This document shows, piece by piece, positions 1 to 64,000 of a stretch of 64,000 nt of DNA (position 1 is the stretch's first letter; each line of letters starts with the position of its first letter). Position numbers and translations under genes: made by a program. Source of the stretch: a virus. Lineage: Duplodnaviria > Caudoviricetes. The DNA lies in IMG/VR virus record IMGVR_UViG_3300034095_001474, positions 64,001-128,000 of that record. The stretch is one strand, 5' to 3'. A model generated the notes under the pieces. The model was not told where the DNA came from, ran no database searches, and worked only from the letters and a program-made list of their open reading frames with translations.

Positions 1-204
1 GCCATTAACATCACAAGTATAATAGGTGATGCGATAGCACAAAATAACCCACCAATAATCAAATAACCACCTAGACTAAACAATTGCAATGTTGCAAATG
101 TATCAAAATCATATTCGTTGGCTGTGAAACTTTTGCCGTCAGACGTTTCACCTTTTATTACGTTTTTTGGAAAAATATTGAAACTCATAATTTTAGTTTT
201 AGTT

Positions 205-432
205 TTATTTGTCTTTAAATAATTCACTCAATGTTTTAACATCATAAATAATGCTTTTATTATTTTCTTCATCAATCAAAGGTAAGATACCTTTCATTAA
301 TTCATCTTTAGTTGCCCTTACATGGTCTTTGATACATTTTTCAATGTAACTCTCAATCAATATCCCTAAAGGATTGTTTTCGTCTCTTAACGATGATAAA
401 ATATCACTCGTCATTTCTTTTGCTGTCTTCAT
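205..432 (-). CDS. hypothetical protein
   Basis: ORF in co-oriented gene run. Confidence 0.6.
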   Translation of the reverse strand: MKTAKEMTSDILSSLRDENNPLGILIESYIEKCIKDHVRATKDELMKGILPLIDEENNKSIIYDVKTLSELFKDK

Positions 433-445
433 AACTCTTAGATTT

Positions 446-712
446 TTAATTATATTTAACTGTTACAATACCTTCTGTCATTAATCTCCAACTAACACAT
501 GTGTAAATTCTATTTTTAAATTCAAAATTAGCAACATAATCAATAGTATGTGGTTCTTTTTTAAAAGATTTTAATACGACTTCTTCTGCTTGTAAGCTAA
601 AATCACCCCATTCATTTTTAACTCTAAATTTAAAAATAAATTTATCATTTACATTTGGTATTAATTTATAACCACTATCAATCAATTCTGTTAAATTAAC
701 TATTCTTTTCAT
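446..712 (-). CDS. hypothetical protein
   Basis: ORF directly downstream of a consensus promoter. Confidence 0.65.
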   Translation of the reverse strand: MKRIVNLTELIDSGYKLIPNVNDKFIFKFRVKNEWGDFSLQAEEVVLKSFKKEPHTIDYVANFEFKNRIYTCVSWRLMTEGIVTVKYN

Positions 713-736
713 AACTCTTAGTTTTTAATTATAATA

Positions 737-768
737 CAAATGTAAGTAATTTCCTGGACTTGTGCAAA
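737..768 (-). promoter_or_regulatory. Bacteroidota-type sigma-A promoter
   Basis: minus strand TTTG-N20-TACATTTG. Confidence 0.75.
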
Positions 769-771
769 TTT

Positions 772-1053
772 TTATGCAACTTTTTTTGGTGTTTCTAAAA
801 ATTTACCAAACATATCACTTCTTTTAACTGCATAGATGCATGCTTCTGTGATTTCAATGTCTTTCATTATCTCATTACCATTATCACCCCATGCTTGATA
901 AAAGTAATCTCTAATATAACTTGCTGATATTGTTTTACCCATGCTCTCAAACATATCAATGACTTGTTTTTGAGATGATGCCATAATATAGTATTGAGTT
1001 CCTTTATCTGAACCAAATTGGCTCCAATAACTAAATTGTTTTAATTTTTTCAT
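772..1053 (-). CDS. hypothetical protein
   Basis: ORF between two identical promoters. Confidence 0.7.
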   Translation of the reverse strand: MKKLKQFSYWSQFGSDKGTQYYIMASSQKQVIDMFESMGKTISASYIRDYFYQAWGDNGNEIMKDIEITEACIYAVKRSDMFGKFLETPKKVA

Positions 1054-1078
1054 AATTCTTTTGTTTTTGATTATGATA

Positions 1079-1110
1079 CAAATGTAAGTAATTTCCTGGA
1101 CTTGTGCAAA
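1079..1110 (-). promoter_or_regulatory. Bacteroidota-type sigma-A promoter (identical copy of 737-768)
   Basis: TTTG-N20-TACATTTG inside a 38-bp exact repeat (734-771 = 1076-1113). Confidence 0.75.
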
Positions 1111-1121
1111 TTTATTTGCAA

Positions 1122-1775
1122 TTATTTTTTTCTTTTTAATATATCTTCCAATTGTCTTTCAGCAATCGTAATGACAGATACGATTTTTCTACAATCTTCA
1201 TCAGATAACAAACCAGCATCACCTAACATATCTTTGATACCTCTTGCTGATAAGTTGACATAGATATTCTTTAAATCGTTTACCTTTAACATAGCACGTT
1301 GTACTGGAGTTGCAGCACCTTGTCTTTTCACATCTTCAATTATTTTCTCTTTACCATATCTTCTTGGTAATTCTTTGCCAGTCTTTTCTTTTTTAACTAT
1401 TGTCTTTTTAGGTGTAACAACAACTGGTTTCACTGGTACTATAGAATCTTCCTCATTATCGATTTCCTCTTCTTGTTCAACCTCTATCTCCAATTCTTTA
1501 GTCTGGTTTATCTCGACACCTTTAGTGTCAGCAAATTGCAGATATTTATTAATTAATTCTTTTTTGGTTAGAATTAACTTTTCAAAGATAATAGCTAATA
1601 GTTCTTTTGTTCTATCATTCAACGTACCTTCTTCTGATAGTTTATACAATATATTAAAAGGTAGTTTAATATCATCTGTAAAGATTGCTTTCAAATCAGC
1701 ATCTTGTTCGATTACACCCAATGTAATTGTAGTGTTGTAATCCATTTCTTTTAATTTTGCTACTTCTATTGCCAT
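1122..1775 (-). CDS. hypothetical protein
   Basis: 217-aa ORF with acidic linker and upstream TACCTTTG. Confidence 0.75.
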   Translation of the reverse strand: MAIEVAKLKEMDYNTTITLGVIEQDADLKAIFTDDIKLPFNILYKLSEEGTLNDRTKELLAIIFEKLILTKKELINKYLQFADTKGVEINQTKELEIEVEQEEEIDNEEDSIVPVKPVVVTPKKTIVKKEKTGKELPRRYGKEKIIEDVKRQGAATPVQRAMLKVNDLKNIYVNLSARGIKDMLGDAGLLSDEDCRKIVSVITIAERQLEDILKRKK

Positions 1776-1845
1776 AATATTTAATTTTATATTACAAAGG
1801 TATAAAATTAATATTTAATTTCCAAATAAAAAAGTATAAAAAAAA

Positions 1846-1877
1846 TTTGTTTATTAAAAAAGTTATTCTTACCTTTG
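1846..1877 (+). promoter_or_regulatory. plus-strand sigma-A promoter
   Basis: TTTG(1846-49)-N20-TACCTTTG(1870-77). Confidence 0.6.
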
Positions 1878-1883
1878 CTAAAC

Positions 1884-1965
1884 TGAAAGCAACACAATAG
1901 AAAATTGTGTTGCTATCGCTATTGTATGTAAATCAAAAAACCCAGCTGGATGGCTGGGCTTTAAT
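1884..1965 (+). ncRNA. candidate small RNA
   Basis: promoter, then hairpin AGCAACACAAT/ATTGTGTTGCT, then terminator-like hairpin CCCAGC/GCTGGG; no ORF. Confidence 0.35.
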
Positions 1966-1983
1966 GTATTTATATGCTATTAA

Positions 1984-2295
1984 TTATTTTTTTGCAGTAT
2001 TGATTGCTTTTATAATCAATGCTCTCTCTTCATCATTGAATTGATAAAGACCACCTTCATCGTTGGATTTTCTTCTTAACTTTTTACTGAATAAAGATTC
2101 TGCGGTTTTATCACCCACTTCACCTAACCCAGCTAACTTCATAATATCAGCTTGCGATGGTGCACCTACACCTTTTAGAGCATTTCTAATTTCAGCGTAT
2201 TCAGCTTTTATTTGCTTACGTTTTGCTTTGTGGGTATTAGCCTCAAGTATCAATAAATTTTCTCGAATTAATTGTTTTATATTTTCCTTATTCAT
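1984..2295 (-). CDS. hypothetical protein
   Basis: ORF; start moved to MNKEN. Confidence 0.7.
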   Translation of the reverse strand: MNKENIKQLIRENLLILEANTHKAKRKQIKAEYAEIRNALKGVGAPSQADIMKLAGLGEVGDKTAESLFSKKLRRKSNDEGGLYQFNDEERALIIKAINTAKK

Positions 2296-2416
2296 ATTTA
2301 TTTCTTTTATTATAAATATGTGGAAAATCAATAAAATTCCTTAAATTATTAATAACATGTACACTAATGTGTACATGGTTTGTTAAGTAGTAATGTACTT
2401 AACAAACCATTAAACA

Positions 2417-3283
2417 TTATAATTGATTATATGCAATTTTGATTGCATCATTCTTGCTTAATTTAATAAGTGTTTTGTTTTTAATTTGTCTAACCATTTC
2501 ACGACTCATATCAACAATCTCACTAACCTCTTGCAAAGTTCTTGGTTCACTTCCATCCAAACCAAACAATAGAATCATAATATCTTTATCTTTCTCTCTC
2601 AAAGAATCTAAACTAGTCATCAATGTTTTTTTATTGTCCAAGTCACTTACCAAATGGTCTGTTGGTTTGAATGAGTTATCATCAGACAATAAATCCAATA
2701 GAGTTGATGTATCACCATCATCACCGCCAAATTGTTTATCCAATGAATCCATACGATATGTTGTCAACACATCGAAAAACTCAAACTCATCAGTTTCTAA
2801 TTCATGTGATAATTCTTCGATGTCAACATGATATCCATTCTTTTGTTCATGTTCAGAAATCAACCTTTCCAACTTAGCCAATGAACTTACTTTATTCGAT
2901 GGTAAACGTACCATACGATTGTATTTAGTGATATGTTCAATGATTAATTTCTTTATCCACCATACACCATATGATATAAACTTCACATTGTTGTCTGGAC
3001 TAAATCTTTCAGCAGCCATTATCAAACCTAAATTACCCTCGTTAACTAAATCAGACAATGGTGAATTAGTTGTAACATATTGTTTAGCTACAGTTACAAC
3101 AAATCTAAGATTTCTAGTTACTAATTCTTCTCTAGCTATTAAATCACCTTTGCTAGCTTTAATAGCACATTCTCTTTCTTCATCAGCTGTGAAAGGTGTG
3201 ATTTTAGAGATATCTTTAAGATATTTGTTAAATGATTCACTCTCTCTACTTGTAATACTAGAATTAATTCCGATTTGTTTCAT
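2417..3283 (-). CDS. RpoD/RpoS-like sigma-70 factor
   Basis: region 2 NLRFVVTVAKQY..DLVNEGNLGL..AAERF; region 4 RTLQEVSEIVDMSREMVRQI. Confidence 0.92.
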   Translation of the reverse strand: MKQIGINSSITSRESESFNKYLKDISKITPFTADEERECAIKASKGDLIAREELVTRNLRFVVTVAKQYVTTNSPLSDLVNEGNLGLIMAAERFSPDNNVKFISYGVWWIKKLIIEHITKYNRMVRLPSNKVSSLAKLERLISEHEQKNGYHVDIEELSHELETDEFEFFDVLTTYRMDSLDKQFGGDDGDTSTLLDLLSDDNSFKPTDHLVSDLDNKKTLMTSLDSLREKDKDIMILLFGLDGSEPRTLQEVSEIVDMSREMVRQIKNKTLIKLSKNDAIKIAYNQL

Positions 3284-3358
3284 AATAATTTTATTTTTAG
3301 TTAATTAAATAATTAATAGTTCAAAGGTAATGATAATATTTCAATTATCCAAATATTT

Positions 3359-3799
3359 TTAAATATTTCTTTCGATTTCTCTTTTTAAATCTTTTTCTTT
3401 AAGAGAATTTCTTTTGTCGTACAAATTCTTTCCCTTTGCCAACCCAATTTCTAATTTTAGGAAGCCAGTGTTAGTTAATATAACCTCTAAAGGTATAATA
3501 GTCAACCCTTTTTGTGAAATATTTTCTCTTAATTTGATAATTTCTTTCTTCTTCATAAGAAGTTTTCTATCCCTAGTTGGATTGTGGTTATTGTATTTAC
3601 CACCTTCTTTATGTTCAGTTACATGCATACCTTTTATGAAGATTTCATCATTGACAATAAAACAATAAGCTTCAACAATAGAAACCTTTCCAGCTCTGAT
3701 AGATTTAACTTCAGAACCTTGCAATTTAATACCAGCAGTATACTTATCAAGTATTTGATACTCAAAATATGCTTTCTTATTTTTTGTTATTGATGTCAT
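3359..3799 (-). CDS. smpB: SsrA-binding protein SmpB
   Basis: NKKAYFEY..AGIKLQGSEVKSIR..PTRDRKLL..GKNLYDKR. Confidence 0.95.
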   Translation of the reverse strand: MTSITKNKKAYFEYQILDKYTAGIKLQGSEVKSIRAGKVSIVEAYCFIVNDEIFIKGMHVTEHKEGGKYNNHNPTRDRKLLMKKKEIIKLRENISQKGLTIIPLEVILTNTGFLKLEIGLAKGKNLYDKRNSLKEKDLKREIERNI

Positions 3800-3962
3800 C
3801 GTTCCATTTTTTAATTTGAATTAATTCTTTTTCTTTGTCTCTCACATAAGCAGCAGCTTCATATTGTTGTAGATATAACGCTACTATCTTTAATGCACGT
3901 AATACATCAGCACTCTTTTGACCTTTATTAATTAGATGTTCCAATGCTTCTTTTGTTTCCAT
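3777..3962 (-). CDS. small protein with UVR-like motif
   Basis: YEAAAYVRD motif; start trimmed to METKE. Confidence 0.45.
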   Translation of the reverse strand: METKEALEHLINKGQKSADVLRALKIVALYLQQYEAAAYVRDKEKELIQIKKWNDDINNKK

Positions 3963-3966
3963 AAGT

Positions 3967-4200
3967 TTAGTTTTTAGATTTTGGCCACATACCTTCACAT
4001 GGTGCATCACACCATCTAACTGTTCTGGCAACGATAACGTTTGTGGTGTGTATTTCACAACCATCTTCCATAAGTTTAGCAAATTCTCGGCTAGTTGCTC
4101 TGTTAATATATTTACTGACAGCAACCTTTACTGCACCACCACATTTAGAACATGTAGCTAGTTGCACTTTTACCAATCTTAAATCTTCTCCCTCTGCCAT
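3967..4200 (-). CDS. small Cys-containing protein
   Basis: CSKC and CDAPC; start MAEGE just after a TACATTTG promoter. Confidence 0.6.
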   Translation of the reverse strand: MAEGEDLRLVKVQLATCSKCGGAVKVAVSKYINRATSREFAKLMEDGCEIHTTNVIVARTVRWCDAPCEGMWPKSKN

Positions 4201-4237
4201 AATACAAATGTAAACATAATAAATTAATAAACCTAAT

Positions 4238-4936
4238 TTATTTTGATGATTTTGCGATATTATTTTCAATAATCAAGTATTCACCAGTAACACCCAACGT
4301 ATCAATCCCAATCATTCTATCAGTAATCGTTAGTTCTTTGAGTGTACTATGACCAACCACAAATGTATAGTCATCCAAACCATCTTGAAACAATGAAGGT
4401 AGTCTAACCCATAACGGAGATTGGGTGATATCATCACCACTTTGACTATAGTTATGACCCATCTGGAAATAGAAAGGCATTTTATTACTATAAAATAAAT
4501 CATTGATTGAATCTTGCAGCTTGTTTGGTAATCTGTTTACGTTATATGTAAGACACCATGTATTTGTAACACCAGCATGCGTAAATACATACTTATCGTG
4601 TACAAAACACATCTGCAAAGACTTATCAGATAGAGCATCTTCCAATATTTCGTTTATTTCTTTTACATTATGGTATTGGAAATTAGAATACGTCTCATTT
4701 ACACCATTCATATAGTGGAAATCATGATTACCTATAATAAGAACTACCTTATCTGGGTTACTACGTTTGAATTCTAGTATCTCTTTGAAGTTTGATACTT
4801 GGTCTTCTGGTGAAATACGTTCACGACTATCAAAATAGTCACCATTAAACACTATTTTATCAGCATCTGTTTCTTTTGATACAATATCTTTCCATATTGT
4901 ACGACCATGTGTATCACCTAGTGCTATTATTTTCAT
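4238..4936 (-). CDS. calcineurin-like metallophosphoesterase
   Basis: GDTHG, GDYFD, GNHD, HAG, GHS motifs. Confidence 0.9.
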   Translation of the reverse strand: MKIIALGDTHGRTIWKDIVSKETDADKIVFNGDYFDSRERISPEDQVSNFKEILEFKRSNPDKVVLIIGNHDFHYMNGVNETYSNFQYHNVKEINEILEDALSDKSLQMCFVHDKYVFTHAGVTNTWCLTYNVNRLPNKLQDSINDLFYSNKMPFYFQMGHNYSQSGDDITQSPLWVRLPSLFQDGLDDYTFVVGHSTLKELTITDRMIGIDTLGVTGEYLIIENNIAKSSK

Positions 4937-4937
4937 A

Positions 4938-5135
4938 TTATTTAGTATAAGTCTTTGTTATATCCCTCTCATTAAACGTTTTTTCCAGTTCAATACAATC
5001 AGTTACTGGTTTCCATTCGTTTCTACGAAATATTTCCCATGTAATTGCATTGATTCTTCTATATACGTTATAGTTTTCCTTATCATTTATATAAATGATG
5101 CTGTAATTATGTTCTTCAACCTTCAATAATTTCAT
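4938..5135 (-). CDS. hypothetical protein
   Basis: tightly packed ORF. Confidence 0.55.
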   Translation of the reverse strand: MKLLKVEEHNYSIIYINDKENYNVYRRINAITWEIFRRNEWKPVTDCIELEKTFNERDITKTYTK

Positions 5136-6183
5136 TTTCTTTATTTAATATATTAAAAATCTCGTCATTACTATGTTTAGCTGTCAATGATTTAACAAAA
5201 AACACTCTATCTGTTGTCATATTCTCAGTCATTTCAGCCAATTCTATGTCACCATCTAGTATATCTAATCTATTTTCATAGTTAGGACCAGTTATTTCAG
5301 TAACAAACTTCATTCTTGATGGTCTATCTTTAATAGAAGCATCGATTTTATCAATATCATTGCATGTCATGAAGAAAACTACTTGGTTATACTCATTATA
5401 AACACCATCCAACACACTCAATAATGAATCAAACGTGAATTTAACCTCATTGTTCTTCATTATACACTCTCTTTTATTGAAATAGTTATCGAAATCCTCA
5501 AACAATACAATACATTTCTCTGGAATATCATTAAACATCACTAGTATGTCCAAGTTATTATACTCTGGGTTCAAGAATATAGAGTATATAGGTAGATTAT
5601 ACTTCAAAGAGAAGTATTTTACTAGCCTAGTCTTACCAGTACCTGGTTTTCCATATAGCAGTGCACTTGTTTTACCTTTGCCAGTACCCAATATGTTTAC
5701 TATATCTTCTTCTATATGCTCATATTGGTCCTTGTTTATATATACCTTGGGTTTTTCACTAGTAGAAAGTTGTCCTAGCTTATCAGAACCCCATGGTGCC
5801 AATGCCATTACGTTTACATATTCTTTGGCATTTACTATATTACCAATGAAAGACTTTATTCTTTCACGATGCCATCTGAAATAATACAACTCAGATATAG
5901 TTTCTTTTGATTGCCAACCAGCGGTAAGTAATCTTTCACTTCTAGTAAAATAAACTATAGTACCATTAAGCATAGCAAATGAAGAGTAAGTTGATGGATA
6001 CTTTTTATTCACACTTATTTCATTATTAATCTCAAACTTATACTTCGCATTAATTATAGCTGGAATCAAACTCTTGCTCAAGTTATCATCCAATCTCATA
6101 CTTTGCGATATAATATACTTTAGAAAAGCCCATATTGACACTAGCAATCCACCAATAATTCCAATTAAACTCCAAACTCCCAT
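5116..6183 (-). CDS. membrane-anchored AAA+ ATPase
   Basis: N-terminal TM, Walker A GKPGTGKT, Walker B VLFEDFD, RPSR arginine finger. Confidence 0.88.
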   Translation of the reverse strand: MGVWSLIGIIGGLLVSIWAFLKYIISQSMRLDDNLSKSLIPAIINAKYKFEINNEISVNKKYPSTYSSFAMLNGTIVYFTRSERLLTAGWQSKETISELYYFRWHRERIKSFIGNIVNAKEYVNVMALAPWGSDKLGQLSTSEKPKVYINKDQYEHIEEDIVNILGTGKGKTSALLYGKPGTGKTRLVKYFSLKYNLPIYSIFLNPEYNNLDILVMFNDIPEKCIVLFEDFDNYFNKRECIMKNNEVKFTFDSLLSVLDGVYNEYNQVVFFMTCNDIDKIDASIKDRPSRMKFVTEITGPNYENRLDILDGDIELAEMTENMTTDRVFFVKSLTAKHSNDEIFNILNKENEIIEG

Positions 6184-6207
6184 AATTATAAATTTTATGT
6201 ATTACTT

Positions 6208-6396
6208 TTATTTATCTTCTTTCTCTTTTAACTCTTTTATTTCTAAATGAGCTCCCAATGCACCAGCCGATAATCCAGCCGCTATCAACCAAACAAACCC
6301 TACATCACCATGACCATCACTATATGCAAAGTATGCGTTAAAAAAACAAGAAAGACTTCCTAAGAAATATACCCAAATTGAAATTTTATTTTTCAT
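6208..6396 (-). CDS. small membrane protein
   Basis: two hydrophobic segments. Confidence 0.55.
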   Translation of the reverse strand: MKNKISIWVYFLGSLSCFFNAYFAYSDGHGDVGFVWLIAAGLSAGALGAHLEIKELKEKEDK

Positions 6397-6397
6397 C

Positions 6398-6595
6398 TTA
6401 ATCAAATTTATATACATAAACGGTATCAACGGTCTTTCCGTCTGTTACCAACTTTATTTGTGGTTTTATGGGTTCGGATACTTCGAATGTATCATCGATA
6501 AATACATAATCAATAAGATTATACAATCCTACCATAAGCAATAAACCAAATGATACCAACCCCAAAATCAGTGCTGTTCCTATTCCTTCACCCAT
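6398..6595 (-). CDS. small membrane protein
   Basis: N-terminal TM, coupled to neighbours. Confidence 0.6.
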   Translation of the reverse strand: MGEGIGTALILGLVSFGLLLMVGLYNLIDYVFIDDTFEVSEPIKPQIKLVTDGKTVDTVYVYKFD

Positions 6596-6825
6596 TATTC
6601 TTTAGTTACGTTTCTGAACATTAAATAATGCACCAATAATGCGATAAAACTACCAGCAGCTGCAAAAGCACCTAAAAATATAAATATTCCATCTCCTTCA
6701 ACAGAATCTTGGATTATACTTGGCAATGAAGTCCAAAATGCAATATTAATAACTCCACTGAATATAAACCCACCTAAGTAGATTAAATTCTCTTTTCTCT
6801 TATTTACTTTAAATCTATCTTCCAT
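6595..6825 (-). CDS. small membrane protein
   Basis: two TM segments. Confidence 0.6.
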   Translation of the reverse strand: MEDRFKVNKRKENLIYLGGFIFSGVINIAFWTSLPSIIQDSVEGDGIFIFLGAFAAAGSFIALLVHYLMFRNVTKE

Positions 6826-6830
6826 AATTA

Positions 6831-7184
6831 TTATTTTTTATTAAAATATTTATCAACTCTTACCATTACAAAACCGTATGTAATAGCCAACGCCAACGAA
6901 CCCAACAACCAGATTGGACTATTAGTGATTGCAGCAATTATTGATGGTACTACAATGATAGTCAATAATGCTGTAATAACAACAACATTGAAAGGTTTCT
7001 TTTCTGTTCTCTCTACCCACACAAGACGTTCCAACGCATCTTCCATATCTTTACCATACGCTGGCATTACGTTTGTTGTACCATCTAACTCTAGGATAGT
7101 GAATTGATATTTAAAATACCCAGGTGATGTCTTGCTCTCACCAATTAATTTTGCATCAATTGCTTTTCTTCTGTCTTTACTCAT
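6831..7184 (-). CDS. membrane protein
   Basis: two C-terminal TM segments. Confidence 0.65.
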   Translation of the reverse strand: MSKDRRKAIDAKLIGESKTSPGYFKYQFTILELDGTTNVMPAYGKDMEDALERLVWVERTEKKPFNVVVITALLTIIVVPSIIAAITNSPIWLLGSLALAITYGFVMVRVDKYFNKK

Positions 7185-7420
7185 CTTATTATTCTTTTAT
7201 AGTTTTTATTTTTACTTTTCCTTTTTCTATTCTTTGGACTCGCAGCTTTTCTAGTTTTAATCATGGCTTTCTTCATTCTAGCATCTTCTTTATGAACAAT
7301 CTTCATTCTAAGGTCTCTAGATTCATTATGTGTTCTACCTTGATTATAATTAGGACCCACTATGTGAGGGGTACATGTTGCTAATACTAAGAAACACATC
7401 ACTAAGATAAAATTACTCAT
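7181..7420 (-). CDS. basic putative lipoprotein
   Basis: hydrophobic leader ending LATC; Lys/Arg-rich tail. Confidence 0.55.
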   Translation of the reverse strand: MSNFILVMCFLVLATCTPHIVGPNYNQGRTHNESRDLRMKIVHKEDARMKKAMIKTRKAASPKNRKRKSKNKNYKRIIR

Positions 7421-7435
7421 ATTTTTATCTATTTT

Positions 7436-7678
7436 TTAACAACGCATAATACCATCTTTATCTGTATCCAAATATGAACTTGGGAAACTAGGTTTAGGTT
7501 TATGTATTTCATTTAATATTTGTTGATGTTTATCATCACCCATAGATGGGTCAATCTCATGTTTGAACACCAAAGCTAAATGACTCTTTATCATTTCTGT
7601 TTGTGCAATGGTAATTTCAATTGGGTCTGCTACTTCAAAGAAGCCTTGCAGCCAAAATGCAAAATCTCTACTTGTCAT
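7436..7678 (-). CDS. hypothetical protein
   Basis: ORF beginning MTSRDFAFWLQGFFE. Confidence 0.7.
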   Translation of the reverse strand: MTSRDFAFWLQGFFEVADPIEITIAQTEMIKSHLALVFKHEIDPSMGDDKHQQILNEIHKPKPSFPSSYLDTDKDGIMRC

Positions 7679-7844
7679 AATTATTGTTTTATATAGTTTT
7701 CATTTGAATCCAACACATACTCAATTAGAGTACCGCCATTTTTTAATATCAAAGTTGGTTTTTTTATGTATGGACCTAAAAATTGTTCACCTCTATCAAC
7801 GTAGTATAGTTTTTTAGGTAATTGATATTGATATTGTCCTCTCA

Positions 7845-8123
7845 TTATTGTTTTTTACCGTAAATAAACTCTTCTATCATTTCAATGCTAGGTCTCATAC
7901 CTTCACTATACGTTGGATAGTCAAATACTTCACCTTCTGAATTGGTTAGCTTACTATAACCGTTTACAAAGTCAACAATTTCAGATTCAACCAAAACATC
8001 AATGGTTTTTTTAAATTCATCTACCATATAAAACTCGTCAACATTTTTATATGCTGTTAATATGTTACCTTCTGAGTTCAACAACACAAGAGTAGGTAAT
8101 TTTTTTAATTCTTTAATTTTCAT
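7845..8123 (-). CDS. hypothetical protein
   Basis: ORF in run. Confidence 0.6.
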   Translation of the reverse strand: MKIKELKKLPTLVLLNSEGNILTAYKNVDEFYMVDEFKKTIDVLVESEIVDFVNGYSKLTNSEGEVFDYPTYSEGMRPSIEMIEEFIYGKKQ

Positions 8124-8127
8124 ATTT

Positions 8128-8388
8128 TTATTTTTTTAGTTCTAAAAATGTTATCACCACGATAGCCCCCAATAAATATCCTAATCCAGATATTAACGCC
8201 ATTTTAAATCTTTCATTCCAAGTTTTACTTTCAACCATATACCCAACAAAAGGTAAACCTAAAAATGGTCCAATAAAAGCAAAAAATAACATTCCAGAAT
8301 AATTTTTATCTGCTACTGATGTTATGTAAAAAGTGCTGGCTATTTCAATAATAAATGTTGATATACCGATAACAAAATATTTTTTCAT
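8128..8388 (-). CDS. small membrane protein
   Basis: three hydrophobic segments. Confidence 0.65.
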   Translation of the reverse strand: MKKYFVIGISTFIIEIASTFYITSVADKNYSGMLFFAFIGPFLGLPFVGYMVESKTWNERFKMALISGLGYLLGAIVVITFLELKK

Positions 8389-8400
8389 ATCACAAATGTA

Positions 8401-9087
8401 CTACTTTTTTGTTATATATCCAAGTTCTAACGAAGAAATATTTTCATATTCCATAGTAATTGGTTTATTTTGCATCTCATATCGTCTATTCAACACACTA
8501 GCATTCAAAAATAATTGACCATCAGCAAACTCATGACTACCATATGCCTCGTGGATATGTCCACATGAATGAATCTTTAAATCTGTGAACTCTGGTAGTT
8601 TGGCTCTCAAAAACTCACAACCAGTTCTATCACCTTCTACTGTCATATCCAAATAACCGAATATAGGACCATGTGTTATTAGAATATTTGTATCTAAAGG
8701 TATCTTATCCCAATGCTCATTGATAGTTTCACCTATTCGATTAAAAGCCCAATTATGGAAGTATGGTTGTACTGGACTACCCCATATCTTTATACCCTCT
8801 ATCTCTACCCCACTATCATTTAGGTATGTAATCTCTGGATACATTGCCATCTTAGCAGCAACTATGTGTTTTGATGAAGTCTCAAAGAAGAAATCATGAT
8901 TTCCAGCTATAAGAATTTTATGTGTATATGGTAATTTACTATACCAATTCAAGAAAGCATCGATTTCATACTCCATACCTCTAGATGAAACATCACCAGA
9001 GTGTATAATTACATCACCACCTTGTAAATAATCGGTAGGAATTAGATTATGCTTATTATGTGTGTCACTTAGAAATGTTAAATTCAT
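8401..9087 (-). CDS. metallophosphoesterase (MPPED-like)
   Basis: SDTH, HSGD, AGNHD, THGP, GHIHE. Confidence 0.9.
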   Translation of the reverse strand: MNLTFLSDTHNKHNLIPTDYLQGGDVIIHSGDVSSRGMEYEIDAFLNWYSKLPYTHKILIAGNHDFFFETSSKHIVAAKMAMYPEITYLNDSGVEIEGIKIWGSPVQPYFHNWAFNRIGETINEHWDKIPLDTNILITHGPIFGYLDMTVEGDRTGCEFLRAKLPEFTDLKIHSCGHIHEAYGSHEFADGQLFLNASVLNRRYEMQNKPITMEYENISSLELGYITKK

Positions 9088-9943
9088 CTTTTTTTGGTTT
9101 TTCTAGTTCAAATAAGAACTGTCCGCAGCTGGAACCTATGTCGTTCCCTGGTGGTTTATAATATTCTACAATTTTTCCTTCACTTCTTAACCATTTCATA
9201 TATTTTTCCAATTCTTCTTCATCAGCTTTTACTGCATCCAATGATTCTTTCTCAGAAAACATCATAAATTTAATTGTAGTATGTCCATCAATCCATTCAT
9301 TTAAGGAATCTATATGATAATCACTATCATTTACGTCTTTCATAATGGTATAATGCACTTCAATTGGGTTTCCAGTCAATGAACGATACAATTTTAACAT
9401 GTTCATTGATGATTCTAAGTCCAAAGCAGACGGCATCCACTCTTTTCTTTGCTCATCATCAACAAAATGCATTGATAAATGTACTTTCACTGGTAAATTC
9501 ATAGACTTAACTCGTTCAATCAATGTGAAAAACGCAGCATAGTGCTTTTTAGGTAGCATAGTTGCTAACCCAAACCTAATATTAGGTTCTTTTAACATAA
9601 CCATACTATCAATAACGTTGTTTATGTTAGCCAAAGCTTCACCACAACCCATATATGATATAAGAATAGTTCTATAACCCAACCTTAAATCACATATGAT
9701 GTATTCTATACCCTCCACTATGTCCTTGTAGTCCATATCTTTTGTTGGTATCTTACCAATATGGTCAGTCAAGTGGCAGAAGGTGCACTTCATGTTGCAC
9801 ATAGTCTGGCATGGAACACATATGATATCTTTATCAGTACCATTGTCAATGTATGAGAACTCCACCATTTGTCCATCTACATCAAATATAAATTTAATAG
9901 TAGCATCCTCATTAGATGCTACCTTTTTATTAAATGTTATCAT
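9065..9943 (-). CDS. RlmN/Cfr-like radical SAM RNA methyltransferase
   Basis: CQTMCNMKCTFC, MGCGEAL (cf. MGMGEPL), C-terminal SCGQF (cf. ACGQL). Confidence 0.8.
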   Translation of the reverse strand: MITFNKKVASNEDATIKFIFDVDGQMVEFSYIDNGTDKDIICVPCQTMCNMKCTFCHLTDHIGKIPTKDMDYKDIVEGIEYIICDLRLGYRTILISYMGCGEALANINNVIDSMVMLKEPNIRFGLATMLPKKHYAAFFTLIERVKSMNLPVKVHLSMHFVDDEQRKEWMPSALDLESSMNMLKLYRSLTGNPIEVHYTIMKDVNDSDYHIDSLNEWIDGHTTIKFMMFSEKESLDAVKADEEELEKYMKWLRSEGKIVEYYKPPGNDIGSSCGQFLFELEKPKKDEFNISK

Positions 9944-9946
9944 TGT

Positions 9947-10501
9947 TTAAAAGTTTTTAAAAACCTCAAATGATTTACCACTAGTGTCACCACCATAGTT
10001 ATCCACTTCTTCTCCGTCATAGAAGACACCAGATACTGTATCAGTAAAAGAGTAGTCACAAGCCACAATATCTGTATCAATAGTTATTTTTAATTTAGTT
10101 AAATCAAATTCTTCAGCCTCAAAATCACCCATGAAGAAACTACCTTTTTCTTGTGCAAGACTAACAAATAAATCTAAATCTTGGTTGATTTGTTCGTATA
10201 TATCTATAGACTCAACTAATTCAAATTCTTCTGTATCGTGGTCATACAAACCTTTTTCAGTAACTTCAAAAACTACATTACCATCCTCATCTTCAATAGT
10301 AATAGTATAACTGTCAGTCGCTCCCCATCTATGGTATTGATTATCAATTTCATGATAACCGCCATAATCGTCTAAATCTTCATTGGCAATATCAACCAAT
10401 TCTTTTTCTTCGTTATTAAGAATTTCTTTTTGTTCATCGGTTACTGAACCAATTGTAATCTCATGTCCATATCCTTGTATGGAAACTGTGTATTTTTTCA
10501 T
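9947..10501 (-). CDS. acidic hypothetical protein
   Basis: 184-aa ORF with own promoter. Confidence 0.75.
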   Translation of the reverse strand: MKKYTVSIQGYGHEITIGSVTDEQKEILNNEEKELVDIANEDLDDYGGYHEIDNQYHRWGATDSYTITIEDEDGNVVFEVTEKGLYDHDTEEFELVESIDIYEQINQDLDLFVSLAQEKGSFFMGDFEAEEFDLTKLKITIDTDIVACDYSFTDTVSGVFYDGEEVDNYGGDTSGKSFEVFKNF

Positions 10502-10578
10502 AATATATTTATTTTATACAAATGTACTAACAATATTTCTATTAAACAAATTTTAATCACCAAAAGTTAAAATATTAT

Positions 10579-10947
10579 TCATATTAACTTTTTGATTGTT
10601 ACTTTTATTTTACCTTGCTTATGATTAGCTATCTTTCCAAATGCTTTCTTACTTAAATCAATATGATTAGGTCCAGCCAAACATTTATCAGTTGCTTCAA
10701 CAGTATCAACCTTATTGTTCGATAAGTTAGCTACTATTAATAATGTACCTTTTTGGTTTTTATTTGCTATTTTTATACCTAAGTGTTGTATTAAGTTTTT
10801 ACTAATAGCCGCTGTTGAATGTTCTCTATGAACAATAGGGTGTGGTGTTGTATCATACCATGTTGCAGTACAATTGTGTGTTTTTTTTATTTCATCACTA
10901 ACAAAGCTAGAACAAGTAATTAAAATTACTAATAATTTTTTAATCAT
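10579..10947 (-). CDS. RlpA-like double-psi beta-barrel protein
   Basis: signal peptide, ATWY..TAA..IDLSKKAF pattern. Confidence 0.65.
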   Translation of the reverse strand: MIKKLLVILITCSSFVSDEIKKTHNCTATWYDTTPHPIVHREHSTAAISKNLIQHLGIKIANKNQKGTLLIVANLSNNKVDTVEATDKCLAGPNHIDLSKKAFGKIANHKQGKIKVTIKKLI

Positions 10948-10956
10948 ATTTTTGAT

Positions 10957-11745
10957 TTATTGGTTCGTTAGTCTCCAGTTCGGTGTTGGATTTCTAATAA
11001 CCCTATCAGAAGCTTCCATTACTGCTTCTTCATACCATTTGTCGTACATGTTTAATATAAACTGGTGGTGAAACTCACTTTCAGTTATAAAGTTCTTCAA
11101 CAATGTTGCTTTACTTAATGGTCCATGACCAATCCATGTAACGACCCAATTTCTTGGACCTAACGTTATTACTAGTTGAGATAGCATATCTTTTATTTTA
11201 CCACCTATAACTGTTTCTGAATACCAGTTGTTTAAGTATTCTTTTGCAAATGTAATTAATTGTTGATGTTCCAAAATAAACTCATCTTGGAAATCATCAA
11301 CCAATCTTTTACTACCTAATTCAGCTTTAAATAATTTAATATGGTTATCTAATTTAGGTGTTATAATTTTATCTTTATAATAATCTAAAAAGAAAGATGT
11401 TATAAAATCTTCATGATATTGATTCTCGTATTTTTCCTTACAAGTTTTTAATACTTCCGTCAAATTCTTTTGACTACGTTCAGCATTATCTAAATTATCA
11501 AACACATCATATAAAACTTTTGTTAATATTCTTTTTTTAGAAGAGAACCAAATCTGTAATATAGTAGTGGATGAATTATCATTATCTATGTTGAAGTCAC
11601 CAAATATTTTTAGAAAGTGTAAATTAAAATCTCTAGGTGCAAACGTCTTCTCATCACTCTTATCAAAAAAGATAAAGGATTGTCTATCAGTCTTCACATC
11701 ATAGTTTTTATCTAAAAAATTTAGTATCAGTTTTTCATCTGTCAT
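10957..11745 (-). CDS. hypothetical protein
   Basis: 262-aa ORF. Confidence 0.75.
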   Translation of the reverse strand: MTDEKLILNFLDKNYDVKTDRQSFIFFDKSDEKTFAPRDFNLHFLKIFGDFNIDNDNSSTTILQIWFSSKKRILTKVLYDVFDNLDNAERSQKNLTEVLKTCKEKYENQYHEDFITSFFLDYYKDKIITPKLDNHIKLFKAELGSKRLVDDFQDEFILEHQQLITFAKEYLNNWYSETVIGGKIKDMLSQLVITLGPRNWVVTWIGHGPLSKATLLKNFITESEFHHQFILNMYDKWYEEAVMEASDRVIRNPTPNWRLTNQ

Positions 11746-11790
11746 ATTGTTTTTTAATAAATATACAACTTATTTTATAAAAAATAAAGT

Positions 11791-13746
11791 TTACAAACTA
11801 ATTAAACTCAAATTTATGTTCTTTTTCTCTATATCAACTGACGAAATAACTACATGTACCACGTCACCTAAACGTATGATATTCCCAGTGTTATGACCTT
11901 TTACTCTGTAGTTTTCAGCATCAGCAACATATGTATCACCAATGATTTCACTCAACCTTACAAGACCATCACAACCATTATCTTCCATAGTAATAAACAA
12001 ACCGTAATCAGTTACACTAGTAACCATACCCTTGAATATTTTACCCACCTTATCAGACATATAGATACATTGCATGTATTTGATACTATCTCTCTCAGCT
12101 TTTTGTGCTTTCTTCTCTCTTTCAGACAAGTGACCACACTTAGCATCTAGTTTTGCTATGTTAGGCAAAGATTTAGATGTACCATCTAAGTACATACCTA
12201 ACAATCTATGTACGATTACATCTGGATAACGTCTGATTGGACTAGTAAAGTGAGCATAGTTCTTGAACCCTAACCCATAGTGACCAATATTTTTGGTCAT
12301 GTAGTTAGCTTTTTGCATTGTACGTACAACCAAGTTGCTAATCATATCCTCTTCAGCGGTACCTCTAACATCCATTAGTAGTTTATTCAACGTACTTGTT
12401 GTTTCTTCTGGTGTACTTATCTTGATATCATAACCAAATTGTATTATAAAGTCTTTAAGTTGTTCTAACTTTTCTTCGTTAGGTTTCTCGTGTGCTCTGT
12501 TTACCATTGGAAACTGACGACTATTAACATATTGTGCAACATGTTTGTTTGCTAGCAGCATGTATTCCTCAATAAGTTTGTTAGAATCTTTACCAACCTT
12601 GAATATAATATCAACTGGTTTGTTATTTTTATCCAATTTGAACTTGATTTCATGTTTGTCGAATGATAAAGAACCTTTTTGTAAACGTACCTTACGCATT
12701 TTCTTAGCAATCTTATCAAGTGTTTTGATTGGTTGATGAAAAGGATATGCATATGCAACCTCTTCATGTGTTGATGTTGCTAGATATGGTATACCTAACA
12801 CATTTCCATGTTCTATTATGTTCTGTGCTTCTTCATATGTAAATCTCATATCAGAATTGATAACAGTTCTACCGAACCACTCATCCAACACATGACCATT
12901 GTGGTCAATTTTAAACACCACTGAGAAGCAAAGTTTATCTTCGTTAGGTCTTAGTGAACAAAGTCCGTTAGATAAGTTCTCTGGAAGCATAGGTACACAT
13001 CTATCTACAAGATAAACACTAGTTCCTCTACCATAAGCTTCTCTATCCAATTCTGTTTCTGGACGCAAATAATGTGATACATCAGCAATGTGAACACCAA
13101 CAAACAACTCACCGTTTACCCATTCAACACTCAGAGCATCATCGAAGTCTTTTGCATCATGTGGGTCAATAGTAAATGTAAGCACATTACGCATATCTCT
13201 ACGTTTTTCTATTTCTTCTTGAGTTATTTCAGTTGAGATTGCATCAGCTTCTGCGATTACATCTTCTGGGAAATCATATGGTAATCCATATTCTTCAAGG
13301 ATACTATGTATCTCTGTTTCGTGTTCACCAGCATCACCTATGATTCTAACTATTTTACCGTTAGGGTTCTTTGCGTTATCTTTCCAATCAGCCAATTGTG
13401 CAACAACCTTTTGTCCATGAGTTGCACCATTTAATTTATTCAAAGGAATAAAGAAATCGATTGCTAATTTGTTTGAGTCTGGGATAAAGAATGCAAACTT
13501 CTCGCTAATCTCAATTGTACCAACAAATTCTGTTCTGAATCGTTCGATTATCTCAATAACTTTACCTTCGATTGACCTTCCTTGTCCAGCAATTACCTCA
13601 ATTCTAACTGTGTCTAAATGTAACGCTTTGTTCGTTTTAGACTTATGTAAATAAATATCTTTTGGTAAGTCTACGCTAACCAAATATGCTGAACCACTTG
13701 CGTTCATACTTATTTTACCTTCTAATATGTCTCCTATTTTAATCAT
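11791..13746 (-). CDS. rnr: ribonuclease R
   Basis: TIDPHDAKDFDDA, HIADVSHY, HFTSPIRRYPD, C-terminal S1 domain. Confidence 0.95.
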   Translation of the reverse strand: MIKIGDILEGKISMNASGSAYLVSVDLPKDIYLHKSKTNKALHLDTVRIEVIAGQGRSIEGKVIEIIERFRTEFVGTIEISEKFAFFIPDSNKLAIDFFIPLNKLNGATHGQKVVAQLADWKDNAKNPNGKIVRIIGDAGEHETEIHSILEEYGLPYDFPEDVIAEADAISTEITQEEIEKRRDMRNVLTFTIDPHDAKDFDDALSVEWVNGELFVGVHIADVSHYLRPETELDREAYGRGTSVYLVDRCVPMLPENLSNGLCSLRPNEDKLCFSVVFKIDHNGHVLDEWFGRTVINSDMRFTYEEAQNIIEHGNVLGIPYLATSTHEEVAYAYPFHQPIKTLDKIAKKMRKVRLQKGSLSFDKHEIKFKLDKNNKPVDIIFKVGKDSNKLIEEYMLLANKHVAQYVNSRQFPMVNRAHEKPNEEKLEQLKDFIIQFGYDIKISTPEETTSTLNKLLMDVRGTAEEDMISNLVVRTMQKANYMTKNIGHYGLGFKNYAHFTSPIRRYPDVIVHRLLGMYLDGTSKSLPNIAKLDAKCGHLSEREKKAQKAERDSIKYMQCIYMSDKVGKIFKGMVTSVTDYGLFITMEDNGCDGLVRLSEIIGDTYVADAENYRVKGHNTGNIIRLGDVVHVVISSVDIEKKNINLSLISL

Positions 13747-13747
13747 T

Positions 13748-14263
13748 TTAATATTTTTTAATTATGAATTGTTCAAACAATTCTTTGTATTTTTTTTCAC
13801 TGTTTTGTATTCTACCAAAAAACCCTCTGGCTGTTTGTCTATACTTTATTTTGTTATATTCTAAATGTAATTGTTGAGTCATCACACTAGGATAAATATC
13901 TTTGTTTAATTTTTGATAAATATAACAACCATATCTATCAGCAATTTGTTCTTCATGAAGAACATGTTCAAAAAATTCATCAAAACTATCCAAAGATAGG
14001 TTTCTTAATATTTCTTGTTTGCCAAGTTTCTTCATTCTTTTGATATGGGCTGTTTCATGTAGTATAATAAAAAACATTAGTTGTGGGTTCAATACCCTAC
14101 TAAAATCTAAATACACACCTTCAAAAGTTGCCATCGCTAATGGACCCATTAAATCTGCTCTATAAAAAGGTACATTAATTTCTTCCATATAAGAAATTAA
14201 TGATTCCACATTATATCCAGATAAATTTTCTCTAATTTTTTCTTTTAATTCTTCATTTAACAT
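13748..14263 (-). CDS. zincin-like (HExxH) protein
   Basis: ILHETAH plus downstream EQIAD. Confidence 0.6.
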   Translation of the reverse strand: MLNEELKEKIRENLSGYNVESLISYMEEINVPFYRADLMGPLAMATFEGVYLDFSRVLNPQLMFFIILHETAHIKRMKKLGKQEILRNLSLDSFDEFFEHVLHEEQIADRYGCYIYQKLNKDIYPSVMTQQLHLEYNKIKYRQTARGFFGRIQNSEKKYKELFEQFIIKKY

Positions 14264-14298
14264 TAAATGAAGATAAAGAAATAATCAGCTAAGTAAAC

Positions 14299-14324
14299 AA
14301 AAACCCACTAATATTAGTGGGTTT
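14299..14324. terminator. bidirectional intrinsic terminator
   Basis: AAACCCACTAAT/ATTAGTGGGTTT inverted repeat. Confidence 0.7.
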
Positions 14325-14328
14325 ATTA

Positions 14329-14850
14329 TTAATGTCTATCTTGTGGTACGTGGTTAATTTTAAAAGATTCTAACCTTCCTTCTTTTACTTTGGTATCACC
14401 CCAAGCTTGGAAAATCGGCAAATGTTCCTCTCTATCATCCCACATCTCTACACTTGTAACGTTTGTGTATTTCTCCATCAAACTATCAAGTGTTTTTATT
14501 TTTGCTTCATCAGTTGTACCACCTCTATTGTAGTGGTATTCATGGAATGTTAATGCTTTGTCATCCAAAATGTTTTTAACTAATTCTCCTAGTCTTGACA
14601 TTCGACCAGTCAACATAATCATTCCAGTTTCTGGTTTAAGTTTCTCTTTTTCGTATGCAGTCATTACCATGGGTACTGTTGGCATATCAAATATTTCCAT
14701 ATCCAAACTCAATGGTTTACTCCACCAACCAGTATGTGGCCATTCTTTGCCAGTTTTATTTTTGTATTCTTGTTTACCAAATTCTGGTAGTGGTGTATCG
14801 ACAAGTGTTCCGTCAAAGTCCCAAATCGCTAGTTTTGTTATTTTCTCCAT
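14329..14850 (-). CDS. HAD phosphatase (Swiss-army-knife RNA-repair-like, HAD_SAK_1 type)
   Basis: WDFDGTLVDTP, LTGR, WDDR..H. Confidence 0.75.
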   Translation of the reverse strand: MEKITKLAIWDFDGTLVDTPLPEFGKQEYKNKTGKEWPHTGWWSKPLSLDMEIFDMPTVPMVMTAYEKEKLKPETGMIMLTGRMSRLGELVKNILDDKALTFHEYHYNRGGTTDEAKIKTLDSLMEKYTNVTSVEMWDDREEHLPIFQAWGDTKVKEGRLESFKINHVPQDRH

Positions 14851-15179
14851 AATTTTTTAAATAATCTTGTTATTAAGTTTTCTTGTTTCATGTTACTCAA
14901 AAGTGCACCATGTATTCTTTTGGTTGCACTTCCAATGAATTGTTTAGTTATTGGACCATGTGCGTTGAGAGTTTGTTTCAATGCACCACTAATCCGTTTA
15001 GTTTCTAGATGTCTTTCTCTTTTTAGTTTCCCTATCGTATCTAAATTAGCTTTTTGATATTCATCAAAAGCTATCATCAAGAAATCCAATTCAGTTTCAG
15101 TCGGTTCTATTCTTTGTAATATAAACTCTAGGTCTTTTCTAAGTTTATTTTTTCTTGTTTTAAAAATTTGTATTTCCAT
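14838..15179 (-). CDS. hypothetical protein
   Basis: ORF with own promoter. Confidence 0.65.
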   Translation of the reverse strand: MEIQIFKTRKNKLRKDLEFILQRIEPTETELDFLMIAFDEYQKANLDTIGKLKRERHLETKRISGALKQTLNAHGPITKQFIGSATKRIHGALLSNMKQENLITRLFKKLWRK

Positions 15180-15223
15180 ATTATATTTGCAAATGTACGT
15201 AAAGTTTTTTAATTAACCAAATA

Positions 15224-15658
15224 TTAATCTTCTTTTTTTATTTCTATTTGTGGTGTAGTTGTTTCTGGAATGAAATCACCATAAACATAATCCGTATATA
15301 ACAACTCACCTCTAGGTGCACTCAATGGTGTTACTGAAACTATATCCGTACCCATAGTTCGTGCTGCTACTGCTAGGGCTATCGGAAATCCAATAAGGTT
15401 TTCTAATGTAGTCCAATAGAATTCTAAATCAACATTTGGTTTTTCTGAAACAGCCCAATCATTTATAATTAATTTGATTAGCACTTCTTCTATACCAAAA
15501 ACTGTGTTTATCTCCTTTAATAGTAGACTATAGTTATGTGGTGATTTCCATTTGTTTTGATTTAGTTTGTAATATATTCCATCGTTACCAATTTCGCTAG
15601 TGTCAATGTAATAGTATTCAAACAAATATTGTTGTACAAGTTTTTCCATGCACAACAA
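15224..15658 (-). CDS. hypothetical protein; C-terminus resembles a T4 gp23-type capsid segment
   Basis: FPIALAVAARTMGTDIVSVTPLSAPRGELLYTDYVYG. Confidence 0.55.
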   Translation of the reverse strand: MLCMEKLVQQYLFEYYYIDTSEIGNDGIYYKLNQNKWKSPHNYSLLLKEINTVFGIEEVLIKLIINDWAVSEKPNVDLEFYWTTLENLIGFPIALAVAARTMGTDIVSVTPLSAPRGELLYTDYVYGDFIPETTTPQIEIKKED

Positions 15659-15685
15659 TAGATATTTTTTTTGGTTTAGTAAACA

Positions 15686-15994
15686 CTAAACTCCACCACC
15701 AATTGCTATTGTATAATTACCAGTTGCTATCGAATTATAACCCATTGCAACGGAATAGTTTCCACTGGGTCTTATTCTTTTCATTTCAACATATGTTGAA
15801 ATATCAAAGATAGCCCATTCATGTATGTATTGGTTAATTAAATCCTCACCAACACCAAAAATGGTTTTTAAATCATCAACCAAATCATCATAAAATTGAA
15901 AACATTGATTTGAATAATCGTAGATAACATCAACGTTATTTTCTAACCTAGTATTATAATGCCTATTCAAAAAGTGAAAGACAATCTCTCTCAC
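15686..15994 (-). CDS. hypothetical protein with YadA-head-like repeats
   Basis: SGNYSVAMGYNSIATGNYTIAIG. Confidence 0.55.
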   Translation of the reverse strand: MREIVFHFLNRHYNTRLENNVDVIYDYSNQCFQFYDDLVDDLKTIFGVGEDLINQYIHEWAIFDISTYVEMKRIRPSGNYSVAMGYNSIATGNYTIAIGGGV

Positions 15995-16506
15995 TTTTTA
16001 GGTTTTGGTTTTAAAGTTACAGACATTTTCTTACCCTCTAATTTAGGTAAAGACTCTGCTGTTCCATGTTCCTCAACTTCCAAAATTAGTTTCAACAACA
16101 ATTCTTGTCCCTTGTCAACATGATTCATTTGACGACCTTTGAACTGCATACTTATTTTAACTTTGTGTCCTTTATCTAAAAACTCAATGATGTGTTTAAT
16201 ACGATACTCAACATCATTATCAGAAGTATTTGGTCCCAACTTAATCTCTTTTAATTCAGCTGATTTCACTTTGTTCTTTAATTTCTTCTTTTGTTCATAG
16301 AGAAACTTTTCATAGTTTACTATTTTACAAATAGGTGGTGTTGTTGTAGTATTCACACAAACCAAATCCATTTCATCGGCTTGGGCCATTTTCAACGCTT
16401 CAGTTGTTTTAACGATACCTTCTGGTAGTCTAACAGAGTATTCTCTAATTTCTTCGTTTATAAAGTGTTCTCTTTTGTTATTAAATTTTTTCATAAATGT
16501 ATTCAA
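15991..16506 (-). CDS. infC: translation initiation factor IF-3
   Basis: INEEIR..MDLVCV..PPICKIVNYEKFLYEQKKK; KEIKL..DVEY..GHKVKISMQFKGRQ. Confidence 0.93.
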   Translation of the reverse strand: MNTFMKKFNNKREHFINEEIREYSVRLPEGIVKTTEALKMAQADEMDLVCVNTTTTPPICKIVNYEKFLYEQKKKLKNKVKSAELKEIKLGPNTSDNDVEYRIKHIIEFLDKGHKVKISMQFKGRQMNHVDKGQELLLKLILEVEEHGTAESLPKLEGKKMSVTLKPKPKK

Positions 16507-16942
16507 CTAATTCATAAATATCATTAACTTGTTTTATATTGTATTTCTCACAAACAATATCCACGTTTCCTTTTCTCCAAAAACCTTCTGGACAAATAAC
16601 TACCATCTTTTCACTACTCGCATGCAAACCCAATTCCAATAAAGAGATTGGTGATTTTGTGTTAGGGTCAAATACCATAACAATTATATCAGCTACTTCC
16701 AATCCGTTGAGTTCCCATTCTACTTGTTCTCTAAACTGTGGGTTTGTTATTTCTTGAGTCCATGAAGAATCCCAATCACTACGTCTAGGATTTAAAAATG
16801 TAATCATTTCATCTTTTAATCTTTCGATTAAATCTTTTTGCCAATCTATGGCTTTACCCATTTCTATTGAACCACCTAAAAATATTTTAGTGTTGGTCTT
16901 AACGTTGGGTATTTCGTTAGGTGCTTGTATTTCAATTGCCAT
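16481..16942 (-). CDS. nucleoside 2-deoxyribosyltransferase-like protein
   Basis: IFLGGSI..FLNPRR..QVEWE..SPISLLELG. Confidence 0.85.
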   Translation of the reverse strand: MAIEIQAPNEIPNVKTNTKIFLGGSIEMGKAIDWQKDLIERLKDEMITFLNPRRSDWDSSWTQEITNPQFREQVEWELNGLEVADIIVMVFDPNTKSPISLLELGLHASSEKMVVICPEGFWRKGNVDIVCEKYNIKQVNDIYELVEYIYEKI

Positions 16943-17174
16943 TAATCAAATTTATTTTTTCTTTTCTTGTTAGTTTTTTAATTCTATATTCTTCTTTAGC
17001 AGCTGTGCTCTTATCAAAACCATCAAAAGAAGCTCGTAGAACAACTGGAAGACGAGTCTTCGAATACTTTGCCCCTTTGCCTTTATTGTGTGTTTCTATA
17101 CGCTTATTTACGTCTGTTGTTATACCAGTATATAAAGTTCCATCAGAACACTCTACTATATATACATACCACAT
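16932..17174 (-). CDS. small GIY-YIG nuclease
   Basis: WYVYIVECSDGTLYTGITTDVNKRIETHN. Confidence 0.88.
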   Translation of the reverse strand: MWYVYIVECSDGTLYTGITTDVNKRIETHNKGKGAKYSKTRLPVVLRASFDGFDKSTAAKEEYRIKKLTRKEKINLINGN

Positions 17175-17392
17175 TAAACCAAAGTTATTATAATTGACCC
17201 CCAATTCACGAAACCTTCGGAACAAACAAACCCATAATCATTTACGCAATCACGTACAATATTCTTCATTTGTTCTGAGTTCCCAGTAACAATTTCTATT
17301 TGCGGTATTTTTCTCAGCATGGCCTCCCAAATGAATCTATCGACTTCATTTGAAACATTCTCATGCTTAATTCCATGTAAATCTAGTTTCAT
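17174..17392 (-). CDS. Smr-like domain protein
   Basis: LDLHG and IVTG motifs. Confidence 0.7.
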   Translation of the reverse strand: MKLDLHGIKHENVSNEVDRFIWEAMLRKIPQIEIVTGNSEQMKNIVRDCVNDYGFVCSEGFVNWGSIIITLV

Positions 17393-17410
17393 AATCTTAT
17401 TTTTTAAATT

Positions 17411-17863
17411 TTATCTTGAAAATAATTGTTTTACTTTATCTAAACAAGCTACTTGTGTTTCATGTAACAATAATCTAGCGTCATCTACTGTCACCCATTT
17501 GTATTCATCCATTTCTGGAAAGCCACCTCTTTCCTCTGGTACATTTGAATTACATTGAATGGTAATCAACGATAAATCCAAGTACTCACATTCAGTCTCA
17601 AACAATACGAAAGGAATAAGCATTTTCTTTCTATGAGAATAGTTAACTGAATCCAACATAATCATTTTATCTTTATAATCAGATATGTCTATGTTAGTTT
17701 CTTCAAATGTTTCACGAATACAAGCATTAGCAAACGTTTCTAATGCTTCCACCTTACCTTTTGGAATACTCCAAACATTTGATGGGTGTTGTGTTGGGTG
17801 ACAAATCAATAATTTGTTTGATTTGTTAATTAAAAACACTCCAGCTGCCGTTATTTTACTCAT
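17411..17863 (-). CDS. Nudix hydrolase
   Basis: PKG..E....ACIRETFEET Nudix box; FPEMDEY. Confidence 0.88.
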   Translation of the reverse strand: MSKITAAGVFLINKSNKLLICHPTQHPSNVWSIPKGKVEALETFANACIRETFEETNIDISDYKDKMIMLDSVNYSHRKKMLIPFVLFETECEYLDLSLITIQCNSNVPEERGGFPEMDEYKWVTVDDARLLLHETQVACLDKVKQLFSR

Positions 17864-18022
17864 TTTACATAAAATTTGTTTGTTATTATTTCTATTTGTT
17901 TTTCATTCTCATCTATAACAACATCAAACTCATCTGTTTCTCCTTCCGCACCAATCATTTTTAATAATTGATTTGACTTAACCAAAGCATCTTTGAATGC
18001 TTTTAGGTGTTCTATCGATACT

Positions 18023-18466
18023 TTATACATCTTCGTTTATTAATTTCATTTCTTTTAATATTCCTTCTATCTTCGCCCAATCAACAAATGGTCGGTTACT
18101 ATACACTGGATTAAAAATCAATGGACAACCCAACGCTGTATCATCTATCATAAATTGAGCATAACTTTTTGGTGATGATGTCCATAAATGTTGTGTTGGG
18201 TTCGATTGAATCCCATATAACGGTATATCATTTTCTTTAAACCAGTTAACAGCTTCAGTCAAATAAGTAACACCCTTGGTTACTATTTCAAAATGTTCAT
18301 TGAGTACATCATCAGAATCATTTCTCATAGTAAACAAGATAAGTTGGTGTCCGTTTTGTACCAATCTATTTAATACTCTTGCAGCACCAATATCTTTTCC
18401 AACTCTAGGAAAGTCATGTGTGGTACAAGTACCGTCAAAATCAATATTAAATGTTATCTTTTCCAT
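18023..18466 (-). CDS. HAD-like phosphatase
   Basis: IDFDGT, LFTMR, IDD. Confidence 0.75.
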   Translation of the reverse strand: MEKITFNIDFDGTCTTHDFPRVGKDIGAARVLNRLVQNGHQLILFTMRNDSDDVLNEHFEIVTKGVTYLTEAVNWFKENDIPLYGIQSNPTQHLWTSSPKSYAQFMIDDTALGCPLIFNPVYSNRPFVDWAKIEGILKEMKLINEDV

Positions 18467-18514
18467 ATTACAAATGTACAATTATTTTTTTATTAAAACA
18501 ATATCAAACATACT

Positions 18515-19294
18515 TTATTTTAATTTATTTTTTCCTTTTACCATATGTTTGCTACATTCTTCAAGCCATCCGTTTCTTAATGCAGAATTATATGATGATT
18601 TACTAATTTTAACCCAGTCATTGTATGAATTACATTTTAATGCAATTTCAAGGCTACGTTCTTTAGTCCAATATCCACGTGGTTTTACTAACTGCACCAT
18701 ATGAGTAGTTGCTTCTTCAAACCAACCATTTTTTCTAGCATTTGCACATGATGTTGAATTATTTTTTAACCATTCGGTCACAGTAGAAAATTGTTTTGCA
18801 TGTTCAATACAATTTTCTTTGTTCCAGTAACCCATAGGTTTTTGGTTTTCAACCATATGAGCAGCACATTCATCAATCCATCCGTTTTTTAATGCAGAAT
18901 TATAACATGGTTTGTTATTTCTTAAAAATTGAGTTCTCGTTTTATATTTCAGTGCTTCTTCTATACATTTTTCTTTATCCCAATACCCTCTAGGTTTGCG
19001 ACCTTTATCAATATGTGCTGTGCACTCAATAACCCAATCGTTATAATAAGCTATTTTATACGACATTTGATTAAATTCTCGCCATTCTTTAATTGAATTA
19101 TATTTAAGTGCTTCTTCTATACATTTTTCTTTGGACCAATACCCTTTTGGTTTTCTATTGGTTGGGGGAATTTTAAATTTCCAACCAAACATATCACAAA
19201 TTTCTTTTGTAAGTTTTAATCTTACAGCACGGTCATAAGCTTTAGGGTCATTTTTACCCCATTCAGTTAATGAATTATATTTACTTTTATACAT
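18515..19294 (-). CDS. tandem-repeat protein (4 x ~52 aa)
   Basis: repeat GYWxKExCxExAxKY...EW....Y..A..NGW.EEC..HM. Confidence 0.85.
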   Translation of the reverse strand: MYKSKYNSLTEWGKNDPKAYDRAVRLKLTKEICDMFGWKFKIPPTNRKPKGYWSKEKCIEEALKYNSIKEWREFNQMSYKIAYYNDWVIECTAHIDKGRKPRGYWDKEKCIEEALKYKTRTQFLRNNKPCYNSALKNGWIDECAAHMVENQKPMGYWNKENCIEHAKQFSTVTEWLKNNSTSCANARKNGWFEEATTHMVQLVKPRGYWTKERSLEIALKCNSYNDWVKISKSSYNSALRNGWLEECSKHMVKGKNKLK

Positions 19295-21362
19295 TATAAG
19301 ACATTTTTGTTGTTGTCTTTTTCATATGTGCACTGCATTCATCTAACCACCCATTTTTTCTAGCTTCTTTCATAGAACCATTACTTTTTTCTTGCCATTC
19401 AACTTTATTTTTATATTTTAAAGCTTCAGCTAAGACATGTTCTTTAACTTTCCAATAACCCATAGGTTTTCTATCTTGTTTCATATGTGCAATACACTCA
19501 TCATAACAACCTAAAGGTTTAGCTCTGGAGAACCCTTCACCCAATTCTCTCCATTCTTTAGGTGTGTTCCATTTTCTAGCTTCTGCAATTAATAGTTCTC
19601 TGGTCCAAGTACCATTAGGTCTAACTAAATAGACCATATGTGCTGTACATTCATCATGCCAACCGTTTTTCTTAGCTGATTTATATGAACTTGAACTATT
19701 TTTAGACCATTCACTTCTTGTTTTATATTTCAAAGCTTCAATCAAAACAGTTTCTTTTGAATCCCAATAACCTTTTTTGGTTGATAATTCCATATGTGCT
19801 GTACATTCATCATGCCAACCATTTCTACGTGAAACTTCTAATGAAGCACCTCCATTCAAACGCCAATCTTTTATGTTATTATATTTCAACGCTTCAACCA
19901 ACACATTTTCTTTTATTTGCCAATACCCCATAGGTTTTTGGTTTTCATCCATGTGTGCTGTACATTCATCATACCAACCATTTCTAATTGCTGATTTTTT
20001 AGCCGCAGAACTTTTTTTCTGCCATTCAGTTTTGCTTTTATATTTTAAAGCATCTTCTAAACATTTTTCTTTATCATTCCAATACATTGGTGGTTTTTTT
20101 AATAATTCCATATGTTCTAAACATTCATCTAACCACCCATTTGTTCTTGCAGCCCATACTGATTTTTCATCAGCTTTAACCCAATCTAATCTATTATCAT
20201 ATTTTTTAGCAATGGATAACACTTTTTCTTTGGTCCAAAAACCAGCTGGGGTGTGTCCTTCAGCATATTCCATATGAGCTATACATTCATCATACCAACC
20301 ATTTTGGTTAGCTGAATGATATGCACCAGACGAGTTTTTACTAAAATCACTTCTTGTTTTATATTTCAAAGCTTCAGTCAACACATTTTCTTTTATTTTC
20401 CAATGACCATTCCTAGCAGTTGAAAAAATCATATGACTTGTACATTTGTCTATTAAATTTTGCTTTTTCGCTGCTTGATAAGCTCCTTGTTCATCTTTAA
20501 GCCAATCACTATAATATTTGTATTTTTTAGCAGTTTCAAGTAATACTTCTTTGGTCCAATACCCAACTGGTTTATTAATTTCAATCATATGAGCTGTAGC
20601 CTCTTCAAACCAACCATTTTTTTTGGCTGAATTATATGAAGCACCATGAGAATTTGGTCCAGTACCCCATTCACTTCTTGTTTTATATTTAAATGCTTCA
20701 GCCAATACGTTTTCTTTAATTTGCCAATAACCAAGTTTTTTATAGTTTTCAACACCCATCTCTGCCAAACATTTAGCGTATAACCCTTCAATTTTAAAGG
20801 CCGTAGAATATGAAGTGGATGAATTATTTTTCCATTCTTTAGGGTTATTATATTTTTTTGATTCTTCAAAAATTGTTTCAGCGTTCCAATAACCAGCTGG
20901 TTTAGCCTTAATATAACCCATTTCATCTGTACATTTATCATATAATCCTTCAATTTTAAAAGACATAGAATATGAAGTTGATGAACCCTTTTTCCATTCA
21001 GTAGGTGTTTTATATTTTTTTGATTCTTCAAAAATTGTTTCAGCATTCCAGTAACCATTTGGTTTAATTAAAAAGCTCATATGAGCTGTTGCTTCCTCAA
21101 ACCAACCATATTTACGAGCAGCAGCATAAGCTGTTGCATTATTTTTAGTCCATTCAGTAGGTGTTTTATATTTCAACGCATCACATAATACGTTTTCTTT
21201 AATTTGCCAGTAGCCATTTCGGTGTAATTTAGTTTTTTCTTTTGGTAAATCCCAACCAAAAATTTCACAAATATCTGGTATAATACCAGATTTTTTAGCT
21301 GATTGATAAGCACTAGGATTACTTTTACACCATTCTGCTATCGATTTATACTTGCTGTCCAT
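19287..21362 (-). CDS. tandem-repeat protein (12 x ~52-55 aa)
   Basis: same repeat as 18515-19294; 12 full units plus a partial N-terminal unit. Confidence 0.88.
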   Translation of the reverse strand: MDSKYKSIAEWCKSNPSAYQSAKKSGIIPDICEIFGWDLPKEKTKLHRNGYWQIKENVLCDALKYKTPTEWTKNNATAYAAARKYGWFEEATAHMSFLIKPNGYWNAETIFEESKKYKTPTEWKKGSSTSYSMSFKIEGLYDKCTDEMGYIKAKPAGYWNAETIFEESKKYNNPKEWKNNSSTSYSTAFKIEGLYAKCLAEMGVENYKKLGYWQIKENVLAEAFKYKTRSEWGTGPNSHGASYNSAKKNGWFEEATAHMIEINKPVGYWTKEVLLETAKKYKYYSDWLKDEQGAYQAAKKQNLIDKCTSHMIFSTARNGHWKIKENVLTEALKYKTRSDFSKNSSGAYHSANQNGWYDECIAHMEYAEGHTPAGFWTKEKVLSIAKKYDNRLDWVKADEKSVWAARTNGWLDECLEHMELLKKPPMYWNDKEKCLEDALKYKSKTEWQKKSSAAKKSAIRNGWYDECTAHMDENQKPMGYWQIKENVLVEALKYNNIKDWRLNGGASLEVSRRNGWHDECTAHMELSTKKGYWDSKETVLIEALKYKTRSEWSKNSSSSYKSAKKNGWHDECTAHMVYLVRPNGTWTRELLIAEARKWNTPKEWRELGEGFSRAKPLGCYDECIAHMKQDRKPMGYWKVKEHVLAEALKYKNKVEWQEKSNGSMKEARKNGWLDECSAHMKKTTTKMSYNV

Positions 21363-22860
21363 CTCTTATTGTTAAATATTCTTCTAAACTAACTCCCATT
21401 GCTGATGCAAAAATTTTATCATCAGTCCATGTTAAAACTCTACCATGACCTAACATTTTTTTAACGTCATTGATTGTTGTCATCTTATAGATACTAACTG
21501 GATTACTTAAATTATGTAATATATCTTTGAACAAATCAATAACGTCAAAAGTAAATTCTGGTAATATATTCTGATTTTTTTTATTGCTACTACCACTAGA
21601 AGTACCACCACTTCCAGTACTGGTTCTTTTACCTTTGATAACTGGAATCTCTAAATTATTAAAGTTTTTACCATCAAATAATAACAAATAATTTTTGTCA
21701 GTTAACATTAGAGCACCACACATAGATAAATGTGTCAAAGACATGTTGTGTAATTCTTTTGGTGTAAGTTTCAAATAGAATTTTTGAGTTTCTGGTCCAC
21801 CTCTAAGTACTCGACTAAACATTTGATAGATAACATCTGGGTTATGTGTTCCAGACATATCTATAATATTCATCAAATTAACATCATTGTAACCTAATTT
21901 ACCTCTGTTAACAACAACCAATACATCATACATGTTGTTTTTAAATTCAGTTATTATATCCCCATTTACATCACATTCAGAATGTGATACAGCAGAATTA
22001 ACACCCATTTCTAAAAGGATTTTGTTAACCATTTCAGCTTGTTCTTGTCGTTTACAAACAATCATTGTTTTACCTATAGTTTTATAAGTAAAAGCCCAAG
22101 TTTTTATTTTTGTTAAAAATGAAGGATGATTAAATTGTTCGGCTTTTAACCCGTATTTAATCCTAGCCATTAATTTTTCCATAACAACTTCTAAAGTTGA
22201 TTTGGTATCATCGTAGGTGAATCTAAACTTTTTAGTCACCTCATTATTAGAATCGTAGAAACCACTCCATTTATAATCAGATGCAACCAATTCAACATTT
22301 AATTTTGCAAACCATTCAGAACTAATTTCGTTTGATGCAATTACATATATATCAAATAACGGTTCAATATTTGGTTTATTCTCTCTTTTGTTTTTAGCTA
22401 CATGTTCTTTATTTTTAAGAATAAATTTAGATGGTGTTCCAGTAAGTAATAACTGTTTTGATGGTTTTACTTTATCGATAATTCTTTGAACACGTGGTGC
22501 TAAATAATTCTCATGTGCTTCATCAATTACAACAAAATCATAATGACCTTTTATTTTATGTTCGATATTAGGTAAACATAAATGCACTTGTACGTTTTCA
22601 TCTAAATTTGTTGAGTAAGTAAATGATACTTTAATCTCTTTTAACCTATCAACAAAGTTATCCAACAACACATTCGTTGAATGGGTTAAGATTAAAACTT
22701 TAGCTTTTGTAAAAAGTTTTAAATACTTTTCAACAACATCTATTGTTATTTCTGTTTTACCACCACCTGGAGCAATTGCTAAAACACATTTTTTAGACCC
22801 CAACACATAATTAGATGCTGGTTCTTGATAATCCCTTAATATTAACGTTCTTTTATTCAT
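21346..22860 (-). CDS. superfamily 2 (DExH) helicase
   Basis: APGGGKT, VIDEAH, LTGT, QMFSRVLR. Confidence 0.88.
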   Translation of the reverse strand: MNKRTLILRDYQEPASNYVLGSKKCVLAIAPGGGKTEITIDVVEKYLKLFTKAKVLILTHSTNVLLDNFVDRLKEIKVSFTYSTNLDENVQVHLCLPNIEHKIKGHYDFVVIDEAHENYLAPRVQRIIDKVKPSKQLLLTGTPSKFILKNKEHVAKNKRENKPNIEPLFDIYVIASNEISSEWFAKLNVELVASDYKWSGFYDSNNEVTKKFRFTYDDTKSTLEVVMEKLMARIKYGLKAEQFNHPSFLTKIKTWAFTYKTIGKTMIVCKRQEQAEMVNKILLEMGVNSAVSHSECDVNGDIITEFKNNMYDVLVVVNRGKLGYNDVNLMNIIDMSGTHNPDVIYQMFSRVLRGGPETQKFYLKLTPKELHNMSLTHLSMCGALMLTDKNYLLLFDGKNFNNLEIPVIKGKRTSTGSGGTSSGSSNKKNQNILPEFTFDVIDLFKDILHNLSNPVSIYKMTTINDVKKMLGHGRVLTWTDDKIFASAMGVSLEEYLTIRDGQQV

Positions 22861-22907
22861 AATTTTTTATTTATAATACAAAGGTATATATTATTTTTTA
22901 ATAAACC

Positions 22908-22942
22908 AAAAAAAATCCGATAAATTATCGGATTTTTTTTTT
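22908..22942. terminator. intrinsic terminator
   Basis: AAAAATCCGATAA/TTATCGGATTTTT. Confidence 0.75.
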
Positions 22943-24506
22943 ATTTGAACGTAGTGTACTCACCATTTTGAAAATTTATATGTTGGGCTCTACCATCTTC
23001 ATGTATTATAACATGTGATTGTAACCATGAACTTGGTCCTATATTGTAACCTACACGTAGTTTTGTAGATGTACCTACTGCTAATCCACCATCTTTTCTT
23101 CCAGGTGAGTGATAATGTCCTACTACACATTTAGTATTTAGTTTTCTAAACTGTAACAATGACCCACGACTTCCGTTAGCACCAACATCACCATGTTGTC
23201 CCAACTCCCAATCTTTAACTTTGAATGAAGTACTTCTATCCAACGTTGTCATCTTAGGGAAATTCTTCTCAATCAAATAAGGAATTATACCTTTAGGTGC
23301 ATCACCTTTCAAAATAGCATGTGAATATTCAATATACTCCAACGCATTTTTGATGTTCTTCTTCCAATCATTGTTAATAAGCCATCTATCGATAAAGTCA
23401 TCGTGGTTACTTCTAACGATAGTTACGTTGTATTTCTCAACTTTCTTCAACCACTCCAACATGTTTTCAACCTCACGTTTTACAGAGTTTGTACCATCTT
23501 GTTCTCTACGATATAATTGGAACGCATCTTTTGATTCGTGGTGACTAATAGAATGACCATCAAATACATCATGCAATACAACGTTTGCTGGTTTTAAGTT
23601 CTTTAACAACACATTAAGAGTTACATCAATAACTTCATCATCATGATGACCTAAGTGTAAATCACCCAACACAACTGCTGCAATTGTTTTTACTCTAGAA
23701 ACGTTACCTTTGGATACATTATGATACAAATCAGTAAACTCACCAGTTTTGTCATCAGCTGTTACTTGTCTGATAAAGAAAACTTCATCATCTTTAATCT
23801 CAACGATACAAAATCCGAATGTGTGGTGAAAATCACCTACCTTTCCAGACTTTGAATCAGTATAATTCTTTTCTGTAATCGAACCAGTGGTAAGCATTAT
23901 TTTAGGTACGTTACCATCTAGTACTGGAATCATTTCCATTTGTACTTTAGGTGCACCGAAAATACATGAATTCATACCACTTAAAGCATTCATACCAGTC
24001 ATTGGATTAACCGCAGTAGGTTGTACCTTGATATCACTCATGATACTAACGTATTTGTGTATGTCATGTCTGTTCGCATCCAAGTATTTTAAGATACTTT
24101 GGTCCCAAAATTCATTGTCTTCTTGCTCTGTAGTCCATGTACTAGTAGGGTTTTTGTATCTACCAGCGATAACATGTACAGATGCATTGATATATTCAGC
24201 GTATGCCTCTATGTTTTTAAGTAATCCAGAGTTAACTGGTGTGTTGTTTTGAGCCCATGTAACGATAAAACGCTTTTTATTGGTATCAAACTCCTTATTT
24301 TGAGCTAAAGTATATTGTTCTGGTACAACTTCATCTCTTTCTTTAAGTTTTAGCTTCTCTGAAACCCATTTTCTAATGGTTCTTTGTGTTACACCGAACT
24401 CAACAGCTAAATTATCAGCCCTTTTATCCCAAGATGTATTACCTTTGTCATTATAAACAGCAGTAATGTAATCTATTTGCAATTCTGTTAACTTTTTAAA
24501 CTTCAT
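22941..24506 (-). CDS. HTH plus metallophosphoesterase-fold protein (T5 A1-like)
   Basis: N-terminal HTH, FIVTWAQNNT, GDLH, HDVFDG, SNHD, HGD, GHYHSP. Confidence 0.65.
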   Translation of the reverse strand: MKFKKLTELQIDYITAVYNDKGNTSWDKRADNLAVEFGVTQRTIRKWVSEKLKLKERDEVVPEQYTLAQNKEFDTNKKRFIVTWAQNNTPVNSGLLKNIEAYAEYINASVHVIAGRYKNPTSTWTTEQEDNEFWDQSILKYLDANRHDIHKYVSIMSDIKVQPTAVNPMTGMNALSGMNSCIFGAPKVQMEMIPVLDGNVPKIMLTTGSITEKNYTDSKSGKVGDFHHTFGFCIVEIKDDEVFFIRQVTADDKTGEFTDLYHNVSKGNVSRVKTIAAVVLGDLHLGHHDDEVIDVTLNVLLKNLKPANVVLHDVFDGHSISHHESKDAFQLYRREQDGTNSVKREVENMLEWLKKVEKYNVTIVRSNHDDFIDRWLINNDWKKNIKNALEYIEYSHAILKGDAPKGIIPYLIEKNFPKMTTLDRSTSFKVKDWELGQHGDVGANGSRGSLLQFRKLNTKCVVGHYHSPGRKDGGLAVGTSTKLRVGYNIGPSSWLQSHVIIHEDGRAQHINFQNGEYTTFK

Positions 24507-24534
24507 ATTTTTAAATTTATGTAAATATACAATT

Positions 24535-25071
24535 TTATATTGAAGGATACAACTTTGAAAGTGTTTTTTTCATCTTTATTTTACTTCTAAGTAGGTTTGT
24601 CTTAGATGAACTAACACTAATACCCAAAATTTTAGCTATTTCTTGATGGGATTTCTCTTCCAAGTAATACAAAGTAACAACTTTCTTATATTGAGGTGAT
24701 AAACTATCAATCAAAGTGGATATGTCGTTTATGAATATATCATAAAACGATTCTTGTTCATAATAATTAAACAAACCATCATGTATTTCAACCATGTTTA
24801 TATTCTTTTTCTTTCTATATAAGTCTATAGTTCTATTTTTAACGATTACTCGCATCCAAGCCTCTAGACTAGCTGTAGTGTTACCATTAAATCTATATAT
24901 GTTTTCATATATACTAATAAATGATTCTTGTACTAGGTCTTGCACATCGCTACCACCGTTAGAATATTTGTAAGCAACACTTAACATCTTTTGATAAAAG
25001 AGTTTATGTAACATATATTGAGCTCTAGAGTTGTTATCTTTGCAACCTTGAACAATTTTATCCAGTTCCAT
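24535..25071 (-). CDS. ECF-type sigma-70 factor
   Basis: DVQDLVQESF..EAWMRVIVKN; region 4 SHQEIAKILGISVSSSKTNLLR. Confidence 0.9.
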   Translation of the reverse strand: MELDKIVQGCKDNNSRAQYMLHKLFYQKMLSVAYKYSNGGSDVQDLVQESFISIYENIYRFNGNTTASLEAWMRVIVKNRTIDLYRKKKNINMVEIHDGLFNYYEQESFYDIFINDISTLIDSLSPQYKKVVTLYYLEEKSHQEIAKILGISVSSSKTNLLRSKIKMKKTLSKLYPSI

Positions 25072-25085
25072 TATTTTGTTTTTAG

Positions 25086-25328
25086 TTACCAACTACCAAC
25101 ATCAGTCAAATCCAATTTAGTACCATCAGCACATTTAACCACTTCTATCACACCTAAACCAGTAGGTGTGAAACAGAATGTGTATGCACCACCAATAGCA
25201 CCAACATTAACTTCACCCTTTGCCTTGTTCTTTTCAATACGCCATGTATCGAATTTTTTCATTTGCTCTGCTGTTAGAGTAAATGTACGGTCTTCATAGA
25301 CCTTTTCTTTTTTATCGCTCACTATCAA
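25086..25328 (-). CDS. hypothetical protein
   Basis: ORF with GAIGGAYTFCFTPTGLG. Confidence 0.65.
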   Translation of the reverse strand: MIVSDKKEKVYEDRTFTLTAEQMKKFDTWRIEKNKAKGEVNVGAIGGAYTFCFTPTGLGVIEVVKCADGTKLDLTDVGSW

Positions 25329-25436
25329 TAGTTATAAATAAAATAAATACTAACCAACCCCAACCTTCTGTTCCGTTAGAGGCTAGATATACAATACCAC
25401 CTATCATGGCCAATTGTAGTAATCTCATTGATGACA

Positions 25437-26483
25437 TCATACTGTTTCTAATTTTTTACCTTTTAATACTTCGTAACTCAAATTATTATTGATAGCGGCA
25501 ATTGCCAAACCAATTTGTTCTGCAACACTAATAACAATTGTTTTTTCACAACCTTTGATAATGTTATAACATTTTGTTTCATTAAATTCTTTATTACATA
25601 ACTCATTAGCAGTCTTCAATGCTAATGAATCACTAATAATAAGCGATTCTAATTTGCTTTCACCAATTCGTTCCATCGCTGGACCAGACAATACACCATG
25701 ACTGATTATTGCTCTAACTGATTTAGCACCAGCATCTTTCAACACTTCAGCAGCTTTACACAATGTTCCAGCTGTATCAACCATGTCATCCAAGATGATA
25801 ACGTGTTTATCTTTAACATCACCGATTATAACCATTTCATCAATTACATTGGCTTTGCTACGAGTTTTGTCTAACATAACATAATTAAGATTGATATTGT
25901 GTCTTTTCATCAATTGGTCTTTCATACGTTTTACACGTTTACCAGAACCAGCATCTGGTCCACATAAAATTGTTTCACCATCAAAAAATTTAGTCATTTC
26001 AGCTATGTGTTTATCAAACACGTTTTTACCTTCGATGTGTGTTAGTGGTATGTTGAAGAATCCTTGTATTTGGTCAGCATGTAAATCAAATGTAATTACA
26101 GATGTTGAACCACGATGTTCTAGCATTTCAGCTATAATTTTAGCACCGATTGGTCCTCTACTTTGGTCTTTCTTATCTTGACGAGCATAAGGAAAATATG
26201 GTAAAATCGGTATGATTTCTTTAGCCGCACCACGTTTAGCTGCATCTATTGCTAAATTCAATTTCATTATTTCATCAGAGTTATTTGGACTTGATAAAAT
26301 ATAAACACGTTTACCTCTAACCGAATCAGTAAAATCAACACATAACTCTCCATCAGAGAATTTTTGAGTTCTTAATTTACCCAACCCTAATTCTTCGTCA
26401 CGCATAAGAATATTTGTTTCTTCTAAAATAGCGTTTGTTAGTTCATCTCCAACATTTAATGAGAATAATAATGAATTATACAT
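25437..26483 (-). CDS. prs: ribose-phosphate pyrophosphokinase (or ADPR-PP synthetase homolog)
   Basis: FSDGE, PYFPYARQDKK, DLHADQIQGFF, PDAG, LDDMVDTAGT. Confidence 0.93.
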   Translation of the reverse strand: MYNSLLFSLNVGDELTNAILEETNILMRDEELGLGKLRTQKFSDGELCVDFTDSVRGKRVYILSSPNNSDEIMKLNLAIDAAKRGAAKEIIPILPYFPYARQDKKDQSRGPIGAKIIAEMLEHRGSTSVITFDLHADQIQGFFNIPLTHIEGKNVFDKHIAEMTKFFDGETILCGPDAGSGKRVKRMKDQLMKRHNINLNYVMLDKTRSKANVIDEMVIIGDVKDKHVIILDDMVDTAGTLCKAAEVLKDAGAKSVRAIISHGVLSGPAMERIGESKLESLIISDSLALKTANELCNKEFNETKCYNIIKGCEKTIVISVAEQIGLAIAAINNNLSYEVLKGKKLETV

Positions 26484-26503
26484 ATTTTTAATTTTAAAGA
26501 TTT

Positions 26504-26689
26504 TTATATTCTGTCAGCCATGCTTATCAACATAGTAGCAGCCATTATCATAAGAAATTGAATGAAACCTATTTGGGTAAATAAGCTATATCTTTCACTT
26601 TCAACTCTACCCATATCTATCGATTTGAATATTAGGAAATATCCTAAGAAATATATTAAAAATTGTATCATTTTATATTTCTTTAACAA
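26504..26689 (-). CDS. small membrane protein
   Basis: two hydrophobic segments. Confidence 0.5.
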   Translation of the reverse strand: MLKKYKMIQFLIYFLGYFLIFKSIDMGRVESERYSLFTQIGFIQFLMIMAATMLISMADRI

Positions 26690-26864
26690 TGTATTCCCAA
26701 CCAGAATCAGAGTTCTCAGTCAATATATTGGCCCAGTTTTGAGCTTCTGTGTTATCCTCAAATTCTAACACCTCATGGCTAGAATCCAATAAAACAACGT
26801 TTAATGTTTTACCATTTGCTTGTACTATCTTCTTGATAATACAAAAACTTTTTACAATTTTCAT
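26673..26864 (-). CDS. hypothetical protein
   Basis: ORF after promoter. Confidence 0.6.
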   Translation of the reverse strand: MKIVKSFCIIKKIVQANGKTLNVVLLDSSHEVLEFEDNTEAQNWANILTENSDSGWEYIVKEI

Positions 26865-26930
26865 ATTTTATATTTTTTTAATTAATACAAAGGTATAAAT
26901 AATATTTTGAATAAACAAGAAAAAGGTGAG

Positions 26931-27287
26931 TTATTTCACCTTTTTCCAGTTTCTATCGTGATATTTTGTTTTGTAACCACCTAATTGAAAACTTTGGTTA
27001 TGTAATATGACATCCAAAGCAACTGGCAACTCACCATATAGTTTGTCCCATTCCTCTTTTTGTTCATCACTATATTCAGCATAATCCTCAGTTTCAAATG
27101 GGTTAACATCTTCTGGTCTACCATTAAGAATTAAATCGATAGCTTCATAGATGTTATTTTCACCGAAAGGTAAAGACTCTTCTTCATCATCTATCCCAAC
27201 AATAAGATTGTTTTTGTCTTTGCTCCAACGCAAATGTTTTAACAATTTTATATGTTCTTCTTTTAATTCAAACTTTAATACACTCAT
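26931..27287 (-). CDS. hypothetical protein
   Basis: ORF in run. Confidence 0.7.
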   Translation of the reverse strand: MSVLKFELKEEHIKLLKHLRWSKDKNNLIVGIDDEEESLPFGENNIYEAIDLILNGRPEDVNPFETEDYAEYSDEQKEEWDKLYGELPVALDVILHNQSFQLGGYKTKYHDRNWKKVK

Positions 27288-27289
27288 AG

Positions 27290-27652
27290 TTAAAACGGTA
27301 AATCATCATCGCTTGGAGCGTTATTGAAAACAGCTGACTTAGTTTTCGTTTTTGTCTCCGTTTTACCGTTGACTGTTTCACTTACAATACCAGCAATCGC
27401 AATCGCTCTGTTGCTAGTGTAATACTTTCCTTGGTATTCATTACCCATCAACTTAAAGATGATAGTTACAGCTTCACCTTCAATAAAATTGTCTAGTGCG
27501 TTGATGCCATTTTCATCAGCAAATTCAAATTTGATGTCTTGTGGGTATTCATCATCTGAAACCACGACAAATTCTCTCTTTTTGAAATTGTTCTTAAACT
27601 CTTGGGTGTCAAATACCAATTTGATAGTCCCATTAAACTTGTGATAATCCAT
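27290..27652 (-). CDS. DUF3127-like OB-fold/SSB-like protein
   Basis: FKKREFVV..YPQDIKFEF; acidic tail DDDLPF. Confidence 0.75.
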   Translation of the reverse strand: MDYHKFNGTIKLVFDTQEFKNNFKKREFVVVSDDEYPQDIKFEFADENGINALDNFIEGEAVTIIFKLMGNEYQGKYYTSNRAIAIAGIVSETVNGKTETKTKTKSAVFNNAPSDDDLPF

Positions 27653-27664
27653 ATTCTTTTTTTT

Positions 27665-28387
27665 TTATTTTGTTATTAATTCATTTACTATTTCTGTTAT
27701 GCCTTCAACAGCATTTTTTCTAATGTACTCTACTTTAAGTCCGTAGTTAGACAAATAGTTCATTGGCTCTGGGTCAACGTAGATGATTCTACACGCATCA
27801 TTTTTGTCAGATACTTTTTGTCTAACGTTTGTAAGTACGTCCAATGTATAACCAATTTGTAAACTAGTTCCAACAACTATAAGAATATCTGCGTTGTAAA
27901 CTGCATCATAAGCTTCATCAACTCTATGTGGCATTTCTCCAAACCAAACTATGTCTGGTCTTAATTGAGAACCATTTTCTGGACACTTTGTACCCAATTC
28001 AATATCGTTGTAACCAACATGATATTTATTTTTTTTGGTCATACTATCACATGCCATGTTCAAAGCACCATGCAAATGAACAACATTGTGACAATTTGCT
28101 CTTTCTAACAAGTCAGATACATTTTGAGTTAAATGAATCACTTCATAGTCTTCTTCTAACTTACTCAAAGCCAAGTGAGCACCATTGGGTTCAACCTCTG
28201 GCATTTGTCTTCTACGTTCATTGTAGAAATTTAAAACTGTTTCACGTGATTGTCTCCAACCATTTGGTGTTGCTACATCATCAATCTTATGATTATTCCA
28301 CAACCCATCTATACAATCACGAAACGTTAGGACTCCAGACTCTCTATCTAATCCAGCACCGCTGAATATTACTATTTTCTTTTTCAT
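27665..28387 (-). CDS. Sir2/CobB NAD-dependent deacylase
   Basis: FSGAGL..ESG, TQNVSDL, HLHG, LRPDIVWFGE, VGTSL. Confidence 0.92.
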   Translation of the reverse strand: MKKKIVIFSGAGLDRESGVLTFRDCIDGLWNNHKIDDVATPNGWRQSRETVLNFYNERRRQMPEVEPNGAHLALSKLEEDYEVIHLTQNVSDLLERANCHNVVHLHGALNMACDSMTKKNKYHVGYNDIELGTKCPENGSQLRPDIVWFGEMPHRVDEAYDAVYNADILIVVGTSLQIGYTLDVLTNVRQKVSDKNDACRIIYVDPEPMNYLSNYGLKVEYIRKNAVEGITEIVNELITK

Positions 28388-28707
28388 GATAATCTTTGTT
28401 TAGCCTTTATTCCTCTTATTGTGTAACCAATAATTTTAATCATGAAGAAAAATCCACCTACATAACCAAAATTATACCAACCACCATTGTTATTCACCGC
28501 ATATACAGCAACATCATTCCATATAAGACTACCTATAAACGATGGAACCATAATTATTCCATGCCATGTCCCCCCCCAGAAACCATATGTGTGTTCTGTT
28601 GATGGTAAACATGCTTGTACATGTGATACATCAGCACAACTTGTTAGTGTGAAAATTGCAACAACTATTGCAATTATAATCAATCCTACTGTTCTTTTTT
28701 TTCTCAT
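28384..28707 (-). CDS. membrane lipoprotein
   Basis: lipobox LTSC; YGFWGGTWHG. Confidence 0.7.
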   Translation of the reverse strand: MRKKRTVGLIIIAIVVAIFTLTSCADVSHVQACLPSTEHTYGFWGGTWHGIIMVPSFIGSLIWNDVAVYAVNNNGGWYNFGYVGGFFFMIKIIGYTIRGIKAKQRLS

Positions 28708-29141
28708 TGTTCTTTTTTAATTGTTAAATATTCATTAACCAATATCCAATCAGTATCGCCATTGAAGCCAGCTTTGTCTTCAAACAATACATTCATGTAA
28801 GGTTTTTTATCGTAGTTACCATAACCTTCAAGGTTGGTTGCTATCTCTGGATTCTCATTGATGTAATCAAAATGAATGTTATTCTCTTTGAAATACTCAA
28901 TGTATTGTTCAATCTCGTGTGGATGTGAACATGTGTAAAGAATCATTACAACATCTTCCATCTCGCTAATCATCTGAAGTGTTTCTTTAGCAAATGGGTA
29001 GAACTCTTTTGGAATATTACCATACTCGTAATTGGGTTTTAGAATTGTACCATGGATGTCAAACACCCAATATGTTTTATCCCAATTTCTATTGAACATG
29101 TGTTCATAATGATTAATTTCTATTGACCTTACTATACTCAT
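28704..29141 (-). CDS. HAD-like protein
   Basis: WVFDIHGT, LYTCS, EDKAG. Confidence 0.7.
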   Translation of the reverse strand: MSIVRSIEINHYEHMFNRNWDKTYWVFDIHGTILKPNYEYGNIPKEFYPFAKETLQMISEMEDVVMILYTCSHPHEIEQYIEYFKENNIHFDYINENPEIATNLEGYGNYDKKPYMNVLFEDKAGFNGDTDWILVNEYLTIKKEQ

Positions 29142-29323
29142 ATTTTATAAATTAAAAATTTTTTTGAAATCTTCCCTTTTCATTGAAAAATACGCATCTT
29201 CATTTTTAAAAAAAACTGTATCACCCATATATGTTAAATTTGTTGGTGTCCATTTAGAAACATCATCAATCTTTAATATTTTAGAACCCTCATTGGCAAA
29301 ACCAACATTTACATCTGTATCCA

Positions 29324-29758
29324 TTAAAATAAAAGTATTTCGATATTAGCTTCCTTCATCATTTGAATCGCAGCTTTGAAGTGTTCACCCCATACTTCGT
29401 GGCTCAAATTTGGTTCTGGTGCTATTAGTTTTGTTATTCCAGATTGAATCATTGCTCTCGCACAATCAGCACATGGAAATAAAGTTACATACATTTTACA
29501 ACCTTTCAATGATACACCGTGTCTTGCTGAATGATATATTGCGTTTCTTTCAGCATGTTCTGTAAAAAAATACTTTGTTGGTCTTTCATATCTAGATTCA
29601 TCTGTATCATCACAACCTCTAGGTATACCGTTATACCCCATAGACAACACTATATTATCGCTATCAACAATTACTGCACCTACTTTTTTGTTTTTATCTT
29701 TACTCCAAACTGATATGTGCTTAGACAATTTGATAAACTTTTTATCCCATTTTTCCAT
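29324..29758 (-). CDS. dCMP deaminase family
   Basis: HAERNAI, PCADC. Confidence 0.92.
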   Translation of the reverse strand: MEKWDKKFIKLSKHISVWSKDKNKKVGAVIVDSDNIVLSMGYNGIPRGCDDTDESRYERPTKYFFTEHAERNAIYHSARHGVSLKGCKMYVTLFPCADCARAMIQSGITKLIAPEPNLSHEVWGEHFKAAIQMMKEANIEILLF

Positions 29759-30224
29759 TTAACTTTTCAATTATTGTTTCACGTATTCCTTTACGTTTTA
29801 TTCCATCTTGATGATTAGGGCAGAGTACAAAGTTTGGGTGTAACCACTCATCCATATTCAAATCGTCAACTGCAACCCACTTTACATCATTCTTCCATGC
29901 ATGCAATTCTAACCAAGCTTTAATCTCATCTGCCCGACCACCTTCAAGGTTCGTACCAGTGTATGTTTTCATTGATGGTGTAAACCCAATTGGTCCTTTC
30001 AACACACAGTTATGTGCGAAGATTTCACGCATCTCTTGTAATGTGTAAGTATTTCTCCAATCAGATGACAATATAATCTCAGCTCCAGTTTCTTGGAGTA
30101 TAAAATTAAATGCTGCAACACACTTAACATCAAACATATATGAACCCCATTTGTTTTTTGTTCCAACACCATATGTTGAATTTGTTGCTAAAACGCCATC
30201 AATATCTAAAAATATATATTTCAT
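29742..30224 (-). CDS. HAD domain protein (HAD_SAK_2 type)
   Basis: FLDIDGVL, LSSDWR, RADEIKAWL, VAVDDL. Confidence 0.8.
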   Translation of the reverse strand: MKYIFLDIDGVLATNSTYGVGTKNKWGSYMFDVKCVAAFNFILQETGAEIILSSDWRNTYTLQEMREIFAHNCVLKGPIGFTPSMKTYTGTNLEGGRADEIKAWLELHAWKNDVKWVAVDDLNMDEWLHPNFVLCPNHQDGIKRKGIRETIIEKLNGKMG

Positions 30225-30254
30225 ATTACAAAGGTACTAAAAATAATCTAAAAA

Positions 30255-30554
30255 TCAAATGTTTTCTTCTTTTTTCTTTAAAAAAGCATATCTAATAATC
30301 ATACCACCATGTGTTACCCCTTCATAAGGTATAGAAACAAGGGGTTGCATATCATAAATTAAAAGACCTTCAACAGAACTATAATTAGGATGTGTGTTGA
30401 TTCTTTCTTCCTTTCTAATCAACCATTCCCTAAAAGTTTCCTCTGATTTCATACACTCACTAGTCACACACCAATAAACTACTCTACCATCAATTAATTG
30501 TGGTTCAACAGTGTTTTCGTTTTGTAATACTTTATCAACAAAGATTACTTTCAT
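30255..30554 (-). CDS. hypothetical protein
   Basis: ORF in run. Confidence 0.55.
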   Translation of the reverse strand: MKVIFVDKVLQNENTVEPQLIDGRVVYWCVTSECMKSEETFREWLIRKEERINTHPNYSSVEGLLIYDMQPLVSIPYEGVTHGGMIIRYAFLKKKEENI

Positions 30555-31006
30555 GGTACGTATTGAACAATCGTTACATACTCACCAATCATTTCATCCT
30601 CAATGATTTTCTCAATGATATCCCAATCACCACCAGCCAAACCAGCACCAATCATTGGCAATCCAAATGTTTTACCAGAGAACTTTTCTTTCATTTCTTT
30701 CAAACCAGAACGCAAAGCATCATAGTCTAAATCCATATTACCACTACGTCTACCTTTGGTATCGTATTGTGAATAAATGTTTACAATTGTTGGTTTACTG
30801 TAAACAGTATGAGAAATAGTCCCCATCTTTGATTCATCACCAGCAACTGTCTCACAGTCAGCTTCAAATGCTTCTGGAAACGCATTTTTAATTTGTGGTG
30901 CGATACCAGCACCCATAGCACAGAAACAGTTACAACCATGTGCTATTACATCGAATTTCCCTTCTTTGGCCATTTTCACTAAATCGCCTTCTACATATCT
31001 AATCAT
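30551..31006 (-). CDS. macro domain (ADP-ribose binding/hydrolase) protein
   Basis: HGCNCFCAMGAGIA, PMIGAGLAGGDW. Confidence 0.9.
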   Translation of the reverse strand: MIRYVEGDLVKMAKEGKFDVIAHGCNCFCAMGAGIAPQIKNAFPEAFEADCETVAGDESKMGTISHTVYSKPTIVNIYSQYDTKGRRSGNMDLDYDALRSGLKEMKEKFSGKTFGLPMIGAGLAGGDWDIIEKIIEDEMIGEYVTIVQYVP

Positions 31007-32622
31007 TATACTAATTGTTTATTTAATGTTATTATTCTTGCTCTATAACGTATATCTTCAAATGGTGTTTCAGTTAATAGTTTACCATTTTCAAAAACTG
31101 TTCTTAATTCATCACGTGATTCAACATACGTATCTTCCAATGATGTCACAGTGTAGTATTTACCAGTTGTATAGTGTTTAACCAATTTCAAACGACCTTG
31201 TTTAGATTTTTTGAATGATGGTTTCAAATCTCCATTCTCATCAACCTCTGTTGGTGATTTAACCAAATCACGGTGTTCACCATTTACTACTGCGAAACAT
31301 GCTTTTGTTGCAAAGTTTTGTGTATCTCTGTTGATATCAGCTTGTAACAATTTACCACCCATACCAAACACAATGTTTTCAGCAGAAATACCCAAAGAAG
31401 TCAACTCTTCGTAAATTTCAATAATTGAATTGATGTTTACACCATCACCTTGAATTACACGTACTTGTGGAGGTAAAACTTTGAAACCTTTATCGTTTAC
31501 GGTGTAACCAAATTTGTCAAACAAGATTGCAAACACTTCTTTTAATGTGTTGATAACGTGACCAGAATCTGGACGGATAACTAGTTGATTACCTGGAGTT
31601 GCTGGACGAGATAAAATCAAATCACGTAACTCAGTTCCCCATTTCTCAGAACATGCACGCAAGATATGGTAAGAGTCAGATACACACGCTACAATACCAG
31701 TAGGATATTGTTCCAACACACGTTTCATCATTTCAACTTCACCTTCTTCACCTTTCATAGTCATGATAGAGTGTTCAGTTGCTGGAACTGATTTACCAAA
31801 TACTGTGTTGGTATTGTAGTATTCACATATGCGTTTAGATGCAACAGTTGTATCAGAACCCATAAAGTTAATCAAGTGTGCTGAACCACCAATACCAGCT
31901 GATTGAACAGAAGATACACCTCTGAAACCGAAATCATTCAATACGAACTCAACAGCTACTCTCATGATATCTCCAGGCAACGAAACTGTTTTGTCGTAAT
32001 ATTCAGTAACGATTTTCTTAACTTCACGTGACAATGTTGCCACAGTGATTGGATACCACAATTGCATCATGATAGTTTCTAAGAAGTTTGTTAACCAATA
32101 ACAATTAGGGTCAGTGTTCTCAATAGTCATAAGAACGTTTTTAACACCTACAACTGTACCCTCTGGTACTGCTTTGATACGTACTGGTAATTTACCACCA
32201 TGAACATCGATAATGTATTGGAATTTAGATTTGTCAAAGACATCATCACGACCAAACACACCAAGTTCAGTACCCAAGTACTCATATGCTTCATCTAATT
32301 CTTCTTGTGTGAAGGCAACACCCTCTAAATATTCTTTGATGAACATTTCAAGACCATACCATACTGTTTCACTGAAACGACCACCACGTGATTCCATGTA
32401 TGAATAAACAGTTGTTGTGTTTTCTTCATAGAATTTGTGGTGCGAGTACTTATAAGCATCACCCATAAGTACAAGATTGTTAGGTTTATCCATTGCTTTT
32501 GAGATAAGACCTTCCAATGTTTCGATTGAAGACCAATCTTTATTTTTGATTGCCTCTGCCAATCTAGTTTTAATCACTTCTTTAAGTGCTAAACTTTTTA
32601 AATTTTTATTTTCTGATTCCAT
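31006..32622 (-). CDS. nadV: nicotinamide phosphoribosyltransferase (NAMPT)
   Basis: DAYKYSH, DFGFRG, PATEHS, VSDSY, RPDSG, IQGDG, FGMGGKLLQ. Confidence 0.93.
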   Translation of the reverse strand: MESENKNLKSLALKEVIKTRLAEAIKNKDWSSIETLEGLISKAMDKPNNLVLMGDAYKYSHHKFYEENTTTVYSYMESRGGRFSETVWYGLEMFIKEYLEGVAFTQEELDEAYEYLGTELGVFGRDDVFDKSKFQYIIDVHGGKLPVRIKAVPEGTVVGVKNVLMTIENTDPNCYWLTNFLETIMMQLWYPITVATLSREVKKIVTEYYDKTVSLPGDIMRVAVEFVLNDFGFRGVSSVQSAGIGGSAHLINFMGSDTTVASKRICEYYNTNTVFGKSVPATEHSIMTMKGEEGEVEMMKRVLEQYPTGIVACVSDSYHILRACSEKWGTELRDLILSRPATPGNQLVIRPDSGHVINTLKEVFAILFDKFGYTVNDKGFKVLPPQVRVIQGDGVNINSIIEIYEELTSLGISAENIVFGMGGKLLQADINRDTQNFATKACFAVVNGEHRDLVKSPTEVDENGDLKPSFKKSKQGRLKLVKHYTTGKYYTVTSLEDTYVESRDELRTVFENGKLLTETPFEDIRYRARIITLNKQLV

Positions 32623-32623
32623 A

Positions 32624-32962
32624 CTATTTTGTATTTATTATTATTGTGGGTTTCCCTAATTTTTCAGCTTTTGTTATGCTATCTTTAGTCCCTTTACTTT
32701 CACCATCCCAAAATGCTATGATAGTATCAGCGTTGTTAACGATATAGGTATTTCTCAATACTCCAGCTGCTGCACCATGTTTTTTCCAATCTGGTTTAAA
32801 TATAAGTGTTTCGATATTATTCTCTTTGGCATATCTTTCACCCAATGAGTCAGCACCATTCGCACCACCACTAACCAATAATTTTATTTGAAATGGTGAT
32901 AATGTGGTTTTAACCAATTCATAGTCATCAAAACCTCTGCTACCAATTACTGCTACTTTCAT
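32624..32962 (-). CDS. SLOG-family protein (DUF2493-like)
   Basis: AVIGSR, VSGGANGAD, AGVLRN, FWDGESKGT. Confidence 0.82.
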   Translation of the reverse strand: MKVAVIGSRGFDDYELVKTTLSPFQIKLLVSGGANGADSLGERYAKENNIETLIFKPDWKKHGAAAGVLRNTYIVNNADTIIAFWDGESKGTKDSITKAEKLGKPTIIINTK

Positions 32963-33960
32963 GAGATACTTTCTCCATATTTAACTTTAGCGTTTTCAAT
33001 AGCTGTTGGTATTTTAGCATTTTCCAATATGTTATTTTTAGACAAATAAACACACAAGTTAGCATACAAGTCTCTATGTTCAACCATGATGTCTTTATCA
33101 ACGTTGATATTCTTAGGTTCAACCCAATGCAATGAAGCGATATCATCAGATGGTTCAATACGTCCCCATAAGAACTTACCAATAAACAATGTTGTCATGA
33201 TACCAGATTCTGTTTTACCATATCTCCAATCAGTAACAGCACCACTGCAAACATATTTAATATCATCGATTTCAGCGTTACCACCAGTTTCTTCTTTAAA
33301 CTCACGTTTTGCTGCTTCTTCCCAAGTCAAATCAGTTCTATCAACGAAACCACCGATAAAACGGTAGAAGTCTTCATTTGGTTTTTTAGCCAAAAGGATT
33401 TGTCCTTTATCGTTGTATACTGTAATATCTACTGTTGGATATGTAACTGGTCTAGCAGCATATGTTGCGTGGATTACACCAGCTCTAAAGTCCTCAGAAG
33501 CCAAGATTTCTTTTGATACTTGTTTACGAACTTCAGTACCAGAATACAATATATCAGTTATCAATTCAACAACAGCATATTTTCCAGAATAGTAAGGAAT
33601 AAATGAATCACGACTACCATATAATACTGCACTCAAAGAGCTGCGTTCACCAAAAGGTACTTGGATTTGGTTGTCTAACTCTCTTGACCATTTTTCGTTA
33701 GACCTTTGGTCTTTCAATGGTAATACAATCACATTTGGATAAGATTGTTTAATCATCGCTTCTCTAGATGCATAATCCAATGGATTTGATTTTGTGTTTC
33801 CAATAACTGGTACACCCAAGAAAATAACTACTTTTTTATGATTTTCAATAACCTTATCAATAAGACTGATTTGCCCTTCATGCAATTTATGCACTTGGAA
33901 TCTTGCTACAATAACACCGATTTCGTAATCAGTTGGATTGATATTTGATTTAACTTCCAT
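32959..33960 (-). CDS. bifunctional NMN adenylyltransferase / Nudix hydrolase (NadM-like)
   Basis: ARFQ..KLHEGQ, SGTEVR, GGFVD..AAKREFKEETG. Confidence 0.9.
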   Translation of the reverse strand: MEVKSNINPTDYEIGVIVARFQVHKLHEGQISLIDKVIENHKKVVIFLGVPVIGNTKSNPLDYASREAMIKQSYPNVIVLPLKDQRSNEKWSRELDNQIQVPFGERSSLSAVLYGSRDSFIPYYSGKYAVVELITDILYSGTEVRKQVSKEILASEDFRAGVIHATYAARPVTYPTVDITVYNDKGQILLAKKPNEDFYRFIGGFVDRTDLTWEEAAKREFKEETGGNAEIDDIKYVCSGAVTDWRYGKTESGIMTTLFIGKFLWGRIEPSDDIASLHWVEPKNINVDKDIMVEHRDLYANLCVYLSKNNILENAKIPTAIENAKVKYGESIS

Positions 33961-33993
33961 ATTTATCTTTTTTTATTTATAATACAAATGTAT

Positions 33994-34034
33994 AAAAAAA
34001 TTCCCAATAAAACAAATTATTGGGAATCTTTTTT
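33994..34034. terminator. intrinsic terminator
   Basis: TTCCCAATAA/TTATTGGGAA with flanking A/T tracts. Confidence 0.65.
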
Positions 34035-34037
34035 GAT

Positions 34038-35378
34038 TTATTTTGTTTGAAAACCCATTGTGGATTTCTCTTTCTCCACTTGACTAGAATAGAACCCTTT
34101 GTATGATTCATTAACCAATGAAACAGTGTCGTCAATTGACCAATTTTCATCATCTTCTGACATTTCTTTGATATTGTCAGCCAAGTTTGCAATAAATGCA
34201 CCAGTTATTTTAACTTTCTTGCCATTGATGGTTCCAGTCAATGCATCATAAACTTCTTTAACTTGCCATCTTTCTGGTAAATGGATATTACAAACTCTTT
34301 CAATTTGTTTCTCATCCAAGAATGAATAATCCAATGTGAAGTTAAAACGTCCAGGTCTTTCCGCAGCTTTATCAACCAAACCTTTATCGTTTGTAGATGC
34401 CAACAAACTGATTTTACGTTTCTTAACCCCATCAAAGAATGATAAGAATTGACCCAATAATCTTGTGTAACTTCCGTTATCACGTGAACCTAAGTATAAA
34501 TCGATATCATCCATAATGATAACGGCATTTTCAAAAATCTCACATGCTTCCATGATTGATGTCAAATCATCACTATTACCAAAATCTGGTATAATGAATG
34601 TAACATTAGGAATCAATTTACGTGCAATCTCACGAATGGATTCTGTTTTACCAGTTCCTGGTTCTCCGTTGAATAGGTATCTGGCATTTCCACCTCTACC
34701 AACACGACTAATAAAGTGTTCAATAAATTTTGTTTGAACATCATTCAACACTAATTCATTGCTAGATTCAACAATGTCAATTATTTCAATACCTTTGAAT
34801 CTACCTTCTCTCAATTTAACTTTGATACATTTTCCTCTGTATTCTGAGTTATTGAAAGCTAAAATCTTTATTTTTTTAAACAATTCAACAATTTTGGTGT
34901 ATTCAATACCTTTTTTACAAGTAATATTGATTTGATTAACCAACTCATTTCTTCCGTCAATAAACATTTTAGTTTGAAATACGTAATCGTTATCATCACC
35001 TTCAAATTTGCTGTTGAACCAAAATGAACCAGTAATTTCAAAACTACCACCAAATGTTATTCTACCAATACTATCTGTTATCCCATAAGATGAAACTTTG
35101 ATTTGGTTTTGTTTACCTTTAAAACACTCATATAAATAAGCATTAAAAATTGCGAATTCTATGAAACTTACTTCTTCACAATATGAATTTGTAGGATAAT
35201 CATCATCATCATCTTCATCATCATAACCATATTCATCTTTATCTGATTTTACACCAAAATCTTCATTGACAACATCATCATGACTTGATGATTCCAAATC
35301 ATCAATTTGTATTTTAATACTTGAAAGTTTCAAAAGTTCTCTTTCAAATTTTTTCGGTAATCTGTGTTTTTCGCTCAT
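34038..35378 (-). CDS. AAA+ ATPase
   Basis: GEPGTGKT, IIMDDID, STN, RPGRF. Confidence 0.9.
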   Translation of the reverse strand: MSEKHRLPKKFERELLKLSSIKIQIDDLESSSHDDVVNEDFGVKSDKDEYGYDDEDDDDDYPTNSYCEEVSFIEFAIFNAYLYECFKGKQNQIKVSSYGITDSIGRITFGGSFEITGSFWFNSKFEGDDNDYVFQTKMFIDGRNELVNQINITCKKGIEYTKIVELFKKIKILAFNNSEYRGKCIKVKLREGRFKGIEIIDIVESSNELVLNDVQTKFIEHFISRVGRGGNARYLFNGEPGTGKTESIREIARKLIPNVTFIIPDFGNSDDLTSIMEACEIFENAVIIMDDIDLYLGSRDNGSYTRLLGQFLSFFDGVKKRKISLLASTNDKGLVDKAAERPGRFNFTLDYSFLDEKQIERVCNIHLPERWQVKEVYDALTGTINGKKVKITGAFIANLADNIKEMSEDDENWSIDDTVSLVNESYKGFYSSQVEKEKSTMGFQTK

Positions 35379-35399
35379 ATCTTTTTTTTTTATTTTTAA

Positions 35400-35990
35400 T
35401 TAATTATGGTCTACTTGTTCAACTTCTTTTGACATCATATTTTGTTTAACATCAGTATAATGTATTGGACAATAATCCCAACCATTACAACCCATATCCA
35501 AAACTTTACGTTTGTAGTATTCTGGGTTTTGTTTAACTAAACTCTGATGACAATGACCATGTAAATGCCAATCCCCATGATGTGCTTTGTCCCATGAAAG
35601 TATTGGGTAATGCATCATCATAATCCCTTGACGTTTTCTAGGACTATCTTCGTCTGGTACTGAAAGATTGATATAGTCACTTATCGTTTCAAAACGATTT
35701 AGTTTTCTAATATCTTTTTCATCATCATGATTTCCCAATATATAATGTATCTTACCATTTAAACGTTTAACGATTTCTTGTGTTTGTTTTCCACTTCTAT
35801 CGAATGATAAATCACCCAAATAAAAGACAACATCGTTAGCAGCAATATAATGGTTCCAGTTTTCTATCAAGGACTCATTCATTTCTTCCACATCTTTGAA
35901 TGGTCTACCATCATATTTTATCACATTTGCATGGCAAAAATGATAATCAGATGTAAACCAAACATTTTGATGGTCTAATTTTATTCTCAT
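35400..35990 (-). CDS. calcineurin-like phosphoesterase
   Basis: SDYHF, LGD, GNHD, HYP, HGHCH. Confidence 0.9.
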   Translation of the reverse strand: MRIKLDHQNVWFTSDYHFCHANVIKYDGRPFKDVEEMNESLIENWNHYIAANDVVFYLGDLSFDRSGKQTQEIVKRLNGKIHYILGNHDDEKDIRKLNRFETISDYINLSVPDEDSPRKRQGIMMMHYPILSWDKAHHGDWHLHGHCHQSLVKQNPEYYKRKVLDMGCNGWDYCPIHYTDVKQNMMSKEVEQVDHN

Positions 35991-36577
35991 TTGTTTTCTA
36001 ATTTAGCTTTTAATTGTGCCAACACTCCGTTGGTGTCACCCAAAGTGAAAGTAGCGGTTCTATCTGCTTTCTTTTCTATTTTCTTAACTGCTGACTGAAC
36101 CTTGTCGTCAGTAATATTTTTGGCTCTACCCAATAACGATTCACGTCTGATATTACCCAACAACCAATTGATGTGTTTATCACCTTTTAGTGATTTTGTG
36201 ACTACCCAATTGAAAAACTCTTGTGCAACTGGTACTGACATAAAAGTTGTTGTACCTTTTCCAGTAACACCTAATTTCTTCTCACCAATTAGTTTGGCCA
36301 TTGCTGTTGTCTTATCAGCGTTATCATCAAACATTGTCTTCATTGATTTCATCAAATCAGTTTTGAACTGCTCAGTTTGAATTCCTTCTAGAATTTCATT
36401 TACTGATATCAAATCATCATTTGATAAAGCACATTTGAAGTCAGCTTCTGGTTTTTCATTAACCTTCTCAATGTTTGATACTGGCATGTAACTGCGAACC
36501 AAATGATTAAGGAAATTTTTAGCTTTTGGGTTTTCAAGCATTTTATCTAAGCTTGAGTGGATTTCTTCTACTGTCAT
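35987..36577 (-). CDS. hypothetical protein
   Basis: 196-aa ORF. Confidence 0.75.
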   Translation of the reverse strand: MTVEEIHSSLDKMLENPKAKNFLNHLVRSYMPVSNIEKVNEKPEADFKCALSNDDLISVNEILEGIQTEQFKTDLMKSMKTMFDDNADKTTAMAKLIGEKKLGVTGKGTTTFMSVPVAQEFFNWVVTKSLKGDKHINWLLGNIRRESLLGRAKNITDDKVQSAVKKIEKKADRTATFTLGDTNGVLAQLKAKLENK

Positions 36578-36951
36578 AATTGTAATAAATAATTAAAAGT
36601 TATTAATAATTGCATATAATGTAAAACTTGGTCTAAACCTATCACAACAAAGAAATCGTGATATCTTTCTTCTTTGTATAGTTTACTAGTCAACCTACTA
36701 GTAAAATAATCTGTTATCCAGTGAGTAACAAAGATAACAATAAATGATAACCAAATACCTAAACTAGAAATATGAATAGACGTAAAAGGAAACACAAAAG
36801 ACCACATAACAATTGTTGTAAATGCATAAACTAAAACATGTAGACTTAGATAGTAATTGCTACTACTTTTTCTTATACTCATATGATGTGTTTGTAATAC
36901 GAAATCAGCAAACCAATGTACAATCAATATAAATAAAACAGACCAAATCAT
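36574..36951 (-). CDS. DUF3307-like membrane protein
   Basis: HWFADFVLQ, HWITD, GLDQVLH. Confidence 0.8.
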   Translation of the reverse strand: MIWSVLFILIVHWFADFVLQTHHMSIRKSSSNYYLSLHVLVYAFTTIVMWSFVFPFTSIHISSLGIWLSFIVIFVTHWITDYFTSRLTSKLYKEERYHDFFVVIGLDQVLHYMQLLITFNYLLQL

Positions 36952-37352
36952 CTTCCAGAAATTATTTTGTTAATAATAGCTGAAACTGCTTGATTATCAG
37001 CTTTACCCTTATAATTAGAATTGAATTCTTTCATCAATAAAGGCATTGTTGTTAACCCATTGTCATTGTAATAACCTCTGATAATAGTTTCAATCTCATC
37101 ATCACCCATAAGTGTTGGTAAGTATGGTTTGATATACTCTAACTCATTTAATGATTCAGCAGTGTTGGTTTGTTTCAAAGACTTTTCAATTTTCTTTAAG
37201 ATACCCAAAACTGTTTCATCATCTTCTTTCCCAGAACGACCAGCTTCATTTTGAACTTCACCTTTTACTACCCCCAAAAAGTTTTTCTTTTCCATTTCTT
37301 TAGCTTTGAAAGCTATCATGAAATCTACATTGATTTGTTCTTTTAAATTCAT
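36948..37352 (-). CDS. YqeY (GatB/Yqey) domain protein
   Basis: LKEQINVDFMIAFKAKE; YLPTLM; GKAD. Confidence 0.8.
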   Translation of the reverse strand: MNLKEQINVDFMIAFKAKEMEKKNFLGVVKGEVQNEAGRSGKEDDETVLGILKKIEKSLKQTNTAESLNELEYIKPYLPTLMGDDEIETIIRGYYNDNGLTTMPLLMKEFNSNYKGKADNQAVSAIINKIISGR

Positions 37353-37355
37353 TTC

Positions 37356-37688
37356 CTATTTTTTTAAAACTATATAATAATGATATCCTTTATCACTATC
37401 TGTTGCGTAATACGCATATTTTATCTCACCACTTTTAACTTTTGCCGAGAACTCACTTCTTTCTTCTGGTTTAGCATCCAACGCTATTTTAATATATTTG
37501 TTTTCAGCTCTTTTTACCTTAATTTCAGTTGTGTCGTTAGTGTTTAACTCTATCTTTGTTTCAACAACTTTTTTAACCTCTGTTTCAACATCTGGTTTAA
37601 CAGCTACCATTGCTTTTGTGTCAACTCTTTTCTTAGGTTCAACTTTTGCAACTGGTTTTAGTGTAGCTTTTTTGCGTTCTTCACTCAT
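37356..37688 (-). CDS. hypothetical protein
   Basis: ORF after promoter. Confidence 0.65.
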   Translation of the reverse strand: MSEERKKATLKPVAKVEPKKRVDTKAMVAVKPDVETEVKKVVETKIELNTNDTTEIKVKRAENKYIKIALDAKPEERSEFSAKVKSGEIKYAYYATDSDKGYHYYIVLKK

Positions 37689-37739
37689 AACTTTTAATTA
37701 TAATACAAAGGTACAATATTATTTTTGATTTTACAAATA

Positions 37740-38249
37740 TTATGAAACTTTTTTTACGTATTCTTTGAAAATAAATTTGAAACCATTTTCTTCCAATATT
37801 TCAGATATGTTTATTAGAGTCCATTCTTCAACGTTAAAACCTTCTAAATACGTATCACCATCAATATCACCCCATACTTCAGTCAAATATAATTTTTTAG
37901 CTATTGGGAAGAACTGTTTATATATTTCAGCACCCCCAATAACAAAATTTTCTTTTGGTCCATAGTTGATAGATGATAAACTATATTCTATTATAAATTG
38001 ATTCAAATCTGATAAAACAAAACCACCATCAGCAACATAAGTATTGTCTCTACTGATAATAATGTTATCTCTTTTAGGAAGTGGTCTAAACTTCTCTGGA
38101 ATTGATTCCCAACACTTACGACCCATGATAACTCGTTTACCAGTAGTTAGTTCTTTAAAACGTTTTAAATCACTTGGTATATGCCATGGCAAGGCATTGT
38201 TTCTACCAATAACCATATTGGTAGAAGCAGCAACTATAATGCTAATCAT
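37740..38249 (-). CDS. folA: dihydrofolate reductase
   Basis: IGRNNALPWHIPSDLKRFK, MGRK, PLPKR, IGGAEIY, GDTY. Confidence 0.95.
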   Translation of the reverse strand: MISIIVAASTNMVIGRNNALPWHIPSDLKRFKELTTGKRVIMGRKCWESIPEKFRPLPKRDNIIISRDNTYVADGGFVLSDLNQFIIEYSLSSINYGPKENFVIGGAEIYKQFFPIAKKLYLTEVWGDIDGDTYLEGFNVEEWTLINISEILEENGFKFIFKEYVKKVS

Positions 38250-38437
38250 TTCTTTTCTCTTATGATTTTACCGTCTTTCTCGGTGATTGAAACTAAACTA
38301 TCTTTGCTTGAGTAAGCAAATGGTGTGAATACCATGGAGTAACCATGATTTATCCATCTTTTGAAGATTAAATCTCCTTTTGCGTTAAATAGATATAATT
38401 CATTACCTACTATCTTCTTTTTAAATGTTCCTTCCAT
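38246..38437 (-). CDS. hypothetical protein
   Basis: coupled ORF. Confidence 0.55.
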   Translation of the reverse strand: MEGTFKKKIVGNELYLFNAKGDLIFKRWINHGYSMVFTPFAYSSKDSLVSITEKDGKIIREKK

Positions 38438-38655
38438 AATAAAACTATTGGATTATAAATGTAAATTAAATTAACTACTATAACCATAAAGTTTAAAAAA
38501 ACCAATGGCATTCTTTCATGATATATTGAATATATCAAAAACAAAATACAACCTACCGTATTCAATAGTCTTAACATTATTACGTCTTTTACTATAAAAG
38601 ATATCAAAACTATTATTGAGGCACAGTATGCCATTATTTCCATATTTTCAGTCAT
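38410..38655 (-). CDS. YgjV-like small membrane protein
   Basis: LRLLNTVGCILFLIY..PLVFLN. Confidence 0.65.
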   Translation of the reverse strand: MTENMEIMAYCASIIVLISFIVKDVIMLRLLNTVGCILFLIYSIYHERMPLVFLNFMVIVVNLIYIYNPIVLLWKEHLKRR

Positions 38656-38657
38656 AA

Positions 38658-38858
38658 TTATTTACAGTTTAACGAATCTTTTTTATATTTCAACGATAGA
38701 GATAATACATGATATGTATACTCATCATTGAATTGATTGTTGAATAACTCTAAATATTTCTCAGCATTATCAAAGTGGTCACACATTGTGCATGACTCAA
38801 TAATTGCCATTGCTTTATCTTCAGCAGCAATTTGTTCTGGTGTTTTTTCTTTTTCCAT
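38658..38858 (-). CDS. hypothetical protein
   Basis: ORF in run. Confidence 0.55.
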   Translation of the reverse strand: MEKEKTPEQIAAEDKAMAIIESCTMCDHFDNAEKYLELFNNQFNDEYTYHVLSLSLKYKKDSLNCK

Positions 38859-38864
38859 GTTTTA

Positions 38865-39107
38865 TTAATTTAATGAATAATCCAACAACATTTCACATTG
38901 TTTACAATATGGTGGTGGTGTTTGACCTATTGGTGTTTTAATATAATCAATATTGTTTAATTTTCTAATTTCTTTTACTTTACAAAATTTACCATCTTCT
39001 TCTCTACAACTAACATAGCACATAGTTGCACGACATCTATTACATAAAGCTACTGGTTCACCACCATTAAACTTTATTATTGGGTTTGGTTTCTTCATCA
39101 TTCTCAA
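38865..39107 (-). CDS. Cys-rich hypothetical protein
   Basis: CNRC and CKQC pairs. Confidence 0.6.
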   Translation of the reverse strand: MRMMKKPNPIIKFNGGEPVALCNRCRATMCYVSCREEDGKFCKVKEIRKLNNIDYIKTPIGQTPPPYCKQCEMLLDYSLN

Positions 39108-39540
39108 GTTTTTTCTCTTCCATGTCTAACAATCCTTTTCCAAATCTTTTGACACGTTTATAATACCTTTCTTTAACTCTATCTGATATCGGAAGAGAAT
39201 TACCCTCATCATCTATTCTAACAAATCTAATAGATGTACTCATAGCAACTTCTTGTTCACCAGTATATACGTTATGTTTTCTTATCTCAATATACAATGT
39301 AACTGATGTGTTACCAAATGTTGATACATTTGCATATACTTTGATAATATTACCAACCTTGATTGGTTTCTTGAAAAACATTTCGCTAATTGATAAAGTA
39401 ACCATTCTAGGTGTATCACAAATTTGTGATGCATATGCTGCACTACTTTGGTCAATCAACGCTACCAAATTACCACCAAACATATTAGAATGAACACCAA
39501 TATCACTAGTTTTACATAAATAAGTTGTCACTAATTCCAT
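39067..39540 (-). CDS. acyl-CoA thioesterase (HotDog fold)
   Basis: NMFGG..IDQ, FKKPIKVG, GNTS, FVRID. Confidence 0.88.
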   Translation of the reverse strand: MELVTTYLCKTSDIGVHSNMFGGNLVALIDQSSAAYASQICDTPRMVTLSISEMFFKKPIKVGNIIKVYANVSTFGNTSVTLYIEIRKHNVYTGEQEVAMSTSIRFVRIDDEGNSLPISDRVKERYYKRVKRFGKGLLDMEEKKLENDEETKPNNKV

Positions 39541-39616
39541 TATACCTTTTAATAATAAATATCTTTAAAAAGTATCATATTTACAAAGGTACAAATAAAT
39601 TTAATAAATAACTAAT

Positions 39617-40105
39617 TTATTTTACTTTATTGTCAAGTTGACTATTATCTAAACAATAGCAATCACCTTTGAATGTCCAAGTTGGGTCTGAACCTTTAGT
39701 ATCAACCTCACCTTTTTTCTTAAACTCAGCCTCTTCAAAAAATTCTTCTTTACCTTTCCAACCAATTATCCAACCTTTGGATAAATCTGTTAATATTGCA
39801 ACAAAACAATAATAATCACATTTTTGTTTTGTATTGAATGCAAATATGTTTGCTCTATGGTGTGGTTCTGGAGCCATATTCTGTAGTTTCGTCTTTACGT
39901 CAATCTTCTTGTCTTTGATAATCATATCATAATCGTAAGAACCAACATACTTTGTTTTACTTTTATATTTATCCCAAACTATAATTTCACCCAATGCACC
40001 TACTTCATTCCCTTTACCTTCAGTTACCGAACCTTTCAACACATTGAATTCATATAATTCTTGACCTCGTTTTCTTTGGTCATCAGTTATTAAAATTTCT
40101 GTCAT
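39617..40105 (-). CDS. putative PD-(D/E)xK nuclease
   Basis: GALGE..YD..IDVKT pattern. Confidence 0.5.
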   Translation of the reverse strand: MTEILITDDQRKRGQELYEFNVLKGSVTEGKGNEVGALGEIIVWDKYKSKTKYVGSYDYDMIIKDKKIDVKTKLQNMAPEPHHRANIFAFNTKQKCDYYCFVAILTDLSKGWIIGWKGKEEFFEEAEFKKKGEVDTKGSDPTWTFKGDCYCLDNSQLDNKVK

Positions 40106-40113
40106 AATTAAGA

Positions 40114-40374
40114 TTATTTTTTCTTTGGTTCTTCAATCAACATTTTTGTTAATTGTTTGATTGATTCAGTAATCAACTCATCTTTTTTTGCGTAATCATT
40201 TTGTTCAGCAACATGTATAAGTGTGCATAATGCTTCACATACACATGCAATGTCATTCACAATCATTTTTGCTGCTTCTTCTTTATTTACTGGTGGTTCA
40301 TTCTCTGGACCTTTACCAATAAGAATTTGTTGCTCTCTTTCAGTGTCAACATCAATGTAAATTGTATTTTTCAT
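40114..40374 (-). CDS. hypothetical protein
   Basis: ORF after promoter. Confidence 0.65.
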   Translation of the reverse strand: MKNTIYIDVDTEREQQILIGKGPENEPPVNKEEAAKMIVNDIACVCEALCTLIHVAEQNDYAKKDELITESIKQLTKMLIEEPKKK

Positions 40375-40445
40375 ATTAATATTTTTTTTACAAATATACG
40401 AATAAAAAACTAAAACAACAAATATTTATAATAAAATTAATTATT

Positions 40446-40592
40446 ATGGCAAAAGCAGCAAAAGGGGCTACTTCTTCGTCATCGAAGATTAGCAAAGGAA
40501 AAAAGAAAAGACCAGGAGTTCACTCTAAGTGTAAGACTTCAGTTTCTAAAAACGCTAAACATTATCAGAAAAAAAGCGTAGGACAAGGTTAA
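40446..40592 (+). CDS. 48-aa basic protein (not in ORF track)
   Basis: MAKAAKGATSSSSKISKGKKKRPGVHSKCKTSVSKNAKHYQKKSVGQG; A-rich start; own terminator. Confidence 0.75.
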   Translation: MAKAAKGATSSSSKISKGKKKRPGVHSKCKTSVSKNAKHYQKKSVGQG

Positions 40593-40595
40593 AAT

Positions 40596-40627
40596 AAAAA
40601 AGGAGCTCAATGGCTCCTTTTTTTATT
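40596..40627. terminator. bidirectional terminator
   Basis: AAAAAGGAGC/GCTCCTTTTT. Confidence 0.8.
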
Positions 40628-40748
40628 AATGGATTAACAAAAATGTTTTATGTACATCATTTCGTTGTGCACCTTCGGATGCATATCGTGTTCAGTAAAA
40701 TCGTTTGTTCAGTCAAATCGTCTGTTCAGTGTCACTGAAGTCTTCGTT

Positions 40749-41183
40749 TCACTGAACACGTAAATATTTAATAGCTTCTGTTAGTATATGTTTACATTCT
40801 CGTAATTGACCAATAGCTGAATTACAATTTCGACAAAGTAACCCTCTAACTTCCATGGTTTCATGGTCATGGTCAACAAATAATCCTTTTGAACCACCTA
40901 ATTGATAATCTTTTTTACAAATAGCACATTTACCATTTTGATTATAATACATACCTTCATATTCTTCTAAAGTAATACCATATCGATATTTCAGCATTCT
41001 TTTCTTTGCTTCAAGTTTTACTTCTTCAACACTTTTAACTATTTTTGGTTTTCTTTCTTTAGGTGTATACCTAGCATTATTAGATATTGATTCGCATTTT
41101 TTACACCAAGAAAATAAACCATTTCCTCTCATTCTAAATTCACAAGAATCTTTATCTTCACCACATTTTGTACATTTTTTCAT
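40749..41183 (-). CDS. endonuclease VII-type (HNH) homing endonuclease
   Basis: CAICK..VDHDH..VRGLLCRNCN; N-terminal CTKC/CKKC. Confidence 0.88.
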   Translation of the reverse strand: MKKCTKCGEDKDSCEFRMRGNGLFSWCKKCESISNNARYTPKERKPKIVKSVEEVKLEAKKRMLKYRYGITLEEYEGMYYNQNGKCAICKKDYQLGGSKGLFVDHDHETMEVRGLLCRNCNSAIGQLRECKHILTEAIKYLRVQ

Positions 41184-41258
41184 AATAACTTTTACTATAA
41201 ATATGTACAAAATTATAAAAGTTCAAATGTCTGAACATGGCAATATAATGAACACTAG

Positions 41259-41331
41259 TGTACCCGAAGAGATTCGAACTCTTGACCCCTCCGTTAAAAG
41301 CGGAGTGCTCTACCAACTAAGCTACGAGTAC
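41259..41331 (-). tRNA. tRNA-Lys(UUU)
   Basis: cloverleaf; ASL CTCCG-CTTTTAA-CGGAG. Confidence 0.92.
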
Positions 41332-41337
41332 ATATAG

Positions 41338-41411
41338 TCTCCCCGATTGGGCTCGAACCAATGACTCTCGCATTAAAAGTGCGATACTCTAGCCAACTGA
41401 GTTACGAGGAG
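41338..41411 (-). tRNA. tRNA-Lys(UUU)
   Basis: cloverleaf; ASL TCGCA-CTTTTAA-TGCGA. Confidence 0.92.
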
Positions 41412-41456
41412 ATATTATTTTTCCAATAACACTCGTAACCATTATGGCCGAGTGCC

Positions 41457-41498
41457 TTATTCCTTTTTCTTTCGCTTGATGTTGATAAGTGTTTTCAT
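41457..41498 (-). promoter_or_regulatory. Lys-rich leader ORF MKTLINIKRKKKE
   Basis: mini-ORF plus hairpin directly upstream of two tRNA-Lys. Confidence 0.55.
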
Positions 41499-41637
41499 AA
41501 TTTAATAGTTTTTAATTTTTTTATAATAACGTCAGTAGGACTTAAAGGGAACCACTCATTTCTATCCCTTCATCAAACGGTAATTATCCGTTATTTGGCG
41601 TAATCCATACATTGCTGCACGTGTATCCTACTTATTG

Positions 41638-41709
41638 AGCGAGAAATGGGATTCGAACCCACGACCCTCTGGTTGGTAACCAGATGCTCTACCACTGAGC
41701 TATTCTCGC
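41638..41709 (-). tRNA. tRNA-Gly(ACC)
   Basis: G1C2G3/C70G71C72, U73; ASL TCTGG-TTACCAA-CCAGA. Confidence 0.88.
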
Positions 41710-41713
41710 ATTG

Positions 41714-41786
41714 AGCTAAAAATCAGAATCGAACTGATAACCTCTTCATTACTAGTGAAGTGCTCTACCAATTGAGCTATTTCAGC
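41714..41786 (-). tRNA. tRNA-Thr(AGU)
   Basis: ASL CTTCA-CTAGTAA-TGAAG. Confidence 0.88.
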
Positions 41787-41845
41787 ATTGAGTGTGGTAG
41801 GTCAGCTGAACCTTGAGGCACCCACACTAGTTATCCCTCTTTTTG

Positions 41846-41916
41846 TGCAGAATGAGGGAGTCAAACCCTCGCCTCGGACTTGGAAGGCCCATGTGCTTTC
41901 GTAACACCTATTCTGC
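41846..41916 (-). tRNA. tRNA-Gly(UCC)
   Basis: ASL TGGGC-CTTCCAA-GTCCG. Confidence 0.8.
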
Positions 41917-42008
41917 AAATTTCGAAGAAAGACAGTCACGGCCACCGCTGGAAATTCTTCTAATGTTAAAGTTTTGGCAAAATGTGGCTCGACCCAAATT
42001 AACACTTG

Positions 42009-42081
42009 AGCCTCAGATGGGACTCGAACCCATAACCTACTGATTACAAATCAGTTGCACAGCCAATCGTGCTCCAGAGGC
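42009..42081 (-). tRNA. tRNA-Thr(UGU)
   Basis: ASL ACTGA-TTTGTAA-TCAGT. Confidence 0.88.
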
Positions 42082-42153
42082 AAATTGATTTTTATTATCC
42101 CCTTGAACTATGTCAAGTACATGGTTAAAAATCTAAATTCTACCTTAACTAAG

Positions 42154-42235
42154 TGAGGCTAGTAGGAATCGAACCTACTCAGCTTACGCAACAGATTTAC
42201 AGTCTGCCCCAGCTCTCCAACTCTGGCGTATCCCC
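42154..42235 (-). tRNA. tRNA-Tyr(GUA)
   Basis: ASL GCAGA-CTGTAAA-TCTGT; long variable arm. Confidence 0.88.
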
Positions 42236-42306
42236 AAATAACAGAATGGCATGTTGATTTTCAAATCCAAATTGAAGCTTTTTAATTTGCTGCAACCATT
42301 CTTTAG

Positions 42307-42380
42307 ATGTCCGAGAGGGCTTCGAACCCCCAGATTCTCCCTTCAAAGGGGAGTGACTTTGCCAGTTTGTCTATCGGACA
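42307..42380 (-). tRNA. tRNA-Gln(UUG)
   Basis: U1-A72; ASL CTCCC-CTTTGAA-GGGAG. Confidence 0.85.
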
Positions 42381-42437
42381 ATAATCTAATTCTACGCTCC
42401 GTTGCACACGGTCTATGAATTAGTAACAATCTGACAG

Positions 42438-42511
42438 TCGAATAAGCTGGATTCGAACCAGCGTGCTCGGCATTCCAAATGCCGCTAGATAAACCGCTCC
42501 TATACTACTCG
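42438..42511 (-). tRNA. tRNA-Pro(UGG)
   Basis: C1-G72, A73; ASL CGGCA-TTTGGAA-TGCCG. Confidence 0.85.
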
Positions 42512-42554
42512 TTAAAGTACGTTCCTATGAGTGTACGTACAACTGACCTCAAAA

Positions 42555-43208
42555 TTATTTCCTACCTTTTAACCATCCTTTATTAAGATAGGTATCTATT
42601 TCTTCTTTTTTAATTTTTTTGTTGGTACCATCTTTGGTTATCCAACATGTACCAAATTGTGAATTATTTTCACCACTTCCTTTACCTTTCATTACACTTT
42701 TAAGTAACTTTTTTGTTTCCTCAGAATGTTTCTTATTTTTAAAGTTACCTTCATTAGTCTCAAAATACTTTTTTTGAGACTTACTCATTTTATCTTTATA
42801 CTCTGGTGTTTCTTTTGCTTTAGCTATATTTAACATTCTTTGTTCTTTAGTGTTATTGAAATTGTTAATACCAGCTTCAGTGAAAACTTTTTTATGACTT
42901 TCAGACCAAATACGACCACCACCAGAACCACCCTCTTTTAAATTCATACAATTATTATCATTAATCATATCTGCGGTAATCGCTTTTATTTCAGCTTCAA
43001 TCAATAATTCTCTATTATCAAAGAACTCTAATATCTCTTTAACATGGTTTTTTTTACCATGTTTCCTTATACTATATCTTAATCTCTTTCCACTACCCAT
43101 ATAACCATCATACATGTTACATGTTGAGTGCATACCTATATAATATCTATTTGTCACCAAACAAGTAGTCTTATATAAGTAATGTATGTGCTTTTCTTTC
43201 CTTGCCAT
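42555..43208 (-). CDS. GIY-YIG (Seg-like) homing endonuclease with NUMOD3-type tail
   Basis: YLYKTT..YYIGMH..YMGSG..KEIL; KKHSEETKK. Confidence 0.88.
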   Translation of the reverse strand: MARKEKHIHYLYKTTCLVTNRYYIGMHSTCNMYDGYMGSGKRLRYSIRKHGKKNHVKEILEFFDNRELLIEAEIKAITADMINDNNCMNLKEGGSGGGRIWSESHKKVFTEAGINNFNNTKEQRMLNIAKAKETPEYKDKMSKSQKKYFETNEGNFKNKKHSEETKKLLKSVMKGKGSGENNSQFGTCWITKDGTNKKIKKEEIDTYLNKGWLKGRK

Positions 43209-43255
43209 ATATTCTTTTTATATAAATATACTGCAAGGTACAAAAAAGTCAAGTG

Positions 43256-43328
43256 TCTAAATAGCTGGACTCGAACCAGCGGTCTCTGCGTCCCAAACGC
43301 AGCGGAATACCAACTTTCCCATATCTAG
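43256..43328 (-). tRNA. tRNA-Pro(UGG)
   Basis: C1-G72, A73; ASL CTGCG-TTTGGGA-CGCAG. Confidence 0.88.
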
Positions 43329-43423
43329 ATAATTTACATTCCTACTCTTGTATATGTACAACCCAAAATAAACCAATATGTCAAATAACTTTCCTAACTT
43401 GTAAAATGGTGTAGGTACCAAAT

Positions 43424-43457
43424 AAAAAAACCCGAAGTCATTTCTGAAATCGGGTTT
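43424..43457 (-). terminator. attenuator terminator of cassette A
   Basis: AAACCCGA/TCGGGTTT followed by U tract. Confidence 0.8.
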
Positions 43458-43481
43458 GGAATATCTTGTAATTAAGAAACT

Positions 43482-43577
43482 TTATTCTTCATTACTCAAC
43501 AGATATAACACACCCGATACACTCGGCTTTCCGCCTTGCGTTTGTTTCGGTTGATATGTGATAAATGTTGTTTTCAT
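43482..43577 (-). promoter_or_regulatory. leader peptide A: MKTTFITYQPKQTQGGKPSVSGVLYLLSNEE
   Basis: 31-aa ORF between promoter and terminator; ATCGGGT complements ACCCGAT of the terminator. Confidence 0.75.
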
Positions 43578-43649
43578 AATTTCTCTTTTTTTTAAATGGG
43601 TTTTTAGCCCGTTGTTTTAATAAATATAACCTTCTTTCTAAAAGTTATA

Positions 43650-43681
43650 CAAATGTACGAACTTTATTTTGATTTGTCAAG
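43650..43681 (-). promoter_or_regulatory. promoter of cassette A
   Basis: CTTG-N20-TACATTTG. Confidence 0.7.
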
Positions 43682-44113
43682 TTTTTTCGTAACTTTTTTT
43701 TGTTTTTTTTCAATTTTATTCATTTCATCCCTTATTTCAGCAGCTTTTTCGTATTCTTCTTCTTCCAAAGCTATCGCCAAAAGTTCTTCAAGTGATTTAT
43801 TTTCTTCAAATGGTACTTCAGAAACTTCTAATTTCACCAAATCACCATCTTCTGTGTTCCATATAGACCTTTTGAAATATAAACCATCTGAATGAAATAA
43901 ATGTATTTCATGTGGTTCACCTAATTCATTGTCTATTTGATGTTGTTTATCAACATCAGTTATTTCTGAAAAGTTTTGTAGACTATCTATAATCTTTTTA
44001 GCTTTTTCTTCATAACTGTCATAATTTTTCTCTTTTCTAGGTCTCCCTCTTTTTTTAGACTTTTTATCGTTGTTATTAAAAAAAGCATCAAAAAGTTCAT
44101 CAAATGTTTCCAT
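43664..44113 (-). CDS. UVR (UvrB/C motif) domain protein
   Basis: C-terminal LEELLAIALEEEEYEKAAEIRDEM. Confidence 0.75.
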   Translation of the reverse strand: METFDELFDAFFNNNDKKSKKRGRPRKEKNYDSYEEKAKKIIDSLQNFSEITDVDKQHQIDNELGEPHEIHLFHSDGLYFKRSIWNTEDGDLVKLEVSEVPFEENKSLEELLAIALEEEEYEKAAEIRDEMNKIEKKQKKVTKKLDKSK

Positions 44114-44114
44114 A

Positions 44115-44549
44115 TTATTTTTTTTTAGTTAATTTTCTGTGTGTATTCACTGCATGGTATTTAAAAGCCTTGATTGGATTTATATTGTAAAAGTACATAA
44201 ATAATATGAAAAAAGCAAATGCTAACATATACATTATTGATATTGTTAACCAATAACTCTTTGTAAGTAACGTTATTGTATAAACAACTATATCATAACC
44301 CAATGGATTTAAAAATAAAGCAATTGCAATAAATATATTTCCCCAGTTAATTTTCTTTAATTTAAAGAATAAATGTGAAAATAAGAATGATACAAATGCC
44401 AATCCATAAAGAATGTACATTGTAACCCAATAATCGTTTGTTAATTGTGTCAGTTTGAACACTAAAATGTCGAACCCAAATGGGTTTAGAAAAGTCGCTA
44501 TCACCAGACAAACTGTCCCCAGTGCTTTTCTGTTCACCACTATCATCAC
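44115..44549 (-). CDS. membrane protein with internal duplication
   Basis: FLNPFGFDILV / FLNPLGYDIVV halves. Confidence 0.75.
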   Translation of the reverse strand: MMIVVNRKALGTVCLVIATFLNPFGFDILVFKLTQLTNDYWVTMYILYGLAFVSFLFSHLFFKLKKINWGNIFIAIALFLNPLGYDIVVYTITLLTKSYWLTISIMYMLAFAFFILFMYFYNINPIKAFKYHAVNTHRKLTKKK

Positions 44550-44601
44550 TATCCATCTTGTTTTTTTTAGTTACAATCACATTATATTAATTTTATGATT
44601 C

Positions 44602-45336
44602 TTATTTTTCTTTATTTAATAAATATCCTAGTCCTACAGTTAAGTTATGAATCATAACAACTTTACTGGTGCTAGCATAATTAATAACATCTTGAATCAT
44701 AAATGATAAATGTTTACTAGACTTCAACGTCACCTTTGTGTTTCCAGTTATAATGACATTATTTGTTACCATACTAGGTTGGTAATAATACTCAGTGTAA
44801 AAACCAAATATGTTTTTTTGATAGTTAAATTTAACTCTAACTGAATGTCTTACATTTTCTTTGACACTATTATTAAAATATTCTGTATTTTGATATATAA
44901 TACCATAAGACAACGATAATTTTGAATTCTTGAACTTTTTCTTATAACCAATTCCCAACCCAAACCAATTATCATTCTGCATACTTCTCAACAATGAATA
45001 ATTGTATTGATTATTAACAAATGAAAACACATTTTTATGTTCATGACTTATATTTAATTTATGAGAAAATTCATTTTGATTTATACTTGGTGAAAAACCA
45101 ATAGTATAATTTAGTATTGAATTCAAATCTAAATTTTTAAAGTTGATGCCGTTATTTCCAATATATGTTATGTTTACATTATCTATATTGGATTGTGCTA
45201 ATACTCCAGTCAACGAATTATCAAAGTTGTATCCATTTAATATTTCTGAATTTGTAAAGAAAGCAGTGTCTACTGATAATGAATCTTGTGAAAATAAGTT
45301 AACACTAATAAACAAAAATAAAATTAATAATTTCAT
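44602..45336 (-). CDS. outer-membrane beta-barrel protein (DUF481-like)
   Basis: signal peptide; alternating beta-strand pattern; EYYYQPS. Confidence 0.65.
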   Translation of the reverse strand: MKLLILFLFISVNLFSQDSLSVDTAFFTNSEILNGYNFDNSLTGVLAQSNIDNVNITYIGNNGINFKNLDLNSILNYTIGFSPSINQNEFSHKLNISHEHKNVFSFVNNQYNYSLLRSMQNDNWFGLGIGYKKKFKNSKLSLSYGIIYQNTEYFNNSVKENVRHSVRVKFNYQKNIFGFYTEYYYQPSMVTNNVIITGNTKVTLKSSKHLSFMIQDVINYASTSKVVMIHNLTVGLGYLLNKEK

Positions 45337-45653
45337 AAATATTTCCTAAAACTAAATAAACGTCTCTTTTTCAAATATGTCAAATCATGGTCATTACCAT
45401 ATGCTTCTTTTTCAAATGAAATATTCATATACCCTTTGGTATACAATTCAATCAGATACCATATATAAAAAGGTATAATCAACATCTCTATTTGCTGCCT
45501 CAAATGAATTCTCTCATGATTTATCAATTCAGCATCAATTATTGTATCAGATGCAATGAATATAAAGGGCCAGAATGCTAGACCCCTTATACCACCACTG
45601 TTACCAAAGAACAATCCGAAAAATCTTAACGCTCTATCGCTTACTACTATCAT
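45333..45653 (-). CDS. HExxH-containing protein
   Basis: INHERIHLRQQ..ISFEKEAY. Confidence 0.7.
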   Translation of the reverse strand: MIVVSDRALRFFGLFFGNSGGIRGLAFWPFIFIASDTIIDAELINHERIHLRQQIEMLIIPFYIWYLIELYTKGYMNISFEKEAYGNDHDLTYLKKRRLFSFRKYL

Positions 45654-45895
45654 ATAGGAAACATTTTATATTGGTTTGGAGAAAGTAGTTCCCATTTTTT
45701 TATTTCACCATCAACATCATTTATCTTTTTTTTAAGAATATTACGTTGTGTATCAAGTAATTTTAGTGCAGTACTATGCTCATGTTTCAAAGAATTCAAT
45801 TCTCTAATTTTAGCAGCAATTTCTTCTGGACCATAAATAGCACTATCTTTATTTTCAGTTAATAATGCTAATTTTTTCTTAATCATATCTTTCAT
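45650..45895 (-). CDS. hypothetical coiled-coil protein
   Basis: ORF in run. Confidence 0.6.
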   Translation of the reverse strand: MKDMIKKKLALLTENKDSAIYGPEEIAAKIRELNSLKHEHSTALKLLDTQRNILKKKINDVDGEIKKWELLSPNQYKMFPI

Positions 45896-45929
45896 ATTTA
45901 CAATTTATATATATAAATATGATGAAAGT

Positions 45930-46763
45930 TTATGATTTCAATAATAATTCTTTGATTTCTGTTACAACTTGTCTATGACCGTTGCCATAAGGTTCCCAAG
46001 CCAATCCCATTGCTTTCAAGTCATAATGCTTAACAATAGTACTAACAGTTTCACCTTCTGGAAATCCAACGATATAGATACTATCAGCCAATTCCACTGC
46101 CAAACGAATATCGTGTGTTGAGAATATGATTGTGTTGTATTCATCTGCTGACAATATACGACCAAATGATTCTTTTACTTTCTCAATATTTCCAACATCC
46201 AATCCAGAGAATGGTTCATCCAAAATCATGAAATGCTTAGAAGTAAGCATTTGTTCAATGATTGCAGTTCTTTGTCGTTGACCACCAGATAATTCACCAG
46301 AGTATTTATCTTTGTGTTCCATCAAACCCCAATCTGTTAAGTACTCTTTGATAAGAGCTTCTTTCTCTGGTTTTGTAAGTGTGCTTTTACGCAATGCGTA
46401 TTGGCAAATTTGATAGACAGTCTTATGTCTAAAGATTGTGTACTTTTGGTCAACAAAACCAATATCACCTTCAGCTACTTGCTTAGCATCTGATTTGTCT
46501 TCTGTTTTGAAGTCAGTGATAAGTACTTGACCACTTGTTGGTAACAATAACCCAGTCAATGCTTTGAATAGCGTAGACTTTCCACGACCAGAACGACCAA
46601 TGAATGCTATTGTTTGACCAGTAGACTCATGTCCATCTCTAATGATGTCTTTCTCTACGATTGTAACGTCTTTAAGGATTTGTTTATCCTTTCCGTTTTT
46701 GTCTTTATACCCTACTGATAATTTATCAACGTAAAGTATCGTTTCTTCTGCTCTATAACTCAT
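45930..46763 (-). CDS. ABC transporter ATP-binding protein
   Basis: GRSGRGKST, LSGGQRQR, ILDEPF, THD. Confidence 0.93.
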   Translation of the reverse strand: MSYRAEETILYVDKLSVGYKDKNGKDKQILKDVTIVEKDIIRDGHESTGQTIAFIGRSGRGKSTLFKALTGLLLPTSGQVLITDFKTEDKSDAKQVAEGDIGFVDQKYTIFRHKTVYQICQYALRKSTLTKPEKEALIKEYLTDWGLMEHKDKYSGELSGGQRQRTAIIEQMLTSKHFMILDEPFSGLDVGNIEKVKESFGRILSADEYNTIIFSTHDIRLAVELADSIYIVGFPEGETVSTIVKHYDLKAMGLAWEPYGNGHRQVVTEIKELLLKS

Positions 46764-47046
46764 TTTTTAATATTTTAATTTCAATAATCGTACCTATCAA
46801 ATTGAGTGTGCCAATAAATAATGGAAACACCCAATAATCGTTTTTTAAAGATATTATACAAATACCTAAAATTATACCTCTTAATATACCTTTTACATAG
46901 TTAATCATGATTAACAGTTTTTTCTAATTTAACAATCTTTTTTTCTAGAACCACATTCTTATCTCTTTCTTTATGGAAAGCAACACAATAGGCGATTGAT
47001 ATCATTACCGCAGTAATCAAAGGGAATACTAATTTATTTTCCATGA

Positions 47047-47817
47047 TTAATAGTTTGAATATCTGAATATTAACTTTCTTAATTTTGTTAGAATGAAATC
47101 TAACGACAACCCTACTATGATGATTACGATTTGAACAGCAACTACTTTTCCGTTATCACCAATCTTATCACCATTTTTGATTAAAACGCCTAACCCACCA
47201 GCAGCAATAAGGATACTCTCAATACTTACAAGCATCATCCATACAATCGCTAAGTTTTGTCTAACCAATTCAAATACGTAATCAAAACGACCTTTGATTA
47301 CCACTTCCCAAAGGATTTCCCATCTATTGCAGCCTAGTGTTCTAGCATGGTCGAATTCTTCTTCTGGAATGTCTTTAATCATTTGCATAAGACTCGTTAT
47401 AAGGAATGTTGTCATAAACATTACCAACACCCATACTTGAATAGTTCTTGCATCGTTTACTAGAATAGTAATGTAGAATGCAATACCAGTAAGTGGCAAA
47501 TATCTAAGTTTAGATATAAACGTACCCAATGATTTAAAGACTGGAATAGCTGTCAAATAAGCAAAGAACAAAGAGATTATAACTGAATATAACACTGCTT
47601 GTGCACAAAGCCCTATAGAGCTTCCTAAATGCACCATAAGTCCTTCTGACCATAATGAACCCATACCGTGCAACACTTGTGCTGGAGTTGGGAATAAATG
47701 TGTTGTTCCAACACTACATGCAACCCAAAAAAGGATAATTGCGATTAACCAACCACTTTGAATGAAACCTTTTTTAATTCCAGTTATTGTTTCAAATGGT
47801 GTAAATAATTTTTTCAT
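47047..47817 (-). CDS. ABC transporter permease (NitT/TauT-like)
   Basis: FPTPAQV, RYLPL, EAA-like loop HARTLG, GGLG. Confidence 0.88.
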   Translation of the reverse strand: MKKLFTPFETITGIKKGFIQSGWLIAIILFWVACSVGTTHLFPTPAQVLHGMGSLWSEGLMVHLGSSIGLCAQAVLYSVIISLFFAYLTAIPVFKSLGTFISKLRYLPLTGIAFYITILVNDARTIQVWVLVMFMTTFLITSLMQMIKDIPEEEFDHARTLGCNRWEILWEVVIKGRFDYVFELVRQNLAIVWMMLVSIESILIAAGGLGVLIKNGDKIGDNGKVVAVQIVIIIVGLSLDFILTKLRKLIFRYSNY

Positions 47818-47882
47818 ATTTCTTTTATTTTAAATTTATAATACAAATGTACAAATTCTTTTTTAATAAACCTAATTTTAAT

Positions 47883-47913
47883 AAAAAAACCCTAATATTT
47901 CTATTAGGGTTTT
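47883..47913. terminator. intrinsic terminator
   Basis: AAAACCCTAATA/TATTAGGGTTTT. Confidence 0.65.
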
Positions 47914-47932
47914 GAATTATATATATCGGTTG

Positions 47933-49777
47933 TTATTTTAACAATGTGATATCAACACGTCTGTTTGCCGCTTTACCACTTGCTGTTGCGTTGCTACCTA
48001 TTGGGTTAGCATCACCTTTACCAGTTACGATTTGGAAACGTTGTGAAGAAATACCTCGACTAGTTAAGTAATTAGCTACAGATTGAGCACGTCCTTGTGA
48101 AAGTGATACGTTAGAACTATGATTACCTACGTTGTCAGTATAACCGATTATGTTTAATTTAGCATCTTCAGCTTGAACAAGTAAGTTATAGATTGTTTCC
48201 AAGTCTCTTTCAGAACCTTCAATCGTTGCACTACCAGTAGCGAAGTTGATATTCCAATGACCAGAAGCCATAACTGTTGTTTTTGTTGCTGCATAGCTAA
48301 TCGCCTCAGTTTTACCAGCATATAAACCATCTTTGATAGAAGATAAGAAGTATAAGTTAACTGCATCTTCGTAAGCAACAACACCACTAGGACAAGATTC
48401 ATTGAAACCACATGGGTTCAAGTCAGTCAAGTATGCAGAGATTTGATTGTATACTGCTTTGTAACGATTTTTGTTATCACCACCCAAACCAAAGTATTGT
48501 TCAGCATCAGCATAGTTAAATACTCGTGTACCACCTACGTTGTAATCCAATCCAGCTTTTGTACCTTTTTGTCCTTTGAACATGTTGTACCAGTAGTCAG
48601 CGTTTTCAAAGTCATAAGTTGTAGCAACACATTCAGCAGCCTTACGAGCCCATTTGTCATATAACTTGATTTGGTTACAAGCAACGTATGTTTGTTTCAA
48701 GATTGCTTTAACTTCTTTCTCATGTAACAAAGCCCATTCTTTTACTACGATGATTGATGTTGCCATTTGGTTAACAAAGTCTTTTGTAGATACAACATCA
48801 GTAAAGCCAGTCAAAGCATCGAAAGCCATCTTATCTCCAGGTGTCCACGTTGTAGCACCATCAATTTTGTGGTCAACAGTTTTACCAGTCAATTTACCAT
48901 CAATTACTTCTTTCAAAGGTACAGTATATCCCATGTTTTGAGATTTGATAAGTTCTTTTACAGAGTTGATATAGTCATCATCTTGAGAAGGTACAAAGTT
49001 GATTGCGTTAGCATCATAAGTTGTTGGGTCTGGATTTACTGGAATCTTGTTAGCAGATGCATAGTTTACAGCAACTACCCAGTCACCATCGCCAATTACT
49101 GATGATATTACAGCACCTCTAAGAGTTTGTGGGTTATCTTTCCAAATTTTTGGTCCGATTAATTTATCTTCTCCACATGATAATCCGATAGCACCGATGT
49201 TTTGTACGTGGTATTTACCTTTACCAAACTTGCTATCCAACGATTGTTGTGTAGTTGTTATGTAGAAAGGAACACCATCACCCATGATAGATACAGCAAA
49301 TGCTGATTTATCAGATTTAGGATAGTCAACACCTTTTGAAAATTCTTCTACAAACTTAACTTGCATATCACGTAAACCACCAACCATGTCTTGACGAACG
49401 ATTTCTAAGTTTACACCAGCAGCTTCCATTAGAGACCCACTAGTTGTACGAGGACCACCATTTGCTACAATCATACCAGAGTTACCATTCCATGCATACT
49501 CAGCGATTCTAATTAATCCGTTTCCAGATACTACACTAGATGCTGTTGTTGTCGGCAAAGGTAGTAAATCACCTTTAGTAACGTTGTTTAACTCGTCTGT
49601 ATCGATATCTAAACTAGATAACTCTTTAGACACTGCTACTCTCAATCCAGGGGCAGCCACATAGACAATACCTAAAACGATTGCTAACCCTAAACCCATA
49701 ATAAGGGCTTTACTTAATTTAGTTAAACGAGCCCATTTTGCTGTTAAACCACTTTGTGTTCCATTTACATTTTCCAT
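47933..49777 (-). CDS. substrate-binding protein fused to OmpA peptidoglycan-binding domain
   Basis: N-terminal TM; C-terminal GYTDNVG..LSQGRA..NRRVDI. Confidence 0.85.
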   Translation of the reverse strand: MENVNGTQSGLTAKWARLTKLSKALIMGLGLAIVLGIVYVAAPGLRVAVSKELSSLDIDTDELNNVTKGDLLPLPTTTASSVVSGNGLIRIAEYAWNGNSGMIVANGGPRTTSGSLMEAAGVNLEIVRQDMVGGLRDMQVKFVEEFSKGVDYPKSDKSAFAVSIMGDGVPFYITTTQQSLDSKFGKGKYHVQNIGAIGLSCGEDKLIGPKIWKDNPQTLRGAVISSVIGDGDWVVAVNYASANKIPVNPDPTTYDANAINFVPSQDDDYINSVKELIKSQNMGYTVPLKEVIDGKLTGKTVDHKIDGATTWTPGDKMAFDALTGFTDVVSTKDFVNQMATSIIVVKEWALLHEKEVKAILKQTYVACNQIKLYDKWARKAAECVATTYDFENADYWYNMFKGQKGTKAGLDYNVGGTRVFNYADAEQYFGLGGDNKNRYKAVYNQISAYLTDLNPCGFNESCPSGVVAYEDAVNLYFLSSIKDGLYAGKTEAISYAATKTTVMASGHWNINFATGSATIEGSERDLETIYNLLVQAEDAKLNIIGYTDNVGNHSSNVSLSQGRAQSVANYLTSRGISSQRFQIVTGKGDANPIGSNATASGKAANRRVDITLLK

Positions 49778-49879
49778 TTTTTTTCTTTTTTAATTGTTAT
49801 TTTTTAAACTTATAATACAAATGTAAGGAGAATATTTCAATTCTCCAAACATTTTTGTAATTATTTTTATTTTTTTTTT

Positions 49880-50701
49880 TTAGTATCTTAAACTAACTTT
49901 CTCTCTACGTCTAAAATTATAGATGTTTTCAATCATTAATTTACATTGTTCTCTATTAGCACAATCATACAATGCATTTGTTTGAGTTTTTAATTTACCC
50001 AAAAATTCTTTGTGGTTATAATTTTCATTTTGTAAAATTTGAATCATAGTACCAACAAAAACACTTTTATTGTATCCAGTGAAAAATTGTTTAAAATCTC
50101 TGATTTTGTCAGCCCATTCTTGTGCGATATCAAAATCTCTACCTTTCCAAGTTCCTTCTTCAAAAACTTGAGACATTTTCATTACTGAGTCACCATTAAC
50201 ACCTCTATTTTTTTGGTTAGCAAAACTGCCACTAGAAGTTGATTTGTTTGAACACAAAGAAATTGAATCAGTAAAACTAAAATCTGCATTGTTTTCAATA
50301 AATGTTCTTAATTTAATGTAAGAAATTTCACCCATGTCAGCATAACCTTCCATAAAATCTTTTTTGGTCCAGTTTTTTTGGTTTAAATTAAGTGTGTGAA
50401 CGTCAGTTAACGTATACCCATCTAACATAATGTAATAGAAACTGATATTTGCTTTTTTAGCCGCAAAAAATCTGTGTTGTCCATCAATTATCTCATAACT
50501 TCTATTTACTATGATTGGATTACATAATAAACCATTATCAAGAATACTATTATATAGTCTATTGATATGTTTAGGGTTTGGTGGTCTATTACCATCAATA
50601 CTTTTAAACTTTGAATAGTCGTTTGTTACATAAACGTTAATCCCAGTCATCTCTGTTACAGCTTCATCAAATAATGTTGGCTCTGTTGTTAAATTTTCCA
50701 T
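49880..50701 (-). CDS. ParB/Srx N-terminal domain protein
   Basis: NPIIVN..IIDGQHR. Confidence 0.75.
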   Translation of the reverse strand: MENLTTEPTLFDEAVTEMTGINVYVTNDYSKFKSIDGNRPPNPKHINRLYNSILDNGLLCNPIIVNRSYEIIDGQHRFFAAKKANISFYYIMLDGYTLTDVHTLNLNQKNWTKKDFMEGYADMGEISYIKLRTFIENNADFSFTDSISLCSNKSTSSGSFANQKNRGVNGDSVMKMSQVFEEGTWKGRDFDIAQEWADKIRDFKQFFTGYNKSVFVGTMIQILQNENYNHKEFLGKLKTQTNALYDCANREQCKLMIENIYNFRRREKVSLRY

Positions 50702-50884
50702 TTTATTTTATTTTTATATTGTTACTTTTTTATTTCGCAAGTCTAAGAAACTACCCTTATCGGTCTAAAACTCATCTTACTTTGGTAATACTCATATCGG
50801 GAACCACATACCCATAATATCTTGTCCACTCCTTCAAACCCCGTTGATAAGACTTGGGTGCTACTCGAACAGTTTTTTAGTGTA

Positions 50885-52003
50885 TTAGAACATTTCAGCG
50901 AAACCACCAGATTTAATCTGGTCATCACTTGTCAATTTATATTCTGGGTTAGAATATTGTTTCGCATTTGGAACAATATCGTTACCAATCTTGATTTTAT
51001 CAGCGATTTGATTCAAGTTAGCATATAATTCATCAGAATCTAATGAATAGTTACTAGTTAATGACTCAATATCTCTCAAGTTACCAGATGTAATTGCGAT
51101 ATCAGCAGCAATAGTTGATGTTACAACTTCCAAAGCATAATCCATTTCCCATCCTTTTGTGAAACCCATTGCTGATTTAGCAGCTGTAGTTGCAGCGTTA
51201 GATTTTTGACCAAACTCGTAGTCTTTCTTCAACATGTCGATAGTCGCATCAAAGTCTTGAATCTTTATATCCATAACTGTTTCAACCATTGTCAACTTTT
51301 GACCCATTTTCTTCATGATACTAGCACGAGAACCATACTTTTGAACGAAGTCTTTAGATTGAGTTAACTTGTTAGCAACACGTTGTGCTTCAGCCAATAC
51401 TTTTTGTAACTCAGAAGCATATTGTACGTACTCATCTTCCATCTTAGCCTCGATACCCATTTTCTTAACCATTCCGTCCATAGATACTTTTATGTTCTCA
51501 GCTTTTCCTTGCAACGCAATGATACGTGTTTGACCAGTGTTGGCATCTGTTTCAGATTTTTTAGCTTCAACTTCCATTTCTTGTTTCAAAGAAGCAATGT
51601 TTCCTTTAGCCATTCTAAAACTTTGTTGATTTTGAAGCATTTTACCTCTTTCAACTTCCAACTGAGCAAATGGGTCATACTTTATAAGAGATTTGTGTAA
51701 ACTTCTTGCAAAAAGACGAATCCCTTTTACGATTACTGGTGCTAATATCACCAAACCTATAATCATCACTCCAGTTGCAGCAACCGCTAACATTTGTCCA
51801 ATTGCTAGGAACACTGGAGGTAACACATATGTCCAAGCCGCCCATGCGATTGCACCAAATACTGCTAATTTTAAGAACCAAAATAAGTTCTTCTCACCTT
51901 TTCTGAAGGTATCTACTTTTGTAGCGATTTCATTCTGACTGAAATGCTTCATCATTGGCAACTCCATTAGGTTTGCGTTCAATGTTTTACTTTCTGTTTG
52001 CAT
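50885..52003 (-). CDS. membrane-anchored coiled-coil (PspA-like) protein
   Basis: two TMs followed by a long coiled coil. Confidence 0.65.
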   Translation of the reverse strand: MQTESKTLNANLMELPMMKHFSQNEIATKVDTFRKGEKNLFWFLKLAVFGAIAWAAWTYVLPPVFLAIGQMLAVAATGVMIIGLVILAPVIVKGIRLFARSLHKSLIKYDPFAQLEVERGKMLQNQQSFRMAKGNIASLKQEMEVEAKKSETDANTGQTRIIALQGKAENIKVSMDGMVKKMGIEAKMEDEYVQYASELQKVLAEAQRVANKLTQSKDFVQKYGSRASIMKKMGQKLTMVETVMDIKIQDFDATIDMLKKDYEFGQKSNAATTAAKSAMGFTKGWEMDYALEVVTSTIAADIAITSGNLRDIESLTSNYSLDSDELYANLNQIADKIKIGNDIVPNAKQYSNPEYKLTSDDQIKSGGFAEMF

Positions 52004-52010
52004 ACTTTTT

Positions 52011-52709
52011 TTATTTAAGATTAATTACTATTCCATTCTTAACTTGCTCGATGGATTGGATTACTTTATTTTTAGCCATATCGTTAGCAGCAAGTTTGCC
52101 TTCGATTTCTTGCAATTTAGGTCCATATTTACCATCAATTGCTTGAAGTTTTGTTTCACGGTCTTGGATTTGTGTTTTAAGAGCCTCCATTTGTTGTCTC
52201 ATCAAATCCAATTCACCTACCAATGATTGATTCTCGTTGGTTTTTAAATCAATCGTTTCTTGTTTCTTTGCATTACCTTTAGCGACATACTCATCGTATA
52301 CCTTTCCAATTTCAGCAATATAAAAGTTTGATTGTTCTACCAACTTATCTTTGGTAATAGTTTTGTCCATACCAGAACCCATCATAAATGCCATTTGGTA
52401 AATCTGTGGGTTGTCAGCACCAGCATTCATTACTGCTTGGAAAAACTCATAGAAATCATATCCAGATTGATTCAGCGAATCAAATCCTTTTTCATAAACT
52501 TCTAGAGCATTGTTCAAATGTTCTTGAGATACACCTACTGGTGCGTATGTTGGTGTTGGACTTGGAGTTGGTGTAGTTGGAAAACTAAACGAACTTGGTT
52601 GACTTGTTTCCGCTGTTGGAAACTTAGTCGTGTTACTTGGTGTTTGCTCAACTGTTGGTACTACTGCACTTTCTTCAGTATCTGTTACAAACCATGATTT
52701 AAAACTCAT
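52011..52709 (-). CDS. hypothetical protein (Pro/Thr linker, coiled coil)
   Basis: first gene of the ABC/OmpA operon; GYDFYEF motif. Confidence 0.75.
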   Translation of the reverse strand: MSFKSWFVTDTEESAVVPTVEQTPSNTTKFPTAETSQPSSFSFPTTPTPSPTPTYAPVGVSQEHLNNALEVYEKGFDSLNQSGYDFYEFFQAVMNAGADNPQIYQMAFMMGSGMDKTITKDKLVEQSNFYIAEIGKVYDEYVAKGNAKKQETIDLKTNENQSLVGELDLMRQQMEALKTQIQDRETKLQAIDGKYGPKLQEIEGKLAANDMAKNKVIQSIEQVKNGIVINLK

Positions 52710-52808
52710 TTTTCTTTTAATTTAATTGTTAATAATAAACTTTTAACAAAGGTACAAAACTTATTTCGATAAAACAAATATATTCGTAAATATTTTTAAA
52801 TTTTTTTG

Positions 52809-52879
52809 AAATTCATACTGGGCTCGAACCAGTGTCTGATGGCTTATCGCCCTCCGTGGTGCCACTCCACTAATGAATC
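52809..52879 (-). ncRNA. tRNA-like RNA with degenerate anticodon loop (Ile GAT-like)
   Basis: intact acceptor, D and T arms; ASL GAGGG-CGATAAG-CCATC lacks U33. Confidence 0.55.
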
Positions 52880-52976
52880 AACTATCTCCTTTTGCTCGGC
52901 AAAGCTCCATTTGATAGACGGATTATACGATATCAACTAGATTGCCGTCCAGTATCATTTGTACTCCCCAATTTTG

Positions 52977-53055
52977 TTGCGATTTGAGGAATTGAACCTC
53001 ACGGGGGTATATCTACCAATTCGTCTCATGAAAACGACCCTACACCATTATCGCA
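52977..53055 (-). ncRNA. rearranged tRNA-like RNA with CAU loop
   Basis: acceptor TGCGAT/ATCGCA, T arm, hairpin TCGTT-TTCATGA-GACGA in unusual position. Confidence 0.45.
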
Positions 53056-53061
53056 ATTTTG

Positions 53062-53219
53062 TTCCGATGGAAGGACTCGAACCTTCATTCTCTGGTAAAG
53101 CCACCAGCGATGTATTCCTTTCTACGTTTGTTAAACCATCAGCTTCGTATTGTACACTACTAGGCTTGAAAACCAAACATTCTTTTATACCAAAAGGCAA
53201 CCAATTCATCTTCATCGGG
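53062..53219 (-). ncRNA. tRNA-like RNA with ~85-nt D-loop insertion
   Basis: CCCGATG/CATCGGA acceptor, GATG/CATC D stem, CTGGT/ACCAG stem with 6-nt loop, T arm. Confidence 0.5.
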
Positions 53220-53421
53220 TGAAGTTTATAAGGGCCGAGAGATTTACCTCCAGACTTCCACCACTTTGTTTTACTAAACAAAGAAAATAAGTAAAAGAGA
53301 AGCTTTGGGTCTTTCGGGGTTTCTGATTGAATGCAATGAGTAAGCTCTACCTACTATAAACCCTTTTTCGGTAATTAATACACTCTACCTTTCAATTACA
53401 GCTTAACTACTTCTCTTTATG

Positions 53422-53528
53422 TACAGAATAAAGGATTCGAACCTTTGAGTCCCCGTGTATAGGTATCATACATACCACATTCCCAGACTTTATGTATGCT
53501 CAACCTTAAGCCACTCGGTCAATTCCAT
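53422..53528 (-). ncRNA. class II-like tRNA with enlarged anticodon arm
   Basis: D arm ACC/GGT, CATACATA/TATGTATG stem with 16-nt loop, T arm AAAGG/CCTTT. Confidence 0.5.
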
Positions 53529-53620
53529 ATTTGAGGCTGAGAAGACCTCTGTGTTGTTATAAAAGAAATGTTTAACATTTCTACGTTCCTTTCTCAATGG
53601 AACAACACAATATTTGAGCA

Positions 53621-53750
53621 TCAAGATTGACTTTTTTGTGCTAGCCAGTTACACCACACGCCCACACCTCTGTTAGGACATGCTGGGATTCGAACCCAGA
53701 CCCTTTGTTTTACAGACAATTTTGGTTTATTTGCTGAAACAATCTTTTGT
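53621..53750 (-). tRNA. candidate circularly permuted tRNA (GUA anticodon)
   Basis: 3' half (53675-53720) precedes 5' half (53638-53663); acceptor GGGCGTG/CATGTCC. Confidence 0.6.
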
Positions 53751-53787
53751 ATGCTCTGTTTAGGTCAGAGGAACCTTCAATGTGGGG

Positions 53788-53915
53788 ACAAGATTAACTT
53801 TTTTTCATACGTGCTCTACCACTGAGCTACCGACCTCTGCGAGACCAGGTGGGATTCGAACCCACGACCACGGCATTAACAAGGCTTGAATTTTTGGTTG
53901 CTGAAATAATCTTTT
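53788..53915 (-). tRNA. candidate circularly permuted tRNA-Asn(GUU)
   Basis: 3' half (53841 to ~53885) precedes 5' half (53810-53836); acceptor AGGTCGG/CTGGTCT. Confidence 0.55.
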
Positions 53916-53965
53916 TACCCTTGCAATATTCTACGCAGTTCCCCACGTAGAGTATTGTTTAACAA

Positions 53966-54601
53966 TTACTTGTTAGATGGTGTCACGTTAATTGACCCAA
54001 CTGAACCAGCTTTAGCTCTTTCGATACCAGCAGCTCTTTCAGCATCTAACTGTAAGTACAATTTAGTTACTTGTTCTTCTAAGAACTTGTTTTGAGTAGC
54101 TAATGTACCAATTTTTGCAGCATTTTCAGCAGCGACAGCTTTGTTCTCAGAGTGGATTAATTTAATCTCATTCTCATACTGAGTTTTCAAAGTTGCAACG
54201 ATAGTTGCTACTTCTTTTTTCACTGTAGCTTCAGTGTTAGTTCTTGCAGTGTCTAAATCAGAACGTAAAGTTGTTAATTCAGATGTTGCGATAGACGTGT
54301 AACCGTTAGATGTTAACCACTGAGTTACAACTCTTTCTTGGTTAGCTCTGAATGATAAGTCTAACTCAACGTCAGCTTGTCTACGTTTTTCAGCGTACTC
54401 AACTTCTAATGCAGAAATTGCTTCTTCTTTATTAGCTACTAACATAGTTAATTGCTCTGATTGGTCCGATAAAGTAGAAACTGTTGCAGTTGCTGCTTTT
54501 AATTCGTTTACAGCTTTAGCGATTTGTGCTGCTGCTTGTCCTAAAACTACTTCTGTGTTTGCAGAAGCTTTTCTTGCTGGTGTACTTTTTGGTGTTGCCA
54601 T
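53966..54601 (-). CDS. Ala-rich coiled-coil protein
   Basis: 211-aa ORF with own promoter. Confidence 0.8.
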   Translation of the reverse strand: MATPKSTPARKASANTEVVLGQAAAQIAKAVNELKAATATVSTLSDQSEQLTMLVANKEEAISALEVEYAEKRRQADVELDLSFRANQERVVTQWLTSNGYTSIATSELTTLRSDLDTARTNTEATVKKEVATIVATLKTQYENEIKLIHSENKAVAAENAAKIGTLATQNKFLEEQVTKLYLQLDAERAAGIERAKAGSVGSINVTPSNK

Positions 54602-54844
54602 ACTTTTTTTTCTTTTTTTACTTTTTTTTTTATTATATTATGATTATTATATCCTTTTTCTATACTACAAATATACGAACATTTTCTTTAAATGTCAAGT
54701 GTTTTTGTAATTATTTTTAAAAAATTTTAGTATTTAACTATTTGATTACCAATACTTTTCAATGAACTTTTTCTATACTACAAATGTACGAACTCTTTTT
54801 GAATAATTCAAACTTTTTTACAATTATTTTTATTTTTTTTTTTG

Positions 54845-54938
54845 TGGAGAGATGTGGATTCGAACCACACTTTGGACGGATATTAAGTTATATCTTTCAA
54901 TAACACCACCCTTACTTTACCAATCAAGCTATCTCTCC
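54845..54938 (-). ncRNA. tRNA-like RNA with elongated anticodon arm
   Basis: GGAGAGA/TCTCTCC acceptor, D and T arms, ~20 extra nt in the anticodon arm. Confidence 0.55.
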
Positions 54939-55211
54939 AAATTACCCTCTGAGATTACGAGGACTAGATTTTAACGGTTTTTTTCATCTTGAACAAAACT
55001 ATCTCTCAATTACGCCTATAGTTTTTAACACTACTCTTTGATTGAGCCTTTACATTAGTGTCTTACCACATAAAAATAAGTCAACCATTACGATGGGGGT
55101 AAGATGGTCTTCTTCCCGATTCCAACGAGTCCCCACTCTGGCCGTAGGACTATCTGCCAAGACGTTGTTTAAGTATCGTCATCATAACTTATGAGTACCC
55201 CTTACTCATTG

Positions 55212-55336
55212 TCGGAAGGGAAGGAATCGAACCTCCAAATAGCAGTCCCTAATAGTAGTTTTATGCTGAACATAATCTTTAAACAGATTAACTTTTTTTT
55301 ACATACTGCCGCCTTTACCAATTTGGCCACCTTCCG
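55212..55336 (-). tRNA. tRNA with ~51-nt anticodon-loop insertion (identity uncertain)
   Basis: CGGAAGG/CCTTCCG, GCAGT/ACTGC stem, insert with AATCT/AGATT hairpin. Confidence 0.6.
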
Positions 55337-55350
55337 AATTTAACTTTAAG

Positions 55351-55423
55351 TGGTGAGAGGTGGATTTGAACCACCGACACATGAGTTTTCAGCCCATTGC
55401 TCTACCAACTGAGCTATCTCACC
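55351..55423 (-). tRNA. tRNA-Phe(GAA)
   Basis: ASL ATGGG-CTGAAAA-CTCAT. Confidence 0.9.
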
Positions 55424-55427
55424 ATAA

Positions 55428-55611
55428 TAACCGAAGATAGATTTATGGAATCTTGCTGCAACCATAAACATCTCTTATAGTCTTTATACTATCGTCATAA
55501 ACATTTATGAGCTTCACACACCATTAGAGAGCCGAGTATTTCTACTTATCCTTAGTGCGACACCCTCCGACACGTCTCTCCACGCTTCCTATCCTACGTC
55601 TTTTTCGGTTA
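55428..55611 (-). ncRNA. candidate structured ncRNA
   Basis: closing stem TAACCGAA/TTCGGTTA, GC-richer than flanks, internal GCAGCAA hairpin, promoter upstream. Confidence 0.4.
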
Positions 55612-55700
55612 CTTTATTTTTAATACTTCAATGAACTTAATTTTAACACTGCAAATGTACAAACAATATTTGATATATGCAAATGTTTTTTATTTTTTTT

Positions 55701-55862
55701 TTAATCTAAATAGATGTCGTGTTGAATTACAGCGTAAGCATCCAGCTTAGCACCCAATTCAAAATAGTAACCGAACATGTCGTCACTAATTGCATTCTCT
55801 AACATATAAATTATATAGTTAGCCATCATCTGCATTGCTTTTTGTAGTATCTTTCTTTTCAT
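55701..55862 (-). CDS. 53-aa hypothetical protein (not in ORF track)
   Basis: MKRKILQKAMQMMANY..IYLD directly after a promoter. Confidence 0.55.
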   Translation of the reverse strand: MKRKILQKAMQMMANYIIYMLENAISDDMFGYYFELGAKLDAYAVIQHDIYLD

Positions 55863-55888
55863 ATTACAAATGTACAACAATTTTTTGA

Positions 55889-56077
55889 TTAATCCAAATT
55901 TTTATTAATATTTTCTTTAAGATTTTTGTTCCCTTTTGAATTTGTTGGGTCAAACGGACAATGCCTACAAATATTTCCGCAGCATGTACCTCTTTTTTTA
56001 AGATAGCGTTCAGTATAAACTATCTTTCCTTTTTCTAGGTAATAATCGATTCCTTCTTCAAAACTAAATTTATCCAT
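55889..56077 (-). CDS. DUF5522-like Cys-rich protein
   Basis: YTERYLKKRGTCCGNICRHCPF. Confidence 0.8.
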   Translation of the reverse strand: MDKFSFEEGIDYYLEKGKIVYTERYLKKRGTCCGNICRHCPFDPTNSKGNKNLKENINKNLD

Positions 56078-56411
56078 TTTTGTTTTTATCTAATATTTTG
56101 TAGAACCATAATTTTATATATTCTCTTTGTTCATTATATGTTTTTTCATTTAATTGGAAATTGAATACATTTTTAATTTCTTTCTCACAAACTATTTTTC
56201 CATGTTTTATCAACCCAATTGAATTTATTTCACCTACTGGAATTAAAGAATGTGAAAAATCATTAACATCACTATCACCTAGAACAGTTAAAAATAAATT
56301 ATACTTACCTTCTTTTATTTTATTAGTATCAAAATAAGTATTAACGTTATTAATTTCAGATTCTTTAATTATCGGTAGTGAAACACTTAAATATAACCAA
56401 TATATTTTCAT
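56070..56411 (-). CDS. hypothetical protein
   Basis: start trimmed to MKIYW, downstream of tRNA-Ala. Confidence 0.6.
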   Translation of the reverse strand: MKIYWLYLSVSLPIIKESEINNVNTYFDTNKIKEGKYNLFLTVLGDSDVNDFSHSLIPVGEINSIGLIKHGKIVCEKEIKNVFNFQLNEKTYNEQREYIKLWFYKILDKNKNG

Positions 56412-56427
56412 TTTTAAATAGTTTTTG

Positions 56428-56500
56428 TGGAGATGATGGGACTCGAACCCACATCCTTTACCTTGCAAAGGTAACGCTCAGCCAATTGAGCTACATCCCC
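56428..56500 (-). tRNA. tRNA-Ala(UGC)
   Basis: G3:U70; ASL TTACC-TTTGCAA-GGTAA. Confidence 0.92.
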
Positions 56501-56583
56501 ATATAGTTTGGTAACTATTCGCAAGTTTCGAACCTTTTAATAGCTTTATATCCATACCCACCAAACCACTGGGTATTTACAAT

Positions 56584-56657
56584 TGGCGGTCCATGAGGGT
56601 AACGCTCCCTCGTCTTCGCAGTGACAGTGCGAGATTCTACTTTTATACTAATGGACC
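56584..56657 (-). tRNA. tRNA-Asp(GUC)
   Basis: G73 with encoded CCA; ASL TCGCA-CTGTCAC-TGCGA. Confidence 0.85.
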
Positions 56658-56766
56658 AGTTATCAATTTTCTTTTATTTTCAGTCAGCGGCATTGATTGG
56701 CCTTTCTGTTAATCTTTATTTTCGACCTTTAATCCAACCTTCGTTTAGGTACAAAAAAGTCAATAG

Positions 56767-56838
56767 TACTCCCAGAGAGAATCGAACTCTCATTACCAGA
56801 TTGAAAACCTGGGGTCCTAACCGTTAGACGATAGGAGC
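56767..56838 (-). tRNA. tRNA-Glu(UUC)
   Basis: ASL CCAGG-TTTTCAA-TCTGG. Confidence 0.88.
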
Positions 56839-56909
56839 GTGTTATCTGTCTTTCCAGATTGCCATACTCATACTCTCCAATGAAACGTAACTTTCATTGC
56901 AAGCGTTTG

Positions 56910-56981
56910 TACTGCCACGGAGAATCGAACTCCGATTTTATGGATGAAAACCATAGGTCCTAACCGTTAGACGATGGCAGC
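56910..56981 (-). tRNA. tRNA-Glu(UUC)
   Basis: ASL TATGG-TTTTCAT-CCATA. Confidence 0.88.
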
Positions 56982-56987
56982 ATTTTG

Positions 56988-57060
56988 TGGTGATGGAGGG
57001 ATTCGAACCCCCGACACTCGCATCTTCAATGCGATGCTCTACCAACTGAGCTACATCACC
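56988..57060 (-). tRNA. tRNA-Phe(GAA)
   Basis: ASL TCGCA-TTGAAGA-TGCGA. Confidence 0.9.
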
Positions 57061-57142
57061 GTTATTGTTTTACAAATGTACAAACTCTTTTTCAATTATC
57101 CTAATTTATTTGTACTTTTTTTTTTATTTTTTTTCTATAAAC

Positions 57143-57175
57143 AAAAAAAGCTCTGATTTTTAGGTCAGAGCTTTT
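57143..57175 (-). terminator. attenuator terminator of cassette B
   Basis: AAAAGCTCTGA/TCAGAGCTTTT followed by U tract. Confidence 0.8.
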
Positions 57176-57198
57176 ATCAATTATGTTAAACGATTACG

Positions 57199-57291
57199 TT
57201 AACTTATGATAATAGATGACCTCCCCAAGCTTTCATCGGCCTCGGCTGCAAAGTTAAATGCAAAATCAAATATGTTAGTTAATGTTTTCAT
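57199..57291 (-). promoter_or_regulatory. leader peptide B: MKTLTNIFDFAFNFAAEADESLGRSSIIIS
   Basis: 30-aa ORF; AGGTCA..TTATCA complements TGATAA..TGACCT overlapping the terminator. Confidence 0.78.
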
Positions 57292-57358
57292 AGTTTTTCT
57301 TTTTATGGGTTTTAACCCGTTGTTTTAATTAAATATACCGTTGTTTCCAAAAGTTATA

Positions 57359-57390
57359 CAAATGTACGACATTTATTCCAATTTGTCAAG
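57359..57390 (-). promoter_or_regulatory. promoter of cassette B
   Basis: CTTG-N20-TACATTTG, near-identical to A and C. Confidence 0.7.
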
Positions 57391-57413
57391 TTTTTTTACA
57401 ATTATTTTATTTT

Positions 57414-57755
57414 TTATAAAGAATTTAAGTCTTTTACCTCTTTATGTTTGAATTCAGCACCATCTGTTGTTTTCATAGAAGGTACATATTCATATTCACC
57501 TTGGTACTTTTGTTTTAGATATTGCATCATTGCAGAACCATAACCTTTTCTTCTAAATCCTTCTCTAACTTCTATATGACTTACAGTTAACTCACCATCA
57601 TATAAAACATATTGAACAATACCCATTACATCGCCATTGATATATAAACCCAACTCATAATTATGTTGACCATCATAAGAATCTAAATGTTCTATCTTAT
57701 ATTCAACTTTTGGTTCAATCGATTCTCTTAATATTTGTTTTATAAAATTTTTCAT
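57414..57755 (-). CDS. GNAT-family acetyltransferase
   Basis: IEVREGFRRKGYGSAMM acetyl-CoA motif. Confidence 0.8.
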   Translation of the reverse strand: MKNFIKQILRESIEPKVEYKIEHLDSYDGQHNYELGLYINGDVMGIVQYVLYDGELTVSHIEVREGFRRKGYGSAMMQYLKQKYQGEYEYVPSMKTTDGAEFKHKEVKDLNSL

Positions 57756-57760
57756 CTTTT

Positions 57761-58453
57761 TTATTTATCACCATATTTTCCAGTTATTGCCATTGCCACT
57801 TTTTTTATAAATTCCCTTCTTTGTTCTGGTGTTAACCCAGCACCACCATTTTCATAACTATTAATCATGTTAGCAATAACAATTTCTTTTTTTCTCACCA
57901 TTTGATGCTTGTAATCCAAAACATCTCTCAATCCCATAAACCAAAATCCATCTTCAAATTCTAAATCTGATATTATTTCAGCTTCATTTCTAATTTCAAC
58001 ATTAGCATAAGCACCACCAGCTCTTTTGGGGTCCCAAACAGTAAACGCTTCAATATTCATAGTTGTTAATGGTGGATTTAAGTTATAAGGTCTATATATA
58101 CCATCTTTTAAAAACTCACCCATACCAGCATTTTCCCATATTTCAGTGTTTGGTATTACTATATCTAAATCACCGACACTAGTAGGAAATTCTGGGTCTA
58201 ATTGATTCATTTCATAAACCAACTCTGGATATAAGTATAATCTAGCAGAACCAGCAATAAAATATACACCTCTTTCAGAGTTTGGTTTTATACCAAATTT
58301 ATCAAATATTACAGTTTTTGATTCATGTAAATATTGTGACAATTTAGAATTCATAACCTCATTTAATTGATTACCATCTTTTAGTATTGATTCTAATTTT
58401 GTCCACACATTGTTTTCTTTCAATGCTTCATTAAATAATTCAGATAATTTCAT
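57761..58453 (-). CDS. putative nucleotidyltransferase-fold protein
   Basis: IAGSARL..GDLDIVI (GS..DxD). Confidence 0.5.
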   Translation of the reverse strand: MKLSELFNEALKENNVWTKLESILKDGNQLNEVMNSKLSQYLHESKTVIFDKFGIKPNSERGVYFIAGSARLYLYPELVYEMNQLDPEFPTSVGDLDIVIPNTEIWENAGMGEFLKDGIYRPYNLNPPLTTMNIEAFTVWDPKRAGGAYANVEIRNEAEIISDLEFEDGFWFMGLRDVLDYKHQMVRKKEIVIANMINSYENGGAGLTPEQRREFIKKVAMAITGKYGDK

Positions 58454-58751
58454 ATTCTTTTAATCTTTCTATTGCTTCTTTATCATATTGGTTTTCAATA
58501 GTCAATGATTTAAAAGATAAAAACATATCTTTTGGACTTGGACCTTTTAAGAATAAAAAGTTGTAAGCCGACCATTCACTAGTTAAATAGTAACCATTTT
58601 CATTTTTCATTTTATCAAGCAAACACATTGGGTGTTTATTGATGTATTTCCAATCGTAATCATTACATACTTTACTTACTTTCTTCATAAAGATTGTAAA
58701 CTCAATGTATCTAACTACTAAAACCAAAGATATAAACCAAATCGCTATCAT
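58440..58751 (-). CDS. hypothetical protein with N-terminal TM
   Basis: ORF in run. Confidence 0.6.
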   Translation of the reverse strand: MIAIWFISLVLVVRYIEFTIFMKKVSKVCNDYDWKYINKHPMCLLDKMKNENGYYLTSEWSAYNFLFLKGPSPKDMFLSFKSLTIENQYDKEAIERLKEYEII

Positions 58752-58826
58752 AATATAAATATTTAATGTTTATCAAATGTAATGATAATATTTTAATTAT
58801 CCTAATTATTTATGAATTTTTATTTG

Positions 58827-58908
58827 TACAGATAGAGAGACTCGAACTCTCACGCCTTTCGGCAAACGCTTCTAAGGCGTTCGGGTCTACCAATTCCCCC
58901 ATATCTGC
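58827..58908 (-). tRNA. tRNA-Leu(UAG)
   Basis: ASL AACGC-CTTAGAA-GCGTT; long variable arm; A73. Confidence 0.9.
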
Positions 58909-58913
58909 ATTTA

Positions 58914-59014
58914 AGATTGAAGTAGGACTCAAACCTACACAGCAGCCTTTGTTAGACCTCTAATGCTACCACCCCAGGTTATTGAGGCATGTCTATCAAT
59001 TTCATCATTCAACC
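58914..59014 (-). ncRNA. Leu-type tRNA-like RNA with 23-nt anticodon loop
   Basis: GGTTGAA/TTCAATC, D arm ATG/CAT, GCCTC/GAGGT stem, T arm. Confidence 0.55.
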
Positions 59015-59018
59015 TTTG

Positions 59019-59100
59019 TACCGAGAGAGGGAGTCGAACCCTCACGCCCTACGGGCAAGGGATTTTAAGTCCCTCGTGTCTACCATTCCACCACCTCGGC
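59019..59100 (-). tRNA. tRNA-Leu(UAA)
   Basis: ASL AGGGA-CTTAAAA-TCCCT; long variable arm. Confidence 0.92.
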
Positions 59101-59175
59101 ATTTGGATAGACATATGACCGTGTGGTCTATCCCGTCACCGTGACAAATAATTGACTAGTTCATGCATTCGTCAA

Positions 59176-59397
59176 TCAATCATTCATCAACACAATTTGT
59201 GCTTCTTCGAGAGGCATGTGTGTCTGCTGTTTCCATTGGTTGTCTCTGTAGTTCTTCCAACTCTTATGGTCAGAATTTCTATTTCTGTTACAACCTCTGT
59301 GTGGTGCACAAATTGGACACCCCAATATTTCTTCTCTAACAGTCATTTTATACACTCTGCTGTTGTTCGTGTGTTTTTTCTCGTCTTTTTTTCTCAT
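59176..59397 (-). CDS. small basic Cys/His protein
   Basis: CPICAPHRGCN..SWKNYRDNQWK. Confidence 0.55.
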   Translation of the reverse strand: MRKKDEKKHTNNSRVYKMTVREEILGCPICAPHRGCNRNRNSDHKSWKNYRDNQWKQQTHMPLEEAQIVLMND

Positions 59398-59468
59398 AAT
59401 TTAAGTGTTAAGCATGTGCTTCACCTAAATCGAGTTCCTTTTCTAGTTTTCATATTCTTCATTTTTAG

Positions 59469-59541
59469 TAGGGGTAGAGGGATTCGAACCCCCGACCTAT
59501 TGCATGTAAGGCAATTGCTGCTACCGCTGAGCTATACCCCT
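59469..59541 (-). tRNA. tRNA-Val(UAC)
   Basis: ASL ATTGC-CTTACAT-GCAAT. Confidence 0.88.
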
Positions 59542-59731
59542 ATTTTTCTTTATCTTTAATCATATTTGTTGCACAACACTCATATAGTTCTGCTATGTTT
59601 TTTCTTTTATCACCTGGATATGTTGTTAATCCATCTAACAAACCACTATCAATCCATTTCTGAATCATTTCTTCACGTCTGTTTTTCATACGTTCAATAT
59701 TGTCTGATATTGAGTGACCTAAGTTTTCCAT
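59540..59731 (-). CDS. hypothetical protein resembling a gp23-type capsid N-terminal segment
   Basis: KWIDSGLLDGL..NIAELYE; start trimmed to MENLG. Confidence 0.5.
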   Translation of the reverse strand: MENLGHSISDNIERMKNRREEMIQKWIDSGLLDGLTTYPGDKRKNIAELYECCATNMIKDKEK

Positions 59732-59745
59732 ATTCTTAATTTTTG

Positions 59746-59818
59746 TTGGCCTGGGGAATTTCGAAATCCCGACTTCTGCCATGTAAAAGCAGCACTCTTG
59801 CCTCTGAGTTACAGTCCA
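59746..59818 (-). tRNA. tRNA-Val(UAC)
   Basis: ASL CTGCT-TTTACAT-GGCAG. Confidence 0.82.
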
Positions 59819-59830
59819 AGGTGATGGGGT

Positions 59831-60094
59831 TTAATTACCCCATCTTATTGTGTTATTTGCAATTGCTTTTCGAATATATCTCATTAGCGTAATTGCTTTA
59901 TATGTTCTTTCAAAGCTTGACTCACCAATATCTTCAGTATTGGTTGTATCAATTGGGAACTCATATTTATACTTATCAGTTTGAACTGTGTAATATAAGT
60001 TACCTTCTTTGTAGTATGCGAACTCTGCTGTCGTTCCTTTTACTATTTCTGTAATCGTTTGTGGTACTACCACTGTTTCGTTAACTGTATCCAT
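59831..60094 (-). CDS. hypothetical protein
   Basis: ORF ending KAITLMRYIRKAI. Confidence 0.7.
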   Translation of the reverse strand: MDTVNETVVVPQTITEIVKGTTAEFAYYKEGNLYYTVQTDKYKYEFPIDTTNTEDIGESSFERTYKAITLMRYIRKAIANNTIRWGN

Positions 60095-60404
60095 TTTCTT
60101 TTTTATATTTTTCGTGCATTAAATGTATTGTATGGTAAGGACTTCCACCTTTACCTTCAACTATTTCATTGAAACCGTTTTCTTTGGTTATAACAGATTC
60201 TTCAGCTTTGATAGAACCTCTGAATTTATCACCATAACTTCCAGAAACTGTTTTGGTTGCTGGGTCTATATCACCCCAAGAACTTCTAAAGTTTCTAGGT
60301 TCAATAAATTCAACAAAATACTGCTTACCAGTTTGAATATACGTAATCACTTCTCTTCCAGTTTCATCTCTGTTAACTAGGAAATTCTTTCTAACATTTG
60401 TCAT
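60081..60404 (-). CDS. hypothetical protein
   Basis: ORF in run. Confidence 0.7.
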   Translation of the reverse strand: MTNVRKNFLVNRDETGREVITYIQTGKQYFVEFIEPRNFRSSWGDIDPATKTVSGSYGDKFRGSIKAEESVITKENGFNEIVEGKGGSPYHTIHLMHEKYKKENGYS

Positions 60405-60584
60405 AACATTTTTTTTTACTTTCTTTTAGTCTTTAACAACTTTTTTATTATTTTTCCCCAATTGAATGAATTATCCAATTTTACTACATTTGGTCTCATG
60501 ATTTCTCTAGACCCTTTGATATTCCCCGACATCACTTTTTTTCCTTCTTCGTTTCTTTCTGTTTTCATATTTTATTTGTTTTAG

Positions 60585-60657
60585 AACACCTAGTTGGATT
60601 CGAACCAACGCATAACGGTTTTGCAAACCGCCCCCTTAACCACTTGAGCATAGGTGC
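60585..60657 (-). tRNA. tRNA-Cys(GCA)
   Basis: U73; ASL GCGGT-TTGCAAA-ACCGT. Confidence 0.9.
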
Positions 60658-60660
60658 ATA

Positions 60661-60692
60661 AAAAAAGCCCATCTAAATTGTTAGATGGGCTT
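60661..60692 (-). terminator. attenuator terminator of cassette C
   Basis: AAGCCCATCTAA/TTAGATGGGCTT plus U tract ending about 3 nt before tRNA-Cys. Confidence 0.85.
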
Positions 60693-60721
60693 CATATTGT
60701 TTTTGTTATTTAAGTCAAACA

Positions 60722-60796
60722 CTAACAAACATAGCCCACCCCGTCTACTGCAAGTAAACATAATAAAAGGACGTGTAATGTGTTAATTGTTTTCAT
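60722..60796 (-). promoter_or_regulatory. leader peptide C: MKTINTLHVLLLCLLAVDGVGYVC
   Basis: 24-aa ORF; GGTGGGCT..TTTGTTA complements TAACAAA..AGCCCATC. Confidence 0.78.
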
Positions 60797-60846
60797 AATT
60801 TTTCTTTTTGTTTCTATTAAATATACCCCTATTTCTAAAAGTTACA

Positions 60847-60878
60847 CAAATGTACGACATTTATTTCAATTTGTCAAG
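60847..60878 (-). promoter_or_regulatory. promoter of cassette C
   Basis: CTTG-N20-TACATTTG. Confidence 0.7.
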
Positions 60879-60933
60879 TCTTTTCGTATTTATTTTTATT
60901 TTTTATTGACTATATGGTAAATATTATCTATAA

Positions 60934-61263
60934 TTGAATATGGGATATGTTTATTTATTTTTAGAGGTTGATAAAGAAGGTAATGAAGCTTATAAGATTG
61001 GTATTACTAAAAATGAGCCAATCAAACGAGTGAAACAATTGCAAACTGGTAATTCACGCAAATTGACTTACCTTAAATCTTATAAATCAGAAAACTACTT
61101 AAAAGTAGAACGTTTTTTACATAGAAAATATATGATAAAAACTGAAGCTGAAAATGAATGGAGAACTCTTACTGATGAACAAGTTATTTCATTCATTAAA
61201 GATTGTGAGGAAGCTGATGAAAATATCAACTTCCTTTTAAAAAACAATCATTTTTATAAGTGA
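60934..61263 (+). CDS. GIY-YIG / T5orf172-like nuclease
   Basis: YVYL..YKIGIT..RVKQLQTGN..E..LH..NEW. Confidence 0.82.
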   Translation: MNMGYVYLFLEVDKEGNEAYKIGITKNEPIKRVKQLQTGNSRKLTYLKSYKSENYLKVERFLHRKYMIKTEAENEWRTLTDEQVISFIKDCEEADENINFLLKNNHFYK

Positions 61264-62429
61264 TAGAATTCTCTTCTAATCTTAATCAACAACTTGTTAA
61301 CCAATTCTGGGTCAATACCTTTAGGTAAATCAGATTCATCAAAAATCCTATCCATCTCTTTGATTTCAGCTTCTGCTGTATCAATAAGTGAATCTAAATC
61401 AATTTCGCCTCTACGAATAGACAATAGATATTCTCTATCTGGTCGTCTTACAATGATTCCTTCACCACGTCCAATTTCTTGTGACATTCTAATAAGTCTC
61501 ATACAATGCATCATATTCTTACCATCAATTTGTTGTCCATGTTTAACCGTATCAACGTATCTTGCAGTGTTTCTATTCTCAACCCATTCCATATATTCTT
61601 TATAGTCCTTGCAGTGAGCTGTATACCCATCTTTGTTGAACATGATGTTACAGATAGGTGTTTCACCCTTTGGAATACTTGATAAACGTAATTGATTGGA
61701 TTCAGCAGCATTATCAGAACCGCCAACCTTAGCAAGAGCCTTATAACCAAATCCCATCGCTTTACCTTGTGATTTTAACTCATTCTTCATAAATTCTCTT
61801 TGTTCTTCACTAAAAAACTCACCAAAACAAGCAGCCGCAATATTATCGTAAAAAACAGCATATAAATCTTTTGCGTGTGGAACATTGGTAATACCTAAGA
61901 ATTTTTCTTCATAACCCAGACCTTCACACCATTTTTTCCATGGAACTGATTGTTCACCTTGAATAACATAACAGAAATCCAACACATCTTTACGAGTAAC
62001 TGAACCTTGTTCTATGTTTTGTTTCTTGTTAAGACCTCTAGCTTTAGATATTTGTTGTACAGCATACCCACCAAATGAGTTCTTACACCCTTTGGTGATA
62101 AAATCAGCCTTGTGGTCCAATACATATTGAAACAATGGATGTTTTGTAATGATACAATCTTCTGGTGTGTTTAATAACTCCAATACTGTCGGATTTGAGC
62201 TTCCCATTAGTTCTAAGAACCTTTTAAGTTCCCAACCAGTATAATCCTTGTTTACGTTTAATTGTTCAACGTAACCAGTCCCTAAGATGTAATCTTGTGG
62301 TAAGATATATACAAACTTCTTATCAACATCAGATGTTGGAGTTTGTGTTCCATATGCTTGTGACCCAATGATACATTCAAATAGGATAAGCCCGTTTTGT
62401 TCTAAGTATTCGTGTGTAATCTTTTCCAT
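61254..62429 (-). CDS. Pol-beta superfamily nucleotidyltransferase (RlaP/YcgL-like)
   Basis: GSQAYGT..SDVD; KNMMHCMRL. Confidence 0.82.
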   Translation of the reverse strand: MEKITHEYLEQNGLILFECIIGSQAYGTQTPTSDVDKKFVYILPQDYILGTGYVEQLNVNKDYTGWELKRFLELMGSSNPTVLELLNTPEDCIITKHPLFQYVLDHKADFITKGCKNSFGGYAVQQISKARGLNKKQNIEQGSVTRKDVLDFCYVIQGEQSVPWKKWCEGLGYEEKFLGITNVPHAKDLYAVFYDNIAAACFGEFFSEEQREFMKNELKSQGKAMGFGYKALAKVGGSDNAAESNQLRLSSIPKGETPICNIMFNKDGYTAHCKDYKEYMEWVENRNTARYVDTVKHGQQIDGKNMMHCMRLIRMSQEIGRGEGIIVRRPDREYLLSIRRGEIDLDSLIDTAEAEIKEMDRIFDESDLPKGIDPELVNKLLIKIRREFYHL

Positions 62430-62672
62430 TTATTTTAATATTACTTTTTTACAAATATATCTAACTAATGCACCATCATGGTCATATAGTTTAAAAAATT
62501 CACCAGTTAGTTCATGCAATTCCCACTCTCGTCTTTTTATATAGCTACCTCTATCGCCTTCATCAAAGAATGATTTACATTCATCCAGCGTTTTAAAACA
62601 TTCATCATAAACTGTAGTACTACCGTTTTTATTGTTGTAATAGTTTATTGTTATTGGTATAAATAATTCCAT
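62430..62672 (-). CDS. hypothetical protein
   Basis: ORF after promoter. Confidence 0.55.
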   Translation of the reverse strand: MELFIPITINYYNNKNGSTTVYDECFKTLDECKSFFDEGDRGSYIKRREWELHELTGEFFKLYDHDGALVRYICKKVILK

Positions 62673-62711
62673 TTCTCTTTATTTTTAACAAAGGTAAGTA
62701 TAATATTCCAA

Positions 62712-63176
62712 TTATCCTAAATTATTCAAATATCTTTTATATAATCTACAAGTACCAGAACTATTAAATAATTTACCTTTTACTGTTTTATAACCATTTT
62801 TGTTTAAAATGTCAGCTATCTTATCGTAAGAATAACCTTTATTTCTACCATCAACAACAACAACCATAGCTTTTTTATTATTTTCATTGTCTAAAGCTTT
62901 TTGTTTAATAGCTCTATTACCCTTATCTTTAGCTTCTTGAGTCAAGTTTTCTGGTTTACCTAACTTCACACCACGAGCTTTAGCTTTTTGTAATCCCTCA
63001 ATTGTTAACCGTTTATGGTCTGGTCTATTTTTTAATCCATGAACCTTACAGTGACATTCAACACATAATGGTATTGTTTTAGTACCACCTCGAACTCTAG
63101 GTATTACATGGTGCATTTCACCATAAGGTTCACCACATTCAAAACAAATATCTGTATCAATTGTTATTATAGCCAT
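62712..63176 (-). CDS. HNH endonuclease fused to recombinase-type DNA-binding segment
   Basis: CFEC..HHVIPRVRGG..LCVECH; TIEGLQKAKARGVKLG. Confidence 0.72.
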   Translation of the reverse strand: MAIITIDTDICFECGEPYGEMHHVIPRVRGGTKTIPLCVECHCKVHGLKNRPDHKRLTIEGLQKAKARGVKLGKPENLTQEAKDKGNRAIKQKALDNENNKKAMVVVVDGRNKGYSYDKIADILNKNGYKTVKGKLFNSSGTCRLYKRYLNNLG

Positions 63177-63177
63177 A

Positions 63178-63402
63178 TTACCCTAAAAATTCTTTCAATT
63201 CTTTTTCTAATTGTTCATATATGTTATCTCTAACAACACTATCATCAACACCCCATCTAATCGCATCATCTTTTATGTGTTGAGGTAACATCTCGAATAC
63301 TTTCAATAGTTGCTCATGATTCAACGATACATCTGTCAAATCAAATACTGTGTCATGTAGTGAATCAAAATCACCTTCTTCCCATTCTATTGTAATTTTC
63401 AT
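63178..63402 (-). CDS. hypothetical protein
   Basis: ORF after promoter. Confidence 0.6.
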   Translation of the reverse strand: MKITIEWEEGDFDSLHDTVFDLTDVSLNHEQLLKVFEMLPQHIKDDAIRWGVDDSVVRDNIYEQLEKELKEFLG

Positions 63403-63450
63403 TTCTTTTTATTTTTAACAAAGGTATGTAAAATAATTCAATCTACCAAA

Positions 63451-63990
63451 TTAATTTGTAATAAAACCTTTTTTAATACAATCATGTATGTATGTTGAGT
63501 GGAATATGTTCTTTTCATTGGCATATCCCATTGACATATGCAATCCAAAGTGTGGTCTACCCAAATTTATCTCTGCTCTTATCTCATGCAGCACCTCTCT
63601 TTCATCATTTGGTATGTTTAACCACCATGAACGGTCATCTGTTCTAGGGTTTAGGTCCAATACTATCTCTATTTGTTTACCATCCCATTTTTTCTTGCAT
63701 TCTTCCCAAGATTTTAACGCAGCTTCTTCAGATATAGTTCCGTTTTGTGTTAAATCTCTCATACTATCGTTGATAAATGATATGTGAGCACCCCTTAGTG
63801 GTTTGTTTAGTGTGATACTATATCTACGTTGTAAAAACCAAGCATAGTATTCACATATATCACCATCAATAAACACCATAGCAACCTTCTTCCAAGATGC
63901 TTGGTCCTTGTGTTTACGTGTGTAGTCCTCTGGTTCGAATCCAATAGTTCCATATAACGTTATTCTTTCTTGCATTTTCTCTTTGTTCAT
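63451..63990 (-). CDS. putative 2H phosphoesterase
   Basis: two HxS motifs: AHISF and LHMSM. Confidence 0.55.
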   Translation of the reverse strand: MNKEKMQERITLYGTIGFEPEDYTRKHKDQASWKKVAMVFIDGDICEYYAWFLQRRYSITLNKPLRGAHISFINDSMRDLTQNGTISEEAALKSWEECKKKWDGKQIEIVLDLNPRTDDRSWWLNIPNDEREVLHEIRAEINLGRPHFGLHMSMGYANEKNIFHSTYIHDCIKKGFITN

Positions 63991-64000
63991 ATGTTGAGGT

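Follow-up and report, generated by a model that had tools for sequence, protein, structure and literature searches.

The leader of cassette C most probably works as a classical ribosome-mediated attenuator whose cargo is a set of tRNA genes, and it would place the supply of these tRNAs under negative feedback. The window, that is, the whole stretch of 64,000 nucleotides that was analysed, is from a lake-water phage with hosts of the Flavobacteria type. The T5 A1-like DNA transfer protein of this phage was 46% identical to proteins of Flavobacterium and Maribacter phages, and a nuclease, a helicase, a nucleotidyltransferase and a nicotinamide phosphoribosyltransferase were found among its other proteins. 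The window DNA was present in many lake-water metagenomes. Cassette C was located entirely on the minus strand, in the order promoter, leader ORF, intrinsic terminator and tRNA array. The predicted features ahead of the array were as follows.

60875..60878, minus strand: -33 promoter element CTTG, 20 nt upstream of the -7 box.
60847..60854, minus strand: -7 promoter element TACATTTG, of the type TAnnTTTG, found as a motif match.
60797..60846, minus strand: 5' UTR of about 45 nt, A-rich ahead of the ATG, from repeat comparison.
60722..60796, minus strand: leader ORF of 24 codons plus the stop codon TAG, MKTINTLHVLLLCLLAVDGVGYVC, from ORF translation.
60746..60778, minus strand: control codons 7-17 (L H V L L L C L L A V), read from the sequence.
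60743..60759, minus strand: hairpin P1 (GUUUACU-UGC-AGUAGAC), in codons 13-18, from folding.
60733..60741, minus strand: antiterminator 5' strand GGGUGGGCU, codons 19-22, from folding and covariation.
60683..60691, minus strand: shared strand AGCCCAUCU, which is the antiterminator 3' strand and part of the terminator 5' arm.
60660..60693, minus strand: intrinsic terminator, with a 13-bp stem (60693-60681 / 60676-60664) and the loop CAAT.

The promoter of cassette C had the form CTTG-N20-TACATTTG and fitted the expression TTG-N17-23-TAnnTTTG. The element TAnnTTTG is the Bacteroidetes -7 consensus. About 13 copies of the -7 motif (repeat family D1) were found between 40 and 64 kb of the window, which is the tRNA region, and an identical promoter layout headed cassettes A and B of the window as well as the homologues of cassette C. 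The 5' UTR was akin to those of cassettes A and B, and together the three formed a 148-nt repeat family (D2) with three copies. A promoter-like match within the leader, at 60753-60726, was rejected, as it was not conserved in the homologues. Since it lies upstream of the terminator, it would not offer a bypass in any case.

The terminator had a calculated energy of -18.5 kcal/mol and a seven-U tract at 60666-60660. It had been placed about 3 nt before tRNA-Cys in the original prediction; the adjacency was correct, and the measured gap between the U tract and the tRNA was 2 nt. The claim that this leaves no space for another promoter therefore stood, and the corresponding gaps in the homologues were 3-20 nt. 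No further TTG-N-TAnnTTTG match was found on the minus strand from 60660 to 58830. The tRNA genes behind the terminator were the following.

60584..60657, minus strand: tRNA-Cys(GCA), by ARAGORN and by the Rfam tRNA model at 57.8 bits.
59818-59745, minus strand: tRNA-Val(UAC), by ARAGORN and Rfam.
59541-59468, minus strand: tRNA-Val(UAC), by ARAGORN and Rfam.
59100-59018, minus strand: tRNA-Leu(UAA), by ARAGORN and Rfam.
58908-58826, minus strand: tRNA-Leu(UAG), by ARAGORN and Rfam.

The order along the array was tRNA-Cys, three small ORFs, tRNA-Val, an ORF, tRNA-Val, an ORF, tRNA-Leu(UAA) and tRNA-Leu(UAG). The array had been described as Cys, Val, Val, Leu(UAA), a Leu-like element and Leu(UAG). 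ARAGORN and Rfam confirmed the five tRNAs, and the Leu-like element was not confirmed: at 58909-59017 no tRNA was detected by ARAGORN, even with relaxed settings, or by the Rfam tRNA model at E<=1. A second hairpin was observed directly ahead of tRNA-Val, at 59844-59823.

Codons 7-17 of the leader were TTA CAC GTC CTT TTA TTA TGT TTA CTT GCA GTA. The predicted count of six Leu, two Val and one Cys was exact, the Leu codons being four TTA and two CTT. Of the 21 residues that follow MKT, 12 were Leu, Val or Cys (L/V/C), compared with 15.6% in the phage proteins (binomial P 1.5e-5). A density of 9 L/V/C in 12 residues was also reached by 3 of 251 small six-frame ORFs of this AT-rich window, and the L/V/C richness of cassette C, taken alone, was unusual only to a moderate degree. 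The weight of the case for cassette C as a putative attenuator is carried by conservation, RNA covariation and the sister cassettes, and not by composition alone. The leader also contained codons for His8, Ala16, Asp18, Gly and Tyr, for which the cassette C array has no tRNA.

Two alternative RNA structures were predicted for the leader transcript. Folding of the full leader transcript gave the terminator, and folding with the terminator 3' arm omitted gave P1 and, immediately downstream, the long antiterminator helix. In the latter fold, 60741-60733 paired with 60691-60683, and a second helix, UGUUUGUU/AACAAAAACA, was formed on top. The two antiterminator helices proposed earlier, GGTGGGCT/AGCCCATC and TTTGTTA/TAACAAA, were both recovered in this minimum-energy fold. 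The antiterminator 5' strand was located 7-17 nt upstream of the leader stop codon, and control codons 10-15 ended at least 12 nt upstream of that strand. The reading of this geometry uses the generally known sizes of ribosome footprints. Hairpin P1 is a possible pause hairpin for RNA polymerase.

The conservation of cassette C was investigated in 33 distinct homologues, which were gathered from contigs of viruses and metagenomes through a neighbouring protein and DNA patterns. An ORF with L/V/C codons, a terminator and tRNA-Cys as the first tRNA were common to all 33, and tRNAs for Val and Leu followed tRNA-Cys wherever the contig reached far enough. Some homologue arrays were without ORFs between the tRNAs, which suggested that the tRNAs are the conserved cargo. 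The terminators of the homologues had energies of -12 to -19 kcal/mol and ended 3-20 nt before tRNA-Cys (33/33). The reading frame was open in every homologue, while the other two frames contained stops in 33 and 17 of them, and indels in the leader were multiples of 3. The leaders had 24-27 codons, and beyond position 3 their 21-24 residues included 10-15 L/V/C.

Columns around the control block were 73-100% L/V/C among the homologues, with varying codons. Hairpin P1 (TGT TTA CTN GTR GTA GAC) overlaps part of the L/V/C block and also constrains it, and RNA pairing could account for the retention of the Cys codon and of two Leu/Val codons. The four codon columns just upstream of P1 were 73-97% L, V or C. 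These columns lie outside all three covarying helices and overlap only a weakly supported pairing of the 1:2 type. One of them used CTT in 20 homologues and TTA in 12, and the next used TTA, GTG, GTC, CTT and TTG. The retention of L/V/C through differing codons outside the helices looks like the pattern that selection on codon meaning would leave. Among the Val codons of the leaders, 70% were GTA or GTG, which are matched by tRNA-Val(UAC), compared with 48% in the phage genes; this bias was given little weight because P1 fixes some of these codons. TTG codons in the leader showed no consistent association with the presence of tRNA-Leu(CAA) among the homologues.

Covariation was counted on a plain MAFFT alignment that was not fitted to any structure. 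The antiterminator (columns 26-34 with 80-88) was paired at 95.3%, with 8 of its 9 pairs changed on both sides; slid controls gave 32-51%. The terminator uses the same columns 80-88 and was paired at 88.3%, and both sides had changed in 10 of its 13 pairs. P1 was paired at 99.1% in the 33 sequences and had one compensatory pair (AU in 24, GC in 9), whose change converts a Val codon to Ala. The ORF segment of each homologue paired better with its own terminator arm than with permuted partners (p<1e-4). The two predicted, mutually exclusive helices, antiterminator and terminator, thus both covary.

With the 5' UTR included and only the terminator 3' arm missing, the antiterminator was part of the minimum-energy fold in 32 of the 33 homologues. 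In every homologue, its 5' strand fell between -20 and -1 nt relative to the stop codon. The strand spanned -18 to -6 in 29 homologues, started at up to -20 in two, and extended down to -3 or -1 in another two, for which the predicted helix was long. The original prediction of an attenuator was thus supported by the ORF, its L/V/C codons, the terminator, the covarying antiterminator and the stop-codon geometry across the homologues.

These results also bear on a simpler function of the terminator. It could be a fixed, leaky valve that keeps a constant low ratio of tRNA to leader transcript, with the ORF and the alternative helix incidental or serving RNA stability or processing. The hairpin directly ahead of tRNA-Val (59844-59823) is consistent with this, since hairpins ahead of tRNAs could be 3' end protectors that remain after RNase P cleavage. 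However, the alternative helix uses the terminator 5' arm and covaries with it, and its other strand is always located just upstream of a conserved stop codon. The ORF is moreover conserved in frame, and the match between leader composition and tRNAs recurs in other cassettes. A fixed valve is therefore very unlikely.

The leader was also considered as the gene of a small hydrophobic peptide that acts in its own right, in which case the hairpin would be the terminator of that gene and tRNA-Cys would be reached by accidental read-through. Small membrane peptides are common in phages. The leader was hydrophobic, and the peptide core LCLLVV was conserved in the 33 homologues. However, the hydrophobic run was only 11-13 residues long and did not reach the membrane-spanning length of about 18-20 residues, which makes it too short for the usual membrane helix; the longest uncharged run, LHVLLLCLLAV, had 11 residues and was followed by D-G-V-G-Y. 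The conserved core can be explained by P1, in which the compensatory change turns Val into Ala. In homologues L117 and L150, the ORF segment and the two terminator arms had all changed together from UGGGC to CGGAC/CGGGU, and the peptide VGY became SDC/SGY. The C-terminal variants VGY, SGY, SDC and TGL tracked the terminator arm in the same manner. These joint changes point to a constraint on the RNA and not on the C-terminus of the peptide, so that RNA pairing appears to outweigh the peptide. The sister leaders are hydrophilic and yet have the same construction as the cassette C leader. The results made a peptide function extremely improbable.

Under the attenuator model, host RNA polymerase would initiate at the CTTG/TACATTTG promoter, and a ribosome would translate the 24-codon leader. 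With plentiful Leu-, Val- and Cys-tRNAs, the ribosome would arrive at TAG and cover GGGUGGGCU. The terminator hairpin would then form, and transcription would stop 2 nt before tRNA-Cys. With slow decoding of L/V/C codons, mainly codons 10-15, the ribosome would stall upstream and leave GGGUGGGCU free. The free strand would pair with the emerging terminator 5' arm before the 3' arm is made. The terminator would thereby be blocked, and the polymerase would continue into the Cys-Val-Val-Leu-Leu array. The outcome would be negative feedback, in which tRNAs are added only when their codons are read slowly. From this arrangement we infer leader translation, ribosome stalling, pausing at P1, which way the switch responds and what triggers it physiologically. 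The combination of a Leu/Val/Cys leader with a switchable stop ahead of the tRNAs suggested that the phage probably makes these tRNAs only during slow decoding.

The 1:2 pairing between codons 2-10 and the antiterminator strand was weak (-13.4 for own partners vs -11.9 for permuted partners, p=3e-4). Without translation, the transcript may therefore be read through by default, which would set it apart from trp. Masking of the ribosome footprint was tried as an equilibrium test of the switch and was rejected: with the footprint masked at the Cys codon or at the stop in the full transcript, the terminator was the minimum-energy fold in 30-33 of the 33 homologues, and it was preferred whichever segment was masked. 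As equilibrium folding cannot decide between the two states, the model depends on the kinetics of folding during transcription. In known attenuators, too, the terminator is favoured when the full transcript is folded at equilibrium.

Related leaders were compared from three sources: the window, a contig whose neighbouring gene was 96% identical, and Panino (PP540027.1), a cultured Maribacter phage that is a distant relative and has three leader-tRNA units.

Cassette A, in the window: leader block TYQPKQTQGGKP, then Pro, Pro, Gln, Tyr, Thr, Gly, Thr, Gly, Lys and Lys tRNAs.
Cassette B, in the window: leader block FDFAFNFAAEADE, then Phe, Glu, Glu, Asp and Ala tRNAs.
Cassette D, in the contig with the 96%-identical neighbouring gene: IHMISISNWRRNSH, then His, Trp, Ile, Met, Asn, Arg and Ser tRNAs.
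Panino, first leader: MKTQRLHQELEQPTNIGRDFYGVDGY (block QRLHQELEQP), then Pro, Glu, Gln, His, Leu, Leu and Arg tRNAs.
Panino, second leader: MRAATGIAIIGRTKDKPLGRISVL, then Ala, Lys, Ile, Gly, Asp, Thr, Val and Met tRNAs.
Panino, third leader: MKTKGNTFSWFNYSNCSDCNCGGTGCVCKFDLV, then Tyr, Ser, Ser, Asn, Trp and Phe tRNAs.

Cassettes A, B and D and the Panino units shared with cassette C the promoter type, the MKT or MRT start, a sensor block matched to the tRNAs and, within the ORF, a G-rich segment with complementarity to the terminator 5' arm; they differed from it in their amino-acid sets. The densities of the cassette A and B leaders were matched by no other among the 251 small ORFs. Cassette A repeated the layout of P1 plus antiterminator, with AUCGGGU/ACCCGAU. 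The distance from terminator to first tRNA was about 85-95 nt in cassettes A and B. Cassette B had an extra promoter after its terminator, whereas cassette C had none. The description of cassette C as the cleanest test case was accordingly upheld, since only the terminator separates its leader from tRNA-Cys.

In Panino, each unit had a terminator just ahead of its first tRNA. The complementarity between the G-rich ORF segment and the terminator 5' arm was confirmed by folding for the second and third leaders and was read from the sequence for the first. The promoter-led leaders of Panino were almost leaderless, with the -7 box ending 4 nt before the ATG. The grouping of amino acids was different in this phage, as Leu was placed with Pro/Glu/Gln/His/Arg, and the leaders followed that grouping. 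The block AATGIAIIGRTKDK, for example, precedes tRNAs for Ala, Lys, Ile, Gly, Asp and Thr. The paper on Panino counts 20 tRNAs and makes no mention of leaders or terminators (PMC11590407). When seven leaders were compared with seven arrays, each leader matched its own downstream tRNA set best, in 7 of 7 cases.

This match weighs on a further explanation, namely that the switch senses general translation capacity and not particular tRNAs, so that the L/V/C content has no codon-specific role. The antiterminator would then form whenever ribosomes on the leader are slow or missing, and the tRNA operon would be raised under poor overall translation. Such a sensor would suit a leader in which, free of ribosomes, the antiterminator is preferred before the 3' arm is made (32/33) and the anti-antiterminator is weak, and the promoter, UTR and MKT start are common to all cassettes. 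It leaves unexplained why seven leaders each spell the amino acids of their own downstream tRNAs, and why L, V and C persist outside the helices even where their codons change. A general-capacity sensor is therefore considered unlikely, and codon-specific attenuation is preferred.

On a larger scale, cassette C could belong, as a single channel, to a tRNA homeostat that spans the whole phage. Together, four leaders matched to their codons would cover all 20 amino acids, each metering its own tRNA block by decoding speed, and the design would be shared, with reshuffled groups, by unrelated Bacteroidota phages, among them Panino. The chance of this broader proposal being correct is judged slightly better than even.

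RNA contigs from Logan assemblies were also examined. A 195-nt metatranscriptome contig from a lake was identical to the window at 60741-60547 and covered the 3' part of the leader, the terminator, tRNA-Cys and 37 nt beyond. Another contig bridged the cassette B terminator and tRNA-Phe, and exact pieces from the same metatranscriptome run clustered on the tRNA region. The contigs fit read-through transcripts and are a weak hint of them, as such assemblies are silent on transcript ends, strand and level and may include DNA carry-over. The contig ends at 60741 and 60708, and stretches that no contig covered, were given no meaning.

Known attenuators were compared with cassette C. The ilvGMEDA leader contains Leu/Val/Ile codons, the ilvBN leader Val/Leu codons, and the leader of the leu operon four Leu codons. 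Like cassette C, these leaders have a short codon-rich ORF, an intrinsic terminator and several amino acids per leader, and their antiterminator shares a strand with the terminator and is masked by a ribosome at the stop codon. Cassette C differs from them in its cargo, which is tRNA genes instead of biosynthetic enzymes, and in its origin from a phage of a Bacteroidota-type host. In addition, the putatively sensed Leu, Val and Cys correspond to the downstream tRNA set, the 1:2 pairing is weak or absent, and there is no sequence similarity. The pheST (pheM) leader is the attenuator of E. coli phenylalanyl-tRNA synthetase. Its logic is similar, since a component of decoding is controlled in a feedback by the amino acid that it serves, but it is bacterial and regulates a synthetase protein with one amino acid, whereas cassette C would regulate tRNA itself with three.

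T-box riboswitches recognise uncharged tRNA without translation, by direct contacts of a specifier codon and of the T-box sequence. They resemble cassette C in tying a terminator/antiterminator read-through decision to the state of a specific tRNA, but cassette C has an ORF in place of direct tRNA binding. The Rfam T-box model gave no match to cassette C at the gathering level or at E<=10. Among the Rfam leader models, Phe_leader (RF01859) scored 23.7 bits with a gathering score of 55, Thr_leader (RF00506) 20.9 bits with 55, and Trp_leader (RF00513) 15.8 bits with 41. These were generic matches below threshold; at the gathering level no leader family matched, so cassette C was not a member of any of them.

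When 50,697 deposited phage genomes were searched by blastn, only the tRNA part matched and the leader had no counterpart. A scan of 185,579 bacterial and archaeal species genomes with the cassette pattern gave 0 matches, and a full-text literature search turned up no account of tRNA genes controlled by leader-peptide attenuation. The comparison supported the view that cassette C is a known mechanism, leader-peptide attenuation, with a new kind of cargo, tRNA genes, as far as can be judged from sequence.

Why phages carry tRNA genes and how these are expressed are long-standing questions, and the control of tRNA genes is treated mainly as a matter of promoters. An attenuator that yields the very tRNAs under test would place decoding capacity under direct feedback that is specific to the codon. 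Classical attenuation would then reach beyond amino-acid metabolism and include tRNA genes, phages and Bacteroidota. Such an attenuator would also give an annotation rule, in which a leader spells the tRNA set under its control. As the same design is present in the cultured pair of Panino and Maribacter halichondriae, the idea is open to bench testing. If the homeostat proposal is true, it would let the phage replace exactly the tRNAs that run short during infection, for which host shut-off and cleavage of host tRNAs by defence nucleases are possible causes.

Codon-matched leaders, in which the amino acids correspond to the tRNA set downstream of the same leader, were found before tRNA blocks of Maribacter phage Panino (PP540027.1). 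Three leader/terminator units were located:

Unit 1, L241:25321-25401, codon-matched, before a tRNA block
Unit 2, L241:26342-26416, codon-matched, before a tRNA block
Unit 3, L240:13091-12990, codon-matched, before a tRNA block

Leader 1 is annotated as PANI_CDS0063 with a wrong start, leader 2 lacks annotation in PP540027.1, and leader 3 is PANI_CDS0108, a "hypothetical protein". Leader 3 contains five Cys codons; a tRNA-Cys was neither annotated nor found near it.

Two relatives, both metagenome contigs, have tandem tRNA-Cys genes behind the cassette C leader, three in L173 and two in L193; the L173 leader has two Cys codons, as in most homologues. Two further features were recorded in the window:

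59823-59844, minus strand, G+C-rich hairpin GAUGGGGUAAUUAAACCCCAUC upstream of tRNA-Val
60934-61263, plus strand, divergently transcribed ORF of 109 aa

The hairpin ends 4 nt upstream of tRNA-Val (59818), has no U tract on the minus strand, and could play a part in processing or stability. The ORF matched the PHROG endonuclease families phrog_681 and phrog_8130, both weakly, and has a near-consensus sigma-70-like promoter (TTGACT-17-TATAAT). In L003, a near relative, another gene occupies this position, so the ORF may be a mobile insertion.

A Lys-rich reading frame lies inside array A:

41457-41498, minus strand, mini-ORF MKTLINIKRKKKE with five Lys codons

Two tRNA-Lys genes (41411 and 41331) lie directly 3' of it. 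The intervening hairpin (GCACUCG.../CGAGUGU) has a poor U tract, and no clear antiterminator was seen in this mini-ORF/hairpin unit.

Rfam and relaxed ARAGORN searches gave unusual tRNA-like genes:

55212-55336, 54844-54938, 53421-53519 and 52808-52879, minus strand, odd tRNA-like genes

One of these matches Rfam tRNA over 125 nt and apparently contains an insertion. In relaxed mode, ARAGORN called a "tRNA-Tyr(ATA)" as well as candidate Asn(GTT) and His(GTG) genes that contain short insertions. The tRNA-Asp(GTC) at 56584-56657 was missed by standard ARAGORN. Two other phage-encoded proteins were recorded:

31006-32622 and 22941-24506, minus strand, nicotinamide phosphoribosyltransferase and T5 A1-like DNA transfer protein

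Downstream of the cassette B terminator, the promoter is repeated:

57066-57135, minus strand, second promoter copy, TTTG...TACATTTG

This copy sits between the terminator (57175-57146) and tRNA-Phe (57060); in homologues, one or two copies of this kind are present. Therefore, cassette B can only raise tRNA output above a basal level.
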